A DNA stretch of 63,159 bases, the filler included, from Pelomyxa schiedti (taxonomy: Eukaryota > Protista > Evosea): assembly GCA_020536535.1 (NCBI GenBank). It is 7 parts of 7 records of this genome, joined end to end, with 100 filler letters (N's around TTAATTAATTAA, not from the genome) between each part and the next. Parts side by side here need not be neighbours in the genome. Positions count along the whole stretch, not along the records: positions 42,428 to 58,774 come from JAHLWZ010001145.1; 6 more parts are not named here. The stretch is one strand, 5' to 3'. Below the pieces are notes generated by a model, which searched no databases, was not told the origin of the DNA, and worked only from the letters and a program-made list of their open reading frames with translations. The position numbers and the translations under genes were made by a program. This document shows, in pieces, positions 1 to 63,159 of the stretch. Position 1 is the stretch's first letter, and every line of letters begins with the position of its first letter.

Positions 1-736
1 GTCCCTCCCAGTGTGATGTGAGAAACCTGTCGCAGCCAAGCCAGCACATAAAGGAGTGACGTGTGTCCAGCTCGTTGATATCGACGGTGCTGATTATTCC
101 CAGCGTCGAGCCGATCGACACTACAGTGGAACAGAACATGGCCTCACCCACGATGAAACGCTTCACAGGGGTGAGCACCCAACGCTCGCCGATGAGCCTC
201 ACCACGTCGTTTGTGAGGCGGGTGTGTGTGCGCAATGGGATTGTGGGTGGTGGTGGAGGGCACAAGGTGAGGAGGCACAGTGCAGCAAGTTGTTCACGTC
301 CGTCCAGCAACCGTTCGATTCGATGTGTAACGTGTCCCAGCTTGTCAATTGACCTGCCGTGAGTCGGGACATCTGGATAATCAGGGTGGGCTGGTGCCGG
401 TACCATCACAGACACCTGCTGTGTTTCCGCTGAGAACGACAGGGGTTTCACTGTGACCGCACTGCCCGGTCGTTTGTGCTTCTTGGTTGTAGGCGGTTTA
501 CCAACTGACGATGGTGTTGATGGTGACGACGATGTAGTTGTTGTTGTTGTGGTCGCTTCTGCTGCTGCCTTATCTACATGATGATAGGATGAGGGGGCGA
601 CAGGAAGAGGGGGAGGTGGAGGAGGGAAAAAAGTTATGGGAGCGGTGTGGTTGTTATCGCTGTTGCTGGTAGTGTTGCTGTTTTCCGTGTGTGGCCTTTT
701 ACGTTGTGTCTCGACATCTTGTTGTTGCGTGGCCAT
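1..736 (-). CDS. Uncharacterised superfamily, subfamily A copy (3' end runs off the window), with long low-complexity N-terminal extension
   Basis: Open frame from ATG at 736 (MATQQQDVET...) through REQLAALCLL...LTNDVVRLIGERWVLTPVKRFIV...VSIGSTLGII...WLGCD. The same motifs occur in 3094-4317 and 4374-5576. Confidence 0.85.
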   Translation of the reverse strand, partial: MATQQQDVETQRKRPHTENSNTTSNSDNNHTAPITFFPPPPPPLPVAPSSYHHVDKAAAEATTTTTTTSSSPSTPSSVGKPPTTKKHKRPGSAVTVKPLSFSAETQQVSVMVPAPAHPDYPDVPTHGRSIDKLGHVTHRIERLLDGREQLAALCLLTLCPPPPPTIPLRTHTRLTNDVVRLIGERWVLTPVKRFIVGEAMFCSTVVSIGSTLGIISTVDINELDTRHSFMCWLGCDRFLTSHWEG

Positions 737-763
737 CAAGATTTTTCCTTTTCTGCGTTTTCA

Positions 764-1642
764 TCATCGATGAGACGATGAGGGAGGGGTTGTTAAGACA
801 TCTTTGTCAGAATAATTATTTATCGTTTCAAACATAGTCAGAAAACGGCAGAGTGCGAGTCCTGTCTCCTCATCAATCACGGCCCTGCACTTGACTGACG
901 TGGCTGGTGATGGTGCCACTGGTCCCACAACCAAGCCACGGTCAAGGATGGTCTGGAACGTGATGTCATTCGGGACAGTGGTGCACGCTTGGCCTGTGAA
1001 CACGTTGAAGGTGGCTGTGTCCAGCCTGACCAGGTGGTCATTGGACTTGCTCACGTACTCACATGAATCGCACAGCTTGATTGTGTCACCTGTCCTGGGG
1101 TTCACTGCAAAGGCACTTGCAGACTTGCTGGTGGTTGTCAGGAACACCTGGCAAACAACCCTTGTGTTTCCACCAGCGTCCATGAACAGGAATGGATTGC
1201 AGAAAAAAGCTTTCTCTGGAGCATGGAACACGATGTCCTCCTTCACTGAAACCAATCTACCTGGTGGTGGGTGAAGAGAGTTTTAGTACAAGTGTCAAGA
1301 AAGAAAATATTCTATATCTATATCTATATTTTCTTTCTTGCCACTAGGAGGAAACCACTCGTGGGTCGTACCAGCTGAGAAGCTCTTCTCCAGGTCGACA
1401 GTCATCACCCTCTTGCGGTCACAAGTCAGCACCATCACCAATGCCTCATCGCCAAACCCAACGGTGCCAGGCTCAGTGCGCGAGAACACAACATTGACCA
1501 CTCCATACGCTCCATCAAGCAGCACCCACGACGATGGTGGTGATGGTGACGGTGGCGGTGATATCACCACCTTGTGGATGTATAATTCACTGGGACGCCA
1601 CGCCAGAACTTATCGCAATGGTACGGCGGGGACTGGATGGTG

Positions 1643-1643
<1 letters not shown>
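764..1643 (-). pseudogene. Subfamily A copy, C-terminal two-thirds only, frameshifted, one intron (~1261-1369)
   Basis: VVFSRTEPGTVGFGDEALV, TVDLEKSFSAG, FCNPFLFMD and RAVIDEETGLALCRF match the neighbours. A frameshift follows DKFW (~1605) where GNHKW is missing. The 5' side abuts a poly-G run. Confidence 0.75.

Positions 1644-1706
<63 letters not shown>
1644..1706. repeat. G homopolymer, ~63 nt
   Basis: Directly visible. True length is unreliable. Confidence 0.9.
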
Positions 1707-1709
<3 letters not shown>

Positions 1710-3093
1710 CTAGTCGTGACGAATCTCTTATCAAAAACAGGGTTGGTTTTTGTTGTGGTGATGGTGGAGGTGGCAACCGGCATTGTTGCCAGGACTGGGA
1801 CTGCTGGTATTGCCAGAGTTCAAACTGAAGTGGCCAAGGCCACTGCTCACCATGGCCTTTCCCACTTCGGTTTGAACCCCAGCGATATTGTCCTTGCAAC
1901 AATTCTGGTTGCCACCTCCACCATTGCCACCACAACAATTGACACCTCCAACAACTTCTGCCTCCACCATTAGCGGGAGCACCGCGGTCTTCCCACACCA
2001 CCGACATCGCCGTGTCGCTGAGATACTCTGTCGGCGGCGCGGCGATGTTGTATAGACACTGGTGTAACCAGGATACTGGTTGAGCCAAAGAAAAAAGGGA
2101 TGGAGAAAAGTTTGTCTCTGCTTTCGGCAATGTGTTTGTGGTGTTGTAAAGCAGAGTAGAGGGAAGTTGGCCCTGAATGAGTTGTGGGAACAGATATATT
2201 GTGACAACATACAGCCCCAAGGTGAACCAGGGGGGCACGATGTGGTACTTCAGAACCTATTCAGGGACTGTTCAGGGAATCAGTGGGGGGAAAAAAGGGA
2301 AAACACAAACTCATTCAGAATGTGCAATGCTGTGAGACACGGTGTATCTCCAGGGTGAAGAAAAAAACCTAGATCCAGAGTTAACTCGATGGGCAATGAA
2401 GGAGGTGAAAACCTGTGCAATGTCGAGCATAACCGTGGGTCTCAAGGTGCCAACAAACAGAAACGCACTGTGGCAACCGCTGCTTATGTTGTGTGCTCAT
2501 CCCGTGCTAATGTGATGTGAGAATGATATTGACAAATAGCACAACATAATATTTTATAATAAACATTATATTTTATTATATAATATATTTTATTATTATG
2601 TTTATAACATAATAATGATAATAATAGTAGTACAACCACGTCGAAACAAAAATAAATAAAGAGAGTAAATAAGTAAAAACACCTAACAAAGCAGTGTGTC
2701 ATTGTGTTGTGGCCGCGAAACAAAAGAACGATCACAACCAACACCAGTCCAGCCGCACCGGGTCATCACCTGGAACCCTACGCTGCCGACACTGCATCGC
2801 CTTTGTTTTGTCGATGGAATCGGTGATCAAAAACAAACAAAGTCGACAGATGTGCCGTGTCTGTGTTCGGGGTGAGGTAAAGGTGTTTTTTGGTGAATCT
2901 CTTGCCACTCTAACCCCGCCATCTGAATTCTATCTGACAACGTCGATCACACGTTCAACTGTCACGTGCTCGGCCGAGTGGGATCAACATTTCAGTTGAC
3001 GTGTATCTTCCAGCAATGATCAAAACAAGAAACAAGAAAGTCACTTAATTCCCCATCAGAAGGTCGTTGTGTATGTGTTATTCTCTAGTTTCT

Positions 3094-4317
3094 TCAGAGG
3101 AAGTGCAGAATAAAATCAGCTGACGGGGTGCGGCACCGGCACAGTGTCAGTCCTGTGTCTGTGTCAATCACAGCCCTTGACCTGCCTGGTGATTCTCCCG
3201 CAGGCTCAGCCACTATCAGCAAGCCACAGTACAGGATGGTCTGATCCAGGTAACTTGGGAGTGCCGTCAACACTTTCCCTGTGAACACGTCATAGGTTGC
3301 GCCATCCAGCTTGACAAGTTGGTTGTTGACCTTCGTGACACACTGCGTGCACTCATCACACAGCTTGGTCCTACAGCCCGTCCAGAGGCTCACTGCAAAG
3401 ACACCAAATGGCGGCGTGCTCGCGGCCAGCTCGTGCACCTGGTTGATCACCACAGGGTGGCCAATTTCATCCAAAAACAGCAAGGGATTGCAGTAAGTCC
3501 CTGGCGGCGTGGCACACTCCATCCCTTCACTCACCACGGACAGGTACCCGGAGGAGAAGCTCTTTCCCAGGTCCACAGTGAGGACCATCCTGCCGCAGCA
3601 AACCCCGGCGCGATAGTTGCCATTGGAAAAGTACACCAGCACCGACGCCTCGTCGCCAGGCCCGATTAAGTCAGGCTCACTGTGTGAGAACACAACATCG
3701 ACGTTGCTATCCAACATCACGCGTGGTTGTTCTGCAGTGTCAAGTTTCACCCACAATGATGATGGTGATGACCAAGAGCAGGAGTGTTTTTTGCTACCGC
3801 CGCTGCTGCCAGTGACAGAGTCATCATAACTGGAGCCATTCTCAAACAACTTGCAGAGGTACAGCCTCCTGTAATCCCAGGCAAGTGCCCACTTGTGGTT
3901 TCCCCAGAACGACTCTGGTCCCTGAAGGTCATCCACCTGCGTCGAGCAGCCTGATTTCGTAAGGTCCACGACTTGGAGCTGCCTCTCAGGGTCCCTGGAG
4001 GCGTCGTCGAAGTGGGCGAGGATCATGTCGCAGCCCAGCCAGCACAGGAACGTGTGGTCGGGGGTCCAGTCGTCCGTCTCGTCGGCGCCGATGATCCCGA
4101 GGGTGGAGCCGATCGACACGACGGCCGAGCGGGACATAGGAGCGGAAACGATGAAACGCCTGGCGGGCGTGAGCACCCAGCGCTCACCGATGAGCCTCAC
4201 TACATCGTTTGTGAGGAAGTGGCGTGTGCGTGATGGGATTGTGGGAGACATTGCGAGGAGGCACATCGCAATGAGTTGGTCGTGTGCGTCGATCACAGAT
4301 TCGACGGTGACTTGCAT
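3094..4317 (-). CDS. Subfamily A copy, intronless, ~407 aa
   Basis: ATG at 4317 (MQVTVESVIDAHDQLIAMCL). Motifs LTNDVVRLIGERWVLTP, SIGSTLGII, FWGNHKW, VDLGKSF, IDTDTGLTL. Confidence 0.9.
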   Translation of the reverse strand: MQVTVESVIDAHDQLIAMCLLAMSPTIPSRTRHFLTNDVVRLIGERWVLTPARRFIVSAPMSRSAVVSIGSTLGIIGADETDDWTPDHTFLCWLGCDMILAHFDDASRDPERQLQVVDLTKSGCSTQVDDLQGPESFWGNHKWALAWDYRRLYLCKLFENGSSYDDSVTGSSGGSKKHSCSWSSPSSLWVKLDTAEQPRVMLDSNVDVVFSHSEPDLIGPGDEASVLVYFSNGNYRAGVCCGRMVLTVDLGKSFSSGYLSVVSEGMECATPPGTYCNPLLFLDEIGHPVVINQVHELAASTPPFGVFAVSLWTGCRTKLCDECTQCVTKVNNQLVKLDGATYDVFTGKVLTALPSYLDQTILYCGLLIVAEPAGESPGRSRAVIDTDTGLTLCRCRTPSADFILHFL

Positions 4318-4373
4318 TGATAATTCTGAGAAAATGATATCACTTTGGTTACTTTGCAAAGAACACAGTGAGT

Positions 4374-5576
4374 TCAGAGGAAGGAAGCGGTTGTCAACAC
4401 AGAAGCTGGGGCACAGAACAGGCACAGTGTGAGTCCTGTCTCTAAATCAATCATAGCCCTGGACATTACTGATGTGCCTGGTGATTCTGTCAACTTCGAG
4501 CCAATGGCAAGGCCACGGTCCAGCATGGTCTGTTGTGGCACACCATCTGGGAAAACCACTTCACCTGTGAACACATTGTAGGTTTGCCTGTCCAGCCTGA
4601 CAAGCTTGTTGCTGACCTTCTCAACCCACTCAGATGCATCCCCCAGCTTTGTCCTCTTGCCTGTCAACAAGCAAACTGAAAAGACACTGAATGTGCTCGA
4701 CGTCACTCCCTGTTGTGCCTGGTTCAAAGCCATTGCGTGACCACTTCCATCGACGAACAGGAAGGGGTTGCAGTAACTACTTGGCGGGATGACACACTCT
4801 GGGCCCTCCCTCACAACAACCACGGAGCCAGTGGAGAAGCTCTTTTGCAGGTCCACAGTGAGGAGCCTCCTGCTGTGGCGGACATCTCTGTGCGAAAAGA
4901 ACACAAGTGCCTCGTCACCAGGCCCAATGAGACCAGGCTCGGTGCGCGAGAACACAACGTCCACGTTGCTGTGTGTGTTGAGTTTCACCCACTTATGGGT
5001 CGATGAAGTGCTAGCAGTCACTGATTCGCTGGACTCTGTGGTATCGTCTTCATCATCGTTTGATTGGCTCAATTCAGGCAGCCTGAGGATTGAGAGCATT
5101 CCGGCCTCCCATGCCACGACCCACTTATGGTTGCCCCAGAACCTGTCGGGCATGTGCTTTGGCTGCTGTATCTCATCTTCCAATTGTGGGAAGCAGCCGC
5201 CCCGTGAAACGTCCAACACCTGCAGCTGCCTCCTTGGCACGCTCCACCGGTCGTAGATCTGGGCCAGGAGCCTGTCGCAGCCCAGCCAGCACACAAACGT
5301 GTGGTCGGGGGTCCAGTCGTCGGTAATATCGTCGGCAGCGGTTATTCCCAAGGTGGAGCCGATAGATACAATGGCGGAGCCACGCTCGGCGGAAATGATG
5401 AAGCGCCTGACGGGTGTGAGCACCCAGCGCTCACCGATGAGCCTCACAACGTCGTTTGTGAGGAAAGGGGGCTGGCGAGACGGGATTGTGGGATGTGGTG
5501 GTGGGCACAACCAGAGACACATGGTAACGCATTGGCCTCGGGCGTCGATCACACGTTTGACGGTTGTGCTCGGCAT
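4374..5576 (-). CDS. Subfamily A copy, intronless, 400 aa
   Basis: Long ORF, colinear close paralogue of 3094-4317. Confidence 0.9.
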   Translation of the reverse strand: MPSTTVKRVIDARGQCVTMCLWLCPPPHPTIPSRQPPFLTNDVVRLIGERWVLTPVRRFIISAERGSAIVSIGSTLGITAADDITDDWTPDHTFVCWLGCDRLLAQIYDRWSVPRRQLQVLDVSRGGCFPQLEDEIQQPKHMPDRFWGNHKWVVAWEAGMLSILRLPELSQSNDDEDDTTESSESVTASTSSTHKWVKLNTHSNVDVVFSRTEPGLIGPGDEALVFFSHRDVRHSRRLLTVDLQKSFSTGSVVVVREGPECVIPPSSYCNPFLFVDGSGHAMALNQAQQGVTSSTFSVFSVCLLTGKRTKLGDASEWVEKVSNKLVRLDRQTYNVFTGEVVFPDGVPQQTMLDRGLAIGSKLTESPGTSVMSRAMIDLETGLTLCLFCAPASVLTTASFL

Positions 5577-5672
5577 AGATAATTTTCGTTGAATTTGTTG
5601 TGAAAGAACAGATCGATTTTGCGATAAATCACTGGACTGGAATCAACTCGTTGCACAGCACGAGGAAGGGAA

Positions 5673-6362
5673 ATGATGCCACCACAGTATAAAGGTTTGT
5701 GGTCCTGTGGGCACTGGCAAATCCGCCTTGACGATAAATTTCACCAAGCACTGTTTCATCGCTGGTGTGTGTCCATGTTTCTGTTTCTTCGGTTTTCCCT
5801 TTGATTCTAACTCTATAGAATAGAATACGACCCTACAATTGAGCAGATTTATCGCCACGAGGTTCAAATTGACCATGCCCCAATGTGTACAGTGGACATA
5901 CTTGATACCGGTTGCCCTGTGGCTCTAATTTATATTACAATTTCCTACCTTGTATAACCCCTAGTGTATTTACAGGTGGCCAAGATGTAGAATACCCTAC
6001 TCTCCTGGAACACAACATGGTAACGTGGCAAGGTTTCCTCGTTGTTTACACTGTCACATCAAGGGAATCATTCAATGAAGTCAACAGTATTGTGTAGGTT
6101 TTGTTGTTCCTAATTCCAACCTCACAAACTGACCCAACCAAAAAGGGCACAAATACACCGCGTGAAGCCAGCAGGCAGAATTCCCATTGTTCTGTGTGGA
6201 AACCAATGTGACATGGACAAAGAACGCCAGGTGAGCACAATGGAGGGCATAAACCTGGCCCAGTCACTTGGGTGCCCCTTTTTCGAGACATCAGCCAAGA
6301 CAAGCCTCAATGTTGCGAGTGCTTTCTTTGAGGTTGTGAGAGAAATAAAACGCACACACTAG
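5673..6362 (+). pseudogene. Ras-family GTPase paralogue 1, frameshifted near the start
   Basis: Four exons give GPVGTGKS, EYDPTIEQIYR, DILDTGGQ, GNQCD and ETSAK. It lacks 5 nt at ~5693 relative to the paralogue at 8447, which puts the ATG out of frame with the P-loop. No CAAX. Confidence 0.75.
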
Positions 6363-6423
6363 AACTTTGAAAGTTATTTAAATAAAACTGTTTTACCCGA
6401 AACAAATCATCATTTTTTGATGA

Positions 6424-7707
6424 ATGATCAGTTCCAACGAAAAACTGGTTGGAACTGAAATGATGGTCGACGCAACACACGAACCTGCTGTTGTTGCTGG
6501 CCACCAACAGATACGAAACAAATTGGTCACGACATACACAAGGGTTACATGCAAGGATCAGTTTTCGGCCCTTTTGACATCGTCGGTTTCACGGTGTGGA
6601 GCAAGGAGCCCGGCACGCGACGCCTCGTGCAACTCCCAACTCATGCACGCAATGTGGCGTCATTTCATTGTGGGATCTGCCCACTGGTTTGTGCTTGTTC
6701 TGGAACCAGATTTCAGCTCGAGTGACAAGGAGTGGGTCACAGTCACGTTCGGCGTGTCTCCCACAATGATGGGTATCACGCATTCCCCAAGTTTAATTCG
6801 CAGGTGTGAGGGTGAGTGGCTGGGGCCTGGCATGTGCATGCTGTACAGGACCGACAAGGATCGTCGTTCCTTTTCACTGTTTCTTTCCCACAATGGCGCT
6901 GATGAAGGTGCCTGCATTGGGTCAAATTTGACACAGTGCCGTCATTGCGCCAACAGAAAGTGGCTCCTTGTGTGGAAGGTTTCAGTTTTCGGTGATGGGG
7001 AACATACACTGAACATAACAGATATCCAGCAACTCCAATCCGATGCTCAGAGAGAAAAAGGAACAACAACAGTTCCCACTGTTGTGATTCCTTTCTTGGA
7101 AACATCTTTTTACCCAAGTGCCTATGGAATTGAGATGAACAAGGCAAACCCTGATGAGGTGTTGGTGTGGAGTGTCAACTGTGATGTTGCCTACTTCACA
7201 TTGCTTGATGTTCCTCAGACATACAGGACGAATGTGTTGGCTGTTGTGAACTCAACCGAGTTCTCTCTTCCACCATGGAGGACATTCCACCAGGTCGTTA
7301 TCCTGAGGAGGCTGAGTGGTGAGGTTGTGTATGCAGTGAATGTGCACGTTCTTTCCAATGAAGGACAGAGGCATCATCTTCTGTTTCTGGTTGAATCATC
7401 CACTGGCACGGTCAACCAGGTTTCATCAGAGTTCACTGACCTCACACAGGTGAGTGAGTCGCTGTTCTGTGGGTCCTGCGGTGGTGATTCATACCAACTC
7501 TGGGACTGCAACAACACAGCACACTCAGTGTGCATCAGTCATGATTTCCCAAACAACACCAAACAAGTTGTTGGTGGAAGTGGTTTCCTGTTTCTTCTCA
7601 GTGGAAACCAGGTCAGTGTCACATATGCAGTGTCTGGCGCAACTCTTCTTGTGTTTGAAGTGAACTACCCTGTTTCTTGTATAAACCCAAGTCTTTGCCT
7701 GTTATAG
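6424..7707 (+). CDS. Uncharacterised superfamily, subfamily B, intronless ~427 aa
   Basis: KDQFSALL..SRCGARSPAR, GVSPTMMGI, CANRKWLL, LLDVPQTY, YAVSGATL. Confidence 0.85.
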   Translation: MISSNEKLVGTEMMVDATHEPAVVAGHQQIRNKLVTTYTRVTCKDQFSALLTSSVSRCGARSPARDASCNSQLMHAMWRHFIVGSAHWFVLVLEPDFSSSDKEWVTVTFGVSPTMMGITHSPSLIRRCEGEWLGPGMCMLYRTDKDRRSFSLFLSHNGADEGACIGSNLTQCRHCANRKWLLVWKVSVFGDGEHTLNITDIQQLQSDAQREKGTTTVPTVVIPFLETSFYPSAYGIEMNKANPDEVLVWSVNCDVAYFTLLDVPQTYRTNVLAVVNSTEFSLPPWRTFHQVVILRRLSGEVVYAVNVHVLSNEGQRHHLLFLVESSTGTVNQVSSEFTDLTQVSESLFCGSCGGDSYQLWDCNNTAHSVCISHDFPNNTKQVVGGSGFLFLLSGNQVSVTYAVSGATLLVFEVNYPVSCINPSLCLL

Positions 7708-7949
7708 GTGTCAAAGAAAACATGTTTTTCTCATTTTGATGGAACACATGTGTATGGGTTTGATTGATGAGTGTGAACGGGCATAGCCCAAATTCGTTGA
7801 GAAAGATGATGTCGAAAAGCGGCTACGGTTGTGGCGGTGATCTCCGATCCAGGAGCCAGCACTTTGCGTTGTGATTTGTGTCGTGGGTCCTGTGGGACAA
7901 CGTCGTGGTGCCGTGGCCTCACCCTAACTAACTTAGTTGAGGAAGGTGA

Positions 7950-8120
7950 GATGGAGCAGCAGCAGCAGCAGGAGGAGGAGATAGTAAGAATGATGGTGGT
8001 GGCAGTAGCAGTAGCAGTAGTGGCAGTGGCAGTGGCAGTGTTAGTGGGAATCGGGGATCGGGGTGGGGGTGATGGGGGGGACTGGGGGGAATGGAGGGGG
8101 AGGAGGAGGAAGGGGAAGGA
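7950..8120. repeat. Low-complexity (CAG)n, (GCAGTR)n and G-rich tract
   Basis: Visible simple repeats. The overlapping ORFs are low-complexity only. Confidence 0.7.
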
Positions 8121-8446
8121 GCAGGTGGGGCTGTGCAGAGGGGGCCACTTGGAAATGTTGAGAGCAACTGCGAGCGTTGGGTGCCGTCACTTGATCTGAT
8201 CTTGCTGCTCCCTCTGTATGTATCCTGTGTTGTTTGTGCGATGTCTTTCCTGCAACAAACGAGGAGTTGCTATGTGGCTTTATCACGAGTTCCACATCAC
8301 CCTCCCTCAGGTATTTTTCAGGTGCTTGTAAGCCACATCACCACTGAACGCACAACACACATAAAGTTGATGGGCATTTTTACGATTTCAATTTGGATGA
8401 TTCAGAGAATGAGTATTACTCGTAGTACGTCGTAAGGGGCAGGGAT

Positions 8447-9148
8447 ATGATGCCAGAGTATAAATTAGTGGTTTGTGGGCCGGGGATCACGGGAAAGTCT
8501 GCTATTACAACATATTTCGTACAACACCATTTCGTTGCTGGTGCGTTTGTTTGTTGTTTGTAAGGCCTTTGTTGGTTTTTATGATGCCTCTTTGTAAATG
8601 CAGAGTATTACTCAACAATTGAGGACTCTTATCGCAAGCAGGTTGAAATTGACAATCAACCTTGTTGTCTGGATATTCTTGATACTGGTTTGGCTCCTCT
8701 CTCATTTGAATGAAAAACACTAAGTGAGTGTGCGGTGATTTTACAGCTGGCCAAGAGGAATACAGTGCCATGAGGGGCGAATACATGAGGTCAGCACAAG
8801 GCTTCCTTGTTGTTTACTCTGTCATTTCAAGGGAATCATTCAATGAAGTCAACAGTTTCATGTGGGTTTGTTGCTTTTGGAAATTTATAGCTATGTTGAA
8901 ATCATTTCAACACTAACACCAATTTATAAAGGGAACAAATCCGCTGTGCGAAGCCGGCAGGCAGAATTCCCATTGTTCTGTGTGGAAACATATGTGACAT
9001 GGACAAAGAACGCCAAGTGAGCACAATGGAAGGCATAAACCTGGCCCAATCACTTGGGTGCCCCTTTTTCGAGACATCAGCCAAGACAAGCCTCAATGTT
9101 GAGTCTGCTTTCTTTGAGGTTGTGAGAGAAATAAAGCGAACACACTGA
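8447..9148 (+). CDS. Ras-family GTPase paralogue 2, 4 exons, no CAAX
   Basis: [18 protein letters not shown] / [28 protein letters not shown] / [10 protein letters not shown] / GNICD..ETSAK..EIKRTH*, with GT-AG introns. Confidence 0.9.
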
Positions 9149-9386
9149 AACTTTGAAAGTTGTTTATCACTGCAATGAATAGGACACACTCACAAAAAAC
9201 CGCAAACAGCAACTGGAGTAATGGCCTTCGTTGAGCAATCAACTACCACCCCCATTTTGTCCATCACCCTCATCACCATTTCCAACAACACTCCAAATTT
9301 CTGGATTTGGTTTGGTAACAAACAGCACCACCTTCAAAGAGAAATTCAACTTAGGAAACCAGAGGGTGAAGGGAAATACCTTTTTT

Positions 9387-10739
9387 TCACCTTCTTTTGC
9401 CTTTGAGTTTTTTCTTCTTCTGTGGTTTTCTGCCCCATGCTGTGTATCCTACTGATGTTGGAATTCCTGTGTTCATACAAGGTTCATCATTGCGCTTTGC
9501 TCGCGTGTTGGTTTGGGGAACTACTTTGGCTGTTACTTCGCCAACGAAGCCACCTGTGGATGCATTGAGTAGGGAAATGCACCAGCTCTTGGTGTCCTTG
9601 CAGAAGGTGTACTTGGCAATTGCACCAGATTGCAGGGGGAGCGCAATGTGCTCCCCTTTGGGTTGCTTGTGGATGGAGAAGCACGGGGTATCAAGGTTGG
9701 TTGCATTGAAGATGTGGTGAGTGAAGGTCTCTGGGTTCTCAACGCAAAGGAGCTCAGGGCCTATGGGAGTCACAAACAGGGGACTTGGGAAGATGTGTGT
9801 TTCTCCAGTTGTGGAGTTGCACACCTGGTATTCGCCTGTACTTCTGCTCCTGTGGATAGTGCAGATGTCTTCTCCAACAAGTGCATCAATAGGATCGCCG
9901 TATGGAATGGACACTGTTTTCTTCAGTACCAAGGAACGGGATACGAAAGATTCCCACAGGTTAACGTGCCAAATGCAGCCACGTGAGTAATCCTTATTAT
10001 TTCCAAAGGCCAACAGAATGTTGCTGTCCACAGCTGAGAACATTGCAACACGGAAATGGGACTTTGTTGGTATAGAAGCATACGGCTCCAGAGCGTCGCC
10101 ATTGTCTAGCCGCCACACTCTCATGAGAGAAGATTCAATAATCACGATCCAGTTTCTGTTTGCACGGGTGCTGATGGAACCATGCACAAAAGTGTGGTAA
10201 ATCGTGGCTACAGTGGAAGGAGGAAGTGGCCTGCCCCCAGGCGAAGGCGTCACAGTAGCAGGCCTGATCCAATAGGATTGATTCCTTGTCACCACCTCCA
10301 AGAATTTGCGCGGTCCGATGTTCCCGGCAATCCAGCAGTCGCGGTCCAACGCACGGCAGCAGCTGAACCATACAACCCCGAGCGTTGGCGACTTCCCCAT
10401 CATCACCCGCAGCTCCGGCACGTCGAAATCCAGCATAGAGTATCCACCACCAGCACAGTCTTCCTCCTCCTCGGGGCAGACAGCTCCCTCCTCCTCGCCG
10501 CGCAGTTTACTGACTGAACAGCGCGGCAGAGTGAACGCAACCTCGGTCGCGGTTGGAGTAACCCACGTCCTGCCGAAATCGGCCCACATAGTGTGCGGCA
10601 CCACGCCAAGAAAGCAGCCGCGTTTTGATCCGCACCGACGCGCAAACGCGCCCACACACAGCGCCACAAACTGGTCCCGAGCCCACACGATCTCACCCAC
10701 ACCAACACTGACGATCGCAGGTGTCTCAGAGGTACACAT
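9387..10739 (-). CDS. Uncharacterised superfamily, subfamily C, intronless 450 aa with basic tail
   Basis: ARDQFVALC..RRCG, GRTWV, KSPTLGVV, RANRNWIV, VNLWESF, LNASTG. The C-terminal KKKKLKGKRR is a possible NLS. Confidence 0.85.
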   Translation of the reverse strand: MCTSETPAIVSVGVGEIVWARDQFVALCVGAFARRCGSKRGCFLGVVPHTMWADFGRTWVTPTATEVAFTLPRCSVSKLRGEEEGAVCPEEEEDCAGGGYSMLDFDVPELRVMMGKSPTLGVVWFSCCRALDRDCWIAGNIGPRKFLEVVTRNQSYWIRPATVTPSPGGRPLPPSTVATIYHTFVHGSISTRANRNWIVIIESSLMRVWRLDNGDALEPYASIPTKSHFRVAMFSAVDSNILLAFGNNKDYSRGCIWHVNLWESFVSRSLVLKKTVSIPYGDPIDALVGEDICTIHRSRSTGEYQVCNSTTGETHIFPSPLFVTPIGPELLCVENPETFTHHIFNATNLDTPCFSIHKQPKGEHIALPLQSGAIAKYTFCKDTKSWCISLLNASTGGFVGEVTAKVVPQTNTRAKRNDEPCMNTGIPTSVGYTAWGRKPQKKKKLKGKRR

Positions 10740-10993
10740 CGCCTGAATGTGTTATTTTATTTTTGGAATGATCTGAAGAACGGATAGCGATCAGGAGGAC
10801 TCCTTGGCAGGTGACAGGTGACGTCTCAATTGCCCTGCATCTGTTAGTCTCTCAAGGAGAGTCCACTGCACAAATTGAGATCTTGGAGTTCCATCAAACG
10901 TATGATAGCGGAACGCAAAAATAAAAGAACAAAAACTAAAAAGGAAAAACCTAAACGCTCTTTGCGAAACAACGACACAAAGCGACACGCAAA

Positions 10994-13277
10994 ATGGGGA
11001 ACGGACCAGGTACACAAACACTACAACCAACTAGAGATCTGTATTGGTTTTCCGTTCTTGTTTGGTTACTGTGGCGAAACGATGGTTTTTTTTTTGTCGT
11101 GACTTACGACGTCACAAGCGAAGGAAATGAAGAAGAGGAAGAAGTTGGAGAAAGTGGATATGCGCAAGAGTATGATTGCGGAGATCCCTCCTGAGGTTGC
11201 CGTGTTGAAGTGTCGGGAGCTATTGCTCAGCGAGAACGACATCACGCGGTTACCAGAGGAAATTGGCAAACTCACCAACGTCGAGGTAGTATTCACCCCC
11301 CACAACGATGCTTGGTTTGTGACATTGTGATCAGATTATGGATTTATCCAAAAACCGAATCAGTGTTCTGCCTCCAGAGGTTGGCGACTTGAAAACTCTG
11401 CAGCAGTTGTATTTGTCAGGGAATAAACTTTTCTTTGCTCCACTTACCCCAAAAATCGGGTATGTACATCTCTTATGAAGCTTCGATTTCGTTAATTCTT
11501 CTTAGCGCACTTTCTGCACTTCAAAAACTTGACTTATCCGAAAACTCACTTACCGACGTTCCCGTTGAGATCAGCAGACTCGCAAAATTGACGTATCTTT
11601 CAATCCAATTACTGTTTTTATCCTGACTTCTATGAATAGTTTCCTCGACATCAGCAATAATCAAATCAAGATAATCCCTGCGGAGTACGGTGCCTTAGAG
11701 AACCTTCAGACATTCAACGCAAATCACAACCTCATTAAAACTCTCCCTCCAGAGATTGGTAACGTGTTCCCCCTGTGTTTTCAGCTTTTCTTATTTGATG
11801 AAGGAAACTGGCGATCCATGAAAGAACTTGATCTCAGTCAAAACCAACTCACAGCACTTCCCGACGAAATATCCAACATGAGAGGACTGGTGAGAAATCA
11901 AAAATGTCCTAATAATAATAGCCTCACAACCACAAAAGAGGATTCTTCGTGCTGGTTTCAACAAACTTACAATGCTACCTGAAACTCTGAGCCAACTTCA
12001 ATTCCTTCAAGAACTCGAACTTAGAGACAATCCTGCCATTGATATGCTCCCAACACTGGCGGCAATGGGTGAGCTGACAAAGCTCGATCTGCGCAATTTA
12101 CAGGTTTTTCCCCCATCCCATCCCCATTCCCTTGGTCTTAACACTCAAACAGCTCACCGTGGTTCCAGGCTTACAAAACCTCATCAATTTACAAGAACTT
12201 GATTTGCGAGACAACATTCACCTGAAGTATGAACAACCCTTCCACTTTGAAATAGGGTCATCTCAACCCGTTGCAGGGCCTTCCCAGAACAGATTGGAGC
12301 CCTTGTAAATCTCCGAAAGCTTTTCCTGAGTGGCTGCAATATCTCTGTTGTGCCCCCATTCATAGCGGCGCTCACACAATTGACTCTGCTCGATTTACGT
12401 AAGAACAACCTTACATCAGAGAGGATCCCCCCTGAAATCGGTGCCCTAACGCAGCTGTCCAAGTTGTACCTGAGTGAGAATGCCCTGTCAGTCTTACCCC
12501 AGGAAGTAACAAACCTCGTGGTAAGTTACCTTTCTCAACCTCCGCGATCCTAACAGTCCATCACCTAATATCAGATGATGCTCGACTTTGAGATTGCCAG
12601 CAACAGGCTGGTTGCTATCCCAGAGGAGATAGGACGATTGTCATCCCTCCAGAGGCTCAACGTGGCAACCAATCAACTCCACGCTCTTCCCGCTTCTCTT
12701 GGTATTTATAAATATAAATATAAATTATACCTTTTATCTCTATACTAACAATTTTTCACAGGTGCACTTTCAGACTTGGTTTACTTCGATGCCAAGGAGA
12801 ATCAAATCAAGGACTTGCCGCCGTCGATTGCCAACCTTAACGCATGTCACCCCGATTGAAATACCTAAAAATAGATAATAAATACAGCCTAAATCAATTC
12901 TTATACATTTTGTAAAATTAGAACCTAACTCCCAATGCAGAAGCTCGCGCGGTGCGATCTGAGCCACAACGCCCTCACACAGTTGCCGTGTGAGATGGGC
13001 AATATGGCCGCACTTACAACGCTTGAGGTGAGCCACAACAACCTGATCATTCCGCCAGGCCCGGAGGTGCTCAAAGGAACCCGCAACATGCTGGATTGGC
13101 TCAAGGAACATGAGAAGGTATTTTCCTTGCGCATACATAGTAGTTTAATGTTGTTGTTGCCGGCAAATGCTAACCGTCATCATTACAAAACCAACACAGA
13201 TCATCAGAGAGGGAAAGTTCAGCAACCTTGGTGTTGTGGATGCAACGGCAGATCCAAAGGCAAAGAAGAAGCCATAA
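10994..13277 (+). CDS. lrrA: Leucine-rich-repeat protein, LrrA/SHOC2-like, multi-exon
   Basis: Spliced N-terminus MGNGPAKEMKKRKKLEKVDMRK..CRELLLSENDITRLPEEIGKL closely resembles Dictyostelium LrrA as I recall it. Continuous LxxLxLxxN repeats. The MG start suggests myristoylation. Confidence 0.85.
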
Positions 13278-13514
13278 ACTTCACCCTGTTACATTTTACT
13301 TTGAAACACAATACAAATATTGTGTTTTGTGTTCGCTTTTCTTTTTGTTTATTAACCAACTTGTGTTGGCACCTATCACAAGCTACGTCAGGCTCTCAAA
13401 CTCAAAACTGAATGTCGAGTCTCGTATTAATGTGTTGGAGGGCTGATTTATTATTTTTTTTTGAAACGCTGTACCTAACGTCAAAAAAGAAATAAATTAA
13501 ATTGTTTTGCAGCT

Positions 13515-14539
13515 CTACAACACAGAGTGTGCCTCTTCAAATGAGGAATAGCTCCATGGATAACAGCAATCATGACACTCAGACATTATGGCTTTGTGCC
13601 ATTCTGTTGAAATGCAGTCAGAGCAACCTTTCCCCTTCAGCCTCAGGCACAGGCCTCTAATTCTGTGAACAGAAACAACAAAGGCCGGAATGGCACAGAA
13701 TATCACGAACAGGTCATACCATGCACACAGGAACTGGTAACAGGGCACCATGCATGGCATGTATATTGTGCTGGAGTCATTGGGAGAGCACTCTGAGCAC
13801 CACGGCGCACTCTGATTGTTAACAATCATAATGACTGTTTTGGGAACCCTCCATGGGAAAAGTACGATGAGAAGCCATGATAGTACTGCCGGAAGAAGGC
13901 AACATCCAAACTGTGATACAAGTGAGGAAATAAAATAGGAAGGATGAAAACGGCAAAATAAAGTCAACCATCCAGAATCCCATTTTTGCAAGCAAAACAG
14001 CCGTTCCTTTTACAAGCCCCGAAGCGAGGCCACCCTCCTTTGCATAATGATATGTGACACAGGCCCATTGCAGCCAGTTGAACGGGTCCATAATCATGAA
14101 CAGAAGTCCAAGTGGGAAAGCAAGGATCAAGAACAGCAGCAGTGCGAAAAGCACCTTGATAACATCCATACAGTCATCAATCCTAGGGCAGCACCAATAA
14201 AGGCACTCGCACCTTCTCTGCAAATTCATTACTTTTGAATACAAACGCAACAACCCAAAAATCCACTATTTAATAGTATTGCAAAAACAAAAAAATTGAA
14301 CAGTACCATATATATACAAAAAAAAGGTAAACCAACACAACGTAATAAAAATAAAATTAATGTTGTCGCGGCGTGGATTCCGCTGCGTGCTTCCACAACC
14401 ACAAATAATAAGTGGGGACACTCACTGGTTTTTTCTTGACCAGTGGGGCGTCTACGCCCGCGCCGCCCGTTGGTGTGTTGATGCCCCCACCCCCTCCTGC
14501 CGTGCCGTACTCCGCGTCCCCTGCTTCCCGGTCCTTCAT
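13515..14539 (-). CDS. Cys-rich multi-pass membrane protein, unknown function, 3 exons
   Basis: ATG at 14539 (MKDREAGDAEY). Hydrophobic segments in ORFs 13819-14253 and 13515-13991 are joined in phase by a pyrimidine-rich GT-AG intron (~13914-13969). Confidence 0.7.
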
Positions 14540-14857
14540 CCTCCAAAAACCGCCGCTAATTTGTTGTTTTGATGGTTGTTCTTTAGGCCAAAATAACGGC
14601 GAACGTAACGATCGGAATACCAAAAAGGAGTCGGTCGTACTGTGCTGTTAGTGTAGGTGTCATTGACGGATGCGACGAAATGTTCGGACGTGTTGTCTAT
14701 TGGATGGACCGAAGTATTGGCAAGAAAACCTGGAATTTACTCTACTTATTTTCCATTGAGACAAGCGCTTGGGAGCATCTCAAAAAAAAAGAAGTAACTG
14801 CATAATGCAGTGAACTTCTTTTGTTCTATTTTACACAGTAGAATTTGCTTTAACAAA

Positions 14858-15742
14858 TTAATCGTGTGTTGTTGGTGGGAGAGGTTCTGGAGTGATATCA
14901 TACTCTTCTTGTGGTTGTTGTTCATCCTCGGAAATAGAAGACCAAGAAGAACGGCTGGAAGATGACATGGTGCTATCCCCGTTCTGCTGTATGTCACTGT
15001 ACTCATCAGCCACTACCACGTCAGGTTCCTGCACCACGGTGGCGGGAGGCACAGTATCTCTTGAGGAGTTGCTCTCTGGTAACGTGTCTGAACTTATTGT
15101 GGCAGCAGTAGTACTGGGGGTCCAAGAAACTCCCCGATAAGCAGCAAACGCATACAACTTGGCGGGAGTTAGCGAAATGGTACATTGTTTGTGAATTTGT
15201 GAAGCACTTACTCCTCCACAGAAAACTAGTCCCAAACCGCCAGCAATGGTGAACCATGAAAACATCAACGGAGCGGCCAGTCTGAGTTATTGTGAGATAG
15301 TGCGGAAATGAACAGCAAGAGCATACATTACATAAGTGCCGGAGTGGAGTGCAGAGTGCGAGTTCAGTCTTGCCCTCAGGCTCCCAATAGGTTTCTCCAA
15401 CACAATAACAACAATTGCAAGCAATATAGAAACTACTCCAAGAAGAATGTCCTTTACATGCTTGAAAAACAATGCAATTCCCCCCAAAATCAACAGTACT
15501 ATGTACAGTAAGTAAATGTGGAAAGGCGAGGAAATTATGTCTCGGACTTGTCTCATTTTATAGTATATAAACAAAGAAGGAAAAAAACCTGGTACGTCGA
15601 GTAGCCCCGAGATCCGCGCTACGTCGGCAACATTGTAGTTGTAGAGCGTGCTGAGGTTGACAACATTATGGGACAGCCACCCGACGACGCCAACAATGCC
15701 ACCAAAAACACCCCTTAACATCCTGCTCGTACCACCTCCCAT
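14858..15742 (-). CDS. cybA: p22phox (cytochrome b558 alpha chain)-like membrane protein, 4 exons
   Basis: Spliced product has LLILGGIA..LGVVSILLAIVVIVLEKPIG..YVILAAPLMFSWFTIAGGLGLVFCGGLYAFAAYRGVSWTP. This parallels p22phox LILITGGIV..GAYSIVAGVFVCLLEYPRG..IYLLAAVRGEQWTP. Confidence 0.7.
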
Positions 15743-16638
15743 TATTCAGTTTTATTCACCCAGCAAGTCGGGTTCTGCTCGGGGACACAGAGCGCCATGT
15801 CGAAATTTTTAAATTTTTTATGAAGGCCCACCCTCGCAGCGGATCGAGGAGGCAACGATTTCCCGACTTAAACGAGAGTGTGAATGCTATGCTCTGTGAT
15901 CCACAATGGCTCAGCTCTCAAAAAACACAAGTGCTTACCCATAATTCATAAACCGAAAAAAAATATCCTGTGTCCTTCAAAACCAACAATAACCACTTGG
16001 GATTCCCACCCCCAAATACAGGTTTCAATGTACATTGCACTGTCCTGATGTAAGACCACTTCTATGGCATTCTAACAATGTCTCAATGACTCTTTACCTT
16101 TATTTGGCCAAAAAAATGCAAGAAAACAGTTTCCAAGTTTTTGACATCCTACGAGAGCTGCCAATGCCAGTACCCAACCAACACTGAACATCAAAAAGGT
16201 TAGCTCTGTGTAAGAGGTGGTGGAACAGTGGGTACAAAGTCAAGGGTACCACCAGAGATAAAACCAGTTTCCACAAGTACCATAGGGCACATACCACAGA
16301 TAGCTAAGCATGTGCCGGACCAGGCGCTCCACTTGGGCTGTGGAGACTTGTCTCGGGCCCCAACGTCCCCACCGTTTTGGTTCAAACCCTGGCAGGGAAG
16401 GAATGTGCTGGTTACTCACTGTTGTGTGGATAACATTGGTGGTCCTATCCACCTTAGTGTATTATGTGGAAAGGTAACTGAAAAATGAGAGATGCATTGT
16501 TCTATGTTGGGAACAAGTGTGCGAAGAAAGGTACGCCACACTGTTGTAAATTCTCTATGCTCTCTCTCTTTGGAGACTGTTCCGTCCTCTTTCTGACCTT
16601 GATTTATGCGAACTGGTAGACATCAAACAACAAATCAA

Positions 16639-17799
16639 ATGTCGGACAACAGACTAGAGTCTACGTTGTTGATAGTGAAGGAGTGCTTCGTGTACCGGCT
16701 CAAGGCACGGACATCAGCGGAGGGATACCGGGCCGAGGGCTGGGGCCCGGCAGATCTGATATGGCAGGGGAAACTCGTCGTGGTAGAGAGGGGCGACATC
16801 CCAGTAATCAAGCTCATAAACCCAACTAACGGTGTGTATTCCCCGCAATTATGGGGCGGCGTACCCGACGAAACTTGGGGACTACGGGGGAGGGGGGTTA
16901 GATACGTACACAGTTTAATAAAGGCGATTATGAATTGTGGGTGGGTGTGGTGGATTGTATTAATTGAACTATTTACTTTCGAAACGGTGGGTTTATTATT
17001 TTCTACTCTTATTGTTTTCGTTTGGTTCTTTTTCCTGGGTTTTTTCTAATTAAAACGTACAGGAGAATTGTTTGCTCAGTGCCCAGTGAATTCTCCAACT
17101 GCTGTGGAACCTGTTATTGATAGTAGCAGATACTTCGTGCTCCGTTTGGAGGATGAACGGAATGGTAGGCATATAAATTTATAAATGCTGAAGTACTTAC
17201 TAACTCTTTAAAAGGACGGCATGCTTATGTTGGTATGGGATTTGTTGATAGGACCGAGGCATTTGATTTCAATGCCGCTTTACATGATCATGCAAGGCAA
17301 GAACCCAATTCCTTTCCGAATATTTAATTAACTTATATTAGGCGCCAACAAGAAGCAAAAGAACTTGCCGCTCGAAGGGCCGAAGAAGCAAGTAAACCAC
17401 CCGTTGATTACAGCCTCCATCAACCAATTACCGTCAGTCTCAATCTAAAGGTCGGCTCCCACCTGCCACCACACTCTTCTTCATATAATCTGAATACTAA
17501 TGCTATTCTATACACTTCAGACTGCTCCGGCCCGCACCAGCCCTTCCACAACAGAAGGATTTGGAGGCGGGGGACTCCTTGCACCACCCCCGGGATCAGC
17601 AGCGCACACCAGACAGCGCCAGGCTGCAGCACAGCCCTCTCCCTCTCCCCAGCAACAACTCTTTGGTGGATTCACATCAGCCCCTCCTCCACCTTCAGCA
17701 ACAAATAACAACAACAGCTGGGGAGGATTTGTAAGCTCCCCAACACCAACCCCACAACCAAGGACACCTTCCCAACCCTTTGGTGGCTCTTTGCTCTGA
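16639..17799 (+). CDS. NECAP: NECAP adaptin ear-binding coat-associated protein
   Basis: ECFVYRL..GYRAEGW, GELFAQCPV, AVEPVIDSSRYFVLR, HAYVGMGF..AFDFNAALHDH (PHear domain). Pro-rich tail with WGGF. Confidence 0.95.
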
Positions 17800-17991
17800 A
17801 AACAAACAACACTAAAAAACTCCTGCACAAAACTCGAAGAACGAAACGATTCGTTCCTCTTTCTTCTAAACTTCTAAGCCCTTGTGCAACTGCATCCTTT
17901 GGCATTAATCACCGGCGGCGAATCTGTCTTCTAAGACTTAGACCCGAAGAGTAAAAGCAAATAAAAAACCAAGTAAACAGACGATCTAGTG

Positions 17992-19939
17992 ATGGCCGCC
18001 GCTACACCAAAGACATTGAAGCCACTTGTTGGGTTCACACCAAGGCCCGGTCCTGTTGTATTCATCATTCTCGACGGTTGGGGTGTTGATAAACCAGGAA
18101 AAGGTCGGTATTGTCGTCTCTTTATCACTTGATTTGTTACAACTGTGTACCACAACACCTCACGAACGTAGTATTAGCGATGTACTCATTGTAATGGTTG
18201 AATAAATGCAGGAAACGGTATCACACTCGCCGATCCCGCTTACTACAATGAGCTTGTTGCGACTGCAAAGGCGAATAACATGCACACACTCGTGAAGGCC
18301 CACGGCCCTGCCGTTGGGTTGCCCGCCGATGCTGATATGGGCAACAGTGAGGTCGGTCACAATGCCCTTGGTTGCGGTCAGATTTACTCCCAGGTATCTC
18401 TCCATGCTCTTCCGTTATTCGCTCTTTTGACTTGATTGTAGGGTGCTAAATTGGTCAATGAATCCCTGGCGTCTGGTAACTTCTTCCGATCTAAGAACTG
18501 GAACGATGTCGTAGGTGCAGCCGTTGCGGAAGGGAAAACTGTTCACTTCTTTGGGCTCCTGAGTGATGGTAACGTTCATTCGCACATCACCCAGCTCTTT
18601 GGCATGATGGAGGGAGTCATGAAATGCGGTGGAAAGAAAATCCGTGTGCACCCACTTCTTGATGGACGCGATGTTGCTCCCGACAGTGGGCTTAAGTTCA
18701 TTGGAATGTTGGAGGAGAAGTTGGAGCAGCTGCGCGCAGCTGGTGTTGATGCAAGGATAGGGTCTGGTGGTGGCAGGATGTACGTCACCATGGACAGGTA
18801 CTGCTCCCACAAAACCACCCACAACAAACTCTGACTTACCCAATCAGATACGGAAGCGACTGGGGGATAGTCAAGCGCGGCTGGGATGCTCACGTTCGTG
18901 GTGTTGTTGCCCCAGCAGATATCACTGCTGATTATCCAGGCTACTTCCCTTCTGCAGTTGAGGCCATAACATGTGCAAGGCGTGTTTACCCCAAGAAACT
19001 GGACCAATTCAATCCTCCATTTGTCATTGTTGATTCCACTGGAGCACCTATTGGCCGCATGGTTGATGGAGATGCCGTTATCAATTTCAACTTCCGTGGT
19101 GATCGTGCTGTTCAAATTTCAAAGGCTTTCATTGATGAGAACTTCACGTTCTTTGACCGTGAAGAGAGACCCCGTGTCCGATATGCTGGACTCCTAGAGT
19201 ATGACACAGAGTGGCACATTCCCCCAGTATTCCTTTGTGACCCACCCTCTATCCATAATACTTCCTCTGAATTTATTACTGCTACTGGAATTACCTGCTA
19301 TGCTCTCGCTGAGACCCACAAGTTTGGGCACATGACTTTCTTCTGGAACGGAAACAAGTCTGGCTACATTGCTCCCGCACTCGAGCTTTATGAGGAAGTC
19401 AGAAGCTTGCCAAATGAGGCCACGGAGTCGCATCCAGAGATGAAGGCCGCTGAAGTTACAGACAAGCTCATTGCCGCAATAGAAACCGGAAAGTACAAGT
19501 GGATGCGATGCAACTACGCCAACACAGACATGGTCGGCCACACTGGCAACATCCCGGCTGTCGTTGAATCAGGTAATTCACCCCGCCAGACACCACCAAT
19601 CCTTATACTAACATTTCCACAGTCAAGGTAGTTGATGCCCAGCTCAGGCGCGTTGTTCCGCTCGTTCTAGCAAAGAAGGGCATTTGCGTTATTACCGCGG
19701 ACCACGGCAACGCCGAGCAGATGATTGACAAGGCCGGAGCCGTAATGACCAGCCACACATGCAACCCAGTTGACTTTATGATCATCGACGGCGACCCCCA
19801 CAACGACTTTGTGGTTGACACATCAGTACTTCCCACACCACCAGGTCTTGCAAACCTCACAGCAACCTACATCAACCTCCTTGGCTATGAGGCCCCCGCA
19901 AACTACCAGCCCTCTTTCCTCAAGATAAAGCGCACTTAA
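17992..19939 (+). CDS. gpmI: 2,3-bisphosphoglycerate-independent phosphoglycerate mutase
   Basis: ILDGWG, MGNSEVGH, LSDGNVHSH, LDGRD, NFRGDR, AETHKFGHMTFFWNG, DMVGHTG, TADHGNAE, SHT. Confidence 0.97.
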
Positions 19940-20145
19940 TAATACAATTTAGCCTTTCACCCCTTTGAGTTGTCACTCCACTCCTTATTTTCACTTTGAT
20001 TTGAATATAAGTTACAAGGAGAAAACATCTCTTTTCTAAAAACACAAAATTGAGAGGTACATAGCTAAGTGGTGTTGGTTGTGTGCTGTAAGGTTGCAAT
20101 AGAATTATGCACCTAAAGGGAGGCTCCTGGAAACAGTGAGTGGTT

Positions 20146-23100
20146 TTAGGTGCTTCCTTCACGTAAATGTGATAGGAGGTGGTCCAGTTCTCTGGTGATT
20201 TCACTGAAACCTAAGTGGTGACGTGAGTGAATGGTTTGGTTATTGTATGATACTTGGCCTGTTGTGGGGCTCCGCGGACCAACAAACTGTGATCAATTGC
20301 GCTATCTCCTCAGGTAGAACCCCATCCAATGGGAGTCTCTGTGGAACCGGGTAAGTGCGGGAAGGATAAGAAGGAAAGAAACAAACCTTCCCTGCCATTA
20401 CAAAGTCAATGATTCCTGTGGGAGAGATAAGATTCCGTTTAACTTTTTGAGTGTTTATGCACACCCCACATGGACGGGAACCCGGCAAATGGCTCCGTCC
20501 CAGTGATAACGTGATAAGCCACATGGCTGAAGCTGAGAACCAGTTAAAAAAAGGTGAACCGTAATAAAATCGCACCTATATACATCAACACTCTCATTAT
20601 AAGCTCCATTTTTCAGAAGTTCCTATTGTAAGTCAGAGGTTCCTTCACAAAGTGTTTCACATACTGGAGCCATGAAAGCTGGGGTACCTATCTGCGAGGA
20701 ATAAGTGAATATTTCCGGTAAACAAAGAAAATACTCCAATTGTATATTGCCCTGTGGCTTTGATTCTGTTGATGTCTCTTGTTGTTCCAAAATCTGAGTT
20801 ATGTTGTGAACAACTTCCTTTCTCGGGGTTACATACCGGTAAGCTTGCAATTAAGCATTGCCAATTCATCAAGAGATACCATCTAAAAATTGGTGAGGTT
20901 TGGGAACTGTAGTAACACCAAAAACCAGTAGGTTATCAGTCTTTAGGTCTCGATGGAGGAAATGACTGCTGTGAAGGAAATTCATTCCTCGTGCACAATC
21001 GAGGAGACATTTCAGCTTGAGTCTTGGAGAGAAAGGGTATGTCTATATATGGTTACAGTGGTTTTTGTGCTGAACTCTTTTTACCTTCAAACAATTTGCA
21101 AGGTTGCCAAGGGAGAAAAACTCCTGAAAATAAAGTGAATGCAGAGGAATTTTACTTGGACCGTACAGTGACAATGGCTAGTTTTCCTGGTGTCCTGCAT
21201 GCACCATAAAAATGCACAATCTAAGATAAGACAGTAACTATCGGTTAAGATCCGCGAGTCACAAGTCATACTTGGGGACATCTGACTGCCTCCAGGGCAC
21301 GAACTTCGTTCATGAAGTCGGACATAGCATCAGTTCCTTCTTGAAACTATCCCAAATATGTGTGAAAAATATTTTGGGCTTGTGGGCACTCGTGGTACCT
21401 TGATGACTTTCACAGCAACTTCTTGACTCCGCCTAGATAATGTTATTTGTGGCACAGCAGATTGTAAATTAAATACCACTCCGCCTTATAGACAATGCCA
21501 TAAGAGCCTGAAAACGAATTTATTGTTAGTTTCCACGAAAAACAAAAAAAGAGGAAAACCTTCGCCAATGCAGGGCTTATGCAACTAAAGTCTGTGGTTA
21601 GATAAATTGTTTCTAAGTTATTTATTATCACGGAACCTGAATTTCATCAAAATCAAGGAAAGTAGAGAGCATAGATTCCATGTGAATCTTCAGTGATACG
21701 AACATCTGTAGCCTGTTAATGCGAAAAGCATCACTTTTAATGAAAGAACTTGTTGTTCCGCCTCCTCAGAATCTTTGAATAATCCTTAGAATTCCAAAAG
21801 GATAATAAAAGGAAAAAAACCTGAAAAGCAAAGTATGAGAACATCTGTGTCTATAACAGTGGTACAAAGAATGGTGAACTTCAAAGTGACCGTTGTTGTA
21901 CGTTTCTGTGACGTTTAAGTACAACAACAGGTGTTGAAAGTAGTGCGCACCCCCTTCAATCGCCCCACTTCGGGGAAAACCGATAAGGCATACTTGGCAC
22001 TCTGAGGAGCCATAACTTTGAATGCCACTGCCTTCCTTCTGAACTTATTTGAGATGAGGATGCACTGTGTCATCTCTGTGCCAACTGGAGCTTGGTGGTT
22101 GCCAAGTCCGAAGTCAAGTGATATTGGGTCGACCTGGATTGTTTCATTCAAGTTAAAAATTGTTGTAAGTTGTTTGGTTACAGTACTTGAAGTGGAAATT
22201 CTTCGGAAGTTGTATGCCTAAAGCTAATCAGACGTGCATAACACAGGTAGAACTTACTTGAAGCCATCAAGATTAATGGAGGCATCAGTGTACAAAAGCC
22301 GAGACAGAGAAGGTGCACGAAGTAAGGTGTAATTTCCGCGTCGATGGTCTCTCCACATCCTGTGTAGAAATTACTCTCAAAAAAAGGTGAGTTTTTACTT
22401 ACTTGACACCAAGTACAACAGAAAAAGCAATGAACGAGATTGCAAAAATGCAAGTAGGTATCGAAATCGCCAAAATTATTGTTAGACTAATACCCGAATC
22501 ATCACTGTCAGGTGTGGAAACCAATTTGGATTCCTGTGGTAATGTGTAAGAGAGGAAAGCTAGGTCGGTATACCGATAGAAAGCTTGATTCCGATGCCGA
22601 TTGGGAAACAGAGTTCAGTGACTCAGAAACCGATACGGACTGAGAAATGGAATTGGAATTGGAAGTGGACGAAGATATTGAACTCGACTCGGAACTCAGT
22701 TTTGAGGAGTATGAGTCGGAGGTTGAGTCTGAGTAAGAGGTGGAATCGGATGTGGAATCTGATGTGGATGTTGATGGTGATAAAGAGTCTGACCCAGAAC
22801 AGGATACTGAAACTGACTTGGAAGAGGAGTCGGATGAGGAGAAGGAATCAGAAACCGACGGAGATTGTGTGTATGATGAAGATGACGCAGAGTCTGACTC
22901 AGAGAAAGAGGATGATATCGACTGAGATGAAGATGACGTTGAGCCTGACTTAGATGATATGGAGAAAGAATCAACTGAAGCTGAGGTTGACAGAGATTCA
23001 GACAAAGAAGAGGACGATGTAGATGCTGAGAGAGACTCTGAGAGGGATGAACTAAATGAAGATGAACAAATGTCAATCCACTTTTCTGGAGCTTCAGAGG

Positions 23101-25442
23101 CATTGCAACCTTGACAGGGATTGGTTGGGTTGACTTGCCCATCAACGAAACATGTATTATGAATCCAACAATATCCGGCAGTTACATTAATGGCACATTT
23201 TGTACCATCACACTGTGAAACTGTTGTTTAGTTAAAAAAGGAAAAGAAATCACTGAAGGTCATACATGTACATGAAGAGGTATTTGTGCAAAGAAAAGGG
23301 CGTCCAGCACAATTTCCATTGGAGTCACATTGATCAGATCGGGTGCAGAGGTCCCCATCATCACATGCAACTCCTTTCAAGGCAGTCCAGTTTGTGGGAT
23401 TCGCTGGAGAAATGCATTGCTAACATGTGTAAGTATGATGAGGGCTGACAGTGAATACATACCAGGCATTCATTCCAAGACGGGCGTGTTCCATGATCCA
23501 CACACTCATTATCAATAAAGCAGTCGTTATTGTTCAAACAATTGCACTTTCTGTCACTTTTCTTGGGTGAAGCGACGCATACCCCACATTGCTTGCACAC
23601 AAGGCACGTTTCAGAAATATCACTTGGTAATGATGAAACTAAGGAAGTTTGTTTTGTGTGTACCATTGGGATTGGAAATCAAGAAAAGTCCCGGTTGGGC
23701 CATAAAAGTAGTTATTTGACAAATCACTAAAAAAACAAAAGAAAAGAAAATGGCATCATGAGCCAATAAAAGAAATGGGAACATAATTCTACACACACAT
23801 AAAATAGGTAACTGCCAGGTTTCTAATCGAATAAACAGTGCTTGTGAACTGATTGCTTGACAAATCTCTGTCAGTTGTTGGTTGGGATTGTATTGGAGGG
23901 AGGAGAGTAGAAACATGTATTCCAAGATCATATCCTCCATTTGCGGCGGGAGTGTTCCATCGAGATTGTTATTGCTCAGGTCACTTCACATTTATGGTTG
24001 TGCTTAGAACAAAAGTCGGAATTCAGAAATTACTCACAGATAGATAATCTTGTCCATGTTGCCAATGGATGTGTGCAAGTGCCCATGCATGTCGTTGTTC
24101 GGGAGGGATCTACCCAAGCGTTAGGGTGCTAATAATAAGGTGACCTCAGGTACTCACAATTCAGTGATTCTCTCAACACCATCCACTTGTCCACATGTCA
24201 CCCCAGGGAGGTTCAGGACACAGGAATTGTTCACCCTTTTTGCTTCTTCAGAACATGGGTCAGTGGCCCTAATAAAGTCACTATGTAAGGGATTAATAAA
24301 TTATTTCTGTAACTTACAGAGCACTTTCCTCAGCGTTGTACAAATGGAAAAGGGGCGCTACTTCCGAACTTGAAAGTGAATCTAAAAATGGTGTTAAACA
24401 ATATGACAAAAAACAGTGACAAACTTGAAGACTCAGACTTTGAATACGATGCGCTCAAAGAAATGGAAGTAGATTCACTTTTGCTAGTGCTTGACGAGCC
24501 AGATTCAGAAAAAGATGCACTAGATGATGATGATGACACCGATGAAGAAAGAGACTCTGAAACAGAGGTAGATCCAGAAAAAGAGTTTGATTCCGACTGT
24601 GAATCCGAGCATGAACTAGACTCAGAATCCGAAACCGATTCAGAGGTGGATTGAGAGCGGGATGAAGACGATTCAGACTGTGAACTGGAACTCAAACTGT
24701 AAGACAAAGAATCCGACTCAGAATCTGAGTATGATTCGGAACCAGATACCGACGATGACGACGATGGTGGTTCCGAAGAAGAGTACGAGCCAGACTCAGA
24801 ACTGGAGGACGAAGATTCAGATTCCGATTCAGAATCCGAGGACGAAGACAAAGACAAAGACGAAGAGGAAGAGGAATACGAAGCCGAGTACGAATCGGAG
24901 CCAGACCCCGACAATGACGACGACGATTCCGAGGAGGAAGAGCGCGAGTCAGACAAGGACGCCGACGGCGAGAGAGAGCGCGACCGCGACGACGAGGACG
25001 ACGCCGACGACGACGCCGAAGAGGACGACGAGGACGCCGACGACGACGACGCGGAGGACGACCGCGACGAAGACGACGACTCGGACGACGACGAGGCGGA
25101 GGACGAGGCGGAGGTGAGCACGAGGAGCCACGACGACGGGGCGTTGTAGCTGTACATGTCGCACAGGGCCTCCACCTCCAGCCGCACCACGTCCGCCCCT
25201 GGCCGCCGGCCCATTGCTGTCGCTTTGGCCCCGCCCCCGCTCCCTGCCGCCTCTCCCTGTGCCCCCTCTGCCCATGCCCCTCGCCCCTGCTCCCCCTCCT
25301 CCTGCACCCCGTGCCGATTCCCCTGGACCAGGGCGCTGAGACCACAACACCGCGCGGGTGGGACAAGTAGGGTGGTGGTGAGGAGGAGGAGAGCTACAAC
25401 CAGCAACCGCGTCGTTGAAGAAGACATGGTCGCATGTGACAT
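20146..25442 (-). CDS. Single-pass transmembrane TKL-type receptor kinase with Ser-rich and Cys-rich ectodomain
   Basis: Signal peptide, Ser-rich blocks (24400-25120 and 22580-23080) flanking Cys-rich exons, TM helix at ~22405-22490, juxtamembrane beta domain (LDFGLGNHQAPVG). Kinase motifs GEGSYG, VAVK, HRDLKTDN, DFG, GTPAFMAP, CWSAEPHNRP. Confidence 0.88.
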
Positions 25443-25745
25443 ATGACGGTATATATCACCAACCAGCCCCCCCGCCCCAGCCTGGCTGATGTGTTGGTGA
25501 GGTGTACGCGTCCTTCGCTCGTGTTTCTTGTCTTTCTTGAAACCCCGATTTCGCAGAAGAGATCGGATCGGAAATAGTGATGAAGAGGTGGAGGCTGGGT
25601 TGTAGTTATGGGACCCGCCAACGTCGGCAAGTATAGACTGGATGTTAAATAGTCCGACTCAGCATACCTTTCCTTTTTTTTAGAATAGCTTTTTATGTTA
25701 CAGTGTAAAAAAACATAACTCAAATGTGCATTGTCCATGCTTGTT

Positions 25746-27512
25746 TCTTTCTTAATTATTGATGCGTTATTGAAGGGAACAAGATGCACTTTTCCAACCT
25801 TGGTGGCATTGTGGACTGCAAAATGCAAGCATGGTGAACCGGTGGTTGATTGTTGTGGACATTACGACAGTCACAAGAACAGGCTCCTTTCGAGAGTGGC
25901 AAGATGAACACCTTGTTTCGAGGTGAGTGAATAGATTCTAAATAATGATTGTGCATACTGGAAGGTTTTGAACTTATCAAGCTTTTCGGCAAGGTCGCCA
26001 GGGAGAACTCTGAGGGCTTGCAGGCGAATTTTGTTGTCTGCTGAAAGCGATGCCAAGCACATTTCTTCCAAGGTGCTCATGAACCGCATTGAGCCTCCCG
26101 CGGAGATGGAGAACAATGCAGCACATCCTGAATTTATGTTAAATAATAAAGAACAGCGTGAGAAAGTGCCAACCTTGTTGGAATGTTTCAATGTTGTTGG
26201 TGTGACAACGAATTACAGACTTCAATGTACTTGAGGAGAGACAGAAAACATCATGCCTTAAATCGGGAAAAACATCAACGACCTTGGAAATCAGTCCACA
26301 ACCTGAAGGAAGTTCACCAACAAGAGTGTTTTTAAAATGGATGGTGCCACACCTGCTTCCTGGATGCGCTCATCAAAGATGTTCCTTTCCATTGTTTGCA
26401 CTGAAACGATGATGAGAAAAATATCCTCTCATGGATTGGCCCCTGGCTCACCTGCAATTGTCACAAGGGTCAAGGCCTTCAATTGATGCATGTCAAGGAA
26501 TTCGCCAAGTAGCACTGCCCCGAAAAATCCCCATGCTGTTGTAATGGTGACATTATTGTAATTTCATTTGTGTTGGTGGGATTATACCTGCGCAGAGACA
26601 TTCCTGCAAAATAATTGTCGATTTATACTTGCCAAGAACAGCAATGAAATGGTCAACAATCATGACATACGGATTGGGCGACGCAAGTAAGAAGTTGCAG
26701 GCAGAAGAAATGTCACTCAAATGGGATTTTGGGTGCGTTCGGCTCAAACAGTCAAGACGATCAGGATATTGATGGACATTCCTCACATGACAAAAACATA
26801 ATCGGGCGATTAGCTGTCACCAAGACTACAAGTCAACAACCCAGCACACAAAAAGGAGGAAAACTGAACCTGGAGTGCCTTCAACTGCGCAACCATGACA
26901 GGGACGTGTGTAACAGTGAATATCATGATGGTTTGAAAATCCTCCTTTCCTATTTTTGTTTTTGTCTGTGATTAATATGCAGACACACTGCGGTAACTAC
27001 CGTTATGTGTCACAAGGTAATTCATCCCATCTGGAGTTTCCAGCACAAAGTCGACCAAGTTTTCTTGTACAGGTTAAGAAAGAAAGGAAACAAGAGCTTG
27101 GAACAAACCAAGTTGTTCCGCTGCACGCAGACAGCTGCGGCGGGGCATGAATCGCAACGCGTTTGCGTTTTTCTTGAACACGCGATGATGATGGCCGTTA
27201 CTGCCCTCCGCATCGCACGTCGTGCGTTCGGCACCCTGCTGTCCATCAAACGCGTCACCGCTGTTGCTGTTGTGCCTCTTGATCTCATCCAGCACCGCCG
27301 TCACCTTGTAGATTTTAAATATTACCAACGAAGAGAGGAGATCTGGGCTGTGGTACCTCTGAATGGATAATGGCAGATATGTTGTCTCTGATGAACCGCA
27401 GCATTGCTCCCTCCACACTTGAGATTCTCGAGATTGCTGGAAGCTATCTTTTGTCAACATCTTGTTCCTTGTGCCAAGTTTTTGGCAGCATTGCCCGGAC
27501 TGCATCCTTCAT
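25746..27512 (-). pseudogene. Degenerate coding remnant with a BC-box/SOCS-box-like segment
   Basis: Short protein-like ORFs broken by stops. STLEEMCLASL..LRVLPGDLAEKL at ~25980-26080, followed by an ankyrin-like GSPCLHFAV. Confidence 0.35.
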
Positions 27513-27618
27513 AACAACAATAAACAAACGAATTGAATCAAGCTGGTGAACAGTATTGTTTAAATCGCTGGTTTAAAACCTCATGTTGTCAGTTACTAAC
27601 TGTTATTAACTGAGACTC

Positions 27619-28164
27619 TCAGTCCCAGAATTTGACACCACTGCACATGACGTGGAAAGGGTTGGGATTCATGTGCGTGCTGTCGAAAAACACCCTGACC
27701 CACCTGAACTCTGTCTGTGCCCATGCATCGTCAACACCGAACCTCTGCCATGGGTCAGCACATCTGGCCGTGCAGTGGCACAGTGCAACCCACGGCCCAG
27801 TGGCCTGGCCCAGTGACCCTGACACAGTGATGTCTTTGGGGGCACAGGGGTGGATCGCGGTCCTGATCCAGAAGACCGGGATTCTGCACGGGCGGTTCAT
27901 CTCGAACAATAGGTACTGCCCCGTGGCGCAGCCCAGCTGGGACATCCAGGACGTGAGCGGGGTGTGGCTGTAGTCGATCACGCAGTCTGGGACGTGGGGC
28001 CGTTCTGTGGATGACGCTGTCACCCCACGAATCAACTTGTTGTTCCCGTCGATTGATTGTGCCACGGCCTACAGTTACAAGGGGGTGGCGCCACAAACTC
28101 AGAGAAAAAAGGCAGAGAACGATACCCTGCAGGGTTGTGACATCACAGTTTTCTGGGTGTCCAT
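27619..28164 (-). CDS. Small galactose-binding-like (F5/8 type C / discoidin-like) domain protein
   Basis: VTASS, SWMS, QYLLFEM, APKDITVSGS..GPW, FRWVRV pattern. The start is uncertain. Confidence 0.7.
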
Positions 28165-28431
28165 CCACAACGTGAAGTCTTCGCTAACGCGCCGCTTAGA
28201 TGCAGAAGTTCCCTCGGTTTGTCTGGATGATTGTTCCCCGAAGACGAGCCCAGCGCCTTACAGATGTTAGTTCAGGATGCTGATTGCTGGCAGTGTGATC
28301 CACTGGATCACAAGTTGTTATCCATCCCTCTGGATCATCGGAACAACTCCAGAATAATCAGTATTTACTTCAGCTAGCAATCAAAAAGAGCCAGGGAGAA
28401 CCAACAACAGAGTTGTCGTCTACCAGACGAA

Positions 28432-29294
28432 ATGTGTGGAGCCACCACGAGTGAAGACTTATCTGAGCGTGACAAACGACAATTCGACAAATACGTCGAG
28501 GGGATGAACCGAGGCCACAAAAAATACCTCGAGCGAGAGCCACGTCGGCTCAGCAGCCGGATCGCAGCAGGCGACACAAGCGCGATGGTCGAGCTGGCTC
28601 AAGCCCACTTATGGGGCCCGTTAGTCTGACGGAACCACAGAGGCAGGTGTACCACCCAAAGGGCATTGCGCTGCTGACCCAGGGCAGCCCGGGGGCGGCA
28701 ACACTGAGGCAATCGAGCTCGATGAGACCTGCTACACACACAACTCGTGGAGGCTTGGCGCGTGGTATGTGCGTGGTGACGGCGTGGAGAGAGACTGGGC
28801 AAAGGCCGTGGAGCTCATGCTGAGGTGTGACGGAGATGATTCCGCGAGAGCTGATCTTGCATTGTGCTATCTGTGTGGCGGCTATGGTGTCGAGAGGAAT
28901 GTGGGCAAGGCGTTGGCGGCTGTGGAGGGAATCGGACAAGGAAGGGTGTTGGCGTTCCTGGGTTATTGTCACGAGAGGGGTGTTGGTGGTGAGGTGGATG
29001 CCAACAAGGCTCGTGAGATGTATGGACAGGTGAGAAATTACCCTCATTGTGCAGAGGCACTTGGGGAGCTTGGTCTGTATTTCTGGAGAGGTGAAATCAG
29101 CTGTTGGGTATTTCCGAATGGGTGTGGATGGTGGTGATCCCATTTTGATGTATCACCTTGGTGTGTATCTCAGGGAAGGTGGTGATGGTGTTGAATGTGA
29201 CATGGAGGAGCAATCATGCCACTTGTCGCAGCAGGCTGCCCAGCAGCCTTGGTTTGTGAAAAAACAGCAGAAGAAGAGTTTGGTTGTGCAATAA
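28432..29294 (+). pseudogene. Sel1-like repeat protein, frameshifted
   Basis: GDGVERDWAKAVEL, LALCYLCGGYGVERN, LGYCHERGVGGEVDANKA and MYHLGVYL are spread over different frames with no obvious introns. Confidence 0.75.
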
Positions 29295-30004
29295 GTTGGA
29301 GTAACACTGCAAAGACGGGACCTTGGCACACGACAACAAAGCACCATGACAGGGGCTACTACTGCTAAAGCCAAGGGTTTCAAAGAGCATGTTGTTTACA
29401 AGAGACTTCTGGTGTGTGCCACTTTCTTTCTGCTTTGTTGTGTCCTGTAATCTGGTTGCCAGGACTGACGAGCCTATTAAGAAGCTTTGAATTGTGTGGC
29501 AAAGGTGGGGGTATTTCAGTGGAACAGTTGTACGTCCAATGTGGTGTTGGTGTGAACCTCACCCAGCCTCAAATGGATGAGGCTGCGAAGCAACTGGCAG
29601 AAGCCAACAGCAGCACCCTCTGCTCTTTTTCAACCATCTTCCAGAAGGGAGCATCTGGTGTGATAGTCGATCGGTGGTGAATTTTTGGGAAGTCTGAGCT
29701 TGATTTGGAAAAGATTGTGATTGCAACCAGACTCAACTGTAATTTTCCATTTTCCTCAGTATTTTCAGCTTGTCTCACCATGAAAAGTGGCACTTTGTAG
29801 CAAGGAATACTCACATGTCTAAGTGGCTATTCTGGCAAATGGATCTGCTGTCACCCCTGACTAGAGGGTTTTTGAGGCAGTGGTGCACTTCGTTTGCACA
29901 CTTTTGTGTGGGTAAGAAGAAGAAGAAGAAGAAGAAGAAGATGAGGAGGAGGAGGAGGAGGCAGAGCCACTAGTCACAGTGTCACTGTCACTTCTATCAC
30001 CAGC

Positions 30005-30137
30005 ACAAACAAACAAACAAACAAAACAAAACAAAACAAAACAAAACAAAACAAAACAAAACAAAACAAAACAAAACAAAACAAAACAAAACAAAACAAA
30101 ACAAAACAAAACAAAACAAAACAAAACAAAACAAAAC
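30005..30137. repeat. (CAAAA)n microsatellite at a contig end
   Basis: Directly visible, ends at the gap. An (AAG)n(GAG)n tract lies at 29914-29960. Confidence 0.95.
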
Positions 30138-30237
30138 NNNNNNNNNNNNNNNNNNNNNNNNNNNNNNNNNNNNNNNNNNNNTTAATTAATTAANNNNNNN
30201 NNNNNNNNNNNNNNNNNNNNNNNNNNNNNNNNNNNNN
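30138..30237. other. Artificial contig spacer N44-TTAATTAATTAA-N44. Also at 38082-38181, 39825-39924, 42328-42427, 58775-58874, 62020-62119.
   Basis: Identical 100-nt structure with a six-frame stop linker. Confidence 0.97.
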
Positions 30238-30373
30238 CCCCTGGATTATAACATTCGAAGAGCAGTAAGCTTTTGGCACAAGTGACAGTGTTATTGTGTT
30301 ACACAAAAGCCCGCCGCTTTTTAATGTTTTAATGTTCAACAGAACGAACAAAAACTTTCTGAGAAGCATCACC

Positions 30374-31591
30374 ATGGCGACTAGAACGACAGCCAAGGCA
30401 CAAGCGATGGCGATGTGCTGCGCAGCAATTGTGGGACGGCATCGTCCCGTACCAACATCTGCGAAGTCGCCTTGCCCGTCGATGACGGAGTGGGCGCGGT
30501 CGCCGGCGCTGGTGAGGCAGTGGGCCGACGACTGGGTCCTCCCCCCATTATGGGACGCCGTGTTCAAACTCCCAATAAAGGCGAAAACCCGGGACCCAAT
30601 GGCCCCGCCGCATTTTTTTCATGTGAGTGTGTCACTGACACTTGGCATTGTGGGTCATTCAGAGTTCGTGTGCGGTTCCGAGGAAGTTGTGTGTGGGTGC
30701 CTCGGTGAAAACAGGGTGCTGGTGACTGTGACCAAGAGGAATCCTGGCAGGGATGATCCCATAACCGAGCACATGATCAGGGATACAACGGCTCCGTGGA
30801 GCCCAGAGTGTTGCTTGCCTGAGGCTTCTCTGGCGCAAATTGGGCCCACAAGGTGCAACTGGAAGTGGATCGTTGGGTGTGACTACCATCACTCAATGTA
30901 CATCCACAAGGTGGTGCATGGTTCGCCTGTTGGGGCTGATGTGACTGTGATGTGCAGGGGCTCTGTGCGTGGTGTTGTTCCTATGTTCACACCACTGGGT
31001 GATGACATTGTGCAGTTCCGTGAAACACATGGTGAGGATGATGGTGATTACAACAGCTGCTCTGTTGTTGTGTTTGTTGACCTGGAAGCCACGTTCAACA
31101 AGAAGGACCTGGTTGTGATCTCAAAGATTGACTGTGGCCCGAATTGGGCACTGCCACCAGCCGGAATAACGTGGATGCCTGACAGTTCCCCTTGCATTCT
31201 GAGGTCCAGGTTCCTGGTTAACCCTGAGACGCATGCTGCTGTGCTAGCTTACACACTGGTGGACCCATCAAAATCCCACGCAACAGTGATGGAGTTCCGT
31301 CACAAAACCGTGCTCACCCTGGGCAAGAATCATTTCTTTGCTGTTTCTGCACAGAATAGGTGGTCGGCAGTGACCAACTTTGAGGTGTTTCACAATGGTG
31401 ACCTCACACATCCAACACTCAGTGTTCCATGCACCTGGGCAGCCCGTGACCCAATGGGCCTGATCCTTTCAACGTACCTCCCTGACTGTGGTGCCACTGA
31501 AATTCAATTCTCACTGCATGATGGAGTCACTGGATTTCACATTGGTGTGTTTTCTGTGTCACTACCAACCAATCTTGGATTCCAACCTTGA
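30374..31591 (+). CDS. Uncharacterised superfamily, subfamily D, intronless ~405 aa
   Basis: AKAQAMAMCC, EWARSPALVRQWADDWVLPP, VSLTLGIV, CNWKWIV, VDLEATF, HDGVTGFHIG. Confidence 0.9.
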   Translation: MATRTTAKAQAMAMCCAAIVGRHRPVPTSAKSPCPSMTEWARSPALVRQWADDWVLPPLWDAVFKLPIKAKTRDPMAPPHFFHVSVSLTLGIVGHSEFVCGSEEVVCGCLGENRVLVTVTKRNPGRDDPITEHMIRDTTAPWSPECCLPEASLAQIGPTRCNWKWIVGCDYHHSMYIHKVVHGSPVGADVTVMCRGSVRGVVPMFTPLGDDIVQFRETHGEDDGDYNSCSVVVFVDLEATFNKKDLVVISKIDCGPNWALPPAGITWMPDSSPCILRSRFLVNPETHAAVLAYTLVDPSKSHATVMEFRHKTVLTLGKNHFFAVSAQNRWSAVTNFEVFHNGDLTHPTLSVPCTWAARDPMGLILSTYLPDCGATEIQFSLHDGVTGFHIGVFSVSLPTNLGFQP

Positions 31592-31599
31592 AGTTCATC

Positions 31600-32020
31600 C
31601 CCAACAACAAGAATAATAGAAGCAATGTATTTTGAGAAACTGATGCTGGAAGTGTGATGTCGATGCAACCAGGTGATGGCCTGATTGTGATCCAGCAATA
31701 CTTGTGCATGCCACTGTGCACGGAACACTCAATGTGAGCCTTGCTCCCTGGGATCACCAGAGGGTCCCTTCCCGGCCCTTACGCACATCCACCACTGTGC
31801 CTTCCACTCCTAATCAGCAGCTTCCAGTCACCCAAGCACCAGCACGCCTGTTTCCAATGCTTCCAACCACAGCGAGGGTTAGTGACACACCCCCTCCTCT
31901 TTCTTCATCCCTCTTGTTCTGATTATGTGCCAGTGGGAGCACAAAAACAGCTTCCCTTGCCGGCCTGAGAACCCAGTCATTTGCCCACATCCTGAACAAC
32001 GTCGTTTGTGTCCATTGAGC
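31600..32020 (-). pseudogene. Internally deleted subfamily D remnant
   Basis: WANDWVLRPAREAVFVLPL..GVSLTLAVVGSIGNRR, then stops. Confidence 0.65.
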
Positions 32021-33077
32021 CAGACTTGAAGTTGTTGGTGCTGTTAGAGGTGATGATGAGGAGGTCGTTGATGTGACGGTTGGGGTTTGGACCGGCGTTT
32101 CCTCCTCCTCCTCGGTGGCGACGTAGTGGCGGTTGCGGTTGCTGTGGTGGGGTTGGTGGAGTTGTTGGGGCCGGAGGGCGATTATGGGAGTGCCAGGAGT
32201 TGTGACGTCGTGTGAGCGTTGACAAGAGTCCTGTTGTCAGAGAGAATTCATCAATTCACACTTTTTGGCATCAACGGGGCAGAAAAGGTCCTGGAGATCC
32301 AAAGACCCGAAAAATGAACATCGCACCCTCACATTCATTTCAGCTCCGCTTGCACCGAATTGCTTCTTTGAGATGATGATGCCCAATAAAAGCGACGCCC
32401 TGGGGCGGGCATCAGTCAATTTCAACAACAAAGGGGCCGTACGGTACCCGATTTATCTTCGTGTCAGCTTATAAGAAGAATCGTTCTAATAATCACTTTC
32501 GAATTTCAATTTTCACATCACAACAAAAAAGCAAAAGAAGATGTGTTACTTGGTTACATGCCCAAAGTGCGGAAAGAAGACGTGGGCTGGTTGTGGTCGC
32601 CACGCTGAGCAAGTTATGGCTCCTGTATGTTTGCTTTTCTCTTTCTTTGATGTAAAAAACTTTACGTTTTGTTTTTTTTGTTTTTTTTAACACGGGAAAA
32701 ACCATTTAAAAATGCACATTGTGTGGTTTTAACGGTATTAACTGTGATAATATAATCTTTGGGGTGAGGGTTATCTTAAACTTATGTAATTTTACTGTAG
32801 GTTCCAGTTGCAGAACGTTGCACTTGTCCGCGGTGCTAACATACACCAAAAATGCGCTCCTAGTACAACAGGCCCACTTGTATTCACTTCCACTTCATCC
32901 ACACACATAGGAAATTTTCGTACTGCACAACAACCAAAGTTTGTACAACAACAAACCTTTGCTTGTTGGAAATGTTACCTACCAAGAGAAAATCAAGAGA
33001 TAGTGGTTCTCTCGTTAAATTGATTTTTTTAAATAAGAATTTTACACAAAATTGTAATAAAAGGTCCTGCCACACTG

Positions 33078-34012
33078 TTACAGAATGTTGCAGCCACCCT
33101 TGCGTTTCTTGGCATTCTTGACATTTGGTGGTGGAGTGATCACGCACCTGATTGCAGTGTCAAACACCTCCTTGAGTCCCTTCTGTGTCAATGCAGAGCA
33201 CTCCAGAAACTTCGTCGCATTGATTTCCTTTGCCTTGGCAACTCCTTGCTCGTATGAAATTGGTGTTGCCTTGATGTGGGCCCTTTCTCTGGCTTCCCTG
33301 TCATCCCTGAGGTCGGTCTTGGTTCCTACAAGCACGATAGGCGTCTTGGGGCAGTGGTGCGATATCTCAGGGTACCACTTGCTGCTCACGTTCTCGTATG
33401 AGGGTGGGCTGATCACTGAGAATGCAACAATGAACACATCAGTGCAAGGATATGAGAGCGGCCTCTGTAATATGGGTTAGTATCTGCGCGATTACATTCG
33501 GTGCAGGTATAAATAAATTGAAAGCAAAACGTTGTGAAATAAACNNNNNNNNNNNNNNNNNNNNNNNNNNNNNNNNNNNNNNNNNNNNNNNNNNNNNNNN
33601 NNNNNNNNNNNNNNNNNNNNNNNNNNNNNNNNNNNNNNNNNNNNGCAACAATGAACACATCAGTGCAAGGATATGAGAGCGGCCTCTGTAATATGGGTTA
33701 GTATCTGCGCGATTACATTCGGTGCAGGTATAAATAAATTGAAAGCAAAACGTTGTGAAATAAACGTTGTTGTTGTTAGTTTTTATAATTATTTGTGATT
33801 TCAGAACATACAAGGCGATCATAGTCCTCCTGACCGGCAGTGTCCCACAATCCCAAGTTTATCGGCCGGCCGTCGACCATCACGTTCGTGCTGTAGTTGT
33901 CGAAAACCGTCGGGATATAGTCGGTCGGGAACGCGTCGGAAGTGTAACTGATGAGCAGGCAAGTCTTGCCAACTGCTCCGTCGCCAACAACAACGCATTT
34001 GATGGCTTGCAT
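33078..34012 (-). CDS. rac: Rac-type Rho GTPase, 2 exons; the scaffold gap duplicates 121 bp
   Basis: [44 protein letters not shown], polybasic tail and CNIL CAAX. Confidence 0.96.
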
Positions 34013-34245
34013 GTTTCTTTTTTTGCTTTGTTGTCTGTTGTTTTGGTTGTCGGTTGTTTGTTGTTTGTTGTGTCCGAATAAAAGGACTTACCGTCCTACA
34101 TGAGGAGTCTGAACACAAAAAGTTTGAATGCCGGTTCAAAACTAGCACCGTCCCTGAAAAAAACGTTCTACTTTTGATCGTTTCTAAGTTTCTAATTGCG
34201 ACGCGGAACAAAACGAAAAATGAGACAAAACGCAAAGCGTGCCCG

Positions 34246-35717
34246 ATGACAACGTCAGCGATCCTTACGGCCAAGTGATGGCGGTGTGCTGTGCCGCCAT
34301 TGTGGGACGCCGTTGCGCAACGGTAGCACCTGCCAAATCACTGTCGGAGTGGGCGCGGTCGCCTGCGCTGGTGAGGCAGTGGGCCGACGACTGGGTCCTC
34401 CCCCCATTGTGGGACGCCGTGTTCAAACTCCCAATAAAGACGTGGAAGGAAGGTGTGTGCGGGTGCATTGGTGACAACAGGGTGCTGGTGGCAGTGATCA
34501 AGTACCCGGGAGTGTCGGGCCCATCCGCAGGGAATACTGCATCAAGGATACATCCGTGTGGCGAATCAACAACCACAGAATTGACGACGACTACACTGAC
34601 TCCGGCCAAGTCACAAGTCATTTCTGTCGTTTGTGCTGCAGTCGTCGCAAAACGACGAATGCCCCTTAGACATCATCACCCGGCGCCGAGCCTGGTCGAG
34701 TGGTGCCAATCAAAAGAAGCAGTGAGAACTTGGGCCGAGTGGGTCCTGAGGCCCGTGAGGGACGCTGTGTTCAGGGGAAATTCGACAGGCCCAGGTGGAG
34801 GTACATGTGCATGAGTGTGTCACTGACGCTTGGTGTTGTAACTGTATCTGGGTTCACGTCGGCGATGGTCCCGCGGTACTGCATGACCGGCCCGAACAAG
34901 GTGCTGTGCTCCACGTCGTATCCCAGTGACTGGTGGAAATGGGAGCACCGCGTGGTGGACTCGGTGACTGGGGACGTGTGCTGGTCATCTTCGCCTCTGT
35001 CACCTCATGATGAGGCCAGGGCGAACAGGAAGTGGCTGGTGTGTGAGGGGTCACAAGGCGGGGAGATTTGGCTTTGGAGGGTTGCTGGGTGTGCCTGTGG
35101 AGCCAAAGAAGTGCTTCTTGTCAGGCCAATCTCGCTTGTCAGAGTTTGAGTTCTCACCACAATGTGAGGATGTACTGGTGGACCTTGACAGGTATTCTGC
35201 CAGGTTTTATGATTTGGAGGCAAGCTTCCAGGCACAGGAGGTGGTGATCACCAATCAGCTTGAACTTCATGGGTACAGGCCATCGAGAGGGATTATGTTG
35301 GCCCCTGACGGCTCGAAGAGCACACTGCAATGGTACGGTTCACACTTTCTCATGATGCCTCGTAAAGCAGACAACACAATCCTGATGTCCCCCAAGCCCT
35401 GGACAGTTCAACCAATCAGTGCGAGCCGTGCTTTGGTTGCTGAGAGTGATTGGCCTGAATACCAAGTGTATAGCGCAGATGGGAGTTGTGACCCAAGCAA
35501 GCCAATCTTCCGTGTCCCCTGCAGTTGGTTCAGTGCAAACCCACAGTCAGGCCTCGTTGCATCCACACCAAGCAATCAACAACACCAGAGAGCCAACAAC
35601 AGCACCAAGGCTCAAAAGCTCAGCATAGCAGTGCACGATGGGATCACAGGGCACTACTTTGGTGTGCTCACTGTGCCCTTTGGGTTCCCTTGGGTGTTTG
35701 ATCCCAAAACAGAATAG
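34246..35717 (+). pseudogene. Two fused subfamily D-like copies (5' fragment plus near-complete copy) with several frameshifts
   Basis: The N-terminal box occurs twice (WADDWVLPP at ~34390, WAEWVLRP at ~34740). Frame changes at ~34276, ~34775 and ~35090. The copy ends in VHDGITGHYFG. Confidence 0.75.
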
Positions 35718-35819
35718 AGTGTGTCTGGACACAACCAATTCCTGTGTGAAGAAAATTGTTCCACGACAACGATTTTCACCACAACAATTTTTTCCTAAAT
35801 CAAAGACCATCACAAATCA

Positions 35820-37040
35820 ATGCTCAACACCACGACAGCCAAGGCACAGGCGATGGCAGTTTGTTTCGCAGCAATTGTGGGAAGACGACGTCGTTCTAAC
35901 ACAGAACTTCCCTGTCCGTCGATGACGGAGTGGGCGCGGTCGCCAGCGTTGGTGAAGCAGTGGGCCGATGACTGGGTCCTCCCCCCATTATGGGACGCAG
36001 CGTTCGCGCTTCCTCTCGTGAGTGCCAACGCAACAGTTTCCCGTCGTGATGAGCGGCATTTTTTGCACGTGAGTGTGTCACTGACACTGGGTGTGTTGTG
36101 TCACTCTTGGTTCACATGCAGTACCCTCGAAGTGGTGTGTGGGTGCATTGGTGACAACAGGGTGCTTGCGCACTCGTTCCGGAGGGGCAGTTGCTTTGAC
36201 ATGGGATACGAAATCAAGGATACAACTGCAGAAGCTTGGGATCAAGGGTGCCTGCCTGAGTCATCCTGCCTGGCGGAATGGGGACAAAGACGGCAGGTAC
36301 TGTGCAACAGGAGGTGGATCATAGGGTGCAACGCCGAGGGCTCCTTGCTTTACATGCGCAGGGTGGTTGGTGGTTCACCTGTTGGGGCTGATGTGCAGGT
36401 GGAGGGCAGGAACCTGATGTGCAGAGTGATTCAGTTCACACCACTGGGTGACGATGTTGTGATGCTCAGAGAACCAGGGTATGAGCAGCACAATGTAGTG
36501 ATGGAGTTTGTTGACTTGGGGGAAAGCTTCAATAAGAAAGAGCTGGTGGTGCTGTTTAAGATTGAGTGTGGGAGAAAGTGGCCACTAGTAACAAAAGGTA
36601 TCACGTGGCTTCCTGATGGATCACCTTGCATTTTGAAGTATCAGGTATTGGAAGATTCCAACAGCTTGACTCCTGAGAAGACTTTCAGGCTTGTTGACCC
36701 CTTCTCAAGAAGTGCAACCCCACTGTGGGAGTTTACTCCGCATCATAAAGCAGTGACCACCCTCAGCAAGAATCATGTGTTTTCCTTTTGTGGAGACACA
36801 AGGTTTGAAGTTTTTCACACAGGTGACCTTGAACACCCTTCACTTCGTGTTCCAAGCACTTGGGCCTCTGCTTTTCAAACAGGCCTCATCCTTTCCACAT
36901 CACACCTGAACAACACTTGTGGAGGAGGAGGAGGCACAAGCACTGAGATCCAGTTCTCACTGCATGATGGTGTCACTGGATTCCACATTGGTGTTTTCTG
37001 TCTGCCACTAAAGAGCAATCTGAAATTCTACACTTCTTAA
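35820..37040 (+). CDS. Subfamily D copy, intronless, 406 aa
   Basis: Close paralogue of 30374-31591. Confidence 0.9.
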   Translation: MLNTTTAKAQAMAVCFAAIVGRRRRSNTELPCPSMTEWARSPALVKQWADDWVLPPLWDAAFALPLVSANATVSRRDERHFLHVSVSLTLGVLCHSWFTCSTLEVVCGCIGDNRVLAHSFRRGSCFDMGYEIKDTTAEAWDQGCLPESSCLAEWGQRRQVLCNRRWIIGCNAEGSLLYMRRVVGGSPVGADVQVEGRNLMCRVIQFTPLGDDVVMLREPGYEQHNVVMEFVDLGESFNKKELVVLFKIECGRKWPLVTKGITWLPDGSPCILKYQVLEDSNSLTPEKTFRLVDPFSRSATPLWEFTPHHKAVTTLSKNHVFSFCGDTRFEVFHTGDLEHPSLRVPSTWASAFQTGLILSTSHLNNTCGGGGGTSTEIQFSLHDGVTGFHIGVFCLPLKSNLKFYTS

Positions 37041-37769
37041 AATTTGGGACTCACACTAGGGGCTTTTTGGTACAAAAAACGAAAATCTGGTCCAGGGGAA
37101 AAAAATCTGGTCCGGAAAAAAAATACCTGTGGTTTTATCACAGGGTGTGAGGCATGTTAGCTTCTGTGGGCTCGAGAATAAGTCCCACAGAGGAAGAAAA
37201 CGAGTGAGAGTGAAGAGAATAAAGAGGGTTCTCTTGTTTGTTTGGTCGTTGTTGTAAAGGGGATAAAAAGGGAGTGTGTAAAATCTCGCAGAGCGGTTGT
37301 GCGATTGGGTTAAAAGGCTGCGATGTTCAAATGGATTCTCGGACAAGTGTGCATGTAATCAAAACCGCCTGCCGCGTTGTTGTTGCTGTATTTGTGCGCC
37401 CAGCTGCGCTGTGCGCTGATCAGAACCTTCGCTGTCTCATTCTGGTAATCGTCCAGATTCGGCTCAGTCCTCAGTCTCTCCAATCATCCCGTTAAAGTTT
37501 GCCAGACTTCAGAGCCTCGCGAGCAAGGCCGAGTTCGTGTACTTTGTGGAAGTACACAGGCATGTGGTTGTCAGAGCTTGTTGTAACATGGACAACTAAA
37601 TATCCTGCACAGTCCTGGTGAGCACTTTTACACCCCGGTTTTTGCCCCTTTTAGCAACAATTTTCTTCAAAAATCCGTCTCTCTGTGGGGTTAAAACCGT
37701 CATCACAGAACCCTTTTCTTCTTGTTTCCTCTGGCACAAGTGTTAAAACCGTTATTCGTCATGCAACTG

Positions 37770-37975
37770 GTGACTGGCAATCAGGCCTCATTCTTTCAAC
37801 TTCGCATATGAGCCACTCCAATCATCACCATCACCACCATCATCACAGTCAAGGAGCTACAGAAATTCATTTCGCAATGTATGATGGGGTCACTGGCTGT
37901 CACATTGGTGTGTTCTGCCCCCCACCCCCAGATCATCTCAGATTTGAAGCTTTAAATCTTCTTTTTAACCATTAA
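37770..37975 (+). pseudogene. Isolated C-terminal fragment of subfamily D
   Basis: QSGLILSTSH..TEIHFAMYDGVTGCHIGVF with no upstream body. Confidence 0.75.
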
Positions 37976-38050
37976 TTGAAAAAGCAGTGAATTTGAGATA
38001 ATTCTGCAGTGGCTGACTGAACACACCAATGTGACAGCCAGTTGTATCCC
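37971..38050 (-). other. Convergent C-terminal fragment of another subfamily D copy, cut at the contig end
   Basis: The minus strand reads DTTGCHIGVFSQPLQNYLKF. Confidence 0.65.
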
Positions 38051-39118
38051 ACGTGGGATACACGTTGTACCGTCCATTGGTNNNNNNNNNNNNNNNNNNN
38101 NNNNNNNNNNNNNNNNNNNNNNNNNTTAATTAATTAANNNNNNNNNNNNNNNNNNNNNNNNNNNNNNNNNNNNNNNNNNNNCAAACAAATACGCTTCGCC
38201 GTTTACATAAGTTGATGCGAAGTGAACAGTGAACCAGACAGTAATCTTGTCCTCGCTTTTGTATTTGAAGAAACTTGAGCTGGCTGAAGAGAGTTCGGTA
38301 TTAGGATGATAGCTAAGAAGTTGTTTTTTTTTGTGCAGTGTATTGTATTGATCTCGTGAGTTCCTAGTATTAAAAGAAACAGGGATTAATAATAGGTAAT
38401 TGAGGAACGGAGGATCTACATGACAAAATGATGACCAACAAGCGGCCGACACCCTTTTATTTCTTTTCTTGTCTGAAACAGGGAGATTGCCGCACATGCA
38501 CCCGGCCCCTGGAAATAAGATCGCGAAGCTCCACCCCCGCACGTCCCAAGATCTCGTACGCGTTATTGTCGTCTACAACACCCAGAGGATTTCTTTGCGA
38601 GGCACCTGCGCCCAGACACGAATAAATTCAAACTGCGATGTTTTGATCTGGTCCAGGAGGAGACCTTGCAACCTTGAAATAGGTTGCCCCAAGGGGGAAC
38701 CTGGAAATATACCCTCAATCACCAGGGCGTCCATTTCTGAGAGCCTCCTGAGGAGTCACTTTCAGCTTCCATTTATGGAATAGATCGAGGAATAGAAAAG
38801 ACACCTGGCTTCTCTTTTCATCTTCAAGGCAACTGAAGCAACTGAGAAAATTCGTTTCGACACGTCGAAATTGGATTTATAAGGGTCGTTGATCGCAAAA
38901 AGTTCATAAAAAAAACAAAACTCAATACACGAGTTGAGAAGAAAAATACACACCACACAAAAGAGAAGAAAAGAGGGGGAGAGTGAGTGTGGAATGCAGT
39001 GTGCGTCATAAGAGGGCAGCCAACCAAGCAAGCAAGCAGCCAACGACAACAAGCAAGGCATTGTTCTTCCCATCTCTCTTTTTTTTTTTTTTGTTTTGTG
39101 TTTTTTTCTTTCTTCTCG

Positions 39119-39300
39119 TTTTCTCGTTTCGTGGGGAGTGTTACCCTGCACTGGGAATGCTACCCCCTTTTGTTTTTCCTCTCGTTTTCTCATTTTGTGG
39201 GGAGTGTTACCCTGCACTGGGAATGCTACCCCCTTTGTTTTTTTCTTTCTTCTCGTTTCGTGGGGAGTGTTACCCTGCACTGGGAATGCTACCCCCTTTT
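39119..39300. repeat. Three identical ~36-nt cores (GTGGGGAGTGTTACCCTGCACTGGGAATGCTACCCC) separated by T-rich spacers
   Basis: Cores start at 39131, 39197 and 39260 (periods 66 and 63). Confidence 0.92.
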
Positions 39301-40114
39301 TTGTTTGGTTTTTTCTTCTCGTTTCCTTCGTCACTGCATTGCAGGGTAACCGGCTCCGGACAATACAATCGAATAATAAATTTTTCTTCTTCCACATGAT
39401 TTTTCTTTTTTTCTTTTGTCGGGGGGGGGTGTGCCAGCAATGCCCTGCGCCCTTGTGTGCGTGTGTGTTCTGGCCACAATTTCGAAAAAACAACCTGCAC
39501 AACACAAGTCAGCAGCAGCAGCAGTCGAGTCGTGCGGCGGGCCGAGCGGTGTGACACCCTGCATGCAGCGTGGTCACAGCTGCGCGATCTGGATCTGGAT
39601 CTCTCGTGTCGCTGTTATATGGCGTAGACAACAACATGTGTATGTGTTATGCGCACAGCACGCAAAAAATGACTGACTTCAACAGTCACCACAAGAGCAC
39701 ACACCACACACACACGCCGCTTGTTTTCCAATTGTGCAAATCCAAGCAATTCGTGATGTGCTGTGTGCGGCAGACATACCTTTATTTCACCTTCCCAAGT
39801 GCAGCTCACACAGTGTAACCAGAGNNNNNNNNNNNNNNNNNNNNNNNNNNNNNNNNNNNNNNNNNNNNTTAATTAATTAANNNNNNNNNNNNNNNNNNNN
39901 NNNNNNNNNNNNNNNNNNNNNNNNATCGCCGACTCACCAGCTTCAGAGCACAGCCTCCTCACCTCTTTTGTTTGTTGTTAAAAAAAGAAAGCGCAGTCCC
40001 ATCAAATTATACACTCTTTATCTTCTCATTGTAATTTCAATTAAATTTTTTTGATCAAACTATTTATTTCTGGATACATTGATTTCTTGATTTTGTATTT
40101 ATTTTGGATTAATA

Positions 40115-42327
40115 TTATTCCGATAAATAAAGAGAAAGAGAAGCAAGCAAACCAGCGACATCAGGAGGCGAAAGGGTCCTCATCGCTTCACCCAAGAAAT
40201 TTGCTTGCATGTGTAAAGGGAGCTTGTCAAGCGTGGATTCAACAATGTCGCCGTTGATCATCTCTGCCATGAGCATTCCAAACCCCCACAAATCCCCTGT
40301 GTATATTGTGTAAAAATTAAAGGAGCAAGTGGGTGAAGACCACACCCTCGATTGCGTAGTTGGTTGTGAACATCTGTGGTGCCATGTGTACCGTGGTTCC
40401 AGGAACAATGGTTTGTGGACCACTCTTAAGGGATTGCATTCCGCGGGATACTCCTGTTGGATGTGGTTGGCATGTGTCAGTCAGCAAAAGAAAGAAATAA
40501 TTGTGTTGGGATGGAAAAACACCGAAGTCACAAATCTTTGGAACTCCATTCGAGTCGAAAAGAACATTGTTGCTGCTCAAATCTCGGTGCATGATGTTCT
40601 GCCTGTTGTGAGTCAGAGTGAGTGACTCATAAGTTGTTGTTGTTGGTTTTGTTTCGTTGGATTTACACCTGTGGAGGCTGTCCATTCCATTGGCAACGCC
40701 AAGTGAGATAGAGACAAATTGTTTGAAGTCAAGTCGTTGCTTCATTGAATCACTCCTCACATGCTTCAGAAGCTGTCTGAGACTGCAACACATGAGCTCG
40801 GAAACAATCAACAGTTTCCCTGCTATTGTTGTGCATGTTCCAAGGCACTTCACAATGTTGGGGTGCCTCAATCCACTCACGATCTGTGTGTTTGTTTGTT
40901 TGTGTCAATTTGATCTGGGGTGAATCTAAGTTGAAAAAGAAAACCTCAGCTTCCAATCTGAATCTCTCAACGTTGTGTGGTGATGCAATCACCTCAAAGA
41001 GTGCTTTCACAGCAACTTCCTTCAACGATGGAGTGTGGATGTACTTGTAAACAGTTCCGTAACACCCGCTCCCCAGTGTGGAAACATGGCTCAGATCAGA
41101 CTCCACTATTGCCATCACTGGTTTCATCCTCACCTTCACTTGTGCCACTGCTGTGTTGCTTGCTTCCTCTTCTTCCTCTTTTCCTTTTTTTGTTGTTGGA
41201 CTGGGATGGCAAAACAGGGGACAACAAACCTGATGATGACAATGCAGTGGATTGTGGGAGAAGAGAGAACAACTGAGAAAGTGTCGATGAAGTTTCAGAG
41301 AGTGACACTTCCCGTGAGGCACCAACCAAAAAGGTGACCTGTTGGTTTTCATCCACCCCAAATCGCTTCTCAACTTCCATTCTCACAATCTGATGTGTTT
41401 TTGGCATTGGTGGAAGAAGCTCTTCTGATTTGAGTCATTGATTACCTTGTCAAGAGGGCACCTTGTGCAAAAAGATTCATGAAATGTGATGTTGTGTCTT
41501 TCCAGTGTGACTGACAATGCTTTCATCACACACTTGTTGTTTGTGTTTTCTGGACAGCTTGTTTTGACCCACATCCCCTTTTGAAGGTGCTGCAACGTGT
41601 GTTCAAAATCTGATTGAGATTTGTGGTGTTGGTTGGAAACTGTGGGGGCGGAAAAAAAAGGCACATACACTCCTCTTGATCCATGAACTGTTTTGTTTGC
41701 AGTCCCATCACTTGTGGTTTTTATGGAATCATACATTAAGTTGAAATGGAAACTTTCAGAGGAAACACACATTCTGTTTGCTCCTCAAATTTGTTTTGAA
41801 GAACCTGCAGTCCCTCCCTTGTTCTTTTTATTTCCAGCAATGTTTCCTCTTTTTCTTTTGACATATTTTTCAGCTTGTTGTTTAACTCCACTATTTGTAT
41901 GTCCGTTACTGTACAAGAGATTAAAAAACCAAAAGTGCACTGTCATACTGGTTTTTTGTTGTTCAAACTCTTTGCACCGAATTTGAAAGTCTGTCCAGAC
42001 AGTGAAATAAGGCAGAAGAAAATAAAAAACTACACACACTCAGTTTGGTCATTAATCTTCTTCTGAAGGTCTTCGCAGGTCTTTGTTGATTTCAACAAGG
42101 CCTCTTGTTTTTCTTTTGACTGTTGTTCAACTTTGGCTTCAAGCTCCTTGAGCTCTCTTTCCAGGATTCTTGTTTTTTCCTGGATACATAAATACTGTTT
42201 AGGAACACAAGAAGTAAAACACCTCCAATTGAATGTCACCATATCCAATGTGACAGCACATGCCTCTCCCACCACCACATTTCGTTTCTTGGAAATCATT
42301 CTCCTTGAAAGTCCCAACAAGTGTGAT
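40115..42327 (-). CDS. TKL-type protein kinase with N-terminal coiled coil; partial, possibly a pseudogene
   Basis: LGSGCYGTVY, VAVK, LRHPNIV, HRDLSSNN, DFG, MAPQ, DLWGFG. The 5' end is cut by the gap and the last kinase subdomains are not seen. Confidence 0.75.
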
Positions 42328-42427
42328 NNNNNNNNNNNNNNNNNNNNNNNNNNNNNNNNNNNNNNNNNNNNTTAATTAATTAANNNNNNNNNNNNNNNNN
42401 NNNNNNNNNNNNNNNNNNNNNNNNNNN

Positions 42428-43079
42428 CGCCGCTGATTTCATCCCGCACCTGCCACAACAACGTGGCGGCGTCGTCGGTGTGCATGCGAGCGCGAGGGCG
42501 CCGACTTGACCGCGGACCAGCTGGCCAACCACGTGGCATACAAGAGGTAGTGGCAGGCTTTGACCCAGCATAGGGGGTTTGGAAGCTTCCGTGGGTCGAT
42601 CAGCTCAGCTTTTCCAACAGTGTGATGTCCCATTCTCTGAACACCAGCACTCCACAGTCCGCAGGGGCGTCTGTGGTCGGCAACTCAGACATCACTCCAT
42701 TCCTCTTAGAGTTGAAGCATTCAGAGGCGGGCACATTGAAGTTGCTGAATGGATCACAAGAAACGTGGATGATGTCATCATCAAGTCGTTGATTGTGAAG
42801 CACTTCTACCCTGCAGAATTGGCGGGACACAGTGGAAAGCTTGCTGTGGTGAAGTGGTACTTTGGAATGTTTCCTGGGAGGAAACATCTGGTGATGGTCA
42901 GTTTCCGAAAAACAAGCAGTTATGAGTGCATTGAGGGGTGCAAGTGGCTTGTTGCACAGTTCCCATCACTCAAATTGAACTGTTTCAGTGGTTGTAGGCA
43001 CAAGAAGACTCTGAGATGGCTCCTTGAAAGTGGTGTTGTCATTTTTGGGGTACCGTATGTTGGGACACCTTCGTTCTAG
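42428..43079 (+). pseudogene. Degenerate ankyrin-like helical repeat fragment
   Basis: AFRGGHIEVAEWI, AGHSGKLAVVKW, KKTLRWLLESG. The 5' end is cut by the gap and the 3' end runs into short repeats. Confidence 0.55.
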
Positions 43080-43163
43080 AAAACTTTCGTTGCCAAAAAC
43101 TTTCGTTGTCGAAAACTTTTGTTGCGAAAACGTGCGTTGGTAAAAAAGTTCGTTCGGAATGTT

Positions 43164-44418
43164 TCAAGAAAAAAAAGAGGTGGTTCTATCGAGATCCACA
43201 AGGTTGTTGCCAGGAGCAAGGAAGCTGACAGAGGCAAAGGCAACACCTGACGACGCTTCAATCACTTTCAGGCTCTTCCTGTCTGATTCATCCACGGTAA
43301 AAACAAGTCCACCACCTGCAAGGTACCTCTTCACATGCTTTATCCCTCTCACGCCTACCACGGAGATGTCATCGCAATCCAGGATTTTAAGTACACTCCC
43401 ATCATCCTCCACTAGAACATTACATGGATAATAGACTGAGAACAGTGACTTGCTCAACTGTGACACAAGTGGGTGGTTGTACCAGCTTGGCACATGATAA
43501 AGAATCTCAGCAGTGCCATCAGACTTCACAGAAAAAACAAATCTGCCAGAGCCAAACACAGTGGCACAGAACTTCTCGACAATGAACACGTTTTGCCCAC
43601 GCTTGTTCTCCATCACAATGACAGACACAGGGCCGTCATCATACTTATTCTGTGGATCACAGACAGGTGGAAATGTGCAGGATGTTGTGCTCATCACCTG
43701 CAGTGTTTTTGTTTCACAGGTTTTGGCAACATCGATGATGACCAGGTCCGTGCTTGGAGTTTGTTGTTGACAGGTGATTAGCATCACTGCCTGTGATGGG
43801 ATTACGTTGCTCAGGTTGAAGGATTTGATAGTGCGACGGTAACAGTGAGGAAGTGGAATTGAAGCAGGCATTGCCCCCTTCTCTGCCAGGTTTGTGACAT
43901 GTAATCAGGAACTCGTCGTTCGCCGCACACACCGTTTCCAGCTCACAACCTAATTGCTTTCTTACAAGCCACACACCCCTTGGAGTCTCCCTCACCACGC
44001 ACAGGCTGGTCACTCCCAACAACAGCGGCAGCAGCTCAATCCTGACAGTGCACCACACTCCACCATCACCACTACGACCATTCCTGTCATTCACAGAACC
44101 CACAAGTGCATCCACGACAAAAACCCTCTTGGATTCTCGCATCCAGTCCCACAAGTGCCTCACCGCGTCAGTTCCCCCAAACACCCTCGCCAACTGCGAA
44201 TATCTCCCGCACCTCGCCGAGTGGGTTCCAATCAAAAGGGCACCAAATTGGTCGCATGCCCACTGGCCAGTCTGGAGGTCGAGTGCACCAAGCCACGTTG
44301 GTTTGGGAGTCGAAGTGGTTGTGGTAGTTACTGCTGGCTTGAATGTGGATGTGGTTTTGGTGGAGGTGTTGTTGAACCTTGGTTTTTTGTTCGTGGGTGG
44401 TGCTGGTTCGTCTGACAT
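43164..44418 (-). pseudogene. Subfamily E copy with frameshifting internal deletion
   Basis: Near-identical to 45102-46409, but the GVNRQW segment is missing at ~43900, splitting it into two ORFs. Confidence 0.8.
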
Positions 44419-44760
44419 CGTTTCTTTGTTCGTTGTTTCTTTCTTGTGGTTAATGCAACCTTTATTAAATAATCGCTACAGTCTTTACCAAAGCCGCTTG
44501 GGCCATTTTTGTTTTCAAGTTGTAACAAAGCCGTGTTACAAGTAGCGTTTTTCCCGCTTCGCCGAATCACATCAATTGATGATTGGTGATGTGATGATTG
44601 GATTTCCCCTACTTTTGGCACACAAACAAGCGTTTTTTGTTATCATGGCCAGCAATGCTCCTCCCTTCTCCCGTTTGTTCTATCAGCAGTCACAGTCACA
44701 TCACCACACACATTAGCAGAAAATAAGAGAACGATCCTTTTCCTCTTTACCGACTTCAAG

Positions 44761-45046
44761 CGGGCCCCCTCACTGTAATTAATTCCTCTAAAAAATTTTC
44801 TAGATGGAGTTGTTGCGTCACAGTTCAATGCAAGGTCGCACTGTATGATTTGGAAAAAAAAGTCCTTTCTCTGAACAAATCCTATGGAGTCACGCGTCAC
44901 AGTTCAATGCAAGGTCGCAACAACTCCACAAAGAAAGAAAAAAAATGCTGGGTGTTAATGGAATGATCACAGTCTTACTCAGGAAGCAGATCTCCACCAC
45001 CAGGGTGACCAAAAAATGAAAGAAAATAAAAGAGTGAGGGGGCCCG
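44761..45046. mobile_element. 286-bp MITE with 14-bp perfect TIRs and an 8-bp TSD (hAT-like)
   Basis: CGGGCCCCCTCACT at 44761-44774 and AGTGAGGGGGCCCG at 45033-45046. ACTTCAAG flanks both sides (44753-44760, 45047-45054). Internal 26-bp direct repeat at 44815-44840 and 44894-44919. Confidence 0.85.
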
Positions 45047-45101
45047 ACTTCAAGGGGTTTGTATTACAGTAGTCGAAGGGAGTGCCAGGTGTGTGGTTGT
45101 T

Positions 45102-46409
45102 TCAAGAAAAAAAAGAGGTGGTTCTATCGAGATCCACAAGGTTGTTGCCAGGAGCAAGGAAGCTGACAGAGGCAAAGGCAACACCTGACGACGCTTCAAT
45201 CACTTTCAGGCTCTTCCTGTCTGATTCATCCACGGTAAAAACAAGTCCACCACCTGCAAGGTACCTCTTCACACGCTTGATCCCTCTCACTCCCACCGCG
45301 GAGATGTCATTGCAGTCCAGGATGTTAAGTACACTCCCCCAGTCATCCGACGGTTGTGCACGAGATGGATAATAGACTGAGAACAGTGACTTGCTCAACT
45401 GTGACACAAGTGGGCGCTTGTACCAGTTCGGCACATGATAAAGAATCTCAGCAGTGCCATCAGACTGCACATAAAAAACAAATCTGCCAGAGCCAGCATG
45501 GAAAATCTCAACAATGAACACGTTTTGCCCACGCTTGTTCTCCATCACAATGACAGACACTGGCTCATCATCATCCTCCTCATTCTGGGGATCACAGACA
45601 GGTGGAAATTTGCAGCGCGTTGTGCTCACCACCTGCAGTGTTTTTGTTTCCCAGGTTTTGGCGATATCAATGACGACCAGGTCTGTTTGTTGTTGACAGC
45701 TCGTTAGCATCACTGCCTGTGATGGGATTACTTTGCTCGGGTTAATGGATTGGATGCTGCGGTAACAGCGAGGAAGAGGAATTGCAGCAGGCCTGGTCCC
45801 CTTCTCTGCCAAGTTTGTCACAAATAATGCAAGTGCGTTCCACCTCACCGACCACTGCCTGTTCACACCAGAGGAGACTCCAAAACATTCGCCATGATCT
45901 CGATTCAGGAACGTGGCGTCGTTCAGTGCCCACCCCATTTCCGGCTCACAGCCGAATTGCTTTCTTACAAGCCATATGCCCCTCTGGGCCTCCCTCACCA
46001 CACACAGGCTGGTGACTCCCAACAACAGCGGCAGCAGCTCAATCCTGACAGTGCGCAGCACTCCACGACGACCATTCCTGTCATTCCCAGAACCCACAAG
46101 TGCATCCACGACAAACACCCTCTTGGATTCCAACATCCAGTCCCACAAGTGCCTCACCGCGTCGGTTCCCCCAAACACCCTCGCCAACTGTGAATATCTC
46201 CCGCACCTCGCCGAGTGGGTTCCAATCAAGAGAGCACCAAATTGGTCGCATGCCCACTGGCCAGTCTGGAGGCCGAGGGCACCAAGCCACGTTGGTTTGG
46301 GAGTCGAAGTGGTTGGGGTTGTGGTAGTTACTGCTGGCTTGAATGTGGATGTGGAGGTGTTGTTGAACCTTGGTTTTTTGTTCGTGGGTGGTGCTGGTTC
46401 GTCTGACAT
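45102..46409 (-). CDS. Uncharacterised superfamily, subfamily E, intronless 435 aa
   Basis: CDQFGALLIGTHSARCGRYS, LWDWML, LLPLLLGV, GVNRQW, IDIAKTW, IEASSG. The N-terminal NKKPR is a possible NLS. Confidence 0.88.
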   Translation of the reverse strand: MSDEPAPPTNKKPRFNNTSTSTFKPAVTTTTPTTSTPKPTWLGALGLQTGQWACDQFGALLIGTHSARCGRYSQLARVFGGTDAVRHLWDWMLESKRVFVVDALVGSGNDRNGRRGVLRTVRIELLPLLLGVTSLCVVREAQRGIWLVRKQFGCEPEMGWALNDATFLNRDHGECFGVSSGVNRQWSVRWNALALFVTNLAEKGTRPAAIPLPRCYRSIQSINPSKVIPSQAVMLTSCQQQTDLVVIDIAKTWETKTLQVVSTTRCKFPPVCDPQNEEDDDEPVSVIVMENKRGQNVFIVEIFHAGSGRFVFYVQSDGTAEILYHVPNWYKRPLVSQLSKSLFSVYYPSRAQPSDDWGSVLNILDCNDISAVGVRGIKRVKRYLAGGGLVFTVDESDRKSLKVIEASSGVAFASVSFLAPGNNLVDLDRTTSFFS

Positions 46410-46679
46410 CGTTTCTTTGTTTGTTGTTGTTTTGTGGTTTTGGGTTTTTTTGTTTGTTGTGCAGGTTATTACAACGCTGAATTAAATAATTGCTCCGGTC
46501 TTTACCAAAGCCGCTTAGGCCATTTTTTTTCCAAGTTGCGACAAGGCGGTGTTACAAGTAGCGTTTTTCTCTTTTTTCGCCGAATTTCATCAATGATTGG
46601 TTTTCCCCTAAGGTCTCACTTGGTGTTGTTTGTTGCCAAGGGCTGTTGCCAGCGTTACCCCTCAACCTGAAGAGTAACA

Positions 46680-48254
46680 TTACCGGCACTGAAAATTGGA
46701 GAAAAATTCTCTGACCCAATACAAACACCTTGTTTTTTCTTGTTTAGAACTTGAATGGGCAAATGTCACAGTGGCAAATAGGCAGACAGTTTGATAGGAA
46801 TGGCGATACTCCTGCCTTGACTGAGGTATTACTTGAAGTTGTAGTACTAGGGGGAGTTCCCTTGCTAGCATCACCATGATCACCCTCAGTGGTTGTGGTT
46901 GTTGTTGTTGCGGTCATTGTGGCTGCAACTGGTGCAGGTGATTCATCACCTGTGGAAGATTCCTGAGTTCCGGAATGATGGGGTTCAGTGGAATGTTCCT
47001 TATGGTGCTTGTGTTCAGCTTTCTCGGCTTTTGGGTCTGATTCCGGCTCAGCTTTTCCAGTGCTGTGGGGAGCCTCTTCCTTGGACGGTTTCTTTTCAGG
47101 TTCCGGCTCGGTCACAGTAGTTGAGGTTGTTGAGGTTGTTGTGGTTGTTGAAGAAGTCGTTGTGGAAGTTGTAGTCGATGCGGAACCGGACTTGCCTGAG
47201 TCAAAGTAAGGTGAGTGAACAATTATTACACAGGACTCATACTTGCTTTGGCGTGGGTTTTACATAGTTTAGCATACTTCTCCTTTCCGAGCTTGTATTC
47301 AACTCGTTGCTCCCATTCCGGCGGGACTGTACTCCCATGGTCGGAAACAAGTTTGGCGATGTCAAGGTGATCCTTTAGTATTGCAGCAACCAGCGGAGTT
47401 GCTCCATCACGCTTCCGGGCTTTGTTTGTGTCAATAGAGGGTGCTTCCAGCAGTAACCGGACTATCTCCTTATGCCCCCATTCACAGGCAACAGTGAGAG
47501 GTGTTTCTTCATCACCGGTTGAGGCTTGGTTCACATCAATTGCGGGGCATGCTAGTAAAATCTTTACGACGTGGGTCCTTCCTTCCATGCAAGCACACCA
47601 TAGTGGCTTGGAGGCATTAACATCAACACCAGCAGTTTTAAGGAGCAGTTCAGCAACGTGGTCCTGGTGGCTGCAAATGGCCAGCGATAACGATGTCCAC
47701 CCTCTTGTGGTCTGGGCCTAAAATTATAATATCTCTTAGTATAGGAATAGCAAGTAAATATGGTCACATTTATATCTGGAACGTGGGGAGGGGCATTCAA
47801 TAGTGCCTTCACCACCTCCACATATCCAAACCTTGAAGCCACACACAGAGGGGTATACCTATGAAATATCTTTTAGTTCTTTCACTCAATGAAGAAAATA
47901 TTAGAGTCACAGGTTTTATAAAAGAAGTTAAGAACTTCCCCACATTGTCGGAAGCACAAAAAAACCAAAAGCAAACAACATATTGACACTGTGTGCTTAT
48001 GTATCTGCCAATACAAAAACAAGGAAAAAACCGCAAACCACAATTCACAATTCACACACATCCCACAATGGTTCCGGGGCTACACACCCGTCCGAGTCGC
48101 GGCCGTTCACGTCGAGCTTGTCGGCGCCATTCGCGGCGAGTATTTTCTTCACGGCGGCCACGTCGCCAGTGCGGCACGCCTTGTGCAACGACGCCAATGG
48201 CCCCCCGCTCAAACTCGTCGAACTACTACTAGCACTACTGCTGCTCGTGTTCAT
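46680..48254 (-). CDS. Ankyrin-repeat protein with Thr-rich, charged low-complexity tail
   Basis: LHKACRTGD, TPLCVASRFGY, ETPLTVACEWGH, ATPLVAAI across GT-AG exons. The exact last exon is uncertain. Confidence 0.85.
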
Positions 48255-48478
48255 CTGCTGTTGTTATTACTGTCGAGAAAATAATACACCACCCCACCCC
48301 CCTGTTATTATTGTCTATTTACCCAACGAATCGGTGTGGGTTGCTCTTTGGTGGTGTGTTAAAATAGCGGGAAAACCTGTGTTTGTTTTGTAAAACCGTA
48401 AAACGAAAAATGCAAGTTACGAGAAGTGAGTCGATTGGAGGAAAAGGAAATCACTTGTTTTTTTGGTGTTTTCGGGGC

Positions 48479-50017
48479 TTAGAGGAGCATGCGGGGTGTG
48501 TTGCGTTCGATGGCCTTGCGGAGGGTACCGGCGGCATCGGGGAACCTGTGCGTTACAGTTAGAGTTGAGAGTAGTAGGTGTTTGTGACTGTTTGTTGTTT
48601 GTACCTTGACAGGAGAATCATGGCGGCAATGACGTAGGGCTTGTGTCCGGCCTCCTTGTAGGTTTGGATGCGGTACCTCTCAAAGACGTCCTGAGAAACC
48701 TCACCAGTGCGGCAATTGACGCCGGTGATATCGGCTGGGAGGCAGTGCATGTACAGAGCGGATCCTGCCTTGGTTACTGCCATCTTCTCGGCTGTGCACT
48801 GCCAGTCAACGAAGCGAGCACTCTCTTCCAAACCTTTTTGGGGTGTAAGAACGGATTTCGTTGTAAGGGGAAGGAAACCTCTCTTTTCAAGAGCAGCCAT
48901 TTCTGGGCCACTGCCCTTTCCGGCATGAAGGAGCCTGCAGCGCTCCTGCATAATAGGGATTGGAGCCCAGCTCTTGGGGTAAACAACATCAGCACCAACG
49001 AATGCCTCACTCATGTTGTTGGAAATCGCGAACGAACCACCACTGGCAACGGAGTTCTTGCGAGCAATGTCAACAATCTCAGGGAGGAGATCGTATCCCT
49101 CGGGATGGGCTAAGACGATGTTCATGCCGAATCGGCTCATAAGTCCTGTTGAATTTAGTTAGTGGTAATGGCGTTGCAGGGTATGATACCAATGACGCCT
49201 TGTGGCACGGACAGTGGCTTGCCGTACGATGGGCTGTATGCCCAGCTCATGACCAACTTCTTTCCGCGAAGGTTTTCAACACCACCAAAGTGCTCAATAA
49301 GGTGAGACATATCAGCCATTGCTTGGGTGGGATGGTCCTCGTCGCATTGAAGATTTACGACAGCGGGGATTTGAGGAAGAACACCCTCATGGAAAGCCTG
49401 GGCTACGGTGTCGGAAACCTCCTTCTGATACCTATGTCCTATGACGGGACTGTTAGAAAATGGTGTGGAAAATTTGGGGAGAACAAAGTACCCTCGCCAA
49501 GGAAAATATCGTCCCTAATGCCGATTGCCTGGGTCAGGAAAGAAATCATGGCGGCAGTCTCGCGCACGGTCTCTCCGTGAGAAATCTGGGACTTGGTCTC
49601 GTCCATATCCGCTACTGAAAGACCCAGCATATCACAGGCAAAAGCGAAAGAGAACCGGGTGCGGGTGCTCTTATCCCTGAAGTTGGAAACAGCAAGACCA
49701 CCGTTGAACACTTTAGCGGAGATGTTAAGCTTGTACATCTCTTGGAGAATCTACATTAAGTGGGTTTATTCTGCAAAAGACCGTGCTCATTTCAAACAAT
49801 AAAAAAAGAGAAAATCACGTTACTGTATAAATAAATATTTTTGTTAAAAAAAAGAAAGGTTCATGAACCCCCAACGTACCATGTTGACCAACATTACAGC
49901 AGAAATTTCGTTGGGGGTCTTATCCCATGTGCGCAAGAAATCGTGGTTGTAAAGAGCGACGTCTCGGTTGGCCATCACAGCCTGCAGTTGTGCAACAAGT
50001 GCGTGTAACTTCTCCAT
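48479..50017 (-). CDS. ygeW: YgeW-type knotted carbamoyltransferase with ~5 introns
   Basis: FRDKSTRTRFS, KSQISHGETVRETA, GIRDD, NLQCDEDHPTQ, WAYSPSYGKPLSVPQG, VYPKSWAP, YMHCLPADITGV, YKEAGHKPYVIAAMI. These are YgeW-specific rather than OTC/ATC motifs. Confidence 0.93.
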
Positions 50018-50345
50018 TTATTGAAGCGTGTATTGGATCTTGGGATCTTCCGGTGTCGCTCTCGGCGTTCTGTTGCTTGCTGTTTTGTTTAAAACGTGAA
50101 AACGAAAAGAAAAGTTTAATTCAAATTTCCCTTCTAGTGCTTTCGCTTCCAAAAAAAGTTTGCAAGTCCTCAACCCAGCAGCGAAAGACATGCTCTGAGT
50201 TCTCCATCTCCACTAGATCCGCAGGGGGAATCCGGTCTGAGGATACAGCCCTCACCGGGAACTCAGATCTGGGGATCGATCATTGTTCGCTTGCGTAATC
50301 GGAACGATACGAACGTCCCCGGCATCTACACAGACCAACTACACC

Positions 50346-51225
50346 ATGAGTGGCAACCCATTCGTGCGATACGACCTCGACAAGGAAGACAACGACTACG
50401 ACACATTCCACCGGTTCTCGTCCTCGTCCTCGTCGTCATCATCGCCAACCACCGCATCCCATAATCACCACGCGCCTCACTTCCAAGTAGCCGAAGATGT
50501 ACGGGCTGTTACGGCGGCCACTGCGGTTGTCGGGGCCGGCCCGGGCCTGGGCCTGACCGGCTACGCGCACTCGGATGACAATTATGGGAACGACAACGAC
50601 GACGCCGTGGGCGGATCGGCGTCCCATAATCACGGTCACCACCACACGGGGGCCAGCCTAGCCATGGTCGAGACACAGTCGGGATTGTACCAACATTACC
50701 ACTGCGTTGAGAAAACTGACACACTGCAGGGAATATCCCTCAGATACGGTGTATCTGTATGCTATCTATCCTCCCTCAGTTACTTTATTTCTCATAGGAG
50801 TTTATTGTAAGATATACAATACAAATTATAATCAACGGACTTCTTTTTCTTCTTATTGTTGTTGTGTGGCGCAGCAGCACCATTTTCTTAATTTTACATC
50901 ACAGGTAGCCGTGTTGAAAAAAATGAATAAGCTGTGGTGTGACAACGATATATTTTCAAAGAAGCTTCTTGTAATACCAATCACCAAACCAAGCCTTGAG
51001 CAGCATGGTACCCAGCAGCCACAGCCCAACCAACCAACGCCAAAGACACAGCCCCATACACAAAGTGGCGATCCTCCACCTCATTCCACCAAACCTACAG
51101 CAGTAATGAATACCTCAATAGCACGCCACGTTGCTACCAATACAAGTAAGGCATTTGATCCACTGTCCATCAACTCGAGGTACAGTCACACTAAAAATAC
51201 CATCCCACTTACCCAAACCTTATAG
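50346..51225 (+). CDS. LysM-domain protein (LYSMD-like)
   Basis: YHCVEKTDTLQGISLRYGVS / VAVLKKMNKLWCDNDIFSKKLLVIP, split by an intron. No signal peptide. Confidence 0.88.
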
Positions 51226-51533
51226 TACATCATGAAGAAAAATGCTACTGAACACATGTAAAATTCACCATTCACACTTTAACCAATATCCTTTGGAATT
51301 TCACACCTCCACTTCAAACCAAAGATGAAGTTGCCAGAACTTAATCTGCCACTGTACAACAATAACCTCATTGTGACAATTCTTCACCACAAACCCCATG
51401 CTTGCATCTGATTGACCATAATCATCAATCTTCCAAGATCACTGTCATTTTTCTTTTCCTTTTTGGAACAAAAAAACCAACAACAACAAAAACCAAAAAG
51501 GACACGCAGATACGAACAGCATCGGTTCGGTTC

Positions 51534-54500
51534 ATGAAGGGCGTCGGTGTTGCCGCGACGACAACGACCGGGGTTCTACTACTCGTTGCTCTTCTTTTGG
51601 TGCATCTCAATGCAGTATGCGTGGGTGGGGGTGTCACGACGTCGCCGGGGTACTACTGCGTCGAGGACGGGTGGTGCGACGGGGTCGAGAACCGCGTCAA
51701 CTGCCCCAGGGACTGCCGGCCTGACGACGAGGACCAGGCCCGCGGTGCCGAGGGGGCTCTGTCCCGCGACGCCGAGGCCGCACTGTTGGACGCCTGGAAA
51801 ACCTCAAAGCAGTACTACGTCGACTTAATTGTGGGACAACTGGAGGTTGGTCCGTTGTTGGCTGCCGTGCTTAGTTTTAGTTGGTCGTATAAATAGACAC
51901 ACATGCACGTATATATGAATGTTACTCAAAATGTTGAATTTGTTAAACCAACCTTTGATTTTTTTTTCAGAAGGGGAACCCATACTCTCTGTATGACGCT
52001 GAATTGATGCTGAATAATTTTTGGTGTGGTGTTCTCTTGTGTAAAAAGTATAATCGACTGTCATACTAGCAAGTACATTCGAATGGTGGAGAACGATACA
52101 CTTCTAGGTGATTTGGCAGAGGTTCTTCTTTCAGCGGAACCATACCTGAATACTACATATGGTTACAAGGTCGTTGGGTTTCTCTTTCGGTTGGAATCAT
52201 ACCGTTTAGTAATACAAATATAGGAGTGGTTGTGTGAGACTCCAAACTGCCTTAATTGGCCGGCTTCAGCAGATCAAGAAGTTCTCCTTGTATCAAGCCA
52301 ATTTGTATACATACTAGCTGAAGTTTTATATGGAATAGCATCTATGGGCCTTCAAAACCAAGAACCTTTTTCGACTTTCGTATCTAAGTATGCCACGGTT
52401 GTATGGTTTGATGAACTGTACAAGTGGATACACCTCGGAACAACGTTTGCATTCCCTGTTCAGAAATCTGGTTCACCTCCTTCAGGCACGGAACTGGGAC
52501 TACATATTCTTCCTCGATTCTCAGCAGGCTTGGGGTTGGGGCTCAACCTGTTTCCCGCATAAACACTGGCCCTAGCAGTTACACATACCTGCGAGGTGGA
52601 ACCTCGGAGCTCACATTGGGAAATTGGCACCACGTTGTTGTATCCTATGATGGTTCAAACGTGAATTTCTATGTGAATGGGACCAGTCATACACGTCTAC
52701 ACATCCCAGGGATTATAGTTCCAGATTCCGGCTCGTTGTACATTGGGCGATATATCTCCGGTAGTTGGGCATATTTTAATGGTATTCGACTCTACTATTG
52801 TATCCTTTTCCCATTCCCAATGTTAGGCTCTATTGATGAAGTATATATCTACAATAGGGTCTTGTCACAAGAAGAGGTGGATTCCCGATATTCCGGTGAA
52901 GAAATCGATGCAGGACTGGCTGGGAGCTGGAAATTTGAGGATGATGAATCCTCTGGTGCTATATTAGATTCTTCTGGAAACAATAACACTGGTTCATTTT
53001 TGACCTTCATGGACTTTCGTCACACCAAGTCCTAGGTACTCCGCACAACACTGTTTATTTACCTTCCAATATGTGCTGGGCTGGAAAATGCCTTGGTTTC
53101 AATGGAATTGATAGCCATATTGTTATTCCCAACTCTGTCACTCTCAACATGGAAGGTTGGGCAGGGTTTACACTGGAAGCTTGGGTGAAGCCTGTTTGGA
53201 CGACTGTAGGAAGTATAATATGCAAAGGGTGGCAAAGTGGTTACTCTGGGTAAGTAGTAAAATACAGTTTAGCACTGAGTTACACAGTTGAAGGTTCGAG
53301 TTGCAGGTTTCAGCATCTCATACCTCCCCCGTTTCCGATACTGATATGTGGGTCATTTCTGGAGCAATTTATACACTTTCAACATACCGCATAGCTCCAG
53401 ATGTAATCAACATCAATGAATCTATTGCCCAGGTGAGTTCACCCGGAACTCAAGTAAATACTGATATCTTCCTCACCAGGTCTTCAGTGACTTCATTGAG
53501 ATGGGAAGAATTTTTATTGAGGGTAGGTTTACCTCCTCTCTTTTGACCGACTTCAAGGAAATGCGGTTGAGGTACTAAGAAATATTTACGCAATACGATG
53601 TTCATCTGCTCTAGGCTATCAACTTTGATCTAGGGGTGTGGGATGACTACTTTGACTACCGTTATTCAAATTACACTGAAGATGTTACCGAAGGTAAACC
53701 AACAAATTTCGTAACAGCGAAGTACTTTTAAGTTTTACTTCCGTCAAACAGGTTATAACCCGGCCGACCTTGGGATCCCAATAAAACCTGGAAAAAATGT
53801 GGGATGGGATATCAGTCACGCTAGACGCTTCTGTCACGTTTTCTATACATTTGATGAATGCAGAGCCTATCTCACATCAACATTTCCTGATAATATTTAT
53901 ATCGGCCTGACAAATGAGGTGAGGATTTTCATGCAAAAGAGGATGCTTATGTGTACACAGGTTATTTACCGTGTGTTCAACCGCAATTGGACTTACCCAC
54001 TATTCACGAACTTCATGGATGGCACAAATGGATGGTACCATGTAGATTACGATGGCCACTATTCTCATTTCCTTCAGGTACAGAGTTGATTATTCTGGGA
54101 GACCGCATTTTGGATATTCACCTTGGGAATTAAGTGGAAGCTATCCAACCGGCGGGTATGGACTATGGTCCAAGTACAATCAAGATACAAGTATGGTGTT
54201 GCAGTCACTTTGGAAGGCTTTGACCGTGCCATTTGTCTACGATGACACTGGCAAAGGCACCAAAATGACACTCTCTGCCGGAACCACTTGGGTGGGTTCT
54301 GGTATCTCTGGTGGAGGAATCCATGTTGAAAATACAGAGAAGCTATCATTTTCCCTTCCATTGTTCGGGGAGTCAGGAGCCTCTGTATCACTGTGGGTAA
54401 AGCTGGATAATGGTGATCCGCTCACTGTGGATTTACTTACTGTAAGGCCTTATGCTAATTCTAACCCGTTAACTGACGGGAATTAAGCTATGGCAAGGAA

Positions 54501-55300
54501 ATGGCTATACTGACTTTGTGCTTCTTAGGAAGAATCCATCTGGACAGGTTGGAGTTTCCGCTCTTCCAACTTTTATCCAAACATCCTTTCAGTTATGTGT
54601 ACTAGTAGAAAAGAACGATACCACGGTTGTTTATACTTGCTCTGTATCAACTAGTTCTCTCTTGGCCGGGGAGTGGCACCACATTGCCATCACTTCCAAC
54701 ACTTCACAGGTACCCATCACTTTCCTAATTCTTATTTAACCATTTCCGGCAAACACAGGTTCTTATCTACGTCGATGGAACTGTTGTTTCTGCTACCGGC
54801 ACCAACTCTGGAACATTTATTCCCCAATGGGTGCCTATTGTTTTCTTCTGGATAGGCTCCACTCACTGGACATGTGTGCTTTTTATTTATCTTCTCCTTC
54901 CCGTTTTTCCCTTTATTATTATTAACTCTTCCCAGATATGAATGGGACACTGGACAACGTGGCTGTGTATGACAGAGCCCTCACTCCCAGTGACATTGTT
55001 TCCCTCTATGAACTGACCAGTGACCCCAGTGACATTGGGGGCTGCATGGCCTGCTGGGGATTTGCCAGCCAAGTGAGCCCCAAGGACCCCTCAGTGACAC
55101 AGTTCTGGGGGGACAACTATGGGAGCTACATGATTGGCACCTCAGCCATTATGTTCCTGCCATCACTGGCTCAGAGGGAGAACAAGGGCAGAGGCAGTGA
55201 CAGTGAGGACAGCATAAGCATAAGCAGGAGTGTGCAGGCAAGTGCTCAGTTGCTCAGTGTGGTATTGGCTGCTTCTTTGTGTGTAATACTAGCTTGGTAG
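51534..55300 (+). CDS. Secreted, probably GPI- or tail-anchored protein with LamG/ConA-like domains and an uncharacterised helical domain
   Basis: Signal peptide, CDGVENRVNCPRDC motif, LamG motifs (WHHVVVSYDG..FYVNG..IDEVYIYNRVLS; FTLEAWVKP; WHHIAIT..LDNVAVYDRALT), GWDISHARRF and FTNFMDGTNGWY segments, hydrophobic C-terminus. Confidence 0.85.
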
Positions 55301-55373
55301 AATGTAGTAAGAGAGTGGATGATTTTGTTGAGGTTATAAGGCTGTTGTGAGTGTTAGATTATTCTCTTTTTTT

Positions 55374-57788
55374 TTACAGGATACAGCATTTCTTCTTTCT
55401 GGCAGGGTTGACTGCAGAGGGGGGAGAAAGGCATATTTTTATTGCCTCATTGAAGAGACCGGCAATGCCTTCTTGGGTGCGGGCACTGCATTCTGTACAG
55501 TAGCTTAGTTTTGAGAAGAAAAGTAGAAGGAGTTTTTATTACCATGATGTCGGACGCATCCTAGTTCTTTGGCAACTTTGAGGCCTTCGTCAGCAGTGAC
55601 AGGGTGTTGCTTCTTTTCAGCCAATAAAGCTGCTACAATCGCGGGATCGTTTCGAAGATCCTTTTTGGTGCCGACAAGAATTCTGTGTGCATCGGGGGAG
55701 TAATGCGTAATCTCGGGATTCCATTTTTCGCGGCAGTTGTCCAATGATGATGGGTTCACAATACTGTAGCAAAGGAAGAAAAGATCGGTGTGTGGGTAAC
55801 CTGTGTAATGAGAATGTTAGAGGAAATGAATAAAAGTGAAAATAATCAACTGAGTGGCCTCAAGCGGTCATATCTTTTTGGGAATTAGAAGACATTTAAC
55901 TAGGCATTACACATACTCTTCCTGTCCGGCAGTATCCCAAAGACCAACATTATAGCCCTTCCCGTCGTGCATTATATTGCATGAATAATTGTCAAATACA
56001 GTTGGGACATATTCTTCAGGAAAAGCATTTTTTGTGTAGGAGATGAGCAAGCATGTCTTTTGGAGGTGAGGAAATAAATAGACTATAAAAAGACAAAAGT
56101 ACCTTGCCTACAGCACCATCTCCAACTGTAACAAATTTGCGCACACCTGGTTTAGGTGCGGTATTTGGGATTATTATCTGGGCAGCACTTGCACTTAAAG
56201 GAGAGCCGGGTACGGCTGCGGCAGAACTAGCGGTGGTAGAGTTTGCTGGGGTAGCTGTTCTCTCAGCTGTGTCGGCCGTACTTGGTGTGGTTGATGAAGT
56301 AGTGGTTGATGTTGCTGCAGTGGTGGTCGTGCTATTTGTGTTGGTCGGCTCTGCCGTTTGAGAAGGAGTAGAGATGGTCGAAGATGCCGCTAATTCACTA
56401 TGAGTGACCAGTGGTGACACTGGTACAGCTAGAAAGAAGTGAGAAGTAAGAAGGGGGGGAAAGGAAAAAAATACGATATTTTGGTCTATCCCATACTGCC
56501 GCCCTTGTTACAACGTTGGCAAAGTATGTCTAGTTGGAGTCAATGCAGTCTAAAAAAATTGTGTTACCTTCTGTGAAGTATTATCAAATCGTTCTTCCCA
56601 ATTTGGGGGCATTTTGTCCTTCAACTGAGCAACTGTAAGAGGTTGGTGACACAAGGGACATTCTGTTGTGGCCACTGGTTCGAAGCATTCCCTGGCTCTG
56701 TTAGGCTGGAAAGTGAAGAGCTGAAACATACTTGCACGCCACTCCCTTGCAGAGGGGGCATTCCAGTGGAATCTTTGAAATCTTGTGGCAGAGGGCACAA
56801 GCAGGTGGTTCTCCAATAGCCTGCAACCGAAATTAATGGATTCGTATCAATTGTTCAGATATACCTGAGTCTGGGCTGCTGTCATTCCAGATGTCTCTGA
56901 TGTTGGTGCAGGAACAATTGCTGGTTGTGTGCCAGATGAAGGCGCATCTGGTTGTGACGTTGGAAGGGATGGAGTTGAAGTGGAGGAACTCCCTGTTTGT
57001 GGGGCTGATTGGGTTGTGGTGGGGGTAGTTGTAGATGGCTGGGTAGTCGACGCTACTGTAGGTTGGTTGGCAGCTGGATTCCCATTCAGGTACGCTGCTG
57101 CAGGGAATTTGGGTCTTTCCCAAGTAGATGTCCTTGTCACCAAGTTGGCATAATAAACTCGACCATTTGCAGGGTGTTTTCGTTCTTCCCAACCCTCTGG
57201 CAGTGGGTCCTGAGTAGCGGTTTGTAGAGCATTGCTTGATGGCGACGTAAGTTGTGGCTCAAGTAGTTTTGGTGTTGAGGTGCGGTGTTCAATTGAAGGC
57301 GTAGCAATACTGACAGGCGCATCAGAGGGAGCTGTCACAGAGGGGGTTGCTGCTGGAGCTGGAGTTGGAGTTGGAGTTGGCTCATTAGGCTGGGAGGGTG
57401 TTGTTGGTGTTGCTGGCGTAGCGGGAGTTGTTGTTGTTGCTGGTGGTACTGCCGTTGCTGGTTGTGTACTAGTTTGGGACTGCGTATCTCCTTGCGTTTG
57501 GGCCGCCAGTGCTTGGGCCTGGGCCTGGGCCTGGGCTTGCGCAGCAAGTGCTTGTTGCTTGGCCAATTGAGCCTGGGCCAGTGCTTGCTGGTAAGCAGCA
57601 ATTTGGGCAGGAGTTGCGAATATCTCTGCTGGTTGTGTGGGTCTTTCCCACGTTGAAGTGCGGGTGATGAGGTTGGCAAAAAACCTCTTGCCCGATATTG
57701 GATCCAGCCTCTCACTCCAACCAGGAGGCAGTGGTTGTGCAGGGGCTGCAGGAGTTGCTGTTGGTGCTGGTGTTGTTGCGTCACCCAT
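55374..57788 (-). CDS. WW-WW-RING-WW-Rac/Rho GTPase fusion with CAAX
   Basis: In-phase GT-AG splicing links [55 protein letters not shown] and [47 protein letters not shown]. Confidence 0.88.
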
Positions 57789-58439
57789 TGTTTTCGAAAG
57801 GTCTATACAATAAAATAAGGATCTGGGGGAAAAAAAAAACCAAAAGAAAAAAACATTAAATAGAAAAAAACCTAGGTCACTAATTGCTATAGGTGTATCG
57901 GCGCCTCTTAAATTTGGTGAAACAAAGGGGCCTTACTGAACCGCGAGTCAATTTAAAAAAAGGGGGTGCGAGATGAAGACAAACAAACAGCCGCTAGATC
58001 CAAAAAGAACCCAAACCACCACCGCATGCGACAAACTGCGACAAACAAACAGGGTGTTGTGTAGGTACCGGTGCCGGTGGTCGTCGTCGATTGGTTTGAT
58101 TTTTTTTTTTTCCTTCCCAGTTTTGTTTTGAACCGGTCTGAGTTGAAACAGCGGAAAGCATCACTTTCCCAAAATGGCCATCACCCCCCATTCCCATCAC
58201 CTGAATTTCCTGTCAGACTCATCTCATTGGCACCCCTTGCCGTCGTCCCATCATCGCGTGCCTGTAAAGCAAAACCATTCGGATCCTAGGACTTCTTTCT
58301 TCAACCCCAAAACCGTTTTCAAAAAAGTTTTGGGACGATCAAATCATCTTATCTTCAACAGACAATTCAATACAGCTGATGATGTGGTGGTGTGGTTCTG
58401 TTTTAGTTGTAGTTTCGTTGTGCCTGTTTGGGGGTGAGT

Positions 58440-58535
58440 CTTTTTTGTTCCCAGCTGACTGGGAGAAACACGACTCTGGTACCTATCACTATCCCATAAC
58501 CCCAGTGTTATGCAGCTCCCATCTGCCACATTTTT
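58440..58535 (-). pseudogene. Possible decayed Rho-family fragment
   Basis: VADGSCITLGLWD resembles Rho VDG..I.LGLWD. No other intact motifs. Confidence 0.3.
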
Positions 58536-59224
58536 ATATTACTGCCTTTTCTAACGAGCACCACCTGATGGTGCTTTTCAGTTTGGCTGGCATGGCCCCA
58601 ATATGACTACATTGAAGGATTGTCTGTTCAATCGGTGTCAGTGGGTGTGTGACTTCGCTATCTATTATGCTTAATAGTGAATAACCCATTCCCATACGTG
58701 TTTGATGTTATGCTGCACAAACTCACGTTTTCTATTTTTCAGCTATGATTCACGCACTTGGTCCGAACGTACCANNNNNNNNNNNNNNNNNNNNNNNNNN
58801 NNNNNNNNNNNNNNNNNNTTAATTAATTAANNNNNNNNNNNNNNNNNNNNNNNNNNNNNNNNNNNNNNNNNNNNTGGAAATGCTGCTTATGGAAATAAAC
58901 AAAATCATCAACTTAGAGAGGTGGTGTTTGTGAGAGAAAGCTGAGACAATACAGGTCCAGAAGTTGTTATTGTGGGACTTACGTTGATTGGCAGAGAAGA
59001 GGTAGATTTGTGTTCTTTTTGTTGTTGTTGGGCTCTCAACATAATCTCAGAGATTTAGATCTGTAGGATTAGAATTTCTAGTGAAATCTCATTTAACAAC
59101 TGAGCAGGGGAGTGATGCAAACGGTTCAGTTGCAAATATTTTCTCGCTTAATAAAAGCCTGCGGTTGAAGGCATTTTCCACTTTTTTTTTTCACCACTTT
59201 GCCTCATTTTGTTTGTCGAGCGTA

Positions 59225-61367
59225 ATGCATACTATTGTCGCATCCGTGTTAGCGTTGCTATCATACGTGCTAAAAACGATCGCGGCCACAGCACTCAGCT
59301 GTTGGCTGGTGGTTGTGGGTCTCGGCGTCGTCGCCGGTGTCGCTAGGTTCGTTCGTCTTTCCCCCCTTCTTTTTTGTTTTTTTCCTGGCTTTTTTTTTGG
59401 TTGCGTTTTTTTTTTCCTCCACTGTCACTGTTGCCGCAAAACCCCCAACACACACGCACACATCGCCGACATCATCGCCGCTTTGTTTGTTTGTTTTCCG
59501 TGTTTGATTGAATTATTTTTCGTGGTTGTTGTTGATGTTGTTTTTACTGATCTGTCAGATGTAATTAACTAACCGAACCTCTCACACAGGAGGTTGTACG
59601 TTTCTTGCACTGGCCGCGTGTTCTGGTGAAAGCCGTTCTTCGTCGTCCCTCGTGGGATTGAAGTTCCGAGTTATAGTTCCACTCTCTTCAAGGTAATACT
59701 TTCGTTACCACAATCGATTGTGTTCCAATTCCGGTTTTTTTCGTTGTTTCTAACATCATCGTTCACAGGATTGGGCTCTCTTCGTGGATTATGCGTTGAG
59801 GAATGTCCTTCTGACCATGTTGGACGATCCGGAAGTACACTTGGCTGAATAAAATAATCAACAGACCGGAACGCCGTCATTTTCGTTATCGTCGCTCAGT
59901 CTCGGCGGTCTGGTGTTTTTTTTATTCAGCCACTTGGATCCAGATTCTTGGTACGAACGCAGCCCCGACAAGAGGGACCCCGATCTGCGGTGGAAAATTG
60001 TCGCGAAGCTGCTGGACAACGCGTTGCGTCATATCGGCCTGTCGGATGACCGGTATACGGGCAGCGCCAGCGGGTACTCTCGGCGGTTACCCGACCCATG
60101 CGACTCTGATTCGATGTCGTTGTTCTCGGCAGCTTGGCTGTCGTCACCTTCTGGCTGGCGGTGGGTGGTCAACCCCTTGTATTTGCTGATGGACGCGGGG
60201 ATTCTCACCAAGTCGGCGCTCTGGTGCTTGTATCAGTCTTACTTTGCCGCCATAGTGATCGTCTCATTGGTGTTGGCGGACTGCTTTTGGAGTCTGGTGG
60301 CACTGCGATTCCGATTGATGTATTATCTGTGGTGGATATCGTTCTGTCTTTCGTATTTGGCATGCACCATACGCGCGGTGTGGGGAGCTACGATGCACCT
60401 GATCAGTTCTTTGGCTGCTATATTCTTCATCGGGCTACTGGCTACCGCCGTGATACATGTCGTTGTTATACCATTCCGGATTGCGCTGAGATTCGCAGTA
60501 TCGACCATTCAGGTGATGTGGGCTGCTTTGGTGCGGGTCACCCGTTCCTGCTTCACGTGCACCATCCAGCTGGCTGTCACCGTTGCCGATACCTTGGAAG
60601 CTCTGATTCTCCGCAGGCCACCACGGGCCGCTGTTCCACCACCACCACCTCCGCCACCCCCCGTCAAGAGAAGATCCTTTGCTGGACAAGTGGCACTTAG
60701 CGCCTCCATCTTCCGTGCAAGGCGACGTCTGTCCGCACTCAAGCTCGCCGTGAGCTGTTCATCACCACCGTCGTCACCACCAGCACAGATTCCACCAACC
60801 CCGGTTGTTGTTCCTGCTTCTGCGGCGGGTTCGGCCACAAAATCCAACAACAGCTTGCTGCCTTCACCACCTCAGTCACCGGTTGTGTTGATTCATCCAG
60901 GAACGAGCACAACGCCGTCGCTTGTTCCCACTGCGATCATCACCACAACACCGAGTGTCGGTGCACGTTCTACTCCTCCTACTGCTGCTGGCAGCCTGTT
61001 TACGACGCCACCAACCTTTCCCAAGCCGATTTCGGCACTTACGGCAGATCTCCTCAAAATTGGTGGTTTCCGAAAGCCGTTGACCCCTGCAAGAACAAGC
61101 GTGACTGCAGCTCCGCAACCGCAGCAGCGACAAAGACCTTCTTCTTCCTCAAGCACTCCACCAATCCCGGTGGCTGGCATCCAAGTCCCGTATTTCCGCC
61201 AAATTCCTCCCGATACCGCGGCAATTCCCAAGATACCAACACCGCTGATGGGTATAGGGCCTGTCGGACCAAGGAGTCCTCTGTGGCGGCAGAAGCTTTT
61301 TCCACCACGGCCAACAGTTCACCCGGTAAACACCTCATCTCCCCTTCACTTCTTGTTACACCACTAA
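59225..61367 (+). CDS. Multi-pass membrane protein with Pro/Thr-rich tail, unknown function; in-frame TGA in predicted exon 2
   Basis: 484-aa ORF at 59913-61367 with several hydrophobic helices. Upstream exons are predicted from GT-AG sites. Confidence 0.6.
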
Positions 61368-63159
61368 CATGAATATTCAGACTGACAACTCGACTGCTGA
61401 GCGTCCTGCCGATGCCGGTGCCTGTGCCTGTGCCGGTGCTCGCTCCGACAACTGAAATTCTCACTCAGTGTTCTTCTTGTCCCGGGGCTATCGTGAGAGT
61501 GGGAGGAGACCTTGCATTGTTGTACTCTACCTGTAACTGGCTTTATCATCACCTCGGCTTGTTGTTGTAGAGAGCACTCAAATGGAGCCACGTTCACTCT
61601 CGCGCGCTGGGGCTGGGGCTGTGCTTGGCTGGTCACTCTCCTCCCCAAGCCCACTCTTGCGTGGTCGGTCAGTGGGAACCCAGGTTGCGGGATTGGAGCC
61701 GAAGGCCCACTCGGTTCCCTTCCTGCACCTTGGTGCTTCCCGGTTGCCGACTCGTCGGGGTGGGCATTGGGCCTTGGGGGGGAGAGTTTGGCTTTCCACA
61801 CGGCACCGCCAGCAGCAGCAGCAGCCAGGCGGCACACATGCATGAATCATTTGTCAGTCACTCTCTGCCGAACAACCAGTTCGCTATTATGCTGCTGCTG
61901 CTGCCTGCTCTCTCATCACAACCAAAGTGAATGCTGAAGCCAAAACAACTTTTTTTTGACTGTAGAAAGCCAAACTTTTTTCTGTTGTTGGGTGTAATCG
62001 AGGTTGTATTTGGGTTTGTNNNNNNNNNNNNNNNNNNNNNNNNNNNNNNNNNNNNNNNNNNNNTTAATTAATTAANNNNNNNNNNNNNNNNNNNNNNNNN
62101 NNNNNNNNNNNNNNNNNNNTCAGTGCTTTGGCAGGAGCCTTTTCTTGCCAGGTTCTTTGTTGATGCTGCCACATTACCTATCAGAGCTCTTTGTACTGAA
62201 TCCTCTCAAAAAGAATTGCAACCAGCAGTTGTCACCAAGTAGTGTGATTTGGCTGAATAAAAAAACCACCCCGCGCTTTTTTTAAATCTTTTTTGAGATT
62301 CCAAAGAACAAGAAAAAAAAAGCGCGGGTTAGTGCCGGGGGTGACGTGTGACGTTGTTTTGCTGCTCGATCGTGTACGTGTCGTGTTGTCTTAAGCTGGT
62401 GGATCTGCGTGTTGGGTGCCTGCTGGGTGTTTGCTGGTGACTCGTGCTCGCTTTTAGTACTCTGGCACATGAAACGGAGTGCTGCTCACCGTTGATTGCC
62501 GAAGTGATCGGATTGATGCAGCATTGCCAAAGCCCTGCCTCTCAGCCATTTTGCCAAGCCGCTCTCGTGGGAGAGGGCTGCTGGTGGGGTGGTCGTTGAG
62601 GCTTGGTTTTGGAGGGTGTCACACCTCAGGGGGAGCCTTCTCAGGCTCGGCTCTCCCCGTACTTTGGAGTCCTGCTGTGGGCGTCTTTCGGCGCCTACAG
62701 GGCTGCCCCAGCCAGCACTCTACTATGGCGTATATGAATCCATTCCATTGACTAATATAATCACTAGAGAACCCCAAGCAAAAGCAAGAAGACCGGCGGA
62801 CCAAAAGGCAGCAAGAGTGTGAGTGGTGTGGATTTTGAGTGCACATTTTGGGTTGCTGATTGTATTGGACATGAATTCTATTCTCTTGGATTCTCTCTCG
62901 TGATCTGTGTGACACTCTCAGGTTCCATTCAGTGTGCACTTTCAACTCCAAAACTAATATAGCAGCAGAAAAGAGACCCAGGTAATCAACAGCGTTCCGG
63001 TCTGTTGATTATTTTATGCAGCCATTTGATTTCCCTTGCTAAGAGTTGGGGAAGCAACATGCCGAAATGGAATGAGAGTGGAAACAAAAGAACAAGTTTT
63101 GGAAAGAAATACTTCAATTCTTCCTCTTTATTTTTGTGTGGTTTTTTCTGGTGGTACTG

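What the first reader, a model, noticed from the sequence alone, without database searches (positions are those of the whole stretch)
55374..57788. Rac GTPase fused to three WW domains and an all-Cys RING-like finger
Seen: the ORF track shows only pieces, but phase-consistent GT-AG introns join them into one protein. The order is WW1, Gln/Pro/Thr linker, WW2, C-x2-C-x9-C-x2-C-x4-C-x2-C-x8-C-x2-C finger, WW3, Ser/Thr linker, then an intact Rac domain ending in basic residues and CCIL. Known: WW domains bind Pro-rich motifs and RING fingers recruit E2 enzymes. Multidomain Rho proteins are uncommon, and RhoBTB puts the GTPase first and has no RING. Inference: a prenylated, nucleotide-switched ubiquitin ligase or scaffold carrying substrate receptor, ligase and switch in one chain. 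I do not recognise this architecture.
Basis: partly seen in the sequence, partly recalled or inferred. Interest (0 to 1): 0.85.

Follow-up and report, generated by a model that had tools for sequence, protein, structure and literature searches.

The report
Amoeba Rac fused to WW-RING module
An anaerobic amoeba makes one real protein that joins a membrane-anchored Rac on/off switch to three proline-binding WW domains and a RING finger, a combination I found described nowhere, which may let the switch tag its own partners with ubiquitin.

Summary
This is a minus-strand, nine-exon Pelomyxa schiedti gene, deposited as KAH3732616.1 (685 aa) under the name 'small GTP-binding protein domain'. RNA contigs show all eight introns; single contigs join WW2, the finger, WW3 and Rac. 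It models as a RING/U-box fold, but only at moderate confidence and below Pfam cut-offs. Rac's nucleotide, switch and CaaX motifs are intact.

New context: WW-Rac fusions form a family (Mastigamoeba, Mastigella, metatranscriptomes) whose Rac domains are one clade. Only three P. schiedti paralogues carry the RING, with all eight cysteines and an internal intron shared. The ancestral job therefore needs no ligase; the RING is most simply a Pelomyxa addition.

Ligase activity is untested. E2-facing residues are partly canonical, the linchpin is His or Ser, and the WW domains lack the PPxY-pocket histidine. Best reading: a membrane Rac-WW scaffold with a weak or heterodimer-dependent E3 (0.45). 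A non-catalytic RING is nearly as likely. Nothing yet supports nucleotide control of the RING. I found no description of this architecture, but small GTPases joined to ubiquitin-ligase parts recur elsewhere. New variant of a known kind.

The parts
57803..57871 (-). 5'-UTR intron (69 nt, GT-AG)
   Evidence: joint 57802/57872 in one X2 contig, short side 21 nt
56865..57788 (-). Coding exon 1 (aa 1-308): WW1, Ala/Gln/Pro/Thr linker, WW2, Thr/Ser/Pro linker
57639..57731 (-). WW1 (aa 20-50)
   Evidence: Pfam WW
57111..57203 (-). WW2 (aa 196-226)
   Evidence: Pfam WW
56732..56820 (-). Coding exon 2: first five cysteines of the finger
56568..56691 (-). Coding exon 3: last three cysteines of the finger and first half of WW3
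56649..56799 (-). C4C4 RING-like finger, Cys316-Cys352, split by the 40-nt intron 56692-56731
56482..56612 (-). WW3 (aa about 365-395), split by intron 56530-56567; begins directly after the RING
56475..56529 (-). Coding exon 4: second half of WW3
56103..56428 (-). Coding exon 5: Thr/Ser/Ala linker and Rac beta1 plus P-loop
55917..56056 (-). Coding exon 6: Rac switch I to G3
55851..55873 (-). Coding exon 7 (23 nt): switch II
55543..55800 (-). Coding exon 8: G4 and Rho insert helix
55374..55492 (-). Coding exon 9: G5, last helix, polybasic stretch, CCIL, stop
55422..56144 (-). Rac-type GTPase domain (aa about 493-670) over exons 5-9
55377..55400 (-). Polybasic stretch and CCaX-type prenylation box
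   Evidence: CCaX lipidation reviewed in PMC9868626

Best explanation
A single-chain, membrane-anchored Rac signalling scaffold that in Pelomyxa gained a C4C4 RING acting as a weak or partner-dependent E3 ligase. Step 1 (shown): one transcript encodes WW-WW-RING-WW-Rac. Step 2 (from established Rho biology and intact motifs): the CaaX Cys is geranylgeranylated, the next Cys may be palmitoylated, and the Rac domain cycles GDP/GTP under ordinary GEFs and GAPs. Step 3 (inferred): the three WW domains on long flexible tethers bind Pro-rich partners, probably not classical PPxY motifs, and hold them at the membrane patch where this Rac sits; this is the ancestral, RING-free function. Step 4 (inferred, weakest): the RING packed against WW3 recruits an E2 and ubiquitinates WW-bound partners or the protein's own Rac domain, possibly as a dimer with a paralogue. 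Control would come from co-localisation, not allostery.
For: RNA joints and bridging contigs. G1, switch I, Trp56-equivalent, Gln61-equivalent, G4, G5, insert and CaaX intact; exon 6 best matches Rac1. WW-Rac proteins form one Rac clade, 100/99 and 96/95. Three paralogues keep all eight Cys and the intron inside the finger. The finger region is 77% identical to the nearest paralogue, like WW and Rac (69-85%), against 35-46% in linkers, while about half to three quarters of conserved codons carry silent changes. Fold searches return RING/U-box proteins throughout (best Z 6.3-6.4, RNF213 RING). The paralogue finger aligns without gaps to the BARD1 RING. Leu/Phe in the first knuckle and Pro plus aliphatic in the last match Not4 Leu35 and Pro75 by Cys register. 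C4C4 RINGs of CNOT4 and TMEM129 are E3s (PMC4024746). His linchpins occur in active E3s Doa10 and Rad16 (PMC7667886).
Against: No activity data. Model confidence is only pLDDT 65-75 from three sequences and Z is below 8. No Pfam RING model reaches its cut-off. Not4 Ile37/Glu38 positions are His/Lys in all three paralogues, and the linchpin is His, His, Ser; His is much weaker than Arg. The central helix is four residues long. The same Cx2C-x4-Cx2C core occurs in cellulose synthase and TFIIH p44 RINGs, known mainly as interaction modules (own knowledge). Some RINGs are monomeric and inactive (PMC6487577). Most family members lack the RING.
Confidence: 0.45

Rival explanations
1. The RING is a non-catalytic interaction module. 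It dimerises the protein (homo- or heterodimers among the three paralogues) or props up WW3, raising WW avidity. The protein is a pure Rac-switched scaffold.
For: Non-canonical E2 face. Nearest C4C4 look-alikes include the cellulose synthase finger. Closest solved RINGs by sequence include BARD1, the non-E2-binding partner of BRCA1 (role from own knowledge). RING-free orthologues exist.
Against: First-knuckle hydrophobe and last-knuckle Pro-aliphatic are kept in all three paralogues. No extended flanking dimerisation helices are predicted.
Confidence: 0.37
2. One reading: GTP loading of the Rac domain switches the RING on or off within the chain, making a nucleotide-gated ligase. This is a special case of the E3 reading.
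For: All parts are on one chain, and Rac1 ubiquitination depends on its activation (PMC13236570). The Lys147-equivalent (Lys638) is present.
Against: WW3 and about 95 low-complexity residues of variable length separate RING and Rac. The Rac surface is highly conserved between members with and without a RING. No interface was modelled.
Confidence: 0.15
3. The finger is not a RING but another binuclear or paired zinc module (FYVE-like, double zinc ribbon).
For: The Cx2C-x4-Cx2C core is shared with FYVE-type fingers (own knowledge). Weak DZR, AN1 and ribbon hits appear in Pfam. Zinc geometry was not measured.
Against: No FYVE or LIM domain appears in the top 50 of three fold searches. No basic RRHHC lipid motif. 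Spacing is colinear with BARD1 and RAD18 RINGs.
Confidence: 0.1
4. Gene-model artefact: separate WW and Rac genes joined by prediction.
For: No single contig spans WW1 to the stop.
Against: Bridging RNA contigs from WW2 to the Rac end, WW1 and WW2 in one exon, two paralogues with the same order, intron-free metatranscriptome WW-Rac ORFs.
Confidence: 0.01

Closest known systems
Rac subfamily of Rho GTPases
   Same: All G motifs, Rho insert, Trp56-type residue, polybasic CaaX end; about 60% identical to animal Rac/Cdc42 domains.
   Different: A 490-residue N-terminal extension with three WW domains and a RING; its own clade of WW-Rac proteins.
RhoBTB / Dictyostelium RacA
   Same: Multidomain Rho linked to ubiquitin ligation (Cul3 complexes).
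   Different: GTPase is N-terminal, BTB domains follow, the ligase is in trans; no BTB here, and the Rac domain does not group with RhoBTB rows.
TRIM23/ARD1 (own knowledge; paper not held)
   Same: A RING E3 and a small GTPase in one chain.
   Different: ARF not Rho; C3HC4 RING with B-boxes and coiled coil; no WW and no CaaX.
NEDD4-family ligases (ITCH, SMURF, WWP)
   Same: Several WW domains beside a ligase domain; best PDB sequence matches of WW2.
   Different: HECT not RING; C2 domain not prenylation; their WW domains keep the His that binds the PPxY tyrosine, which is Leu or Val here.
POSH/SH3RF1
   Same: RING plus Pro-rich-binding modules in a Rac-dependent scaffold: the same parts list.
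   Different: SH3 not WW; binds Rac-GTP in trans rather than being fused to it.
C4C4 RINGs (CNOT4, TMEM129, cellulose synthase, TFIIH p44)
   Same: Eight Cys ligands, four residues between ligands 4 and 5.
   Different: Shorter loops (9 and 8-9), His-Lys after the second Cys, below Pfam cut-offs.

Membership tests
Rho family, Rac-like | G1-G5 motifs with catalytic Gly12 and Gln61 equivalents | tested here: met
Rho family, Rac-like | Rho insert helix | tested here: met
Rho family, Rac-like | Polybasic region and CaaX box | tested here: met
Rho family, Rac-like | Groups with canonical Rac1 in a tree | tested here: inconclusive
   forms its own WW-Rac clade; deeper branches are weak
Rho family, Rac-like | GTP binding, hydrolysis, prenylation | not testable with these tools
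   needs biochemistry
RING fold (C4C4 type) | Eight conserved ligands with RING spacing | tested here: met
   three paralogues
RING fold (C4C4 type) | RING/U-box topology | tested here: met
   predicted only, pLDDT 65-75, Z up to 6.4
RING fold (C4C4 type) | Pfam RING model above its curated cut-off | tested here: not met
   best E 7e-4, 19.9 bits against 27
RING fold (C4C4 type) | Cross-brace binding of two zinc ions | not testable with these tools
RING E3 ligases | Hydrophobic E2-binding face in both knuckles and helix | tested here: inconclusive
   Leu318, Val344, Pro350, Leu351 present; His320-Lys321 atypical
RING E3 ligases | Arg linchpin after the last Cys | tested here: not met
   His, His, Ser; not required in all E3s
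RING E3 ligases | Stimulates ubiquitin transfer from an E2 | not testable with these tools
   needs assay
Group I (PPxY-binding) WW domains | WW fold with both Trp, the strand-2 aromatic pair and final Pro | tested here: met
Group I (PPxY-binding) WW domains | His of the tyrosine pocket | tested here: not met
   Leu or Val in all three; no listed family WW has His there
RhoBTB | N-terminal Rho followed by BTB domains | tested here: not met
NEDD4 family | C2 and HECT domains | tested here: not met

The most novel reading that the evidence does not exclude
A prenylated Rho GTPase that carries its own substrate receptor and E3 ligase, with ligase output gated by its nucleotide state: a self-contained GTP-switched ubiquitin ligase, built in the Pelomyxa lineage on an undescribed Archamoebae WW-Rac family.
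Probability: 0.15. Interest if true: 0.8.

Novelty: new variant of a known kind. Interest (0 to 1): 0.55.

Why it matters
Rho GTPases almost always act as bare domains that bind effectors in trans, and WW- or RING-type ligases regulate them from outside. Here evolution fused these parts, apparently in two steps: WW-Rac across several anaerobic amoebae, then a RING in Pelomyxa. That gives a natural with/without-RING comparison and a small construct for asking whether a GTPase can gate a tethered ligase. The WW domains with an altered ligand pocket may define a new specificity. The organism is hard to work with, so the payoff is mainly biochemical and evolutionary.

Tried and rejected
Alternative acceptor in intron 2 (34 nt, giving Cx4C): in frame, but all three RNA runs use the 40-nt intron. 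Separate genes: rejected by bridging contigs. Exon shuffling of the RING as a symmetric module: not supported, because the finger ends on the same exon as the start of WW3 in all three paralogues. Donor of the RING: not found; a finger-only search gave only the Pelomyxa proteins and exon 3 against 1.84 billion proteins gave one true homologue; both searches are insensitive for so short a domain. Other hits (P0001, P0003, P0005) are repeat noise. Internal PPxY ligands: none. Literature searches on Pelomyxa, Mastigamoeba, Archamoebae or Entamoeba with Rho/WW terms found no description; subscription papers are not covered. TRIM23 and cellulose-synthase papers were not held. I did not build or search a joined spliced model: I searched exon by exon by reference, then used the database's own deposited proteins by id.

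Full report
Source. The piece 42428-58774 is contig JAHLWZ010001145.1 (16,347 nt) of Pelomyxa schiedti GCA_020536535.1, a free-living anaerobic amoeba.

Observation. On the minus strand, nine exons separated by GT-AG introns of 38-50 nt give an open frame of 685 codons. Single-cell RNA contigs from one sample show all eight introns. Records of 1526 and 1517 nt carry WW2, the finger, WW3 and Rac together. WW1 is in the same exon as WW2. Contigs do not give strand or expression level. I searched the model exon by exon by reference and left the joined step out. A search with exon 3 found a homologue, which led to the deposited protein KAH3732616.1; all nine exons match it exactly. It is annotated only as a small GTP-binding protein.

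Rac domain. G1, Phe28, switch I, Trp56, Gln61, G4, the insert and G5 equivalents are intact, and the chain ends in basic residues and CCIL. Exon 6 best matches Rac1 and exon 8 matches Cdc42 and Rac1 equally. A final Leu favours geranylgeranylation, and in brain Cdc42 the second Cys of a CCaX box is palmitoylated (PMC9868626). Lipidation here is inferred.

Family. Two more P. schiedti genes have the same order: KAH3761029.1 (619 aa) and KAH3760583.1 (440 aa). A second transcript with the finger-WW3 junction is visible in the same RNA sample (loose ends). Three-WW Rac proteins without the finger occur in Mastigamoeba balamuthi, Mastigella eilhardi and several environmental assemblies; two-WW versions occur as well. 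The hosts of the environmental members are unknown. All these Rac domains form one clade (100/99, 96/95). The three finger-bearing genes group only moderately (87/88, 78/81), but share the intron inside the finger and several others. Mastigella belongs with Pelomyxa in Pelomyxidae (PMC10711303) and its one detected member lacks the finger. The simplest history is an older WW-Rac fusion followed by a single RING gain and duplications in Pelomyxa; losses elsewhere are not excluded, and sampling is thin.

Finger. All eight cysteines are invariant in the three paralogues. The region is as conserved as the WW and Rac domains (77% against 35-46% in linkers) although silent sites have diverged heavily, which indicates purifying selection. 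No Pfam model passes its cut-off, but RING models lead. The paralogue's finger aligns without gaps to the BARD1 RING, with Gly where BARD1 has His and an extra Cys upstream, the pattern expected of a C4C4 variant. Language-model neighbours include NOT4-type and cellulose-synthase fingers at scores under 0.9, so leads only. AlphaFold2 gives a hairpin and short helix at pLDDT 65-75. Structural searches return RING and U-box proteins throughout, best RNF213 RING at Z 6.3-6.4 and rmsd 2.1-2.4 over 50 residues. These scores are modest, and a shared fold shows no function. I put the RING fold at about 0.85-0.9.

Is it a ligase? Mapped by Cys register onto yeast Not4 (PMC4431670), Leu35 and Pro75 are kept (Leu318, Pro350), Ile37 and Glu38 become His and Lys, and Arg78 becomes His, or Ser in one paralogue. 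His linchpins occur in active E3s but are much weaker than Arg (PMC7667886). C4C4 RINGs can be ligases (PMC4024746) and some RINGs are inactive alone (PMC6487577). The evidence is balanced: about 0.45 for a weak or partner-dependent E3, 0.37 for a non-catalytic module.

WW domains. They resemble ITCH/NEDD4L, Prp40 and Pin1 WW domains about equally. The His that flanks the PPxY tyrosine in ITCH (PMC8190631) is Leu or Val here, and no listed family WW has His there. Classical PPxY binding is therefore unlikely and the ligand is unknown. WW3 starts 17 residues after the last Cys in two paralogues and 19 in the third, so RING and WW3 may act as one unit.

Mechanism. Shown: one transcript, domain order, intact Rac motifs, conservation. 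Inferred: membrane anchoring, GEF/GAP cycling, WW recruitment of Pro-rich partners, and RING-dependent ubiquitination of those partners or of the Rac domain. Nucleotide gating of the RING has no direct support, since a long variable linker separates the two and RING-free members have an equally conserved Rac.

Comparison and novelty. It is a Rho-family member by sequence. It is not RhoBTB or NEDD4-like. It works like POSH plus Rac in one chain, or like TRIM23 (own knowledge) with a Rho instead of an ARF. Small GTPases fused to ligase parts recur: Atlas clusters pair Ras-family domains with RINGs, and Rho-U-box-BTB and Rho-F-box proteins appeared in my searches. No WW-RING-Rho protein outside P. 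schiedti was seen among the best 8000 candidates of two searches, and paper searches found no description. Verdict: real, apparently undescribed, lineage-restricted; a new variant of multidomain Rho GTPases; interest 0.55.

Noticed in passing
window 48479-50017 (-): Intron-containing gene for a YgeW-type knotted carbamoyltransferase (NCBIfam E 2e-68 and 2e-39 on two pieces; 402 aa). A bacterial-type enzyme in a eukaryotic gene; possible lateral transfer.
   Followed up: partly
window 43160-44587 and 45098-46601 (-): Tandem duplicate (84-87% DNA identity) of a gene with no Pfam hit. One copy is a 435-aa ORF; the other lies in two overlapping ORFs of 234 and 235 aa, a possible frameshift or intron.
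   Followed up: partly
window 58342-58774 (+): Spliced plus-strand transcript (introns near 58478-58581 and 58644-58742, one X3 contig), divergent from the Rac gene and cut by the contig end; no gene is called there.
   Followed up: no
window 51534-55300 (+): 954-aa laminin G-repeat membrane-type protein, convergent with the Rac gene; the two stop codons are only 73 nt apart.
   Followed up: no
window 50346-51235 (+) and 46744-48254 (-): A LysM protein (231 aa) and an ankyrin-repeat protein (394 aa).
   Followed up: no
P0138 (Mastigamoeba balamuthi m51a1_g9329) and P0059: RhoBTB-like proteins with a U-box inserted (Rho, U-box, BTB): a second Rho-ligase fusion in the same group of amoebae.
   Followed up: partly
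P0068, P0031, P0157: Other multidomain Rho proteins: Rho with 2OG-Fe(II) oxygenase and F-box; ubiquitin-vWA-Rho; Rac joined to a C-terminal Ras-like domain.
   Followed up: no
window 55610, 56340, 56788, 56965, 57748: Single-base differences between RNA contigs and the assembly. Read by eye, 56788 (a finger Cys codon) and 56340 are silent and 56965 changes a linker residue.
   Followed up: partly
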